Source: Ferroacidibacillus organovorans
GTDB taxonomy: Bacteria > Bacillota > Bacilli > Alicyclobacillales > SLC66
Direction: 5' to 3'
Assembly: GCF_001642725.1 (NCBI RefSeq)
Contig: NZ_LSUQ01000021.1
Span: 1 to 43,427 of the forward strand
Length of the DNA: 43,427 bases
Under the pieces are notes generated by a model that searched no databases, was not told where the DNA came from, and saw nothing but the letters and a program-made list of their open reading frames with translations. Each line of letters opens with the position of its first letter. Positions within the stretch are counted from its first letter, which is position 1. The position numbers and the translations under genes are program-made. This document shows, one piece after another, positions 1-43,427 of this stretch.

Positions 1-129
1 CAGATTCAACGATTACTGTTCCTACCCTTCCTCCTACAGGGTATGGCTCAATTTGAGGCGCGTATAGATGATTGTCGCGTATCGTTTGCTGTGTCACGTA
101 GGAAACTTAGCCCAAAAGGCCACGATCCA

Positions 130-1641
130 TCAAGCGCGGTAGTCACTGCGCGTTCGCGCTACAGCCGACGTCCATCCCTGCCACAGCGCTTCGCGCGGCC
201 CGTGCTCCATGAGCGGACTAAACCTGCGCTCTGCGGCCCAGTGCTTTGCGATTTCTTCACGGGAGTCCCAGTAACCGACCGCCAAACCCGCCAGGTACGC
301 GGCGCCAAGCGCTGTAATCTCGCGAATGCGCGCACGCTCGACAGGCGCGCCAAGCAGATCTGCTTGAAACTGCATCAACAGGTTATTATCGGCCGCCCCC
401 CCATCCACGCGCAGCGTAGACAGCGCAAGACCTGCGTCCCGCTCCATCGCATCAAGCACATCCCGCGTCTGATACGCGAGGGATTCAAGCGTCGCACGCA
501 CGATGTGCGCTTGTGTCGTACCGCGCGTCAATCCGTAGATTGCCCCGCGCGCGTCCATATCCCAATACGGTGCGCCAAGCCCGACAAACGCTGGAACAAC
601 ATATACCCCTTCCGAACTCACGATCGACCTTGCAATCCGCTCCGAATCTGCGCTCGTCTCAAGGATCTTGAGCCCGTCGCGCAACCACTGAATCGCCGCC
701 CCCGCCATAAACACACTGCCTTCGAGCGCATACTCCACCCGCCCGCCGATCGACCACGCGACCGTCGTCAGCAACCCGTGCGCAGAGCGAATCCGCCGCT
801 CGCCCGTGTTCATCAACAAAAAACAGCCCGTCCCATAGGTGTTTTTGACCATGCCCGGCGCAAAGCACGCCTGTCCGAAAAGAGCAGCGTGCTGATCTCC
901 CGCCACCCCAGCAATTGGAACGACAGCGCCGCCCGTAATCGCCGCGTCAAGATTTCCGTATCGCTCACTTGACGAGCGGATCTCTGGCATCATGCAAGAG
1001 GGGATCGCCAAGAGCGAAAGCAGGTCATCGTCCCACGAGCCTGTCTCAAGGTTGTAAAGCATCGTGCGCGACGCGTTGGTGTGATCCGTCGCGTGCAGAT
1101 TCCCACCAGTCAAATGATAAATAAGCCACGTGTCCATCGTGCCAAACAGGATTTCTCCGCGTTCTGCCCGTTTCTGTCCATCAGGAATGGCGTCTAGCAA
1201 CCAGCGAATCTTGGTCGCCGAGAAATACGCGTCAACGACCAGCCCCGTTTTATCGCGCACCATCGCCTCATTTCCTGCTGCCCGCAATTGGTCGCAGATT
1301 TCAGAGGTCTGCCTGCTCTGCCAGACGATCGCGCGATGGAGCGGTCGGCCTGTCGAGCGTTCAAACAAGACGGTGGTCTCCCGCTGATTTGTGATTCCAA
1401 CACCCGCCAAGTCTGAATACGCGACGCCCGCCGACGCGAGCGCGTCCCTCATCACAGCGAGCACACCTTCCCAGATCTCGTCGGCGTCATGCTCCACCCA
1501 GCCTGGTTTTGGAAAGTACTGCGCAAACTCTTTCTTGGCCATCCCGCGAATCGTTCCACGCCGATCGAAGATCATGGCCCTGGTGCTCGTCGTTCCTTGA
1601 TCAATGGCGAGAATAAAAGATTCACACCGATCGCTCATCAT
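130..1641 (-). CDS. glpK: glycerol kinase
   Basis: FGGY kinase motifs [59 protein letters not shown]. Start placed at ATG 1641 (or 1638), overlapping the upstream gene's TGA (ATGA). Confidence 0.95.
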
Positions 1642-2927
1642 TCGCCCGCCCCTTTTGAGCCCGTATTCTTGCGATGCATCATTCGGTGAAACCATTCGCC
1701 AACGCCTATCCATCCCGAACCTGCAAAAAGGGCGAACATCGGCATCATCGGATAGCGAAAGCGACTCCAGGCGGGAAATGCCAGAAAAATGACCGTGTCA
1801 TAAAAGAGATAGAGAATCACCATCTGCAAGGCGAACTTCGCAGCGGCAGAAAGGTTTCGCCTTACGAAAAATCCGATCAGAGCGAAAATCATAAAACCGT
1901 AGTAGGCATACGTGTCAAAGCGCCGCCAGTTCTCAATCACAGGAAAAGGAACATGCGGAAGCTGCGCCAAGAAGGTGTAATGCACGGCGTTTTGATCCGA
2001 CGCATACAAGTTCCTGATCTTATAAAGTCCATTCTCAAAAAAATTGAGCGGATGATGAAACAGGTAGCGAAAGAATGCGTTCATGCCAATCGCATTCTCC
2101 TTGATCTCATTTCCGTGCGCTGCGAGCAGCGGATTTTGTGCAGGATTCCACAGCCAATAAAAGCCTTTGTTCGCGTAGATTCCCTGCCAAAGGTTCACCC
2201 CGCCGTTTGTCGAAATAAGAATGAGATGATGCATCGCGATCCAGTTGCGCAAGGTGACTGGCAGGATTGCAAAGGCCATCCCCGCCAACACATAAATGAG
2301 CACGCGCGAGTAAAATCGCCACTGCACACGCCGCCAGATCACAGCGATTCCCCACGCCATAAACGGAAAAAGAAGTGGGATCGGACGCACGTCGCAGGCC
2401 ACGCCAAGCACCACACCCGCACTCCCATAAGCGACCCATGGTCTGCGCATGGCGCTCGCCGGGATCGTAAAGATCGCCAGGAAGATCATCAAGAGAATGG
2501 TGAACAATTCTTCCGAGCCAAGTACTGCATTCCACTGGATTTGACTTGGTAACGCGGTATACAATGCGGCAGCGGCGAGCGCGACGCCCTTGCGCGCAAA
2601 AATGCGAAACGCCAGCACATAGGTGAGCGCGACAATCCCGACGCTCAAAAGCGCATTCGTAATAAGTCCCACCCAAACGGTTTGCGGAAACACGCGATAG
2701 ATCAAAGACAAAAAGAACGGATACCCAATCGGCCAGTATGCGGTGTAGCCGCCCGTCGCACGCCGATACCCAAGCCCTTTTGCAAGGTCGACGGCGTGAT
2801 AAAAATACCAGGCAAAGTCCTCCGACTGCGGCGGGTGCATCCACGCCAAAAAACCGAAACGCAAAACCAGATTGAGCAAAAGAAGCCACAAGAGCCCGCC
2901 GTGATTCGCAATACCTCGGTTACGCAA
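1638..2927 (-). CDS. multi-pass membrane glycosyltransferase, GT-C fold (ArnT/PMT/family 39-like)
   Basis: Many hydrophobic segments, N-terminal periplasmic-type loop with ED...[18 protein letters not shown]...[12 protein letters not shown] and C-terminal RFRYP, typical of GT-C enzymes. TTG start uncertain. Confidence 0.7.
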
Positions 2928-3094
2928 AAATAGTAAAACGGATCTTCCCTCACTTCAGCCAACAAATTGAATCAACCCATAGAATCTGCAAATCAAACAC
3001 TGCCATAACCCAAGTATCCACGTTTTGCGTCCGTCTTTCAATTCACGTTTTGCAGAAATACGATGCTGCCTGAATCATCTGTTCTGAAATCGTT

Positions 3095-3123
3095 TTGGAT
3101 GCGCGATCCAAGTGCGCTACAAT
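3095..3123 (+). promoter_or_regulatory. sigma-A promoter of gnd
   Basis: TTGGAT-17 nt-TACAAT. The -35 is the left arm of an inverted repeat TTGGAT-GCGCG-ATCCAA. Confidence 0.6.
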
Positions 3124-3173
3124 AGCCTCATCGTACAGATGGACAGGCTGGCATGAAACAGGAGGATACCCAC

Positions 3174-4076
3174 GTGATCATTGGACTTATAGGACTCGGA
3201 AAAATGGGGTTTGCGCTCGGCGAACAAATGTTGGAAAAGGGGCACACCGTTCTCGCGACCGATGTGAGTGAGGCGTCGCGCGCCAGTTTTGAAGAAGTTG
3301 GCGGCAAAACGGTGCGCACTTCAGCCGAATTGGTCTCTTCGCTTCAGACTCCGCGCGTCGTATGGTTGATGGTTCCCCAAGGCAAGATCGTGGATCAAGT
3401 TTTGTCCGAAATGCTCCCTCGGCTCGACGCAGGTGACATTGTCATCGAGGCGGGAAACTCGCAGTACAAAGACAGCATGCGCCGCGCAAAAGAGGCCAGC
3501 GATCACGGGATCGCCTATCTCGATGTCGGCACATCCGGCGGCGTGGAGGGCGCACGCCACGGTGCGTGCTACATGATCGGCGGAGAAAAAGAAGCATTCC
3601 TGCGCGCGGAAGAACTCTTTTCAAGCACTGCCGTGAAGGGCGGCTATGCCTATGTCGGTCCATCCGGCAGCGGACACTACGCAAAAATGGTGCACAACGG
3701 CATCGAATACGGCATGATGGCCGCGATCGGCGAAGGGTTTGAGATCTTGCAAAAGAGCCCCTTTCCCTATGAATTAGGGGACGTGGCAAACGTGTTTACA
3801 AACGGCTCGGTCATCCGCGGGTGGCTGATGGACCTGACGGCGCGCGCCCTCGAAAAAGACCCGAACCTCACCTCCATTCGCGGTGTCATGCACTCTTCCG
3901 GCGAGGGCAAGTGGACACTCGAAGAAGCGCTTGACCTGCAGGTGGCATCGCCCGTGATCGCGCTGTCCCTGATGATGCGCTATCGCTCGCAAGAAACAGA
4001 TACCTTCACAGGCAAAGTAGTCGCGGCGCTGCGCAATGAGTTTGGCGGCCACGCCGTTGAAAAAGCGGGCGAGTAA
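3174..4076 (+). CDS. gnd: 6-phosphogluconate dehydrogenase, decarboxylating (short YqeC/GntZ type)
   Basis: GLIGLGKMG, VWLMVP, DVGTSGG, GHYAKMVHNGIEYG, SGEGKWT, ALRNEFGGH. GTG start 3174 after AGGAGG. Confidence 0.93.
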   Translation: MIIGLIGLGKMGFALGEQMLEKGHTVLATDVSEASRASFEEVGGKTVRTSAELVSSLQTPRVVWLMVPQGKIVDQVLSEMLPRLDAGDIVIEAGNSQYKDSMRRAKEASDHGIAYLDVGTSGGVEGARHGACYMIGGEKEAFLRAEELFSSTAVKGGYAYVGPSGSGHYAKMVHNGIEYGMMAAIGEGFEILQKSPFPYELGDVANVFTNGSVIRGWLMDLTARALEKDPNLTSIRGVMHSSGEGKWTLEEALDLQVASPVIALSLMMRYRSQETDTFTGKVVAALRNEFGGHAVEKAGE

Positions 4077-4083
4077 CCTCGCC

Positions 4084-4133
4084 AAAAAAAGGCCCCGCAT
4101 GGACGCAAGTTCACGTCCATGCGGGGCTTTTCT
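4084..4133. terminator. bidirectional intrinsic terminator
   Basis: 14-bp stem GCCCCGCATGGACG/CGTCCATGCGGGGC flanked by an A tract and TTTTCTT, between the convergent gnd and cyclase genes. Confidence 0.85.
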
Positions 4134-4145
4134 TACACCTGCGTG

Positions 4146-4790
4146 TTACGCACCCTCGCCTGCTGGCGCAGACAAGTCAAACAGTAACACGCGCGCCGGC
4201 GCCGCGTCGACGCCTTTTAAGCGAAGCGGTGCGCATACCATCAAGTAGTGGGCGGGAGGCACGGCGCCCAAGCGTAACCCTTCAAGAATCACTACGTTCG
4301 CTGAAAAGAGCGCCTTGTGCGTCGGATGCCCATCCTGGCTTCGCTCAATGCCGAGCGCATCAATGCCGACACCCGCGATGCCAATCTCCGCGAGAAACCT
4401 TGCACCGCTTTCCTTAAGAAAGACAAACCCCGGATCAAAACCTTCACGCGCTGAGTTGCGCGTCTGAAAAAGCAGGAATTCGCCCGCCTGTATCGTAAAT
4501 GGCTCAAGGTCTTCACGCGCAATCGCGTCTTCTACATGCGTGAGATTGAGCACGCGGCACGTCGTCACAAGGCGCTCCAAACCGATCGCCTCAATCGGCG
4601 CACCGCCTTCAACCATGTGCAGTGGCGCATCGACATGCGTGCCGGTATGCACGTCAAGAGACACGCGCGTCTCTTGAAAGCCATGCGTGGAAAACGCGGC
4701 CGTTTGCGCAAAGCTCGGCCGCTTCTCTTCCTTGTCCTTGTAGACCGCCATCTCTGTGACGATGTCCATGGATACGTCATAAAACCTCAC
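4146..4790 (-). CDS. cyclase family (KynB/kynurenine formamidase-like) metal-dependent hydrolase
   Basis: HTGTHVDAPLH signature, GVGIDALGIE, H-K-ALF, ILEGL, APARVLL. GTG start overlaps the zwf stop (GTGA). Confidence 0.85.
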   Translation of the reverse strand: MRFYDVSMDIVTEMAVYKDKEEKRPSFAQTAAFSTHGFQETRVSLDVHTGTHVDAPLHMVEGGAPIEAIGLERLVTTCRVLNLTHVEDAIAREDLEPFTIQAGEFLLFQTRNSAREGFDPGFVFLKESGARFLAEIGIAGVGIDALGIERSQDGHPTHKALFSANVVILEGLRLGAVPPAHYLMVCAPLRLKGVDAAPARVLLFDLSAPAGEGA

Positions 4791-6367
4791 GGTGCCACCT
4801 CCAGCGTGCGCGCCTGCTGGCGCAAGAGTTCATCTTCGACCGACGATGTGTCTTTCCCATAAACTGGCCACCAGCGATAGCCATCCTTTTCAACCAGCGC
4901 GTTTGCCAAATCCGGCCCCCACGTTCCCGCCTCATACGTTTCAAGTGGCGCAGCGCCCTCGCGAAACGCCTCGGCAATCGGATCGACAAACTTCCAGGCG
5001 AGCGACACCTCATCCCAGCGCGTAAAGAACGTCGAGTCGCCGCGCATCGCGTCATACAACAAGCGTTCGTACGCCTCTGGCGCGTTGTCCGCATCCTGGC
5101 TGAACTCCATCGCAATCGGGACGACTGACCCTTCTGTCCCCGGTTTTTTCGCGTTGAGCTGCATGTACATGCCTTCCGCCGGATTGACGCGAATCACGAG
5201 CAGGTTTGGCCCCAGTTGACCGTCGCGATTGAAGTACAGATCGCGCGGCATATCACGAAATTGAATGACAATCTCTGTGGACTTGAGCGCCATTCGCTTT
5301 CCTGTGCGCAGATAAAAGGGAACGCCTGCCCAGCGGAAATTATCGATAAAAAGGCGCGCCGCGACAAACGTCTCCGTCTGCGATGCTGCATTAACGCCGT
5401 GTTCTTGGCGATACCCAGGCAGTGTCTGCCCTTCTGCGCTTTTCACTCCCGCCGTGTACTGGCCGCGCACCACATTCTCTTTCACATCGTGTGGCCCATA
5501 GCGGCGCAGCGAGCGCAGCACCTTTACCTTTTCGTCGCGGATCGCCTCCGTTTTCAGACGACTGGGCGGCTCCATCGCAATCATCATGACCATTTGCAAC
5601 ATATGGTTTTGCACCATGTCCCGCAGCGCCCCGGAGCCTTCGTAATACGAGGCGCGATCTTCCACGCCCACCGTTTCGCTGGATGTGATCTGAACGTTTG
5701 CAATGGATCGATTGTTCCAGAGCGGCTCGAACATCGAGTTTGCAAAGCGGATGACCTCGATGTTTTGCACCATCTCCTTGCCAAGATAGTGATCGATCCG
5801 ATAGATGTCCTCCTCTGCAAACGCCTGGCGCAACTGTTCATTGAGCGCCTGCGCCGTCTCAAAATCGCGACCAAACGGCTTCTCAATGATCAGTCGGCAA
5901 AATCCGGGCGACTGAGACAGTCCACACGCCGCGATGGAGAGTGCGACATCCCCGAAAAACTCAGGGGCCATCGCCAAGTAAAACAAGCGATTCGGTGTGC
6001 GTCCGTCGCGCTCCAACTCCCGCACGCGCTCGTGCAGCGTGGTGTAGTCAACTTTTCGGTCAGCGTGCACAGCCTGATAGTGCAGGCGCTTGGCGAAAGC
6101 AGGGAAACCAACGAGATCCTGCTCGCTAAGCTTTCCGTACGTTAGCAGCGCCTGTCTTACCTCGCTGACAAACGCTTCGTCCGAAAGCGCGCGCCGCGCG
6201 GTGCCGACGATGCTTACGCGCTCAGGGAGCATGTCTCGCATGTACATGTGATAGAGGGCTGGATAGAGTTTTCGCCGCGCGAGATCGCCCGTTGCGCCAA
6301 AGAGGACGAGTGTATGTTCTGGAGCCAAACCTTCGATTGTATGAATTTCATTCATCTCGTTTACCAA
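4787..6367 (-). CDS. zwf: glucose-6-phosphate 1-dehydrogenase
   Basis: GATGDLARRKLYP, IEKPFG, RIDHYLGKE, DMVQNH, RWAGVPFYLRTGK, AYERLL. TTG start after AAAGGGAG. Confidence 0.96.
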   Translation of the reverse strand: MVNEMNEIHTIEGLAPEHTLVLFGATGDLARRKLYPALYHMYMRDMLPERVSIVGTARRALSDEAFVSEVRQALLTYGKLSEQDLVGFPAFAKRLHYQAVHADRKVDYTTLHERVRELERDGRTPNRLFYLAMAPEFFGDVALSIAACGLSQSPGFCRLIIEKPFGRDFETAQALNEQLRQAFAEEDIYRIDHYLGKEMVQNIEVIRFANSMFEPLWNNRSIANVQITSSETVGVEDRASYYEGSGALRDMVQNHMLQMVMMIAMEPPSRLKTEAIRDEKVKVLRSLRRYGPHDVKENVVRGQYTAGVKSAEGQTLPGYRQEHGVNAASQTETFVAARLFIDNFRWAGVPFYLRTGKRMALKSTEIVIQFRDMPRDLYFNRDGQLGPNLLVIRVNPAEGMYMQLNAKKPGTEGSVVPIAMEFSQDADNAPEAYERLLYDAMRGDSTFFTRWDEVSLAWKFVDPIAEAFREGAAPLETYEAGTWGPDLANALVEKDGYRWWPVYGKDTSSVEDELLRQQARTLEVAP

Positions 6368-6486
6368 GAGAATCTCCCTTTGCTCTCATTCGCGATGTGA
6401 ATCGCGAATCATTGGACTGCGATTAACCATCAGGGGAAGTTGAAGACTTCACCTACCAGCTGATAAGTCTCATTGTAGACTTTTCT

Positions 6487-7662
6487 TTATCTCGACGCGA
6501 ACGAGGCAAACGCATTCGCCACCGTCTCCACGTCTTCACGCGTATGATCTGCGGTTACCGTCAGACGAATGCGCGATGTGCCTTCAGGGACGCTTGGCGG
6601 CCGGATTGCCGGCGCAAAAACACCCATTTGATCCAGGTGCGCGCTGAGCGCAAGCGCCGCACCAGCGTCCCCGATGCGAACAGGGATAATCGGCGTAATC
6701 CCTTGCGATGCCGCAAACCCACGCGCTTGCAGCGCCATTCGCAATTCGCGTGCACGACTGTGCATACGCTCTCGGCGCTCTGATTCATCTGCCGCAATGT
6801 GCAGCGCGGCGTGCGCACCCGCGATCACTGCAGGACTGAGCGCGGTCGAAAACATAAACGGTCGCGCCGCCTGACGAAGCCATGCGATAAGCGTCTGCGC
6901 ACCCGCCACATAACCGCCCTCACTGCCCAATGCCTTCGAGAGTGTCCCCACATGCAAGTCAATCTCGTGTGCGGCCATGCCAAAATGCGCGGCCGTCCCT
7001 TCACCGCGCGGACCGAGCACACCTGTCGCATGTGCGTCATCAACGATCAAAAGTGCATTCCACGCACGTTTTAGGCGCACCAAATCTGCAAGCGGCGCGA
7101 GATCCCCATCCATCGAGAAGACACCGTCCGTGACAATGATGCGAAGACCAGAAACAGGCGTCACCCGCAACTTCTCCTCAAGATCGCTCACATCACCGTG
7201 TCTGTACACGACCACACGCGCCCGACTCATGCGACACCCGTCAATCAGACTTGCGTGGTTCAGTTCATCTGAAAATAGGACATCCCCTTCGCGCGCAAAC
7301 GTCGTCATGACAGCCAAATTCGCCATGTAGCCTGTATTGAAAAGAAGCGCCGCATCCGTGCCGCGATGTTTTGCGAGCGCAATTTCCAGTTGCTCGTGAA
7401 GCGCGCTGTGTCCTGTCGTCATGCGCGAACCGGTCGAGCCAAGCCCATGCGTCTCAAGCGCGCCCTGCGCCGCCGCGCGGACGCGCGGATGATGCGCCAG
7501 CCCCAAATAATTGTTGGACGCGCAAAGCAGGACGACCCGGTCATCGCGCAGTGCGGTGCGCCCATCCAGCACGCGAAGCGCGCGCAACGCACGCGTCCGT
7601 CCCGCTTGCTCGATGGTTTCTAAAACGGTTACTGCACGCTCTGTCCAAGCGCTGGCGCTCAT
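6487..7662 (-). CDS. bioF: 8-amino-7-oxononanoate synthase (PLP alpha-oxoamine synthase)
   Basis: SNNYLGL, GYMAN, NHASLIDG, DGVFSMDGD, DDAH, GTLSKALG (PLP lysine), AIRPPSVP. Confidence 0.85.
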   Translation of the reverse strand: MSASAWTERAVTVLETIEQAGRTRALRALRVLDGRTALRDDRVVLLCASNNYLGLAHHPRVRAAAQGALETHGLGSTGSRMTTGHSALHEQLEIALAKHRGTDAALLFNTGYMANLAVMTTFAREGDVLFSDELNHASLIDGCRMSRARVVVYRHGDVSDLEEKLRVTPVSGLRIIVTDGVFSMDGDLAPLADLVRLKRAWNALLIVDDAHATGVLGPRGEGTAAHFGMAAHEIDLHVGTLSKALGSEGGYVAGAQTLIAWLRQAARPFMFSTALSPAVIAGAHAALHIAADESERRERMHSRARELRMALQARGFAASQGITPIIPVRIGDAGAALALSAHLDQMGVFAPAIRPPSVPEGTSRIRLTVTADHTREDVETVANAFASFASR

Positions 7663-7692
7663 TCTGTCAATCCCTTTCTTTAACACAGAAGC

Positions 7693-8139
7693 TCAAATTC
7701 TCTTGGCGGTGTAGAGCGCTCCAAAAAACACTGCAAGCACCGCAATGTACGCAAACGACATCCACATCGAGTAGACGTTTGCGCCGTGGGAGATGAGAAA
7801 CATCACGCCGTTGTATCCAGCAAAAAGCAAGATCAATAGTCCTGCGGTGTATGCGCTACGCCAAACCATGCCTTTCATGAAAAAAGCGCGCACGGCGCCG
7901 GCACACGTGATCAAAACAAGCAGAACACCAGTACCCGCGTGCGCCGCGAGAATTGGCGGACTGTGAGCGAGCGACCAGTTGAGCGTGACCCAAAGCCCAC
8001 TCCACGTGCGCGCAGGCGAGATCACAGCATACGGAATCGTCACATAGAGATTGGCGATAATCCCAAAAATGTACTGCAGGGTCAGCAAAAAGAGCACGAA
8101 CCACGTGAGCTTATTCAATCCACCCGTTTTTCCGCGCAT
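7693..8139 (-). CDS. hypothetical 4-TM membrane protein
   Basis: Four hydrophobic segments with QYIFG, AAHAGTG and SMWM. Co-oriented and closely spaced between the secreted protein and bioF. Confidence 0.7.
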   Translation of the reverse strand: MRGKTGGLNKLTWFVLFLLTLQYIFGIIANLYVTIPYAVISPARTWSGLWVTLNWSLAHSPPILAAHAGTGVLLVLITCAGAVRAFFMKGMVWRSAYTAGLLILLFAGYNGVMFLISHGANVYSMWMSFAYIAVLAVFFGALYTAKRI

Positions 8140-8158
8140 AAAATCCCGCCCTCTGTCC

Positions 8159-9094
8159 TTACATGCCACTCATGTTACTCATTCCATTCATACTTCCTGA
8201 CGAGGCTTTCCCAGAAATCATCGCTTTCGTGATGAGCACGCCGCGAAATACGATCTTTTCTTTCCCGATCTGCACGTTCACCGTATAGCTTCCTGGTTTG
8301 ACTGCGACCGCATTCCCATAGTGATAGTCAGGGATTCCTGTCTTTGAACTGTACATTGGCACGCTTTGCACAATCGTCTTCATGCCTGTCTTCTCCGAGA
8401 TCAGTTCAATCTTTGGCATTAACCCCAACTCAACCGCACCCGTCTGTCGCGAGAACACGTGCACTTCGAGGTGCATATTCACCTTCTGCCCGTGATCGGT
8501 CATCGCCATGGCGGGCATCATGCCGCCTGTTTGCACCATGATATCACCCGTCAAGCCGTGCTTTGCTTGCGCTGCCGTGATCATCGAACCAAGCGGGCCA
8601 ATCTGTAGACTGACAATCGACGTGGCCGTCTCTTTCTGTTGCTCAGCCGTTCCTTTTGCAATCGGGCCAAGATCTGCCATCGCGATCATCTTTTCCCGCC
8701 CGCCTACATCCTCGGAAACCTTGAAGCACCAACCCGTCTCCGGAATAAAGTCAACCTTTGGTACCGTTGTTTCACTCACCCACTGACCATTTTGCCAGAC
8801 AGGTTTGGCAAGAAGAAATCCCGGTATCGAAGGACCCGCTCCATACGTGCCAAAAGAAAGGGCGTCCATTACGCGAGCACGTCGGCTGACGCCTGCCAAC
8901 GTCACATTCACACGCATGCCGCCGTGTGGCAAAATGGCCATTTGTACCTTCCCGGATACATTCGTGTGAGCAGATGGCATAAGCATCACCGTCTTTTGTT
9001 TTAAACCGAGCGCTTGTTCAGCGGCGAATGACGGCGAAGAGAGCGGCACGGTAAGCGCGAGAAGAAGTGCAACGCGAGAGACCCAAGGTTTCAT
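8159..9094 (-). CDS. secreted Met-rich protein: degenerate Cu/Zn-SOD/CHRD-like N domain plus P19/Tp34-like C domain
   Basis: Signal peptide ending PSFA. C domain has HLEVH...PM...HYGN...PGSY. C-terminal tail SMNGMSNMSGM. Domain calls are by-eye resemblance. Confidence 0.6.
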   Translation of the reverse strand: MKPWVSRVALLLALTVPLSSPSFAAEQALGLKQKTVMLMPSAHTNVSGKVQMAILPHGGMRVNVTLAGVSRRARVMDALSFGTYGAGPSIPGFLLAKPVWQNGQWVSETTVPKVDFIPETGWCFKVSEDVGGREKMIAMADLGPIAKGTAEQQKETATSIVSLQIGPLGSMITAAQAKHGLTGDIMVQTGGMMPAMAMTDHGQKVNMHLEVHVFSRQTGAVELGLMPKIELISEKTGMKTIVQSVPMYSSKTGIPDYHYGNAVAVKPGSYTVNVQIGKEKIVFRGVLITKAMISGKASSGSMNGMSNMSGM

Positions 9095-9168
9095 CTAGTA
9101 ATCCCACTTTCTGTCGGTCACGAGAGTATGTAAAAAGTTGGCTTTAGTCTAGCACACCGCGCCCACAG

Positions 9169-9197
9169 AAAAAAGGAAGAGTTTCCTCTTCCTTTTT
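9169..9197 (-). terminator. intrinsic terminator after aldo/keto reductase
   Basis: AAAAAGGAAGAG-TTTC-CTCTTCCTTTTT hairpin with A/T tracts. Confidence 0.7.
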
Positions 9198-9235
9198 AAA
9201 ACAGAAAATAAAAAAACATAGCGCCTCAGGGAGGA

Positions 9236-10069
9236 TCAAAAGTTCACATTGTACGGGTCATACTCAAAGCTGCGTTTGTTTTCATTAAGTGCATCGATGC
9301 GCGCTACCTCATCCGCCGTCAATGAAAAGTCAAACAGGTTCGCATTTTCCGCGATCCGCTCTCTGTGCACGGACTTTGGAATCGTGACAACCCCTTTTTC
9401 AAGGTCCCAGCGCAGCACAATTTGCGCAGGCGTCTTTCCATACTTCTCGCTCAGTTCAACGATGACCGGCTTTGTGAGCAATTCTCCACCGCGCATGAGC
9501 GGTGACCACGCTTCCATCTGAATGCCTTCTTTTTTGCAGAAATCGTAGATCGGCTGCTCCGTCAAAAGAGGATGAAACTCCACCTGATTGACCATCGGCT
9601 TGATCGTTCCATTTTTCATCACATCTTCCAAGTGCTCGACCTGAAAGTTGCTCACGCCAATCGCGCGCACGCGCCCGTCACGGTAAAGCTTTTCAAGCGC
9701 CCGCCACGTGTCATTGTATTTTCCCGCAATCGCCCAGTGAATCAGGTAAAGATCAAGATACTCAAGCCCGAGTTTCGCCATGCTCTCATCAAACGCTGCG
9801 AGCGTGGACTCATAGCCTTGACGCGCGTTCCACACTTTCGTCGTGATAAAGAGATCTTCACGTTTCGCGCCGCTGTCCTTGATCGCTGCGCCAACCCCGA
9901 CCTCATTGCCATAGATCGCCGCCGTGTCGATACTACGGTAACCAAGCTCAATCGCCGCGCGCACAGCCTGCTCAACTTCTTGGCCATCCTTTGCCTGCCA
10001 AACACCAAGTCCTACCCATGGCATTTTTATTCCATTATGGAGTGTTGTGCAATCTGCGAGATTTTTCAT
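9236..10069 (-). CDS. aldo/keto reductase (YvgN/YtbE-like, AKR5)
   Basis: GLGVW, IDTAAIYGNE, FITTKVWN, YLDLYLIHW, AIGVSNF, IPKS. ATG after GAGGAGG. Confidence 0.93.
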   Translation of the reverse strand: MKNLADCTTLHNGIKMPWVGLGVWQAKDGQEVEQAVRAAIELGYRSIDTAAIYGNEVGVGAAIKDSGAKREDLFITTKVWNARQGYESTLAAFDESMAKLGLEYLDLYLIHWAIAGKYNDTWRALEKLYRDGRVRAIGVSNFQVEHLEDVMKNGTIKPMVNQVEFHPLLTEQPIYDFCKKEGIQMEAWSPLMRGGELLTKPVIVELSEKYGKTPAQIVLRWDLEKGVVTIPKSVHRERIAENANLFDFSLTADEVARIDALNENKRSFEYDPYNVNF

Positions 10070-10243
10070 AAAAGTTCCTCCTCGAGTGATCTCTAGGTGT
10101 TCCCAAGCCATAAGGTATAGCCTACACAAATTGACGTGCGTTGTACACTAAGAAAAGAACAGTACGCCGCCAGGTCGATTAAAATGCACAACAAAACGGC
10201 GCGCGCTTTACAGAATAAAAGCCATTCTAAGGAGGGATTCACC

Positions 10244-11689
10244 ATGCAACTTGGCGAGTACAAAAACTACATCGCTGGCGTTTTCACAGACGGTGAAGCA
10301 ACGGAGACGTTCGACGTCCTCAATCCCGCCACAGAGGAAGTACTCGCAACCGTTTCAAACGCCACGCCAGGAGATGTCGTACGCGCCGTCACGGCAGCGA
10401 CCGACGCGCAGCCTATATTTGCCGACGAGCCCGCGCATGAGCGCGCAAACCTCCTTCGTGGTGCCGCTGCACGCATGCGTGAAAGATCCGAGCACCTCGC
10501 GCGCATCATGACACTGGAAGAGGGCAAGCCGCTCGCCGAGGCGCGCGGCGAAGTGCTTTATGCCGCCTCGTTTCTCGACTGGTTTGCCGAAGAGGGCAAG
10601 CGCGTGTACGGTGACATGATCCCTTCGAGCAGCGTAGACAAACGCATTCTCGTCTTCAAGCGGCCCGTGGGCGTGACCGCCGCCATCACGCCGTGGAATT
10701 TTCCTGCCGCGATGATCACGCGCAAACTGGCGCCAGCCCTCGCCGCCGGATGTGCAATGATCATCAAACCATCCGAACTCACACCGCTATCCGCGCTTGA
10801 GATTGCTCGCATCTTTGACGAAGTTGGCCTGCCAAAAGGCGTGCTCTCCGTGCTTGCAAGCCGTGACCCAGTTCCAATCGTAAAACCCCTGATGGACGAT
10901 CCGCGCGTGCGCAAAATATCGTTTACTGGATCGACGGAAGTCGGGAAAATCCTGATGCGGCAAGCTGCGGACACCGTGAAACGCCTCTCCCTTGAACTCG
11001 GCGGACACGCGCCACTAATTGTGTTTGAAGACGCAAATCTTGAGACGGCAGTCGCACAGACGCTCGCTTGCAAAATGCGCGGGATGGGGGAAACCTGCGT
11101 TTCGGCCAATCGCATCTACGTTCAACGCAGCATCTACGACGCATTCACGGAGCGCTTCACATCTCTCATGCAAGCGATGAAAACGGGCGACGGTCTAGAT
11201 CCAGGCGTTTCCGTAGGCCCGCTCGTAGAGTCAGCTGCGCTTGAAAAAGTAGAACGCCACGTGCAAGACGCGCTCGACAAAGGCGCACAGCTCTTACTCG
11301 GTGGAACGCGCGTCGGGGCGCGCGGCTATTTCTATTCGCCGACGGTCTTAAAGGGCGTCGATCACTCGATGCTCATCGCAAAAGAGGAGACGTTCGGGCC
11401 GGTTGCCGCCATCCTGCCGTTTGACACGGAAGAAGAAGTGCTAAAGGCGGCAAACGATTCACCCTTTGGCCTTGCATCCTACCTCTTCACGCGGGATATC
11501 GGGCGCATCTTTCGCATGGCAGAACACCTCGAATACGGGATTATCGGCATCAACGACGGAATTCCCTCCACCGCGCAAGCGCCTTTTGGCGGCGTGAAGG
11601 CGTCTGGCCTGGGACGCGAAGGAAGCAAGTACGGCATCGAAGAGTATCTCGATATCAAATACGTCTCTCTCGGTGGCATCAACGCGTAA
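10244..11689 (+). CDS. gabD: NAD(P)-dependent succinate-semialdehyde dehydrogenase
   Basis: EEGKRVYGD, ITPWNFPAAMITRK, FTGSTEVG, LELGGHAP, GETCVSANR, EETFGP, PFGGVKASGLGREGS. RBS AAGGAGG. Confidence 0.9.
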   Translation: MQLGEYKNYIAGVFTDGEATETFDVLNPATEEVLATVSNATPGDVVRAVTAATDAQPIFADEPAHERANLLRGAAARMRERSEHLARIMTLEEGKPLAEARGEVLYAASFLDWFAEEGKRVYGDMIPSSSVDKRILVFKRPVGVTAAITPWNFPAAMITRKLAPALAAGCAMIIKPSELTPLSALEIARIFDEVGLPKGVLSVLASRDPVPIVKPLMDDPRVRKISFTGSTEVGKILMRQAADTVKRLSLELGGHAPLIVFEDANLETAVAQTLACKMRGMGETCVSANRIYVQRSIYDAFTERFTSLMQAMKTGDGLDPGVSVGPLVESAALEKVERHVQDALDKGAQLLLGGTRVGARGYFYSPTVLKGVDHSMLIAKEETFGPVAAILPFDTEEEVLKAANDSPFGLASYLFTRDIGRIFRMAEHLEYGIIGINDGIPSTAQAPFGGVKASGLGREGSKYGIEEYLDIKYVSLGGINA

Positions 11690-11739
11690 GTAAAAACCGC
11701 ACCCCGGACAGCGCTAGGCGTCCAAGGTGCGGTTTTTAC
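11690..11739. terminator. bidirectional terminator
   Basis: GTAAAAACCGCACC...GGTGCGGTTTTTAC inverted repeat between convergent genes. Confidence 0.8.
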
Positions 11740-11750
11740 ACTCACTTCTG

Positions 11751-12749
11751 CTATTTCTTTTCTGGGAAAAGTTTTTGGAAGCCGTACGGCAGATCCGTCT
11801 CAAAGCGCAGCACGTCGTTTCGCACAGGATGCTTAAACTCAAGCGTCAACGCGTGAAGTCCCAGACGCCCAAGCGGATTGTGCTTTGACCCGTAGCGGCG
11901 ATCGCCAACGACGCTGTGCCCAAAATGTTCCATCTGCACGCGAATCTGATTCTTTTTCCCTGTCTCAAGTTCCACATACAAAAGCGAATACGCGCGCGTG
12001 GAGCGCGCGACGCGATAGGAGAGCGTCGCTTTTTCCGCGCCCTCGATGGCGCCTGTCACGTACATTTTCTGGCTCTGATTCTCTTTGAGCCACGCGGTGA
12101 GCGTACCTTCGAGCGGTGTGACACGCCCCTCAACGACTGTCGCGTAAGAGCGAGACAAAACATAGTCGCGCCAGTGATCCTGAAGCGCCCGTTTCACGCG
12201 CTCCGTTTTCGCAAACATCATGAGACCTGACGTGTCGCGATCGAGTCGGTGCACCACGAAAATGCGCGGATCGCGCGCTTCTGTCGCACCGCGCACCGCG
12301 CGCGACTCGGGACGAATCGCCGTCTTTGTGGCAGTCCCTTGGCGCGAGCGCGCAAGGTGGCTGCTTCCCCGCGGCGCAGACTGTGGCGCTTTCTCACGCA
12401 CATAGTCAGACAGAATGTGATACGCGGTGCGATCGCGCTCTTTTTCCGAGGCGATCGAGAGAAGCCCCGGCGGCTTGTCAATCACCAGCAAGTGATCATC
12501 CTCGTAAACGATGCGAATACCGTGAAGATTGCGCACCGCAGAACCGCGCGCATCGGTGATCTGCACCTGCTGTCCGCGCAAAAGCGGGTGGTCATGGCGC
12601 GTCACGATGCGGCCGTCGACCGATACTTGACGATGCGTGAGATAGGACTTGATCTTGTTGCGACCCCTGCCGTCTTCCACCTCAAGCAAGAATTCGAGCA
12701 GCGGTACCGCACGCATGACAGGGTACGAGCGAACAGAACCCCCACTCAT
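11751..12749 (-). CDS. RluA-family RNA pseudouridine synthase
   Basis: S4-like N terminus, IVYEDD, DKPPGL, HRLDRDTSG (catalytic Asp), TGKKNQIR, GDRRYG, LHA. Confidence 0.92.
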   Translation of the reverse strand: MSGGSVRSYPVMRAVPLLEFLLEVEDGRGRNKIKSYLTHRQVSVDGRIVTRHDHPLLRGQQVQITDARGSAVRNLHGIRIVYEDDHLLVIDKPPGLLSIASEKERDRTAYHILSDYVREKAPQSAPRGSSHLARSRQGTATKTAIRPESRAVRGATEARDPRIFVVHRLDRDTSGLMMFAKTERVKRALQDHWRDYVLSRSYATVVEGRVTPLEGTLTAWLKENQSQKMYVTGAIEGAEKATLSYRVARSTRAYSLLYVELETGKKNQIRVQMEHFGHSVVGDRRYGSKHNPLGRLGLHALTLEFKHPVRNDVLRFETDLPYGFQKLFPEKK

Positions 12750-14344
12750 ACCGCCACCAGGTTCGGGCGCTTTGCGAGATACTCGTCATACGATCCCACA
12801 AAGTCAATCAAGCCGTTTGGCGTCACCTCAATGATGCGGTTCGCCACATCCGTGACGAGTTGGCGCGCGTGCGAGACGAAAATGACACAGCCCGGAAACT
12901 CGATCAGCGACTTTGTGAGCGCGTCGATCGCTTCAAGATCGAGATGGTTCGTCGGTTCGTCAAGCAGCAGCACGTTGCCTTGTTCGAGCAACATCTTGCC
13001 AATCATCAAGCGCGCCGCCTCACCGCCTGACAGCACTTCGGTCGACTTGTGCACCTCGTCTTTTGAGAAGAGCATGCGGCCGAGAATGCTGCGAATCGTC
13101 TGCTGATCCGCCTCGTGATCAAAGCCGCGCAGCCACTCGTAGACCGTCGTGTCGTGTGGGATGGTGTCGCTGTGATCCTGCGTAAAGTAGCTCGGTTGCG
13201 CCGACTTGCCCCAGACGACCGTGCCCTCATCCACTCCCACTTCACCCATCATGCAGTTGAGCAAGGTCGTTTTTCCCACACCGTTTGCCCCGATAATCGC
13301 GACTTTGTCGCCCTGGACGATGTCGAGATTAACATTTTTGAGAACCTGTAGATCACTATACGACTTGCTGACGCCGCTCATCGTGACCACTTGCTTACCG
13401 AGTTGCTGTTTAGGTGTGAACTTGATATACGGAGAGACGCGTGAAGACGGGCGGATCTCCTGAATCTCAATCTTCTCGATCTGCTTTTGGCGGCTCGTCG
13501 CCTGTTTCGCCTTCGACTTGTTCGCCGAAAAACGCGCCACAAACTCGCGCAACTCCGCGATTTTTTCAAGGTTTCTCGAATTGTCCGCCAGCTGTTGCTC
13601 GCGTGAGAGTGAACTCGCCGCGACAAAATAGTCGTAGTTGCCAGAGAACATCGTGATCTGTTTGTAGTCCACGTCTACCATGTGTGTACAGACCGTGTTC
13701 AAAAAGTGACGATCGTGCGAGATGATGATCATCGTGCCTTTGTGATCCTGCAAAAATTCTTCCAGCCAGCGAATCGTGTCAATGTCAAGGTGGTTCGTCG
13801 GTTCGTCGAGAAGGAGAATGTCCGGACGGCCAAAGAGCACCTGCGCGAGCAACACGCGCAGCTTCCAACCGCCGTTCATGCTCGACATGAGTTCCGTGTG
13901 TTTCTCGACTGGGATGCCGAGTCCTTCGAGAAGCTCTGCGGCAAAGTACTCGGCGGAGTAGCCATCCATATCCGCGTAAGAGCTCTCAAGCTCGCCGACG
14001 CGCAAACCCTCTTCCTGCGTCATCTCCGGCAGCGCATAGAGCCGCTCCCGCTCCTGCATGACCTCCCAGAGTTCGGGATAGCCCATCAGGACGGTGTCAA
14101 GCACGCGGAAGTCGTCAAACGCATAGTGATCCTGACGCAACACCCCGACGCGCAGTCCCGGCTCGATCGTCACCGTTCCTGTCGACGGCTCAAAATCACC
14201 GACCAGTATTTTCATAAACGTCGACTTTCCGGCGCCGTTTGCGCCGATCAGTCCATAGCGGTTGCCTTGATCAAATCCCAAGTTTACATTTTCAAACAAA
14301 ATGCGGCTTCCAAAGGAAACCGACAAATTTTTCACACGAATCAA
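12746..14344 (-). CDS. ABC-F family ATPase (YbiT/YkpA-like translation factor)
   Basis: Two NBDs (GANGAGKST, LLDEPTNHLD; GANGVGKTT, LSGGE), linker with SANKSKAKQATSR, no TM segments. TTG start 14344. Confidence 0.92.
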   Translation of the reverse strand: MIRVKNLSVSFGSRILFENVNLGFDQGNRYGLIGANGAGKSTFMKILVGDFEPSTGTVTIEPGLRVGVLRQDHYAFDDFRVLDTVLMGYPELWEVMQERERLYALPEMTQEEGLRVGELESSYADMDGYSAEYFAAELLEGLGIPVEKHTELMSSMNGGWKLRVLLAQVLFGRPDILLLDEPTNHLDIDTIRWLEEFLQDHKGTMIIISHDRHFLNTVCTHMVDVDYKQITMFSGNYDYFVAASSLSREQQLADNSRNLEKIAELREFVARFSANKSKAKQATSRQKQIEKIEIQEIRPSSRVSPYIKFTPKQQLGKQVVTMSGVSKSYSDLQVLKNVNLDIVQGDKVAIIGANGVGKTTLLNCMMGEVGVDEGTVVWGKSAQPSYFTQDHSDTIPHDTTVYEWLRGFDHEADQQTIRSILGRMLFSKDEVHKSTEVLSGGEAARLMIGKMLLEQGNVLLLDEPTNHLDLEAIDALTKSLIEFPGCVIFVSHARQLVTDVANRIIEVTPNGLIDFVGSYDEYLAKRPNLVAV

Positions 14345-14405
14345 TCCGTGACGCCCCTTCCCAATCAAAACTCCATTCTTCCATCATACCACGAATCACG
14401 TCATT

Positions 14406-15329
14406 TCACGCAGATCCTTCGAAACCTTCTTGAAGCGGCAGGGGTGAGACTTTTCGCAACGCCTGCGAATTGGCGACAAAAACGCCTGAGAGCACCAATA
14501 GACCACCCACCACCTGACTCGCGGTAATCGCGTCGCGCAAAATAAAATGTCCAGCGAGCAGCGCGATGAAAGGCGGGAGATTCATAAACATCGCAGCTGC
14601 CCCCGCGCCGATCACCGCGACGCCGCGATTCCACCAGAACCCAGCGAGGCCCTGCGCGACGACGCCGGCAAGCGCGAGCAGCACCCACGGAAAAACGCCT
14701 GTCGCAAGATGGCTTTGGTGAAACGCCGCCTCGACGCCAGCGGCGGGCGCCATAAACGTCGTCCCGATCCACGTCGAAACGATTGTGATCGTGTAGGTCG
14801 GCATCGTTTTGGTAAGCGAGCGGACAAACAAGATGCTGATGGAAAGTGTGAGCATCGCGCCAAGCAGGTAGAAATCCCCCACCGAAGCGCTGAGCCGGCT
14901 TCCGCCCATCCCGACGATGATCAAAACGCCGACCACGCCCAACGCCACACCGACAAGCTTTGACGGCGTCATGCGCACGCCAAACAAGGCGCGCTCAAGG
15001 ATGGCGGTTGCCACGGGCGCCAGTGCGATGATGAGTGACGCATTTGCGGCGGTCGACTGCCGCAGCCCTGTGAAATAAAGCGTTTGGTTTAGCAGCGTGC
15101 CAAAAATTCCACTCCCTAATAGAAGGTAAATTTCCGGGCGCGTGGGAAAGCGGAGTCCGCCGCGCGCGAGTGCGAGCGTCAAAAAGAAGAGCGATGTCAT
15201 CACGAGACGAGCAAACGAGAGGAAAATGGGAGAAAAGTCGCCAAGCAGATAGGCGCTGATCACATAATTGCATCCCCATAAAAATGAGACGGCGAATAGG
15301 CCCGCCAAAGCCACTTTCTGTTCATTCAC
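14406..15329 (-). CDS. DMT/EamA family transporter
   Basis: LWGxNY, RLV, GLRQSTAANASLI, two EamA repeats, about 10 TM segments. Confidence 0.88.
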   Translation of the reverse strand: MNEQKVALAGLFAVSFLWGCNYVISAYLLGDFSPIFLSFARLVMTSLFFLTLALARGGLRFPTRPEIYLLLGSGIFGTLLNQTLYFTGLRQSTAANASLIIALAPVATAILERALFGVRMTPSKLVGVALGVVGVLIIVGMGGSRLSASVGDFYLLGAMLTLSISILFVRSLTKTMPTYTITIVSTWIGTTFMAPAAGVEAAFHQSHLATGVFPWVLLALAGVVAQGLAGFWWNRGVAVIGAGAAAMFMNLPPFIALLAGHFILRDAITASQVVGGLLVLSGVFVANSQALRKVSPLPLQEGFEGSA

Positions 15330-15574
15330 TGAGGCTTATTCTCCCGAAATAAAAATGAGCCGCTAAAAAAGATAAATTGCGACACGTTTTAGGATACAAG
15401 AGAACCTCGTGTCCGGCAAGTCGCTAATCTTGGCAAAATCATGGCGAAATCCGCTCATTCCCTTGCGGCTTTTCCCTTTTCTGAATTTTTTTGAACACAC
15501 ATTTCGTGACTCGTGCTATAGTGAAGCTCAACCTTTACGAATGCTTTTTATCGTTTGATAAGGAGTGCTCCGTC

Positions 15575-16927
15575 ATTTCGATCTACCGTCAAATTCTCTC
15601 CCTGTCGTGGCCAATTCTCCTTGAAATGACGGCGCAAACGACCATTAATAACCTCAATTTATGGGTGGTGAGCCACCTAGGTTCAACGATCGTGGCGTCC
15701 GTTGGCCTCACCGGGGCGCTGATTGCCGCACTCAGCATCTTGCTTAGCATCGTCGGTTTGGGCGCGACCGTACTGATCGCTCAGTTTCGCGGCGCAAATC
15801 ATCCACAGAAGGCCACAGCGTTTGCCGTCGACGCGCTGCGGCTCAATCTCGTCATCGCTACTTTGCTCACACTCCTTTTGATCGCAGGCATCCCCGTCTG
15901 GTTTGCAATTCTGCATGTCCCATCGTCCATTGTCGCGACAACGCGCGCCTACTTGACGTTTATGGCGATTCTTCTGCCGTTCTCTTCGTGGATCGGCATC
16001 AGTGGCGGAATTCTGCGAAGTTTTGGCGCGACACGCGTAGTGTTCTATCAAACTCTTCTCGTCATCGGTGTCACCGCGCTATTTAATCTGCTCTTTGTCA
16101 CAGGACTGTGGAACGCTCCGCGACTCGGCTTGACCGGACTTTATCTTGCTAACGCGAGCGGGGCTATGGCCGGCGTGATCTACTCATTCCTTCTGCTCGC
16201 GCGACACCTTCCGACCCCCGTCACGCGGCGGATGATTCTGCGCGGGTCTGGGCAGGCGATGGCTGTACTGCGCGTCGGGTTGCCATCCGCGCTTGAGCTC
16301 GGGAGTTATCAATTTACGCAGTTTTTTCTCGTCAGCCTGATTGCGCGACTTGGTGCAAACGCGGTTGCCACGCGCGTCTATGCCATTTCTATTGAATCCG
16401 CATCCTTTTTGTTTGGTCTTGGCATCGCGCAGGGTGTCTCGATTCTCGTCGGTCACGAGGCAGGAAAAGGCGCGTTTCATCCCGCCCGCCGCATCGCATG
16501 GTCAGGTGTCACACTTGGAGTGAGCGGAATGTCACTCCTCGCTTTGCTGCTCTTCATTTTTGCCCATTCACTGATCACGCTTTTCACGGCAGATCCAGAA
16601 GTGGTGCGTCTTGGCGCGCGAGTGCTCCAGATCATCGCGCTTGCGCAACCGGCAAAAGCACTCAACATGATCATTGGCGGCGCATTGCGCGGAGCGGGTG
16701 ACAACCGCTGGCTCATGTGGAACAGTGGAATGTTTGTATGGATCTCAGTGCTCGCCGCATGGCTCTTTGGGTTCCCGCTCGGACTCGGACTGGCGGGAAT
16801 TTGGTGGGGGATGTGCCTAGACGAGTGGGTGCGCGCAGCGCTCCTTTTTTCGCGACTGCGCGGAAAGGGCTGGGAGAATCGCCAACTCACCCATGTTGAC
16901 ACAGCGCCTGAGACTGCAGCGCGGTGA
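15575..16927 (+). CDS. MATE family efflux transporter
   Basis: LSWPILLE, VASVG, IAQFRGA, ILRSFG, VGLPS, GALRGAGD, GLAGIWWG..DEWVR. Start uncertain: ATT 15575 lies 9 nt after AAGGAG; the ORF track starts at TTG 15491. Confidence 0.88.
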   Translation: MSIYRQILSLSWPILLEMTAQTTINNLNLWVVSHLGSTIVASVGLTGALIAALSILLSIVGLGATVLIAQFRGANHPQKATAFAVDALRLNLVIATLLTLLLIAGIPVWFAILHVPSSIVATTRAYLTFMAILLPFSSWIGISGGILRSFGATRVVFYQTLLVIGVTALFNLLFVTGLWNAPRLGLTGLYLANASGAMAGVIYSFLLLARHLPTPVTRRMILRGSGQAMAVLRVGLPSALELGSYQFTQFFLVSLIARLGANAVATRVYAISIESASFLFGLGIAQGVSILVGHEAGKGAFHPARRIAWSGVTLGVSGMSLLALLLFIFAHSLITLFTADPEVVRLGARVLQIIALAQPAKALNMIIGGALRGAGDNRWLMWNSGMFVWISVLAAWLFGFPLGLGLAGIWWGMCLDEWVRAALLFSRLRGKGWENRQLTHVDTAPETAAR

Positions 16928-17046
16928 ACTGCGTGATCCGCGCAAGGGCGGTTTCACACTGGGCATTTGTAAAACGCGTGCGCGCAGAAGGGGTCCCAGT
17001 TTTCGTCAGGTCGCCATCCGCACGCACACCTTTTCTCACACGCGAG

Positions 17047-18849
17047 TTACTTCAAATAGCGATCCAGAAACGCGGCGATCGCCGTGTACGTCTTGATGCG
17101 ATTCGGGAGCTTCACGACACCATGCCCCTCGTCTTCAAAGCGCAAGTATTCAACCGGATGCTCTCGCTTCTGGAGCGCTTCGACGATTTGTTCTGCCTCG
17201 CTGATCGGAACGCGCGGGTCATTCGCGCCGTGGATGACGATCATCGGTGCGGTGATGCGATCCACGTGGTGAATCGGCGAAATCTCGTCAAAGAAATCAC
17301 CGTCTGCCTCCACGGTTCCATACTCACACTCGCGCAGGTGACGGCGGTACGGACTGGTGTTCTCGATAAACGTCCGCAGATTGGCAATTCCCACAAGATC
17401 GACGCCCGCCGCAAACCGATCTGGGTAGTGCGTCACTGCCGCCAGCACCATAAACCCGCCGTAGCTTCCGCCCATCACCGCAATCGCATCGCGGCGCGCA
17501 TTCCCGTGTTCGCACAGCCAGTCGACTGCGTGCGCCAGATCGGCCACCGAGTCCATCCGCTTTCGCACATCGTCAAGGTGCAGATAGGTGCGCCCATACC
17601 CCGAACTTCCGCGCACATTGGGTGCGAGCACCGCATAGCCGCACTGCACAAAATACTGGCGCAGCGCTGGGAAGAGGTTCGTGCTCTGCCCTTCTGGACC
17701 GCCGTGAACGTCTACGATCACCGGGAAGGGACCGTCGCCTTTTGGCTTGTAATAGTAGGCCTTGATCATGAGTCCATCCAATGACGGATACGCGATCAAC
17801 TCCGGCTCAACAAACGAGTCGTGCGGCACACTGCCTTCGGAAGCAAAAGTAAGGCGCCAGACGTCGCCGCGGTCTAAAGCCACGCGCCACACCTCGACAG
17901 CATGCAGTGGGCTGCTGACTGTCACATCGACGTGCGCGCCATCCTTTGAAAGGTCGAAATCGACTACGGTTCCGACGGGGAGCCCCTCCACCCGCCGCGC
18001 GCCGCCTGTACGATCTCGATCAAGCACAAAAAGCGCCGATGTACCATCCTCATTGACACTGTAGACCAGACGCTTTCCACCTTGCGCCGCCTCCAATTGC
18101 TCCACGTCCCACAAATCATCCGTCAGATACGTGAGTGCGAGCGTCTCAAGGTCGAGCGTCGCAAGCCTAGCAAACTCCGAATCAAGGTCCGTGATCAGAT
18201 GCACCATGCGTCCGTCTGCAGCTGCACGCGGATGCGAGAAATGCGCATCCCCTTGGTGGTGTGTGAGGTGGAGCGCGTCACCGCTTTCAATGTCGACCAG
18301 AAACAAATCGGCGTTGACGTTTGTATGCATGCGCAGCGCAAACACACTGCGGTCATCCGCGCTGAACCCCGCCGCATAATTGGTGTCATCCGTCTCAAAA
18401 ACACAGCGACTCACGCGCGTCTCAAGGTCATAGACGTACACATCAAAGTGCACGTCATCGCGTGCGTTTGACGCATAGACAAACTGTTTGCCAGTCGACG
18501 AAAAGCCGCCGAACTGATGAACGTGCGCCATGTCACTCGTGAGGTTCTCCACCGTCTGTCCATCGTGTGAAACGAGGTAGATCTGCGCGCGTTCACTGCC
18601 GCCAACGTCAGACGAAACGATCAGGTACGGTTCTGTCGGGTGTGCATAGACACCCATGACGCGATCGTCAAAAAACGTAACCTGAACGGGCCACGGAATC
18701 GCTTCGCAAAGACGGTACACCTGCGGCGCCGCGCTCATCGTGCTAAGAAAAAACATCGTTTTCTCATCGTGCGAACGCGTCGCACTGTAGGCCGCGCGAA
18801 TTTGCATATAGCGCGCGCAACTCAATCCTCCACTCAGCTTGTCTGCCAT
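17047..18849 (-). CDS. S9 family (acylaminoacyl/prolyl oligo-) peptidase
   Basis: Beta-propeller N region, VHGGPE, PNVRGSSGYG, GGSYGG (Ser), HGANDPRV (Asp), DEGHG (His). Confidence 0.92.
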   Translation of the reverse strand: MADKLSGGLSCARYMQIRAAYSATRSHDEKTMFFLSTMSAAPQVYRLCEAIPWPVQVTFFDDRVMGVYAHPTEPYLIVSSDVGGSERAQIYLVSHDGQTVENLTSDMAHVHQFGGFSSTGKQFVYASNARDDVHFDVYVYDLETRVSRCVFETDDTNYAAGFSADDRSVFALRMHTNVNADLFLVDIESGDALHLTHHQGDAHFSHPRAAADGRMVHLITDLDSEFARLATLDLETLALTYLTDDLWDVEQLEAAQGGKRLVYSVNEDGTSALFVLDRDRTGGARRVEGLPVGTVVDFDLSKDGAHVDVTVSSPLHAVEVWRVALDRGDVWRLTFASEGSVPHDSFVEPELIAYPSLDGLMIKAYYYKPKGDGPFPVIVDVHGGPEGQSTNLFPALRQYFVQCGYAVLAPNVRGSSGYGRTYLHLDDVRKRMDSVADLAHAVDWLCEHGNARRDAIAVMGGSYGGFMVLAAVTHYPDRFAAGVDLVGIANLRTFIENTSPYRRHLRECEYGTVEADGDFFDEISPIHHVDRITAPMIVIHGANDPRVPISEAEQIVEALQKREHPVEYLRFEDEGHGVVKLPNRIKTYTAIAAFLDRYLK

Positions 18850-18877
18850 CTTTTAGCATCCTCTCTGTGTATGTTTT

Positions 18878-19690
18878 TTACAGCACATAGGAATAAGGCA
18901 GCCCAATCGGCGCGTAAGACACCGGCACCCCGGAAATTTTCGGCGTGAGCCATTCCACAAGGTAACGCATGCCAAGCGTCACGCTCGCGAGATGGCCGAC
19001 GACGATCAAGTGAATGGGTGGAGCGTCAGGATGCGCGTACGCGTTTCGATCGCGCACATATTCACACACCTGCCACTCGACCGTTTCCCCAACCACCAAA
19101 ACATCGATCGCGCCCGAAGCGAGAAACGCGAGCTGTTCATCGCCCGCCATTTCCCCGAGCAAAAATCCGATCCGCGAACACCGCGCGTCACGTTCACCAC
19201 ACAGGCGCACCGCAGGGAGATCCAGTCGCTCTTTTAGCTGATCAATCAGTTCCCGCACCAAGAGCGGCGGCAGTTCGATCAGCGGGCCGCGTCGACGCTC
19301 CCAGTAACGCGCATAACCGAGGTGTTTGAGCGTCCCTGCGAGAATGCCGTCCGGTTCATGCGCGCGCCACGCGTCGCGAAAGCGAAAGACCGTGATCTCC
19401 GCGTCTTGCAGTCGCTCAAGCTTGCGGCTTGCGACGGGGTGCACATGCGCACGCTCCCCGCCTCGATCAACGAGATCCACCTCTTCCCCGTAAAAAAGCG
19501 GATCATGCGTGAGAATCAGGTTGGCTCTACGCAGGATTGCCTCGTCGATCACTCCGTTCGTCACCGTCACAGCCGACAAGACGCCTGTGACCCTCTGCGT
19601 CTCATCGCCAATGAGCAAACCGTCTGCGCCTACGTCGCGCGGTGTCGGCATCCTTTGGTAGATCGTCTCAAGCACATCGTGAATCCTCAT
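18878..19690 (-). CDS. Nif3-like (YbgI/DUF34) protein
   Basis: DGLLIGD..QRVTGV, ANLILTHDPLFY, GETVEW, GHLAS. The ATG overlaps the stop of the upstream ABC gene. Confidence 0.75.
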   Translation of the reverse strand: MRIHDVLETIYQRMPTPRDVGADGLLIGDETQRVTGVLSAVTVTNGVIDEAILRRANLILTHDPLFYGEEVDLVDRGGERAHVHPVASRKLERLQDAEITVFRFRDAWRAHEPDGILAGTLKHLGYARYWERRRGPLIELPPLLVRELIDQLKERLDLPAVRLCGERDARCSRIGFLLGEMAGDEQLAFLASGAIDVLVVGETVEWQVCEYVRDRNAYAHPDAPPIHLIVVGHLASVTLGMRYLVEWLTPKISGVPVSYAPIGLPYSYVL

Positions 19691-21519
19691 TACGCAGGGT
19701 CCCCCGCGAGCGCAACGTGCGATGCGTGACGCGCCGCCGCGCTGCCTCCCTGTTGGAGCAGATACATGTTGTAGTAGAGTCCCCGCTTTGCAAGCAACTC
19801 CTGATGCGTCCCGCGCTCCACAATCTCGCCGTGGTGTAACACGAGGATCTGATCCGCATCTTGAATCGTCGAGAGGCGATGCGCAATCGCGATCGTCGTT
19901 CGCCCGTGGCGCATCCGCGACAACGCCTCTTGAATCGCGATTTCTGTCTCCGTGTCGACACTCGCCGTCGCCTCGTCAAGCACGAGAACCTTCGGTTTTC
20001 GCACCATCGTTCGCGCAAACGAGAGTAACTGCCGCTGCCCGGAGGAGAGCGTCGCGCCCCGCTCCGCGACCACCTCCTCGTAACCTTTTGGCAGTCGTTT
20101 GATGAAACGATCCGCCTGTACGAACGCTGCCGCATCCTCCACCTCTTCGTCGGTGAAGTGCGTGCCGCCAAGCCGAATGTTATGCCGCATGTCCCCGACA
20201 AAAAGAAACGGGTCTTGAAGCACGAGACCGATCCGGTTGCGCAACACATCGTCCGGGTACCCGTCAAGTGGAACATCATCGACCAGAATCTGACCGCGCG
20301 TCACCGGGTAAAAACGCATCAACAGGTTGATCGTTGTACTCTTGCCACTTCCCGTGTGGCCCACCAGCGCCACCGTCTGACCCGGAAGCGCTGTAAAGGA
20401 TATGTTTTTCAGCACATCATTTTCCCCGTCATACGAAAAGCTGACGTCGCGAAACTCGATCTTTCCGCGTCCCGTTTCCGGGAACTCGCCCATTTCTTCA
20501 CCGCTCGGCGCCAACTGCGTCTCATCCATCAACATAAAGACGCGCGTCGCCGCCACCAGCGACTGTTGAAACAGATTGAGACGCATCATCATGTTGTTGA
20601 TCGGCTCAAAAAACCGTTCCAGATAATTGACGAACGCATAGAGCACTCCGAGATCCACCACATGGGAGAGCGAACGGACGCCGAAAAACCAAAGCACAAG
20701 CATAAGCGTCATCATGTAGAGCACGTCAACCATCGGTCGCAGCAGCAACCCATTGATCTTGATGTTACGCACGCGCACTTGGCGATACGCCTGATTGATC
20801 TCACCAAACTCATCGCGCAGACGGCGTTCCTGACGCATCGCCTGAATGATGTACATCCCTTGCAGCGACTCGTTGAGTTTGGCATTTAGCTGGCTCAACT
20901 TCTGCCGACTGAGATGGTACACCCGCGTGCTAAGGATGCGATACACCTGCATCAGCGTCGCGATCAGCGGTATAAGCAGCAAGCAAAGTAAAGCCAGATG
21001 AGCATTCAGAAAAAAGAGCGAGATGTAAATCCCCGTCAATAAAAACAGATTCTGAGCAAACGTCGATAGCACACTCATGAACAGATCCTGAATCGCTTCC
21101 GTATCATTTGTGATGCGGGAAACGAGTGAACCTGCGGGCGTTTTGTCAAAAAAAGCGAGCGCCAATGCCTGCACCTTACTGTACACCTCGATGCGAATGC
21201 GCTGAATGATGCGCAGCGCCAGCGTCTGGAACGCGAGAACCTGCAGGAAGTTAAAGGATGCCGTAATGATCAGCAAAACGATATAGAGCGACGCCAATCG
21301 AACGAGCGGTCCAACAGGAAAGTGATTGACCGTCAGATAGTGATCAATGAAATCCTTGATGATCAAGGGGCCCAATACGTCGGTCGCCGTAGCGATCGCG
21401 AGCAGCGCAAACGCGCCAAAAAGAGCCCATCCGTGCGGGCGAAGATAAGACAGCAGCCTCATCAACACCTGGCGATCCGCGCGTTTCATCTCGGCGGATC
21501 CTACTTCAAATTCGTTCAC
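19690..21519 (-). CDS. yheH: ABC exporter half, TMD+NBD (YheH/BmrD-like)
   Basis: FFDKTPAGSLVSRITNDTE, GHTGSGKST, LSSGQRQL, LDEAT, AHRLST. Confidence 0.85.
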   Translation of the reverse strand: MNEFEVGSAEMKRADRQVLMRLLSYLRPHGWALFGAFALLAIATATDVLGPLIIKDFIDHYLTVNHFPVGPLVRLASLYIVLLIITASFNFLQVLAFQTLALRIIQRIRIEVYSKVQALALAFFDKTPAGSLVSRITNDTEAIQDLFMSVLSTFAQNLFLLTGIYISLFFLNAHLALLCLLLIPLIATLMQVYRILSTRVYHLSRQKLSQLNAKLNESLQGMYIIQAMRQERRLRDEFGEINQAYRQVRVRNIKINGLLLRPMVDVLYMMTLMLVLWFFGVRSLSHVVDLGVLYAFVNYLERFFEPINNMMMRLNLFQQSLVAATRVFMLMDETQLAPSGEEMGEFPETGRGKIEFRDVSFSYDGENDVLKNISFTALPGQTVALVGHTGSGKSTTINLLMRFYPVTRGQILVDDVPLDGYPDDVLRNRIGLVLQDPFLFVGDMRHNIRLGGTHFTDEEVEDAAAFVQADRFIKRLPKGYEEVVAERGATLSSGQRQLLSFARTMVRKPKVLVLDEATASVDTETEIAIQEALSRMRHGRTTIAIAHRLSTIQDADQILVLHHGEIVERGTHQELLAKRGLYYNMYLLQQGGSAAARHASHVALAGDPA

Positions 21520-23279
21520 GCAGAAACACCTCCGTGCTCAACGATATTCTCCAACTGTTGACGCTCATACATCGCCGCATAGACACCATTTTGCGCGAGA
21601 AGATCCATATGCGCGCCACGCTCCACGATCTACCCATCTTCGAGCACGAGAATGAGATCCGCGTGCTCAACCGAACTGAGCCTGTGCGTCGCAATCAAGG
21701 TCGTCGCGGTTTTTGGCTTTTGACGCAGTGCGTGCAAAATTGACGCCTCCGTCGTCGCATCAACCGCTGAGAGCGAGTCGTCAAGAATCAAGATCTCAGC
21801 ATCCATCAGTAGCGCGCGGGCAATCGACACCCTCTGTTTTTGCCCGCCGGAAAGCGTTACGCCGCGCTCGCCTACAACCGTTGCGTACCCGTCGGGAAAA
21901 CGCAGGATATCTTCGTGGATCGCGGCTTGGCGCGCGACGCCCTGAATCTCTTCAAGTGGTGCCGACGCCCGCGCGAATGCGATGTTTTGCGCGATCGAGG
22001 CGGAAAACAGGAAATGGTCTTGCGGGACATACGCAATCGCTCCGCGCAACGCAGAAAGCGTCCACGCGTCAATCGGCTGTCCACCGACGAAAATCTCGCC
22101 TTGCGTTACGTCAAACTCGCGCAGCAGGAGCTTAAAGAGCGTTGTCTTTCCACTCCCGGTGCGTCCGACGATGCCGAGTGTCTGTCCCTGTTTGATTGAA
22201 AAGTGAATGTTTTTTAGCACCGGTTTTTCCGCGTCAGGATACGTGAATTCGTCGAGCGCAAACGCGATCTCACCCGTGGGTCGTCCATCGAGCGTGATCT
22301 CTGCGTCGCGGATGTCTTCCGGCGTGCTGAGCAGCGTCTTAATTCGATCGTCTGAGGCGCGCCCGCGCTCCACGATGTTAAACAGCCAGCCAAACGCGAG
22401 CATCGGCCAGATCAACTGTCCGAGATAGAGCGTAAACGTCGTCAATTCCCCAATCGTCAGTTGTCTGTGAACGACAAAAAGTGCGCCAAAACCTACCGAA
22501 AGCAGGTACGAGCAGCCGACGACAAGCGAGATCGTCGGATCGAACAAGGCGTCAATCCGCGCAACGCGAATGTTTTTTTTCACGACGTCAAGCGACCGCT
22601 CCGCAAACCGCTTACGCTCCACATCCTCTTGCCCAAACGCCTTGATAACGCGAATGCCCGCAATCGTTTCCTGCGTGTATTCTGTAATCTCGGCAAACGC
22701 CTCTTGCGCGATGTGAAAACGCGTGTGCATCATGCGGCCGTAGCGAGACGTCGCAAACGCCATGATCGGCATCGGAATCAGCGTAATGAGCGTCAATTTC
22801 CAACTGAGCGTCGTTGCCATCGTCGTGATGACGACAATTCCCGTAGAAATCGAGTCCACCAGTGTCAGAATTCCGTCCGTCGCAGTCATCTCGACCGCTT
22901 GAACGTCATTGGTTGAGTGCGCCATCAAATCCCCGATGCGATTTTTGTGATAGAATTGCGGCGACATCCTTGTAAAATGTTCATAGAGTTTCTCGCGCAA
23001 TCGCGCCGCCAATTCCATCGCGGACCCGAAGAGAAGAACGCGCCAGATGTAGCGCATGGCGTAGATAAACACAGTATCCACCGCGAGGATGGCCACCCAT
23101 TGAAGAATCATCCCGCGCGTAAGTGTGTGACGGCGCATGGCGTCCATGATCACGCCGACGGCGTGCGGCGGAATAAGACTTAAAATGGCAACACAAAGAA
23201 GCAGTGAAATGCCTGCCGCATAGCGACCTTTGTGCATTTTGAAAAACCACATCAAATCGAGAAATACGCGCACAATCAA
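21516..23279 (-). pseudogene. yheI: ABC exporter half (YheI/BmrC-like) interrupted by an in-frame TAG at 21630-21632
   Basis: GDLMAHSTND, GRTGSGKTT, LSGGQKQR, LDDSLSAVD, THRLS. After LEDG-TAG the frame continues IVERGAHMDLLAQNGVYAAMYERQQLENIVEHGGVSA to TGA 21516-21518, which overlaps the GTG of yheH. Confidence 0.8.
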
Positions 23280-23492
23280 TCGTCCCTTCTTTCATTAGAC
23301 GACCTCAGGCGCATACGAAGTCCGTTTTTGGTTTGGTCCGGGGTTTGGGACAACGGAGGACTGTTCTAGTCTCTGTCGCATTGCGAGGTTCGTTTGAAGA
23401 TATCTGTAGGGTATCACAGATGGTAGCGGTTGCCTACCCACAAACAAGCCTAAGTCTCTGAAAATAGGAAGTTCTCCTTACGATGAACGGAG

Positions 23493-24476
23493 ATGATTGT
23501 ATTGCCCATGGACGTTTTATCAACCATCCCCAAAAAACGTTTTCGAGACGCAGGGATCACCCTGCCGCCTGAACTGTCGATTGTCCATCGCGAAGAGGAT
23601 GTGACACCCTATCGTGAGAGCACGTGTCGCGCCGTTCTGTCGCTTCACTCCCATTTCCCAAGCGATGACTATTTGAGCATGCCAAAGCTTGAGATGGTGC
23701 AACTACTCTCGGCGGGCCACGACGCGATTGACGTCGGGCGTTTCGCAAAACGGAACATCATCCTCTGCAACAACCCTGGCGCGAATGCGGACGCCGTCGC
23801 GGAACATATTCTCATGAGCATCCTCTATTTCGCGCGGCGCGTCGGGGAGTGTCAGGCCATTGACTACACCGATGCCTACACGACGCAGCGAAATGCCATG
23901 ATGGGTCCGCTCCTTCGAGACGCGCGGGAACTGCACGTGGGGCTCATCGGCATGGGACAGATCGGCCAAGCGTTTGCAGTGATGGCGCGTGCCCTCTCAA
24001 TTTCGTGTAGCTATACGAGCCGCACGCGACGGATAGACATAGAGGAAGCGCACGGCGCAACTTGGCGCACGCCTGAAACTCTTTTGAATACGTGTGACGT
24101 CATCGCGCTGACCCTTCCGCTCACGCCTGAGACGGTGCACTTCATGAACCGTGCACGGTTTGCGGCGATGAAGGATAACGCGATTTTTATCAATGTGAGC
24201 CGCGGTGCATTGGTTGACCAAGAGGCGTTGGCAGACGCTCTGCGCTCTCGCAAACTCTATGGCGCTAGCACGGATGTCTTTGACCCGGAACCACCGCGTC
24301 CCGACAATCCGCTCTTCCAGCTTCCGCCGGATGTGCGTGCACGACTGCTGTTGACGCCACATCTCGCCGGAATCACCCACCAAACGTGGCGTGAAATGAT
24401 GCAACGCGCAATTTCGAATCTCGCGCGATATGCTGTGGGAAAAGAACCACTGCATCGCGTGAATGATGAAACCTGA
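23493..24476 (+). CDS. D-isomer-specific 2-hydroxyacid dehydrogenase
   Basis: AGHDAID, NADAVAEH, GLIGMGQIG, PLTPET, INVSRG, DVFDPEP, TPHLAG. Confidence 0.9.
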   Translation: MIVLPMDVLSTIPKKRFRDAGITLPPELSIVHREEDVTPYRESTCRAVLSLHSHFPSDDYLSMPKLEMVQLLSAGHDAIDVGRFAKRNIILCNNPGANADAVAEHILMSILYFARRVGECQAIDYTDAYTTQRNAMMGPLLRDARELHVGLIGMGQIGQAFAVMARALSISCSYTSRTRRIDIEEAHGATWRTPETLLNTCDVIALTLPLTPETVHFMNRARFAAMKDNAIFINVSRGALVDQEALADALRSRKLYGASTDVFDPEPPRPDNPLFQLPPDVRARLLLTPHLAGITHQTWREMMQRAISNLARYAVGKEPLHRVNDET

Positions 24477-24493
24477 ACGCAGATCTTCTCGTC
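24467..24493 (+). promoter_or_regulatory. ECF-sigma (SigM/W/X-type) promoter candidate
   Basis: TGAAAC-17 nt-CGTC about 60 nt upstream of the surface-protein ATG. Confidence 0.5.
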
Positions 24494-24552
24494 TTATGAG
24501 GAGACGCATTCCTTTAAAGGGATGTAACACACTTTCAAAGGAGTCCTAGCGA

Positions 24553-26808
24553 ATGAAGTCAACCAAACAAGCCATGCTCTTTTCTGCATCCATGATCCTT
24601 GCACTCTCTCCAGTCTCACTCAGCCTCGCCGCAACACAAGCGAAACACACAACCATAAGCACAACCCTGTCGATTGCGCGCGCAAAGCAAATCGCCACCA
24701 ACCTCTTTCACATCCCGTCGTACTATGCGATGACGCAGGAAAACTACAACTCAGCGAGTCAAGGAAATCCGCCCAGTTATAATCTTATGTTTACATTTAC
24801 GACGCCCACCCAACAGCAGAATTCGATCAACGTTACTCTGAACGCACAAACGGGTGAGGTACTCAACTATAATCGCTATAATGGTCCCGAGTCTTTTGTG
24901 TTTCCCGTTCCAGAATCGCTCTCGGCTGCAACCCAAGCGGCGCAAGCGTGGGTTAAAAAGCTCTCCCCCACACACGCGGCGCAGCTCACTCTCGAACCAC
25001 TCGCCCCACAAACTGGTACGTCACTCACCCAAGGTGTGCAGTACACGTTTGATTTTGTCCGCATGGCAAACGGCGTACCTGCACCGTTTGACGGCTGCAC
25101 AGTCGTGATCGATCAGAACGGAAATCTAATCAACTATTCGAGTTCTTGGTTAAACCTCCCCTTCCCTTCGGGTAAACCTGCGCTTTCACTGACTCAGGCA
25201 AACGCGCGATACGCGGCTGGACTGCCTTTAACGCTTTCCTATCAACAGAATTGGCAAGGGCAGTCGACGCCCTCCACCGTTCTCGCGTATTCTTTAAATC
25301 CCGGCAGCTATCCGGAATTTTGGAACGCCGGGTATCTCACACAATCGAGTGGCATCGGCATCCCGGTAATTGACGCGCAGACCGGTCAAGTGATTGATGC
25401 AACAGGCAAGGTACATCCAATTCCAACTCAGGCACCCCTGAAACCGCTGGATCCACACGGTGGCCGCGCCGCATTTCTATGGAAGAAAGTCAACTGGACC
25501 GAGCAGCAGGCGCTGCAATTTGCCAAGTCAGCGCTCGGCGTGCCGACAAACTTCAGCCTGACTACATCAAGTCAGGGACAATCCTTCCCTCAGGGCGACA
25601 ACATGTGGAACTTTACGTGGACAAACCCGAAAAATGCCAATGACCAAATCAGCGCGCAAATCGACTCGACCTACGGTGTATTGCAAAGCGCCTACGGCGG
25701 TTCAACAAGCTACAACGGGAAAGATCAATACACTTCGGCGCAACTTTTCGCACGCGCCAAAGCGTTTCTCGCGCGCGTCTTTCCGAACGATCTCGGTTCG
25801 ATCGCTCTCAAGCCAATGACATTTAAAAAATATCCCGGCACCACGACGGATTATCAGATCCAGTTGATTGTAAACGGTCTACCTGACAGCGGAAGCAGCG
25901 GAAGCCTGACGATGAGTGGCGTGACGGGTCAAGTCGCAAACTACTACTCTCCCCTACAATCGTCGAATTCTGGCCCATTCAAATCACCGAAAGGCGCAAT
26001 CTCTCTGCAAGCTGCGCAACAGGCGTGGGTAAAGGCTGCTCCACTCAGTTTGATGTACCTCGAAACACAACCGAGTGGGTATGCACAAGGTACTACGACC
26101 GGACATGTGATTCTCGCGTATGCGCCTGTCGGAAGTCTTGTTTATGGCGGCATGGTCGACGCGTTCACAGGGCAGGTGTTAAACGGTCCGCAAACGCCCG
26201 GATATCGCGGCATCCCGAGCGATATCGTCGGTCTCCCGCAAACGCCAGAGCTTGAACTGCTCGTCAATGATGGCTTACTTTCGGTCGACGCGAATGGACA
26301 CGCGCAGCCGAATGCACTCATGACACGCGCAGCATTCGTAAAGCTGGTCGTCGGCGCCTTTAATCTTTCCCAAGGCGGCACACCGATGATGGCTGGACTC
26401 TCACACGGCATCCAAGCGTCACTCTCCGACGTCTCCTCTGCCAGCCCAGCGTTTAGCGCGATTGTCTCCGCCTACGAAATGGGGCTGCTCCCGCCGGGTC
26501 CGCTGTTTCAGCCTAACGCATTGGCAACGCGCGGATTCGCCGCCACATTACTTGCTCGCGCACTCGGCTACAATGCCCTGCTTGCACACCCGACACTCTT
26601 TCACTTCACGGCGAGCGACGCCGCGTCCATTCCGACGGATCATCTCGCGGCGGATGCGATCGCCACAACGCTTGGCATGTTCCAGTTGCAAAACGGAAGT
26701 TTCATGGACAGCACCCCGATCTCCATCAAAGATGCAGCAGTCGCCGTCGTCTACGGGGCCAACGCCCTCGCAAAAAACGGCCCCTCCCCTATCCGCTTTC
26801 AGGGCTGA
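24553..26808 (+). CDS. secreted cell-surface protein with YcdB/YcdC (PepSY-like) repeats and C-terminal SLH domains
   Basis: Signal peptide. Repeated NAQTGEV/DAQTGQV/DAFTGQV and F.RMANGVP motifs. C-terminal PNALMTRAAF and FQPNALATR SLH-like motifs. RBS AAAGGAG. Confidence 0.75.
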   Translation: MKSTKQAMLFSASMILALSPVSLSLAATQAKHTTISTTLSIARAKQIATNLFHIPSYYAMTQENYNSASQGNPPSYNLMFTFTTPTQQQNSINVTLNAQTGEVLNYNRYNGPESFVFPVPESLSAATQAAQAWVKKLSPTHAAQLTLEPLAPQTGTSLTQGVQYTFDFVRMANGVPAPFDGCTVVIDQNGNLINYSSSWLNLPFPSGKPALSLTQANARYAAGLPLTLSYQQNWQGQSTPSTVLAYSLNPGSYPEFWNAGYLTQSSGIGIPVIDAQTGQVIDATGKVHPIPTQAPLKPLDPHGGRAAFLWKKVNWTEQQALQFAKSALGVPTNFSLTTSSQGQSFPQGDNMWNFTWTNPKNANDQISAQIDSTYGVLQSAYGGSTSYNGKDQYTSAQLFARAKAFLARVFPNDLGSIALKPMTFKKYPGTTTDYQIQLIVNGLPDSGSSGSLTMSGVTGQVANYYSPLQSSNSGPFKSPKGAISLQAAQQAWVKAAPLSLMYLETQPSGYAQGTTTGHVILAYAPVGSLVYGGMVDAFTGQVLNGPQTPGYRGIPSDIVGLPQTPELELLVNDGLLSVDANGHAQPNALMTRAAFVKLVVGAFNLSQGGTPMMAGLSHGIQASLSDVSSASPAFSAIVSAYEMGLLPPGPLFQPNALATRGFAATLLARALGYNALLAHPTLFHFTASDAASIPTDHLAADAIATTLGMFQLQNGSFMDSTPISIKDAAVAVVYGANALAKNGPSPIRFQG

Positions 26809-26889
26809 GGATACATGTGCTTCAAGCGGATCGCGCACCCGAGCCTGCCTCCAGGACTGCTCGCACATCCGCTTCACAATTACCCCGAC

Positions 26890-26923
26890 AGTAAAAGAGC
26901 AGGCGCACGCCTGCTCTTTTACT
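26890..26923. terminator. intrinsic terminator
   Basis: Perfect 15-bp stem AGTAAAAGAGCAGGC/GCCTGCTCTTTTACT with a 4-nt loop. Confidence 0.85.
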
Positions 26924-26961
26924 TTGAAGCACGCGCATGCGACCGCGGTTCTCGCGCCATT

Positions 26962-26990
26962 TTGCACTTTGGCAACCAAGCCGATATACT
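26962..26990 (+). promoter_or_regulatory. sigma-A promoter of selC
   Basis: TTGCAC-17 nt-TATACT ending 15 nt before the tRNA. Confidence 0.75.
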
Positions 26991-27005
26991 AGAGCGAGTG
27001 TTCAT

Positions 27006-27102
27006 GGGGGTGGATGGGGTACTGGTGTCCTTCCCGGTCTTCAAAACCGAGTGGGCGGCACGGGTTGTCGCCGGTGGGTTCGATTCCCACACGCTCCCGC
27101 CA
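27006..27102 (+). tRNA. selC: tRNA-Sec (anticodon UCA)
   Basis: 97 nt. 8-position acceptor stem GGGGGTGG/ACGCTCCC, 6-bp D stem with 4-nt loop, anticodon loop CTTCAAA, long variable arm GGCGGCA/TGTCGCC, T arm GTGGG-TTCGATT-CCCAC, G73 and encoded CCA. Confidence 0.93.
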
Positions 27103-27149
27103 AGGGTTTTCAGGCTTTCGCCGATGAATGTTCGTCGTAAAAGTGTCTC

Positions 27150-27170
27150 CGTGTAACAAGTCGTGTAACA
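27150..27170 (+). repeat. tandem 9-bp direct repeat CGTGTAACA (12-bp period), integrase arm-site-like
   Basis: CGTGTAACA at 27150-27158 and 27162-27170, about 50 nt downstream of the tRNA 3' end. Confidence 0.55.
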
Positions 27171-27385
27171 CGAAATCAACCTTATTTTCTGCGGCAGTGA
27201 TTCGATGTTCCCCGGCTTATGTTGACGGAAGACATAAGTTAGGTAGCCGATTATGTATTCTTGTCTCCGAATATCTATCCCCCAAAAACTTCTACGCTTG
27301 TCGTATGCACGATTTTGATTCCATTCACTGGTTCTTCGATACACTTTCTGCAGTTACGGGCAGAATAGCTGAAGAACAATATGAT

Positions 27386-27423
27386 AAATAAGACACTTCC
27401 GCACTAAAGGAAGTGTCTTATTT
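27386..27423. terminator. bidirectional terminator-like hairpin
   Basis: 15-bp stem AAATAAGACACTTCC/GGAAGTGTCTTATTT. Confidence 0.7.
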
Positions 27424-27507
27424 CAAAATGCCCATTCCAATGTATGTTCATCTTTTAGGTCATTCAAATAAAGGAGTGACTCGCTTCAATCCCATATTAT
27501 TAATATA

Positions 27508-27557
27508 AATCTTTAAAGATTATAAGTCTAGACTTGATTTTTTATATGGGTTATGAT
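27508..27557 (+). promoter_or_regulatory. MFS promoter with tandem palindromic operators
   Basis: TAGACT-17 nt-TATGAT (27529-27557). Palindromes AATCTTTAAAGATT (27508-27521) and AAGTCTAGACTT (27524-27535). Confidence 0.5.
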
Positions 27558-27600
27558 ACGGAAATTAATTCGGAAATCATGTAAGGGGCGAATATGAGCA

Positions 27601-28830
27601 ATGGTAAGCCTAAAGAGAGAAATATTTTCTCATCCTCAGTTCCGATGGTTCTTCTTAGGACGTACGGTTTCTTTGTTTGGTAGTGCTATGACGCCCGTGG
27701 CTCTCGCATTCGCAGTTCTGCAAGCTCCGAAAGGACAGCAGTTGTTGGGATACATCCTTGCTGCTGAAATGATTCCCAATGTTTTGATGGTGCTGATCGG
27801 CGGAACGATTGGGGATCGTTATCGTCGAGATGTATTGTTACTTCTTAGTAATATAGGGTCTGGATTATCTCAGGCAGGCATTGCTGCCATCGTTGTTTTG
27901 GGCGCGAATCCGTATTTCATGTTCCCATTGGCAATCATAAACGGTGTATTGGGTGCATTTACTTCTCCGGCGATGCGCGGCATTGTTCCAGAAATAGTAG
28001 ACAGCAAAGATGATATTAAACAAGCGAATTCGCTACTCAATGTATCCCGGAATTCTGCCAAAATCGTCGGTCCAACGGTAGCAGGGATTTTGGTGGCAAC
28101 AGTCGGTGGCGGTTGGGGGATTGCAATTGATGCCGTCAGTTTTTTCGTTGCTGCGTTTTGTTTTAGTCAAGTCCGTATTCCGTCTCATCCTCCTATTACG
28201 CAAGCGACTATTATGCAAGACATGCGTGAAGGGTGGTCCTACTTCCGTCGTCATCGTTGGATTTGGTCGATTACTGCTGCATTTGCGTTGATGAATGCAA
28301 TTCAGATGGGAGTGTGGCAAGTTCTTGGACCCATTATTGCTAGGCATACCTTTGGGTCTGCTGGGTGGGGATTAACGCTTGGTATAAAATCGCTGGGTCT
28401 CTTAGTGGCTAGCTTGGCGATGCTAAAGTTCCAATTAAGGCGTCCGCTTCGCGAGTGCATGTTGGCAATTTCAGTAAGCGGTATACCTATGATTATGCTT
28501 GGTCAAGGGTATGCTTTGCCGTATCTCGTCGTTGGTGCTGCATTGGCTGGAGCGGGATCAGCTATATCAGGCGTAGCCTGGGACACCTCATTACAACAAG
28601 CTGTACCGAAAGACAAACTCTCACGCGTATGTGCCTTCGATGATTTTGGATCTTATATCGCTATACCTTTAGGAGAAATACTGGCAGTACCAATGTCGAG
28701 GATCTTTGGGTTTAAATCAGTTGCAACCGTCGGTGGAGTAATCTTTATTTTGGTTGCTCTTCTTCCCTTGATTATGCGTCAGGTGAGACAGATGACGCCA
28801 GAGTGCATTCAGTCCCTCAGCTCTGAGTAG
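27601..28830 (+). CDS. MFS transporter (DHA3/macrolide-efflux-like)
   Basis: FRWFFLGRTVSLFGS, GGTIGDRYRR motif A, about 12 TM segments, DMREGWSY, LQQAVP..LSRV. Confidence 0.88.
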   Translation: MVSLKREIFSHPQFRWFFLGRTVSLFGSAMTPVALAFAVLQAPKGQQLLGYILAAEMIPNVLMVLIGGTIGDRYRRDVLLLLSNIGSGLSQAGIAAIVVLGANPYFMFPLAIINGVLGAFTSPAMRGIVPEIVDSKDDIKQANSLLNVSRNSAKIVGPTVAGILVATVGGGWGIAIDAVSFFVAAFCFSQVRIPSHPPITQATIMQDMREGWSYFRRHRWIWSITAAFALMNAIQMGVWQVLGPIIARHTFGSAGWGLTLGIKSLGLLVASLAMLKFQLRRPLRECMLAISVSGIPMIMLGQGYALPYLVVGAALAGAGSAISGVAWDTSLQQAVPKDKLSRVCAFDDFGSYIAIPLGEILAVPMSRIFGFKSVATVGGVIFILVALLPLIMRQVRQMTPECIQSLSSE

Positions 28831-29096
28831 CGTGCTCCTGTCTTATTGCGCATAAGGGCGCGAACATGCAGTAGTCACCGTCAATTCGCTGGTGTATGAT
28901 TCAGACACGCTTAATAGCACTTCCTTTCCTGTATACGTTTCGCAAACGATTTTTACAATTCCGTCCATTTGGGTTGCCACGCCATGCAAAGCAGGCGCGA
29001 CATCTGAACCATGCGCAAAAAGCAGGGCATCAGAAAAAAGCGCCGAGATGATGCTCATGCCACATGAGAAAAATGTTGCGCCAGGCAAAGCTTCCA

Positions 29097-30023
29097 TCAC
29101 ACCAGTTCTGCCATCTGTTCCTGCAAATCCCTCTCTGCTTCGACCCTTGTCTTTGTCTGATAGGCAATAGCCATCAAGTTCGAAAGTATCATGACAATCT
29201 TCCATGTGCCAAGAAACGCGTCATCCACCGATTTGTCTGACCTATATCCTGCAAGTACCGCTTGCCTGTCTTCGGGAAGATTCCAGCGCCAAAGGTCCCA
29301 GGCAGGGTGGCTGACATACGAATCTCCAAAGTCAATCAGACCTGTAAACAACCCCGTGTTCGGATCGACAAACGTGTGCGTGGGCCCAGGATTTGAGTGC
29401 AGCGCAACCCGGTCCTCTGAATGCGGTAGAGCAGCCACAGCTTTTTCCGCTACAAACCTTGGTGAAAAAGGCAATGACCATGCGATCTCTTTCTCGCTTA
29501 TGCGCTCAATAAGACCCTCAAATGCATCCCGAAATCGCTCCGCCACATCGGCAAAGGTTTGGTCACCAGGAAACTGGTGGCTCGCCACAAACGGCTGCTG
29601 TTGCAGTGAATGGATTCGTCTCAACGTTTGCCCAAGCCGAAAAAGCATTTCTTTGCGGACGTTCCCTTCAAGAACCGTGTTCACGACAGCCACGCCAGGC
29701 ATCCGTGTCATCACCGTATACTCAATCGTTCCCTCGCGTCCGTAGCCAAGTACACGCGGGACGCTGATACGTTCATCCATGGCCAATTGATTCAGAAAAA
29801 ATGCTTCCTTTTCCAGGCTGGTTCGCGGGCGCAGTTGCTGTGGGCGCTGAACTTTCAAAATCACGTCCCCATCGATTGCATAGGTGCGCGCTTCGCCACC
29901 AGACTCGTCAACACCCGTGACTGCTTTTGCCTCAGGCACATGCTTGCGAACCATGGCCAGCACCACATCGTCACTGTGTATCGGATCAGGCGCGTCCGGT
30001 TGAAGATAAATGTCTTTTGCCAA
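29097..30023 (-). CDS. aminoglycoside phosphotransferase (APH)-family kinase-like protein
   Basis: ILK, E..FL, VPRVLG, VMTRMPG, LRRIH, GLIDFGD. The catalytic loop reads HSNPGPTH. TTG start after GGAGG. Confidence 0.75.
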   Translation of the reverse strand: MAKDIYLQPDAPDPIHSDDVVLAMVRKHVPEAKAVTGVDESGGEARTYAIDGDVILKVQRPQQLRPRTSLEKEAFFLNQLAMDERISVPRVLGYGREGTIEYTVMTRMPGVAVVNTVLEGNVRKEMLFRLGQTLRRIHSLQQQPFVASHQFPGDQTFADVAERFRDAFEGLIERISEKEIAWSLPFSPRFVAEKAVAALPHSEDRVALHSNPGPTHTFVDPNTGLFTGLIDFGDSYVSHPAWDLWRWNLPEDRQAVLAGYRSDKSVDDAFLGTWKIVMILSNLMAIAYQTKTRVEAERDLQEQMAELV

Positions 30024-30232
30024 GCTGTCATGCCCTCCCATATGTACTACAATAGGTTCATGCCCATTCTCTGATTCTATCACATCACCAAAGGAGCTGG
30101 CTCCATGAATCAAAAACGTCGAGTTGCGATCGTTTGGCACGGAGATCAAAAGTGGACAAACAAAAAGACGATTTTATAGGAAATGCCATTCAAAACGAAG
30201 CCGTTCGATCCCTTGTGAAGAGGAGTATCTTG

Positions 30233-30826
30233 ATGACAGAGCGTATCATGAATCCTAATGTGGATGAATTCCTAAATAAATCAAAAAAATGGAAGGAAGA
30301 ATATGAAACGCTTCGAAGAATCGCTCTCGACTGTGATTTGACCGAGGATTTTAAGTGGATGCATCCATGTTACACGTTTGATGGAAAAAATATCGTTTTA
30401 ATCCACGGATTTAAAGAATACTGTGCGCTCCTGTTTCACAAAGGCGCCTTGTTACAGGATGCCCACGGGATTCTCACACAGCAAACAGAGAATGTACAGG
30501 CAGGACGCCAGATTCGATTCAAAAATGTTCGTGAAATCATTGCAACAGAGTCCACCTTGAGAGACTATATCTTTGAAGCCATTGAGGTTGAAAAAAGCGG
30601 TTTGGAAGTAAATTTCAAGAAGACATCGGAATTCATCATGCCGCAGGAATTCCAAAATAAACTCGATGAATCCCCTGCCTTAAAAACCGCTTTTGCGGCG
30701 TTGACGCCAGGGCGGCAAAGGGCATATCTTCTCTATTTTTCTCAACCCAAACAACCCAAAACTCGGGAGTCACGGATTGAAAAAAGCATGGAGAAAATAC
30801 TGAATGGCAAGGGATTAAATGATTGA
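30233..30826 (+). CDS. YdeI family protein (DUF1801 + OmpD-associated domain)
   Basis: KWMHPCY, IHGFKEYCALLFHKGALL, QTENVQAGRQIRF, FAALTPGRQRAY, KTRESRI. Confidence 0.88.
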   Translation: MTERIMNPNVDEFLNKSKKWKEEYETLRRIALDCDLTEDFKWMHPCYTFDGKNIVLIHGFKEYCALLFHKGALLQDAHGILTQQTENVQAGRQIRFKNVREIIATESTLRDYIFEAIEVEKSGLEVNFKKTSEFIMPQEFQNKLDESPALKTAFAALTPGRQRAYLLYFSQPKQPKTRESRIEKSMEKILNGKGLND

Positions 30827-30948
30827 GCAGCTTCTAAGTCAGTGATCGATTTATCGTGAAGCGCATGGCGGAACTTGCTGTGAGACAAGGCGTATTGCGC
30901 TCGCACATCCCATCACAGGTCCGCTGTGATCACCGTCAGGGCAGTGGT

Positions 30949-31911
30949 TCATGATTGATATTTGATACGCGGATCGAGCCATCCGTACAACAAATCGGAT
31001 AACAAATTCCCAAGGATCGTCAAGATGCCAACCAGTGTGACAATGCCGAGTAGAATGGGATAATCCCGATTCTGCGCGGCAGTCCAGAAAAGGAGTCCCA
31101 TTCCAGGATAATTAAAGATCATCTCGATGATTAATGCGCCGCTAAAAAGTCCTGGAAGACTCATTCCAATCAGCGTCACGAGCGAGAGTAGCGAATTGCG
31201 CAGAATATGCCGAATCATAATCCGCGCCTGTCGCAATCCTTTTGCATGGGCCGTTCGAACATAGTCCTGGAGCATCGTCTCAATCATGGATGATCGCAAG
31301 TACCGGCTCCACCCAGGAATCGTTGTCAAAATCAGAACGGACGCCGGTAAAATCATGTGTCGCACATAGCTGACAAATCCCGGATTAGGATTAAGCGGAC
31401 TGCTGATTCCGCCAGAAGGCAGCCAGTTTAAACCGATAGAAAAGATCGAGATGAGAATAACACCTAACCAAAAGGTGGGCATCGCATAGAGGAAATAAAT
31501 CACCACCGTAATACCATAATCGAAACGCGTATCCTTGCGGGCTGCTTGAAATACTCCCACTAAAATCGCAAGGATATGTGAAATCACGATCGCACTTACG
31601 ACAAGAATCAACGTTCTCGGTAAATTCAACGCGATCAAACTCGTCACAGATTGGTGATAGGAATACGAGTAACCTAAATTTCCTTGTAGTAATTTTGAAA
31701 TCCAGATCAGATATTGCACATAAATAGGCTTATCAAGCCCGAGCGATCGATTGATTTGCGCAATCAATTGTGGCGTCGCTTTATCCCCCAGCATGACGGT
31801 TGCCGGTCCCCCAGGTACAATATGCATGAGAATAAAACTGAGAAGCGTGATGCCGATCATGGTGGGGATGGCCTGCAAAACGCGATGGAGTGTGTAGCGA
31901 ATCATCTTCAT
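30949..31911 (-). CDS. peptide/nickel ABC transporter permease (OppB/DppB type)
   Basis: PGGP..., GLDKP..QY, GNLGYS, PTFWLG, DYVRTAHAKGL (EAA), E.IFNYPGMG, DPRI. Confidence 0.9.
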   Translation of the reverse strand: MKMIRYTLHRVLQAIPTMIGITLLSFILMHIVPGGPATVMLGDKATPQLIAQINRSLGLDKPIYVQYLIWISKLLQGNLGYSYSYHQSVTSLIALNLPRTLILVVSAIVISHILAILVGVFQAARKDTRFDYGITVVIYFLYAMPTFWLGVILISIFSIGLNWLPSGGISSPLNPNPGFVSYVRHMILPASVLILTTIPGWSRYLRSSMIETMLQDYVRTAHAKGLRQARIMIRHILRNSLLSLVTLIGMSLPGLFSGALIIEMIFNYPGMGLLFWTAAQNRDYPILLGIVTLVGILTILGNLLSDLLYGWLDPRIKYQS

Positions 31912-31912
31912 C

Positions 31913-32818
31913 CTACCCTCTTCTGTTTAGCCTCACATCAAACGCCTTGCGGAGTGCATCACCAAGAAAGTTAATCGATAAGACGGTTCCAAGGATTGCG
32001 ATTCCTGGCGGATAAATGAGCCACCAAGAATTCTGCGGAAGATACGCCATGGCGTTTGCGAGCATCGATCCCCAATTCGGTTCCGGGGGCGGGAGGCCCA
32101 GCCCGAGAAAACTAAGTCCAGCAATAATTAAAACAGAGTCGCCCACCATAAACGTCGCCGCAACAACGATGGTCGCCATGATGTTTGGGAGGAGATGGAC
32201 AAAGAGAATGCGCATTCTCGACATGCCAAGGGTTGTCGCCGATTCTATATAGGTCAGTTCTTTTAGAGATAAGATTTCAGCGCGCACAATGCGACTGACT
32301 CCATGCCATGATGTAAAAGCGATCAATACGATGAGCAACATGATGCTTGGATGAAACGCGGAGTCAAGAAAAACCATGAGAAAAAGGGTCGGCACGGAGC
32401 GCAGTACATCAATGATGCGCATCAAAAGCGTATCTACCCAACCGCCCACAAATCCAGACACCATTCCGTAGACGACGCCGATGACCATCGCGGCAGTCGC
32501 CGCTATAAATCCCACTTCGAGTGAAGGCTGCCCTCCAAGCATCAAGCGCGCAAGCATATTGCGCCCCAAATTGTTCGTTCCTAAAGGGTAGGCGGGAGAC
32601 GGAGGCTGTAAAATTGAAATCAGATGCATCTGAAACGGATCAGCAGGATAGACCATGGGCCCCGCAAAGCAAAACAGGATGAGGAACAAGAAAATCCCTA
32701 ACCCTACGCGCCCTAATGGTTGCTCCCAAAACCGTGCGAGCGACGACCAAACCCACGATTCTTTCTGGCGAGGAGTAACTTTAGAACTCCTTGTGATCTC
32801 CCGAAGCGCAATCACCAT
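31913..32818 (-). CDS. peptide/nickel ABC transporter permease (OppC/DppC type)
   Basis: PLGTNNLGR, GGWVD..LMR, RIVRAE, HLLPN, LSFLGLG.PPP.PNWG, NFLGDALR..FD. Confidence 0.9.
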   Translation of the reverse strand: MVIALREITRSSKVTPRQKESWVWSSLARFWEQPLGRVGLGIFLFLILFCFAGPMVYPADPFQMHLISILQPPSPAYPLGTNNLGRNMLARLMLGGQPSLEVGFIAATAAMVIGVVYGMVSGFVGGWVDTLLMRIIDVLRSVPTLFLMVFLDSAFHPSIMLLIVLIAFTSWHGVSRIVRAEILSLKELTYIESATTLGMSRMRILFVHLLPNIMATIVVAATFMVGDSVLIIAGLSFLGLGLPPPEPNWGSMLANAMAYLPQNSWWLIYPPGIAILGTVLSINFLGDALRKAFDVRLNRRG

Positions 32819-32865
32819 GTCACTCCCTTCCGCCATCACGCGTAACTGCCCATTCCATTTTCAGA

Positions 32866-32890
32866 AGCGGCGCCTTTGTGCAAGGCGCCG
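32866..32890 (-). terminator. intercistronic hairpin after the SBP gene
   Basis: GCGGCGCCTT-TGTGC-AAGGCGCCGC stem, typical of the mRNA-stabilising or attenuating hairpin downstream of SBP genes. Confidence 0.55.
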
Positions 32891-32901
32891 CAATTTCTGT
32901 T

Positions 32902-34611
32902 TTAATTGGTCCACCAATATTGTGGAGAGATCGAATTCGTAAATGAGTTCGAACTTTTCTCCACTCCGTGCACATTTTTCCCAATCTCCGTCAAGGATGC
33001 GGGAAGCGGCATGTACAAGTTCGGTAATTGATGAGCGGCAAAGTTGGCGTATGCGTCTAACGCTTGCTGTGCCGCTTGCGCGGTTGCGTGTGGTTTGTGT
33101 GTTGCGAGGATCAAACGATCCATCACGGGATTGCTGTAACCAAAGAAGTTGTACCCGCCATTCGTTCCATAAATGCCACCGCCTGTTGGATACGTCCCAC
33201 CGTAACTCCAACTGATGCCCGCTTGCACTTCCCATTTCGATGGTTGATGGTGGTAGTGAAGAAGCGTTGCAAATGGAAGTGGGAGAAGCGTAACCTTAAT
33301 CCCCTCCATCGCCCAATCTTGTTGAAGCAGTTGCACCATCGCCGCAGTCGTTGTATTGCCTGACGGATATTGGACTTCAAAAGAGAGAGATTTTCCTTGC
33401 GCATTTTGCATCACGCCATTGACTTCATGCCAGCCGTTTTTTTCGAGCAGCTTTATGCCTGCTGTCGGATTGAATGAATAAATCGGTTTTTTTAATGTCG
33501 GCGGCAAAAAGGCGTTTGGATACGCAGGAATGGGTCCTGTACCAGGTACCCCGAGCCCATCATACAAATCTTTAATGATGCTGAGCTGATCCACTCCCAT
33601 TTGCATCGCTTGCCGAACTGCGAGTTGTTTAAAGACGGGACCCATGACTTTATTTTTGAAATTCAGCCTCGTCACTGGCATGCTGAAACTATAAGAAGGG
33701 AACAGTTTGTCTGACGTCAACTGTGATCGACTTCCGTACATGTAGGCAGGAAGATAACCCACCTGTACCGTACCCGTTCGCAATGCGTCAACTTCGGCAG
33801 TGTCCGATGTCTCGTACGAGAGTACAAGACTGTCAAGATACGGCTTATGTCCATCGTATTTTGGATTGGGGATAAACTTCCACGATACATTTTGCACCGC
33901 GGAAGCCATCTTAAATGGCCCGTCAGTCACAGAAAAGAATGCTGGATTGTTTCCGTTATTGGCGAGGTACGAAAGTTCCTGATTCACATTGTGGGGATAT
34001 TTATTCCACGATGCTTCTGGCAGTGGGAGCAAGTCAGAGAGACCGTTGTATTCGAACCAGACTTGGTTGACTGGCTGATTGAGCGTGATTTGAAACGTAT
34101 CATTATTGAGCACCTTAAAGGACTGAACATCACTCGGAATTCCCCCAGATCCTGCACCAGAATACGGCCACGGAGCCGGCGCCGTACTGGCGCTTGCCGC
34201 CTTGATCAAATTCCAGGTGAATTGAACATCGCGCGCTGTGACAGGCTGACCATTCGACCAATGCCATTTTGGATTAAGTGAAACCGTATAAACAGTCCCT
34301 TTGGGATTCCAGGAAATTTTGCTTGCAATACTGCGTGCATAATCAATTTGTCCCTTCCCGTCAATATGAAAGAGACCCTTATACATCAGTCCCGAAGCCC
34401 ATGCGTCATACAGACTGTTGTATACATTGGGACGCAGTGGCAAGTACCAGTTGATATCGACTTGCGGAGGCAGTGCCTCTACCACTGTCCCACCGTGATG
34501 GATCGTCGCTGCCAAGGCGTTAGGCAGGCTCGCTGCTACGAGCGAAGATGTTAACATCATCACCGAAGTGGCGATTGGGAGAATACCCTTTCGTCTGTGA
34601 ACCCGTCTCAT
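32902..34611 (-). CDS. family 5 (peptide/nickel) ABC substrate-binding protein
   Basis: WHWSNGQPVTARDV.FT, DGPFK, NPKY, VRQAM, N..GYSNP..D.LI. Signal peptide without lipobox Cys. Confidence 0.88.
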   Translation of the reverse strand: MRRVHRRKGILPIATSVMMLTSSLVAASLPNALAATIHHGGTVVEALPPQVDINWYLPLRPNVYNSLYDAWASGLMYKGLFHIDGKGQIDYARSIASKISWNPKGTVYTVSLNPKWHWSNGQPVTARDVQFTWNLIKAASASTAPAPWPYSGAGSGGIPSDVQSFKVLNNDTFQITLNQPVNQVWFEYNGLSDLLPLPEASWNKYPHNVNQELSYLANNGNNPAFFSVTDGPFKMASAVQNVSWKFIPNPKYDGHKPYLDSLVLSYETSDTAEVDALRTGTVQVGYLPAYMYGSRSQLTSDKLFPSYSFSMPVTRLNFKNKVMGPVFKQLAVRQAMQMGVDQLSIIKDLYDGLGVPGTGPIPAYPNAFLPPTLKKPIYSFNPTAGIKLLEKNGWHEVNGVMQNAQGKSLSFEVQYPSGNTTTAAMVQLLQQDWAMEGIKVTLLPLPFATLLHYHHQPSKWEVQAGISWSYGGTYPTGGGIYGTNGGYNFFGYSNPVMDRLILATHKPHATAQAAQQALDAYANFAAHQLPNLYMPLPASLTEIGKNVHGVEKSSNSFTNSISPQYWWTN

Positions 34612-34755
34612 GGCTTTGACCCCTTTTTGCAATTGACGTCATGGTCAGGAAAATGCCCCCATTTTCCCTCTCCCATGTTTTTATTTTAATTTTTGTAAGT
34701 ATAAGAATAATCCGCGCGAGTTAATCTTGTAAAACGAATGATACGCATTCTCATC

Positions 34756-34770
34756 ATGAGAATCATTCAT
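34756..34770 (-). promoter_or_regulatory. LysR-type recognition site ATGA-N7-TCAT upstream of the SBP promoter
   Basis: Minus strand ATGA-ATGATTC-TCAT (T-N11-A), 22 nt upstream of a TTTACA-18-TATTCT promoter, i.e. centred near -65. Confidence 0.55.
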
Positions 34771-35665
34771 GGATTGCTCGACTTGATGATATGTTTTCAG
34801 TGATAAACTGGATAAAAAGGTCTGTCGCCCGCGTTCGAAATCTGGAATTCGGCAATACATAATACAATTCTCTGATCACGGGAGAATTTTTTAGAGTAAA
34901 CGATTTTAAAAAGTCGTATTGAAGTTCTTTACGAATGGCCCATTTGGAAATCAAGGAAACGCCAAGTCCCGCTTCCACCGCTTCTTTGATCACTTGCGAA
35001 CTCCCAAACTCCATCGTGGAGCGAGGCATGAATCCCTGTGTTTCAAACAATCGATCCGTGACATCGCGCGTACCCGACCCTCGCTCACGCAGAATCCATG
35101 TCTCATTTCGCAAGTCATACAACTCGATTTCTTGCTTATCCATGATGGGGTGTGCAGGTGAAACAATACCGACCATTTCATCCTTCGCAAAGGATCGCGT
35201 GATCAAACCTGATGTATCAAATGATCCTTCAATGATTCCTATGTCCAATTCGTGGCGAAGCACTTGATCGACAATCCGACGTGAATTTTTAATTGTAATC
35301 TTAGGGATGATGTCAGAATAACGCGTGATGAAATCCTGAATCATCTTCGGCAAGAGATATTCTCCAAACGTATATCCCGAGCCAATTGAAAGTTCGCCCT
35401 TTGCTGTATGTGTCAAATCATCCATTAATCTTTTGATCAACTCATATTGAACAACGATTGTTTTTGCTTGCGTGTATAAAATTTCACCCGCTTTTGTGAG
35501 TCGAACATATCTGTTCGATCGCTCAAACAGTAAAACACCATACTTTTTTTCAAGAACTTGAATCTCACGGCTGACGGCGGATTGGGTCAAATGCAACTCT
35601 GCCGCTGCTTTGGTAAAACTATTTTTTTCAGCGATCATAATAAATGTGCGCAGCAGATCGTCCAT
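34763..35665 (-). CDS. LysR family regulator (CysL/YeiE-like)
   Basis: SFTKAAAELHLTQSAVSREI HTH, LFER, LTKAG, TFGEYLLP, LDIGIIEG, WILRERGSGTR, IKEAVEAGLG. Confidence 0.9.
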   Translation of the reverse strand: MDDLLRTFIMIAEKNSFTKAAAELHLTQSAVSREIQVLEKKYGVLLFERSNRYVRLTKAGEILYTQAKTIVVQYELIKRLMDDLTHTAKGELSIGSGYTFGEYLLPKMIQDFITRYSDIIPKITIKNSRRIVDQVLRHELDIGIIEGSFDTSGLITRSFAKDEMVGIVSPAHPIMDKQEIELYDLRNETWILRERGSGTRDVTDRLFETQGFMPRSTMEFGSSQVIKEAVEAGLGVSLISKWAIRKELQYDFLKSFTLKNSPVIRELYYVLPNSRFRTRATDLFIQFITENISSSRAIHE

Positions 35666-35842
35666 ACCGTCCTCCTTGCCAACAAACTCTTTTTTAAATA
35701 TAGTGACATTTATATCGTCTATTGTACATCATGAAATTGCAGATCGTCTCCCTTCCTTCACGTCAAGGTCAATAGCGATGATGTGCCACTATCGTTTAAT
35801 CGTCAACATTCGAAAACGGTGCCGTACCCCGGTTCTCTGTCA

Positions 35843-36640
35843 TCACGCATCCCACGCCCCTATCCCTTGCAGCGCGCGAAGCGCCTCAAGCGTCGTGTGC
35901 ACATCCTGCCACGTGCCGTCCTCACTCGCAAACCGCCCATCCGCCTGTTGCAGGTTCATCAGACGCCGCACGGCGGCATCCACAAGCGTATGGTCGCGCG
36001 AGACGCCGTGCAGACAGAGAGCGTTTACCATCCACGCGAGTTGACTCGCCTCAAGAATCGCAAGCCTTTTTTCAAGTCCGGCCAGAAGTGCGTTTGCGCA
36101 CTCGATTTCGCCAACTCCAAAAAGGAAACCCGCAGCCAGCCAGTGCGCGTGAAAATAGGTTGGAAATCGGCCATCCTGCCCCAGATGATCTACGAGAAAA
36201 TGAGCTGACGCAGTGAGACGCTCGTCATCGCGCGCCGCAGTTGCGAGCCAAAACCCCGCATTCGAAGTCAGATAAAGCGTTGCCTCAAGCACCCCTGGTT
36301 TCGCCCACGGCGGCGCAATCGCGCTGTATGTTTCATCCTCTTGAAAAGAGCCGTCCTCCTGGCGGCGCGACCACAAAAAGGTGCGGGCGCGTTCGACGAT
36401 CTGACCTTCCGTAACGCCCAGCTGTTCAAGAACCGCCAAATGATAGCAAGTGGCATCCAGCGAGTGCGCGCCTGCATCCCAGAATGGCGCAAAACTTCCA
36501 TCCTGGCGCTGCCGATCAGCGATTTCTTTTAACACCACGTCAAGTGCAGGGCAATTTCCCAAAAAAACCTGCAGACGCGCCTGCTCAACAGCGTTTCCGT
36601 TCGCGACCAAAAACTCAATTGCAGACGCTCTGTTAGCCAT
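35843..36640 (-). CDS. prenyltransferase/squalene-oxidase repeat protein
   Basis: QW-like repeats RQRQDGSF, RRQEDGSF, GQDGRF, LQQADGRF and C-terminal TTLEALRAL. Confidence 0.7.
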   Translation of the reverse strand: MANRASAIEFLVANGNAVEQARLQVFLGNCPALDVVLKEIADRQRQDGSFAPFWDAGAHSLDATCYHLAVLEQLGVTEGQIVERARTFLWSRRQEDGSFQEDETYSAIAPPWAKPGVLEATLYLTSNAGFWLATAARDDERLTASAHFLVDHLGQDGRFPTYFHAHWLAAGFLFGVGEIECANALLAGLEKRLAILEASQLAWMVNALCLHGVSRDHTLVDAAVRRLMNLQQADGRFASEDGTWQDVHTTLEALRALQGIGAWDA

Positions 36641-36645
36641 CTCGC

Positions 36646-37767
36646 TCACCCTTTCTTTACGTGAGGTACTAAAAGGATACTGACAACCACGACCACGACA
36701 ACGCCGCCAAGCAGCACCCATGAAAGCGGATGTGCAAAATTCGCAGTAAAGCCTACGCCGAATCGCTTTTCAACCAGCCAACGCGGGTCCTCACGATTGA
36801 AGTAAAAAGCACCGAGCACCCAATTGGCATCATCATCCCGGCGCACAACGCGAGCAGATTCCGATCCCTGCGCGACCCCGTCAGACGCCTTTCGCGTAAA
36901 GCTGCCCAGCATAAAAATCAAGACGATTATACCCGCAACGATCGGAAGCATGGTGGTCAGCATCATGGTACTCGGCGCTTTAGAAATTACGCCCCACATG
37001 GACAGTTCGCCCAAAAAAAGGCTTGCGTTCACAAACGCGATCAGAAGCCAACTTGCGTGAAACAAGCGCTTCATGCGCAAGGTGATGCGTTGCGCTGATC
37101 CGACCGGATCGGCGGGATCGAGATTGCCGCTTGTTTGAAGCGTCGCGCGCTGTAAAACGATCATGAGTATGAACAGACCAAGCCCTAGAAACGACAATGT
37201 AAAGACGCTCATGAACGACTTTGTGGCAAACCCGTTTGCGACACCGCGCACGTTAAAGTGAACTGGAAATACATGTGGAATCTGCGGATAGCGCAGGATG
37301 CCAGCCGCAAATCCAGCAAGCAGGAGTACAACCGTTGGCAACGACCACTTCCACGAAACCGCCTTTCGCCGTGTCGCTCCATGTGTATCGACCGTGATGA
37401 CCTGTCGGTACCCATCCATCCACCGTTCATCGCGTTTTGTTCGCAGCAAAGCGCGATGAATGGTATAGTACAGCGCAAAATCAAGAAAGAGCGGCATGAG
37501 CGGAAGCATCAAAGCCACCATTTCCAGTGTTGTTCCGCGCAGGCCAAAACGCCAGAGCGCGCTCCACGCTGCGACACAAATAAGAAACACAAAAAACAGG
37601 CCCCGCGCATACGTTTTTTTTGCCTTTCGCACAGCCGGATCCTGCAAACGATCAGGCGGAACGCGGACACCAAAAGGAACGGTTGGCTCGACGACTTTCG
37701 GCATGATCCACTGCAAAACAAGGATCAACAGCGTGATCACGCCCATGATGATGAGAATGGGGTTCAT
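36646..37767 (-). CDS. DUF1648/DUF5808 membrane protein (SdpI/YhfL-like)
   Basis: FGVRVP, YPQIP..FPVHFN..G.AN, DDDANWVLG.FYFNREDP...VEKRFGVG.T.NFAHP. The ATG overlaps the GntR stop. Confidence 0.82.
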   Translation of the reverse strand: MNPILIIMGVITLLILVLQWIMPKVVEPTVPFGVRVPPDRLQDPAVRKAKKTYARGLFFVFLICVAAWSALWRFGLRGTTLEMVALMLPLMPLFLDFALYYTIHRALLRTKRDERWMDGYRQVITVDTHGATRRKAVSWKWSLPTVVLLLAGFAAGILRYPQIPHVFPVHFNVRGVANGFATKSFMSVFTLSFLGLGLFILMIVLQRATLQTSGNLDPADPVGSAQRITLRMKRLFHASWLLIAFVNASLFLGELSMWGVISKAPSTMMLTTMLPIVAGIIVLIFMLGSFTRKASDGVAQGSESARVVRRDDDANWVLGAFYFNREDPRWLVEKRFGVGFTANFAHPLSWVLLGGVVVVVVVSILLVPHVKKG

Positions 37768-38153
37768 TGTTCCCCCTCCTTTTGCGATTGAAACGAAGCC
37801 ATGATGCCGCGAATGGCGTGGTCGATGATACCACTTGACATGCCTTTGACATGCGCCTCTGCGAGCAAAACGCGCAAACGAGCTGTCCACGCGAGTGCAA
37901 ACGAAGGATCGGCGTGCGTAAGCGAAACGATGGCGCCCGTCTTGCGATTCAGGCGCAGAATCCCTTCCTGGCGCAGCATGTCGTACGCCTTGTTAACGGT
38001 GTGGAAGTTGATCCCAAAGTCCATCGCCAACTGTCGCGTAGAGGGAAGCGATTCACCATCTTGGAGCTCCCCGCACGCTAAACCTTCGATGATTTGATCG
38101 CGAATTTGCATATAGAGCGGCGTCTCACTCTCGAGTTCCAGGCTTAAAAACAA
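37764..38153 (-). CDS. GntR family regulator (YtrA subfamily)
   Basis: PLYMQIRDQI, LPSTRQLA, INFHTVNKAY, short C terminus. TTG start after AAAGGTGA. Confidence 0.9.
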   Translation of the reverse strand: MFLSLELESETPLYMQIRDQIIEGLACGELQDGESLPSTRQLAMDFGINFHTVNKAYDMLRQEGILRLNRKTGAIVSLTHADPSFALAWTARLRVLLAEAHVKGMSSGIIDHAIRGIMASFQSQKEGEQ

Positions 38154-38165
38154 GCGAATCACCTT

Positions 38166-38186
38166 TATTCTATTTGTTATAGAATA
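38166..38186. promoter_or_regulatory. YtrA-type autoregulatory operator
   Basis: Perfect inverted repeat TATTCTAT-TTGTT-ATAGAATA directly upstream of the gntR RBS. Confidence 0.6.
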
Positions 38187-38204
38187 TATATACATCATAT
38201 AACA

Positions 38205-38230
38205 GAAAAAAGCACCCTATAAAGGGCGCT
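38205..38230 (-). terminator. intrinsic terminator downstream of rhodanese
   Basis: Minus strand AGCGCCCT-TTAT-AGGGTGCT-TTTTT. Confidence 0.7.
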
Positions 38231-38318
38231 ATCCTAAAAATTTTCATCAACGCGAAGCGGAGGTTGACGACACCGCCGCGCGGGCAAATCGATCAAACCT
38301 CTGCGGCGATCATCAGGA

Positions 38319-38630
38319 CTACTCCACGTCGCCAGACCAGCCGAGCATTCCGCCGGACAGGTTTTTCACATGCTGAAACCCATTTTCCAAGAGAATTTCA
38401 CACGCGCGCGTGCTACGTCCGCCACTGCGGCAGATGATCACCGCTTCTTTATCAGCGTCGATCTCCTTAAGACGATCAGGCAATTCCCCCAGGGGGATGT
38501 TGATCGCGCCTGAAATCATTCCTTCTGCGACTTCACCTGGCTCTCGAACATCGATCAGCACCACCTTTTCCCCTGCTTTGAGCCGACGGTCGAGATCAGA
38601 CGACGTCATATTGACAACTTGTGTGCCCAC
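38319..38630 (-). CDS. single-domain rhodanese (sulfurtransferase)
   Basis: LIDVREPGE, ISGAINIPL, CRSGGRS active loop, NLSGGMLGW. GTG start after AGGAGG. Confidence 0.9.
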   Translation of the reverse strand: MGTQVVNMTSSDLDRRLKAGEKVVLIDVREPGEVAEGMISGAINIPLGELPDRLKEIDADKEAVIICRSGGRSTRACEILLENGFQHVKNLSGGMLGWSGDVE

Positions 38631-38739
38631 TACATATCTCCTCCTTGTTGCGCAATCCTGAAGATCCGCTTCTGCTTGCCATGGTACCACGTTCAATCTG
38701 CCAGCGTCATCCAAGAACAACCTCGTTTCAAACTTCCAC

Positions 38740-38791
38740 TTGACGCAAACCGTTCTATGGTAGACAATACTGATTAAACAAGTCGGATAAA
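38740..38791 (+). promoter_or_regulatory. sigma-A promoter with overlapping CymR(Rrf2)-like box
   Basis: TTGACG at 38740 with GACAAT 17 nt later. AATACTGATTAAACAAGTCGGATAAA (38766-38791) resembles the B. subtilis CymR consensus. Confidence 0.5.
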
Positions 38792-38803
38792 GGGGTATTT
38801 AGC

Positions 38804-39241
38804 ATGGTGAATCAAACGATACCGCGCCCGCTGACCCGGGCAAACCAATGGATCATTGTCCTGTCTGTCATCGTCTCCCTACTGCTCGGCGCCACATGGG
38901 CTCTGCTCCTGCCAATGCTCGCTGGAATCTCCGGACTGGTTTTTGGCAAAAACCCGGTCATGTTCGCGGCGAAGGCGCTACTTCGCAAACCGCTCTCCTC
39001 ATACATCCAAGAAGATCGCGCACAGCAACAGTTTAACCAGTGGATCGCCGTTTCACTACTCGCGGCAAGTTTACTCGCGACATGGTTTCACCAACACGTG
39101 CTCGCGCTTATCTTTCAGATCATGGTAGGGCTTGCCGCCGCAGTCGCGATCGCCGGGTTCTGCGTCGGTTGCTTCGTGCGGTTTCAGTGGAAACAGTACC
39201 AGTACCGCCGACGCGCAGGTCAGCTCATCTCGCGCAACTAA
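38804..39241 (+). CDS. DUF4395 family membrane protein
   Basis: IPRPL.RANQW, ED..QQ.FNQ.IA and C-terminal GFCVGCF motif. Confidence 0.82.
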   Translation: MVNQTIPRPLTRANQWIIVLSVIVSLLLGATWALLLPMLAGISGLVFGKNPVMFAAKALLRKPLSSYIQEDRAQQQFNQWIAVSLLAASLLATWFHQHVLALIFQIMVGLAAAVAIAGFCVGCFVRFQWKQYQYRRRAGQLISRN

Positions 39242-39272
39242 ACGCTCATCACACTTAGAGGTGTGCCAAACA

Positions 39273-39311
39273 AACACCGATCGCCCTCGCGCGGTCGGTG
39301 TTACCTTTTTT
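39273..39311 (+). terminator. intrinsic terminator
   Basis: AACACCGATCGC...GCGGTCGGTGTT stem followed by a T tract. Confidence 0.7.
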
Positions 39312-39444
39312 ACCGGAAAATTCCGCTGTATTTCAGGCAGATTTCCCAGATAATCGTCAGGTTCATGAACGATGATTAAATTGGATCGACGTAGATTGAA
39401 AGGTGCGTATAATAGACTTTATTGTTTTTCTAAAGGAGACGACA

Positions 39445-40536
39445 ATCACGGAACTGGAGACTCAACAACAAGATCCGCAGACGACGCAAACAAACACCAA
39501 ACAGGAAGCGTTATCCCGAAATGTCCGCGTGAAGAAAAAACGCCGCTTGCGCAGACTCATCGGCTGGGGCATCGCGACGTTCATTGTCGGCACGATCGTC
39601 GCAACAAACGGTTTTTACAATTTGCGCTACATTCTCGCAGAAGATCTGTATACATCCCAGCACCGCTATCTCGCAAAATACCTGCTTCCGGGTTCAAGTC
39701 TATCTCAGATCGCGTATCAGTTTATGCACCCCGCGCTCGTCAATCTGTTCCCAAGCGGAACATCGCAAGACATAAGCGGCGTGCCTACGGCGAGTCAGAT
39801 TTCCAAAAGCATTCAGGTGCAGACGTTGAATGAGAATGGGTTTACCGCCTATGAGATCACCATTGCCCATCCTTCTTGGCTCCACCTGGTGAAAACCACT
39901 GGAGGACCAGCTGGACGCGGACTCACACTGCGCGAATCGATGAACCTGTATCACGCAATCGCCGGAATCAATGCAGGCGGATTCAACGATCCGGGTGGTG
40001 ACGGCAATGGCGGCACGCCGATCGGCCTGATCATTATTAACGGCAAACTGGTCAGTCCCGCGTCCTATCTTGCCGGAACGAATCAAGTCATGGGGATGTC
40101 AGCTGGCGGTAAGTGGTTTATGGGCGCCTACTCGACATCCTATATGCTTTCGCAACACGTCAAATACGCCATTCAGTTCGGTCCTGAACTGATCGCAAAC
40201 GGAAAAGTGCTGGTCACCGGCACCGACGGATGGGGATACGCGCCGCGCACGGTGATTGGCCAGAAGGCAAACGGTTCGATCGTCTTCTACGTGAACGACG
40301 GTCGCTGGGGCAACGGTTTCTGGGATGTCGGGGCATCCCTTGGTCAAGTTGCCTCGATCATGGCAAGTCAAGGTGTGGTCAATGCGTTCAACCTGGATGG
40401 CGGTGGATCGGCCACGATGATGGTCCATCTTCCAGGTAAGCCGGCGCAGCTCGTCAACACACCAGATACGAACAATCCGCCATACGGTATGCGTTTTTTG
40501 CCGGATGCATTCCTGATCATTCCACCGCGCGCGTAA
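39445..40536 (+). CDS. phosphodiester glycosidase (NAGPA/DUF2233) family membrane-anchored protein
   Basis: Basic region plus TM anchor, AGINAGGF.D, FGPELI.NG, APRTVIGQ, DGR, AFNLDGGGSATM. Start uncertain (ATC 39445, GTG 39403 or GTG 39529). Confidence 0.85.
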   Translation: MTELETQQQDPQTTQTNTKQEALSRNVRVKKKRRLRRLIGWGIATFIVGTIVATNGFYNLRYILAEDLYTSQHRYLAKYLLPGSSLSQIAYQFMHPALVNLFPSGTSQDISGVPTASQISKSIQVQTLNENGFTAYEITIAHPSWLHLVKTTGGPAGRGLTLRESMNLYHAIAGINAGGFNDPGGDGNGGTPIGLIIINGKLVSPASYLAGTNQVMGMSAGGKWFMGAYSTSYMLSQHVKYAIQFGPELIANGKVLVTGTDGWGYAPRTVIGQKANGSIVFYVNDGRWGNGFWDVGASLGQVASIMASQGVVNAFNLDGGGSATMMVHLPGKPAQLVNTPDTNNPPYGMRFLPDAFLIIPPRA

Positions 40537-40544
40537 AAAAGCAG

Positions 40545-40594
40545 TGAGTGCGGAGAGCGGGTGAAAGATAAGATCCGCTCTTCGCACTATTTTC
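40545..40594 (+). terminator. intrinsic terminator
   Basis: AGTGCGGAGAGCGG...CCGCTCTTCGCACT stem followed by ATTTTC. Confidence 0.7.
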
Positions 40595-40721
40595 GTGTCA
40601 TTTTTTGTCGAATATTGCCGAAATCAACCATCTTATGGTAGATTCAATTCAAGCTTCATTTCTTTGAATCCTTTCGACTTTTCGGAAGTAGACGGCTTAT
40701 TTCGCATTAGATGCCACCGGA

Positions 40722-42764
40722 GTGATTTTCATTCTTCAACCTTTCGCGAACGTAGGCTCCCTCCCAACGAGGTGGGGCAATCGCTTTCTTTTGGTTTTTA
40801 TTCCGTCTGCTCTCGCGGCGCTCGCCATACTCGGTTTTAAACCGTCGGCATTTTTTGCGCTTTCTGCACTCGCCTTTCTCTACCTGTCAAGCCGCGTCGC
40901 AATGCGACCGTGTATCGTCTCATTGATCTTCTCTGGCGCCTGTGTCTTCTTGCTCTTTTTGCAACAGGAGATCATTCAAAAACCGTGGCACGGATTCGCC
41001 TTTCTTGCCGTCTACACAGCAGTCTTTGCAATCACCGTTCGTGAAGTCTTCATGCAACGCAGGATGGATCGTCAGCTTAAACAATCGGAACTTCACTATC
41101 GCATGATAGCCGAACACACGTCTGATCTCATCGCGATCTTTTATGAAGACGGGGAACTGTTCTATGCCTCGCCCAGCCATCTCTCACTGCTTGGGTATCA
41201 TCCTGTCGAACAGACGCATAATTTCTCTACAATGATTCATCCAGACGACTTTTCCTTTGTTCGAGATACATTTATACAAATCTATAAAACAGCAGAAGGC
41301 TTTCGCCAATTCGAGTTTCGCATCCGCACGCTCGACGGTACTTATCTCCTTCTTGAAACACACGCGACCGCGCTCGCGACAGACGGCGGTCGCAAGCAAA
41401 TTGTCGCCGTCTCGCGCGATATCACAAAACGCAGGGCTACTGAAAATGAAATGCAGACATTGGCATTTCATGACCCATTGACGCACCTTCCAAACCGTCG
41501 CCGCTTTCGCGATCACGTCCATGAGATGATTGAGCAAACGCAGGCTTCACAGACACTTTCTGCGCTCGTACTGATCGACCTTGATCGATTTAAAACGATC
41601 AACGATTCACTCGGGCACGACTTTGGCGACATGGTTTTAAAACACGTATCTGAGCGCCTGCGCAACGGTGTAAAGTCGAAAGACATGGTTGCACGCATGG
41701 GCGGCGATGAATTCACCGTGCTTTTGACGGAGATGAATTCAACTTCAGATATTGATCTGGTTTGTAAAAGGATCCTTGATGCGATCGCCTCGCCACTCTC
41801 CGTCCGTACTCACGTTCTCTACCTTACGGCAAGTCTTGGCGTCGCTTGGATCGGCAAAGAAGAAAGCGACTTTGATACGCTGATGAAACAGGCTGATATC
41901 GCAATGTATCGCTCAAAACACGTGGGAAGAAACATTGTCACGACGTTTGAGGCGACCCTGCAAGACGAGCAGACGCTTGCACTAGAACACGAACTGCGAG
42001 AAGGACTTTCCAACGGGGAGATCACCGTCTACTACCAGCCGCAAATTGATCTGTCGTCCGGGATCATTGTTGGCGTGGAGGCGTTGGTTCGTTGGCTTCA
42101 CCCCTCGCGCGGGCTACTCCCTCCAGGGGAATTTATCCAACTCGCCGAAGAGTGTGGGCTGATTGTCGAATTGGGTGAGACCGTGCTGCGCATGGCCTGT
42201 CTAGAAATGAAGCGTTGGGAACAACAAGGCATTTCGTACGAGACAGTCTGGGTAAATCTCTCGCCGCGCCAGTTCCAATCGCCTGATCTGCTCTCGTCCA
42301 TTCAAACGATTCTTCGCGAGACGGGACTTCCACCAACATCGCTTGGCCTTGAGATCACTGAGAGTCTTGCTATGAAAAACACAGATCAAATCATGAATAA
42401 ACTCCACCAGCTGCGCGACCTCGGCGTCCGCATTGCAATCGACGACTTTGGGACAGGCTATTCCTCGCTTTCATATCTGCAACAATTCCCCATCAATGTC
42501 ATCAAAGTGGACAAATCATTTACAAAACTCTCGTCGGATGAGCAGAACCCTCGCTTCATTGTGACGGCGATTTTGGCGCTCGCGCGAGAATTAAACCTGC
42601 GCGTCATCGCAGAAGGCATGGAGCACATCGAGCAGATTCACTGGATGCGTCAAGAGGGTTGCGATTATGCGCAAGGCTATGTCGTGGCGCGCCCCATGAC
42701 GCCTGAGCTACTCTCAGAAACTTACCTGGAATTGAGTGACCGCGCTCGTGAACTCGTGCACTGA
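40722..42764 (+). CDS. membrane-bound PAS-GGDEF-EAL diguanylate cyclase/phosphodiesterase
   Basis: N-terminal TM segments, PAS (IHPDD, SRDITKR), HDPLTHLPNR, DLDRFKTINDSLGH, RMGGDEF, EALVRW, IDDFGTGYSSL, AQGY. Confidence 0.93.
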   Translation: MIFILQPFANVGSLPTRWGNRFLLVFIPSALAALAILGFKPSAFFALSALAFLYLSSRVAMRPCIVSLIFSGACVFLLFLQQEIIQKPWHGFAFLAVYTAVFAITVREVFMQRRMDRQLKQSELHYRMIAEHTSDLIAIFYEDGELFYASPSHLSLLGYHPVEQTHNFSTMIHPDDFSFVRDTFIQIYKTAEGFRQFEFRIRTLDGTYLLLETHATALATDGGRKQIVAVSRDITKRRATENEMQTLAFHDPLTHLPNRRRFRDHVHEMIEQTQASQTLSALVLIDLDRFKTINDSLGHDFGDMVLKHVSERLRNGVKSKDMVARMGGDEFTVLLTEMNSTSDIDLVCKRILDAIASPLSVRTHVLYLTASLGVAWIGKEESDFDTLMKQADIAMYRSKHVGRNIVTTFEATLQDEQTLALEHELREGLSNGEITVYYQPQIDLSSGIIVGVEALVRWLHPSRGLLPPGEFIQLAEECGLIVELGETVLRMACLEMKRWEQQGISYETVWVNLSPRQFQSPDLLSSIQTILRETGLPPTSLGLEITESLAMKNTDQIMNKLHQLRDLGVRIAIDDFGTGYSSLSYLQQFPINVIKVDKSFTKLSSDEQNPRFIVTAILALARELNLRVIAEGMEHIEQIHWMRQEGCDYAQGYVVARPMTPELLSETYLELSDRARELVH

Positions 42765-42784
42765 ACTGAAGTCGTACATCAGAC

Positions 42785-42823
42785 GAACCCCACCGCGCAC
42801 CGCGGTGGGGTTCATTTATCTTT
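42785..42823. terminator. terminator between convergent genes
   Basis: GAACCCCACCGCG-CAC-CGCGGTGGGGTTC stem followed by ATTTATCTTT. Confidence 0.8.
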
Positions 42824-42851
42824 AGTCGCGATTCTCTACGATCAACCTGAA

Positions 42852-43427
42852 TCAACGAACGTTTTTCATCCACTCAAGGACATCATCTGCGCGCCGCGGA
42901 ATCGCCATTGACAAAACATCGTGCCCGTCCCCTGTCACGAGCACATCATCTTCCAAACGAATGCCAATATCCCATTCTGCGATGTAGAGACCCGGCTCCA
43001 CCGTAATCACCATACCAGGTTCAAGCAGCGTTCCTTTGCGATCCCCGACATCATGCGTATCGAGTCCTAGAAAATGTCCCACAGAGTGGTAATAATAGGT
43101 GGGGAGTTGCTCAGGCGATGTCATGACGCCGATGCGCATCAGGCCATCTGCCAGGATGGTTTTCGCACACTCATTCAACTCTGTGAAACTGACACCCGGT
43201 TTAATCATCGCAGTCGTCTCTTCGAGCGCCTGGCATACCACATCATACACCTGCCGCTGCCGCTCGCTAAACACACCTGATACGGGAAAGGTGCGGCTGA
43301 TATCTGCGCAATAGTGTTGATAGGCCGCGCCCAAGTCAAAGAGCACCAGTTCCCCCTCCTGAACAACGGCCTGATTCTCAATATAGTGAAGCACCGTTGC
43401 GCGCGCACCGCCTGCGACGATGCTCTC
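42852..43427 (-). CDS. pepP: Xaa-Pro aminopeptidase (M24B), 5'-partial
   Basis: SIVAGG..ATVLHY, DLGA...CADISRT, HSVGHFLGLDTHD, TVEPGLY, GIRLEDD. The frame is open to the window edge. Confidence 0.9.
   Translation of the reverse strand, partial: ESIVAGGARATVLHYIENQAVVQEGELVLFDLGAAYQHYCADISRTFPVSGVFSERQRQVYDVVCQALEETTAMIKPGVSFTELNECAKTILADGLMRIGVMTSPEQLPTYYYHSVGHFLGLDTHDVGDRKGTLLEPGMVITVEPGLYIAEWDIGIRLEDDVLVTGDGHDVLSMAIPRRADDVLEWMKNVR

Follow-up and report, generated by a model that had tools for sequence, protein, structure and literature searches.

Although the oxidative pentose phosphate pathway belongs to textbook central metabolism, many Bacilli have no gene assigned to its second step. 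The lactone concerned, 6-phosphogluconolactone, also hydrolyses spontaneously, so that the step does not strictly need a dedicated enzyme. The 6-phosphogluconolactonases (Pgl) already described are of two types. Those of the YkgB/YbhE type (PF10282) are metal-independent beta-propellers of ~340 aa; those of the DevB type (PF01182, TIGR01198) have a NagB-like fold. The protein considered here, a metal enzyme of 214 aa belonging to the cyclase family (PF04199), is proposed to catalyse the same reaction as both and fills the same slot as YkgB in the genome inventory, but it has no sequence or fold relation to the beta-propellers and its fold is equally unrelated to that of DevB. With the DevB type it also shares the fusion to a neighbouring pathway enzyme: eukaryotic G6PD::6PGL fusions are reported from Plasmodium and Giardia. 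Two metabolic-model papers give Geobacillus and Parageobacillus no 6PGL gene and write the step as a pseudo-reaction, spontaneous hydrolysis being assumed.

Within PF04199, the kynurenine formamidase KynB (TIGR03035; structures 4CO9, 4COB, 4COG) resembles our protein in fold (Foldseek TM 0.86-0.87, 24-27% identity), in the HxGTHxDxPxH motif, in its His/Glu metal ligands and in length (~210 aa). Other members use the same scaffold for the metal-dependent hydrolysis of lactams, esters or lactones: the isatin (lactam) hydrolase, the Mn-stimulated carboxylesterase MGS0169 and the trans-dienelactone hydrolase, all three precedents cited in PMC5341072, and the cyclase-phosphotriesterase 8F9X. They differ from it by an identity of only 16-24% and none is tied to the pentose phosphate pathway; MGS0169, in the same text, has in addition a modified Gln-Gln-Asp-His motif. 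Three structures, on the other hand, are those of orthologues and show no difference in kind from our protein: 1R61 and 3KRV of Geobacillus stearothermophilus (238 bits, 53-56% identity by Foldseek) and 8HMO of Bacillus smithii (216 bits), the whole set lying at 49-56% identity and TM 0.85-0.92 to its AF2 model (pLDDT 92.5). All three are without assigned function: PMC4243253 gives 1R61 as having no publications, 3KRV is an uncharacterized predicted hydrolase according to PMC5341072, and the title of 8HMO mentions a manganese complex.

The zwf, cyclase and gnd genes of Ferroacidibacillus organovorans

The window, i.e. the whole stretch of 43,427 nucleotides analysed, carries three neighbouring genes at the positions given for them in a preliminary description of this DNA, and profile matches assign their families. 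The first, zwf (4787..6367, minus strand), encodes a glucose-6-phosphate dehydrogenase of 526 aa when read from TTG 6367, which has AGGGAG 6 nt 5' of it and an alternative ATG 4 codons inside; the protein scores 611.2 bits on TIGR00871 (cut-off 400.6) and matches PF00479 and PF02781. The second (4146..4790, minus strand, GTG start) encodes the 214-aa cyclase-family metal hydrolase that is our candidate 6-phosphogluconolactonase. PF04199 is its only Pfam match (78.1 bits, cut-off 23.1, profile positions 1-141 of 142); PF10282, PF01182 and TIGR01198 are unmatched. At 4787-4790 the minus strand reads GTGA, the start codon GTG of the cyclase gene sharing these letters with the stop codon TGA of zwf; the 4-nt overlap described earlier is thus real. 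Together with GGAGG and a 7-nt spacer it forms a putative translational-coupling junction (4787..4803, minus strand), this Shine-Dalgarno-like GGAGG sitting within the 3' end of zwf. The GTG start agrees with the N-termini of the orthologues, where D5 is invariant.

The third gene, gnd (3174..4076, plus strand), encodes a short-form decarboxylating 6-phosphogluconate dehydrogenase (TIGR00872 422.4 bits, cut-off 297.2). Its start is placed at GTG 3174, with AGGAGG 5' of it; an alternative ATG lies at 3153, in whose frame the TIGR00872 alignment begins at residue 10, corresponding to profile position 3. The convergent gnd and cyclase genes are separated by a single hairpin (4092..4127; -41.1 kcal/mol, z = -6.7 relative to shuffled sequences; 16-bp stem, 11 of its pairs being G-C), flanked on the plus strand by an A-run 5' and TTTTCTT 3', and on the minus strand by a T-run. 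This agrees with the common terminator proposed for the two genes.

As had been stated, pgl, kynA and kynU are absent from the window. There is no PF10282 match in the assembly as a whole (98 contigs, completeness 96.8%). Its sole PF01182 match, on another contig, was rejected as a DevB-type pgl: it reaches 71 bits on TIGR01198, below the cut-off of 124, and is nagB by TIGR00502 (270 bits, above cut-off).

Linkage to zwf and distribution among Bacilli

The zwf-linked cyclases are a sharply separated orthologue group. Genome searches with the 214-aa protein are bimodal, orthologues scoring 154-271 bits at 49-64% identity (up to 66% for the group as a whole), and paralogues, including KynB, at most 92 bits at no more than 35% identity. 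Among the bearers of an orthologue are Alicyclobacillus, Brevibacillus, Paenibacillus, Sutcliffiella and Aeribacillus.

The conserved zwf-cyclase neighbourhood anticipated by the preliminary description is indeed found, in no fewer than six labelled families. Of the 80 genome loci, 75 have zwf no more than 5 kb from the orthologue: in 55 it is directly upstream on the same strand, the gap being at most 250 nt; in 18 it is upstream but separated by one or two genes; and in 2 it is divergent. The remaining five copies are unlinked and all belong to genomes carrying zwf elsewhere. Metagenomes supply an independent set of 80 loci: zwf is upstream in 49 of the 56 that have at least 1600 nt of upstream sequence (7 have no adjacent zwf), and 12 of the 24 with a short flank end in a partial zwf. 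The gnd gene appears in the flank of the orthologue less often (34/80 genome loci).

Some neighbourhoods hold further genes. A GFO/IDH/MocA oxidoreductase gene stands between zwf/gnd and the orthologue in Brevibacillus, and in B. fortis a true KynB gene is found just upstream of zwf; a simple three-step reading of the locus accounts for neither placement. At Ammoniphilus-type loci, which have no zwf, the genes after the orthologue encode enoyl-CoA hydratase and GNAT proteins.

The tie to the pathway extends to fused proteins, each known from one or two metagenomic contigs and hence possibly an assembly or frameshift artefact, most so the single Zwf fusion. In P0186 (515 aa) and P0274 (512 aa), two divergent proteins, a short-form Gnd (NF007161 274 and 285 bits respectively, cut-off 271) is followed by a cyclase domain of the orthologue type at the C-terminus; P0234 is a cluster mate of P0274 from a second source, and a metagenome scan with P0274 found no relative. 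In P0278 (733 aa) a full Zwf is in frame with the cyclase domain, and P0279 is a GNAT-cyclase fusion. P0129/P0276 (326 aa) was not counted as a Zwf-cyclase fusion: its weak remnant of a Zwf C-terminus, in frame with the cyclase, scores 26 bits, below cut-off, and the case is ambiguous because an NCBI member of the same cluster has 207 aa.

We then consider the phyletic pattern in 301 Bacilli genomes, whose relatedness makes them non-independent, so that Fisher P values overstate the association. Orthologues are present in 103, i.e. 101 by score plus two (G026 and G065) in which an intact, zwf-adjacent orthologue with an insertion of ~25 aa had been scored as two pieces. All 103 carriers have zwf, which is present in 196 genomes altogether; the orthologue is missing from all 105 zwf-less genomes, 8 of which have PF10282 genes. 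The orthologue also follows zwf in families where the latter is patchy (f15 1/23, f4 5/24, f5 4/15, f23 13/23). The 196 zwf genomes divide into 92 with the orthologue only, 93 with a PF10282 lactonase only, 11 with both and none with neither. The anti-correlation expected between the cyclase and YkgB-type pgl is thus nearly complete (exactly one of the two in 185/196), though not strict because of the 11 genomes with both. Lactonase-only and orthologue-bearing genomes coexist in 6 of the 35 families and in a single genus. A DevB-type pgl exceeds its cut-off in just 1/301; of the known Pgl types, this sample of Bacilli otherwise contains the YkgB type alone.

Linkage, dependence on zwf and fusions bind the cyclase to the Zwf and Gnd steps, they do not specify the exact reaction. 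The protein might serve Zwf in another way: by hydrolysing the gamma (1,4) lactone, a dead-end side product, by clearing 6-phosphogluconoyl adducts left by the reactive lactone, i.e. in the repair of metabolites or proteins, or by assisting G6PDH in the manner of OpcA. The 11 genomes with both genes, where the orthologue mostly still lies beside zwf, fit such a non-redundant role. Nevertheless a separate, extra role would not predict the complementarity with the YkgB type, especially the absence of any zwf genome deprived of both, and the intact metal site points to an enzyme rather than to a structural helper. We regard this possibility as rather unlikely. Another view is that the cyclase hydrolyses an unrelated polar or anionic substrate, e.g. 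another sugar-acid lactone or ester, and is co-regulated with zwf only because both serve one state of the cell, e.g. a demand for NADPH or the catabolism of sugar acids. The sugar dehydrogenase-like GFO/IDH/MocA gene directly 5' of the orthologue in Brevibacillus, the Ammoniphilus-type loci, the fusion P0279 and the broad ester, amide and phosphotriester activities of PF04199 members speak in this direction; it does not account for an orthologue found strictly with zwf, for its complementarity with Pgl or for fusions with Zwf as well as with Gnd, and we hold this second alternative to be decidedly improbable.

The active site and the separation from KynB

Databases give these proteins another name: UniRef, JGI and automatic cluster names read "Kynurenine formamidase" or "arylformamidase", and TIGR03035, the KynB equivalog, is indeed the best NCBIfam match of the 214-aa protein, at 104.9 bits against a cut-off of 223.05. 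True KynB proteins from the same class score 237-326 bits on this profile. In F. organovorans it is a second cyclase (222.9 bits) that groups with KynB; the genome has one kynureninase only, on contig 16, and a profile search found no tryptophan dioxygenase (PF03301) in it. In a quick ML tree one branch (SH-aLRT 99, stem of 2.36 changes per column) sets the 81 orthologues apart, and the 10 KynB form a separate group (SH-aLRT 96). The clades also differ in their neighbours, zwf/gnd for the first, kynA/kynU for the second: in the 11 paralogue loci scanned (locus L092 being left out), 7 house true KynB in kynU-kynB-kynA clusters, 4 of which belong to genomes also bearing the zwf-linked orthologue. 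The two coexist in these 4 genomes and do not group together, contrary to what would, by the preliminary description, have told against the lactonase, namely a place among bona fide KynB in a genome with kynA/kynU. Finally, 53 of the 77 genomes with only paralogues lack zwf (24 carry it), whereas no zwf-less genome has the orthologue. That the cyclase is a KynB lying beside zwf by chance, as its names, its kynureninase-bearing genome and its KynB-like fold and metal ligands could suggest, is in view of this score, this tree, these kyn clusters, this dependence on zwf and the altered pocket described below almost certainly wrong.

The motif H48-x-G-T-H52-x-D54-x-P-x-H58, with H158 and E170, is invariant in the alignment of 81 orthologues and 10 KynB, and H48, H52, D54, H58, H158 and E170 map to His50, His54, Asp56, His60, His161 and Glu173 of KynB. 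The pocket differs. The residues of the KynB wall given in PMC4243253, Trp20, Val42, Pro148/Ser149 and Leu158, align respectively with Y17, E40, L146/G147 and a gap, and the pocket residue Val40 (B. anthracis numbering) with position 38; the aromatic residue is therefore kept (Tyr17) and several hydrophobic ones are lost or become polar or charged. Charged or polar residues specific to the clade (K23, R42, R150, Q152 and R173) appear instead. K23, E40, R42, N112, R150 and Q152 do not vary among 48 orthologues, while K18, K20, K109 and R173 are conserved in at least 90%; position 109 is Q in the Ferroacidibacillus protein versus K in 95% of orthologues, and that of R173 is N in G065. As placed by alignment to the published KynB positions, rather than by coordinate distances, the hydrophobic pocket of KynB would thus have turned polar and cationic in the candidate, with the metal ligands retained.

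For a 6-phosphogluconolactonase, these features suggest the following course. A single mRNA would yield Zwf and the cyclase by coupled translation; the 6-phosphoglucono-1,5-lactone released by Zwf would be hydrolysed by the cyclase to 6-phosphogluconate, which would pass to the neighbouring Gnd. The metal centre (H48, H52, D54, H158, E170) may activate a water or hydroxide for the attack on the lactone carbonyl, H58 acting as general base as in KynB, and K18, K20, K23, E40, R42, N112, R150, Q152 and R173 might, in place of the hydrophobic wall, bind the sugar hydroxyls and the 6-phosphate. Gene order, overlap, orthologue group, phyletic pattern, fusions and the conservation of the metal ligands are observed; which substrate is used, what the cationic residues do and which metal serves in vivo is our inference.

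A candidate third class of 6-phosphogluconolactonase

The lactonase assignment proceeds by guilt by association, and as such it is strongly supported by comparative genomics. We give a probability of roughly 0.7 to the reading that the 214-aa protein is a metal-dependent (Mn2+ or Zn2+) 6-phosphogluconolactonase, a non-orthologous replacement of the YkgB/YbhE type. That the cyclase fills the missing lactonase step as a new class of Pgl, which was the central proposal of the preliminary description, is supported by the linkage, the phyletic pattern and the fusions taken together, and makes it a candidate. Its orthologue group would then probably be a third, structurally unrelated and metal-dependent Pgl class, and the candidate Pgl of about half of the zwf-carrying Bacilli sampled.

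Literature searches, with most subscription journals outside their coverage, found no paper linking PF04199 or the cyclase family to Pgl. Among the 40 best-ranked of 1,014 papers of 2019 and later on 6-phosphogluconolactonase none announced a new bacterial class, and searches for the metal-dependent hydrolase of Bacillus smithii, or for a cyclase family protein with zwf, found nothing.

If the assignment is true, the missing 6PGL gene of Geobacillus-type thermophiles is an annotation gap, three orphan crystal structures gain a function and thousands of "kynurenine formamidase" entries in databases are misnamed. A core pathway would also provide a clean example of non-orthologous gene displacement, and the reach of the PF04199 scaffold would extend to sugar-phosphate lactones. 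In practice, this would bear on flux models and on NADPH engineering in thermophilic production strains.

Organization and conservation of the zwf-cyclase locus

The profile matches confirm zwf, the cyclase gene and gnd, arranged as in the preliminary description. zwf lies at 4787..6367 on the minus strand (TIGR00871, 611.2 bits; cut-off 400.6), followed on the same strand by the PF04199 "cyclase" gene at 4146..4790, which encodes 214 aa (Pfam 78.1 bits). The short-form 6-phosphogluconate dehydrogenase gene, gnd, occupies 3174..4076 on the plus strand (TIGR00872, 422.4 bits; cut-off 297.2). Read on the minus strand, the zwf/cyclase junction is GGAGG, seven bases, then GTGA; the GTG start of the cyclase gene thus overlaps the TGA stop of zwf, as had been claimed, and its ribosome-binding site is inside the zwf 3' end. 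The terminator proposed to be common to the convergent cyclase and gnd genes was also found: a single hairpin at 4092-4127, with a 16-bp stem, -41.1 kcal/mol and z = -6.7, bordered by an A-run in 5' and a T-run in 3'. The flanking genes glpK (130..1713, minus strand; TIGR01311, 722 bits), bioF (6487..7686, minus; TIGR00858, 456 bits) and an aldo/keto reductase gene (9236..10129, minus) have no relation to the pentose phosphate pathway; for another gene (1638..2927, minus) the sole family match is a weak one to the glycosyltransferase PMT_2.

Compared with 301 genomes of the same class, the window protein gives two-peaked scores: its orthologues share 49-64% identity with it (154-271 bits), while the remaining matches stay at or below 35% and 92 bits. 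A quick maximum-likelihood tree was built from 81 orthologues, 10 KynB (kynurenine formamidase) and 3 other paralogues; in it, the orthologues form one side of a branch (SH-aLRT 99, stem of 2.36 changes per column) and KynB its own group (SH-aLRT 96). Since branching inside the orthologue clade roughly tracks the source labels Alicyclobacillaceae, Paenibacillus, Brevibacillus and Bacillaceae, the tree suggests a mainly vertical descent. The databases name these proteins "cyclase family protein", "kynurenine formamidase", "arylformamidase" or "predicted metal-dependent hydrolase"; the nearest named relative (95% identity) is from Ferroacidibacillus organovorans.

The linkage to zwf proved conserved in the neighbourhood survey that the preliminary description called for. 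Among 80 genome loci holding the best relatives of the window protein, zwf is within 5 kb of the orthologue in 75: immediately upstream in the same orientation, at most 250 nt away, in 55, upstream with one or two intervening genes in 18 (mostly Brevibacillus), and divergent in 2 (Sporosarcina). It is absent from the flank in the other 5, all from genomes carrying zwf elsewhere, 3 of which also have a PF10282 lactonase. A flanking gnd accompanies the orthologue at 34 of the 80 loci (15 short-form, 19 long-form). An independent sample of 80 metagenome loci agrees: 56 extend 1600 nt or more upstream, and 49 of these carry zwf, almost without exception in the same orientation and less than 100 nt away; among the 24 with a shorter flank, 12 have a partial zwf at the contig end. 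Some of these loci are gnd-zwf-cyclase operons.

In Brevibacillus the intervening genes are a GFO/IDH/MocA-family oxidoreductase, between zwf (or zwf-gnd) and the orthologue (locus L019 3931..5004; L025 3822..4979), and at times also gnd; the top NCBIfam matches of the oxidoreductase are xylose and inositol dehydrogenases, far under their cut-offs. In Brevibacillus fortis the order is kynB-zwf-GFO-cyclase orthologue, with a bona fide KynB (L025 1722..2366; TIGR03035, 283 bits) directly upstream of zwf; neither kynA nor kynU is among the ORFs scanned in this 10.6-kb stretch. Another cyclase-family match lies 3-5 kb away from the orthologue in several genomes of this genus (g32). In three loci of Ammoniphilus and a Brevibacillus sp. 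MAG where zwf is not adjacent (L069, L077, L015), enoyl-CoA hydratase and GNAT acetyltransferase genes come after the orthologue, together with a pyruvate phosphate dikinase-like gene in L069 and L077.

Complementary distribution of the orthologue and known lactonases

Two types of 6-phosphogluconolactonase (Pgl) are considered here, PF10282 and DevB. The PF10282 type is that of YbhE in E. coli and YkgB in B. subtilis, and the control matches for these two species agree with this assignment. In the Ferroacidibacillus assembly (98 contigs, 96.8% complete) PF10282 has no match, and PF01182 matches a single gene, nagB, which belongs to an amino-sugar cluster on a different contig from the window.

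In the 301-genome sample, 196 genomes have zwf (called at E 1e-60 or better), 112 a PF10282 lactonase (E 1e-20 or better), a single one a DevB-type pgl above its cut-off, and 101, by score, the orthologue. Two zwf genomes, G026 and G065, seemed at first to have neither orthologue nor PF10282; in each, zwf is immediately followed by an intact gene encoding 244 aa (L100 and L099 2374..3108 respectively, one genus). Its product keeps the motifs of the clade, and about 25 aa inserted between residues 88 and 102 had split the match into two pieces. In these two proteins N replaces R173, and the genomes are small (1.7-1.9 Mb). Counting both as orthologue carriers, the 196 zwf genomes divide into 92 with the orthologue only, 93 with PF10282 only, 11 with both and none with neither, a nearly complementary pattern that bears out the predicted anti-correlation with the ykgB-type pgl. 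Fisher P values of 5e-44 and 2e-25 overstate the case because related genomes are not independent.

The orthologue is in none of the 105 zwf-less genomes; as a control, zwf is present in 24 of 77 genomes carrying paralogues alone. Where only some genomes of a family have zwf, those and no others carry the orthologue: 1/23 in f15, 5/24 in f4, 4/15 in f5, 13/23 in f23, 8/11 in f29 and 4/5 in f13. Lactonase-only and orthologue-bearing genomes also co-occur within 6 of the 35 zwf-holding families and within one genus, g86; the pattern is more than two large clades. Strong PF10282 matches occur in 8 of the 105 zwf-less genomes (G018, G066, G135, G159, G183, G251, G260, G269), reflecting either another role of some family members or a lactone made by another dehydrogenase. 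PF10282 has no match in the genomes of Brevibacillus fortis, Bacillus fonticola, Sutcliffiella horikoshii and Melghirimyces profundicolus, and a weak, partial one (71.6 bits) in Aeribacillus pallidus. Given an association so tied to zwf, some hydrolytic role beside Zwf other than the lactonase step is conceivable, and we consider it unlikely.

Active site and separation from KynB

The metal ligands H48, H52, D54, H158 and E170, and H58, are invariant across orthologues and KynB, where they align with His50, His54, Asp56, His161, Glu173 and His60. According to a KynB study (PMC4243253), His60 bonds the bridging hydroxide, the hydrophobic pocket is walled by Trp20, His60 and Leu158 with Val40 and Val42 of the partner subunit, and Pro148 and Ser149 touch metal-bound waters. 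Mapped by sequence alignment alone, the pocket positions hold in the orthologues Y17, inside the conserved motif V-Y-K-N-K-x-E-K-x-P; E40, with an invariant R42 two residues on in the same strand; and L146 and G147, then the invariant E149, R150 and Q152. The Leu158 position is a one-residue gap, and R173 stands three residues past the Glu ligand. Because the ligands are invariant and the pocket positions changed, the orthologues are predicted to keep the catalytic machinery, with a cationic/polar pocket in place of much of the aromatic-binding one. Such a pocket would fit a sugar-phosphate lactone; an unrelated polar substrate is in our view rather improbable.

The AF2 model (pLDDT 92.5) superposes on 8HMO—by its title a manganese complex from Bacillus smithii—3KRV and 1R61 at TM 0.85-0.92. 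As PF04199 already includes, according to PMC5341072, a Mn-stimulated carboxylesterase, lactam (isatin) hydrolases and a trans-dienelactone hydrolase, lactone hydrolysis lies within the known chemistry of the scaffold.

That the window protein is itself KynB is very improbable: it scores 104.9 bits on TIGR03035 against a cut-off of 223.05. Eight of 11 paralogues scanned (12 loci fetched, L092 left out) exceed this cut-off (237-326 bits), and 7 of the 8 have kynU and kynA equivalogs on one or both sides. Four of these 7 genomes (G140, G273, G296, G203) also hold a zwf-linked orthologue. KynB and orthologue thus coexist with different neighbours and as separate groups, which answers the preliminary concern that the cyclase might cluster with true KynB in a kynA/kynU genome. 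In the Ferroacidibacillus assembly, tryptophan 2,3-dioxygenase (PF03301) has no match, and a 750-aa ORF on contig 16 (L002 1450..3702, minus strand) carries the one kynureninase (TIGR01814, 337 bits) as its C-terminal half, fused to an N-terminal half resembling aldo/keto reductase. Contig 3 has another cyclase-family gene (L005 1486..2130, plus strand; TIGR03035, 222.9 bits for a cut-off of 223.05), whose product clusters with KynB in the tree. This gene is not adjacent to kynA/kynU; it is flanked by an ECF-type transporter ATPase/permease fusion and by a gene that, judged by eye without family scan, resembles anthranilate-synthase component I.

A predicted 6-phosphogluconolactonase and its fusions

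Two metabolic-model papers describe Geobacillus and Parageobacillus as without a 6PGL gene and invoke spontaneous hydrolysis; a preprint, by its title, holds 6PGL critical to efficient pentose phosphate pathway function. The G. stearothermophilus protein of 1R61/3KRV, called uncharacterised in PMC4243253 and PMC5341072, is an orthologue (238 bits). The literature searched, with most subscription journals outside its coverage, yielded no publication assigning this PF04199 group as Pgl.

Searched with a profile, 1.84 billion representatives yielded 939 clusters with E 1e-30 or better, and several long proteins stood among the best 150. Two mutually divergent proteins, P0186 (515 aa) and P0274 (512 aa), join a complete short-form Gnd (274 and 285 bits on NF007161, cut-off 271) by a linker to an orthologue-type cyclase domain; P0234, from a different source, is a second member of the P0274 cluster. 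The search for longer relatives gave P0278 (733 aa), a full Zwf in frame with the cyclase domain, on one contig. With one or two metagenomic contigs behind each, the Gnd and Zwf fusions are provisional. P0279 (396 aa, one metagenomic contig) combines GNAT and cyclase domains, the protein being 49% identical to the window protein.

The conserved operon, the phyletic complementarity, the fusions and the remodelled pocket are four independent genomic lines that strongly support the proposal of the cyclase as the missing lactonase step, a new Pgl class. We predict from this genomic evidence, with a probability of about 0.7, that the window protein is a bona fide metal-dependent 6-phosphogluconolactonase. 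In the eukaryotic G6PD::6PGL proteins, a canonical 6PGL is likewise fused to a pathway enzyme. Here the partners of the cyclase domain are the maker of the lactone, Zwf, and the user of its product, Gnd.
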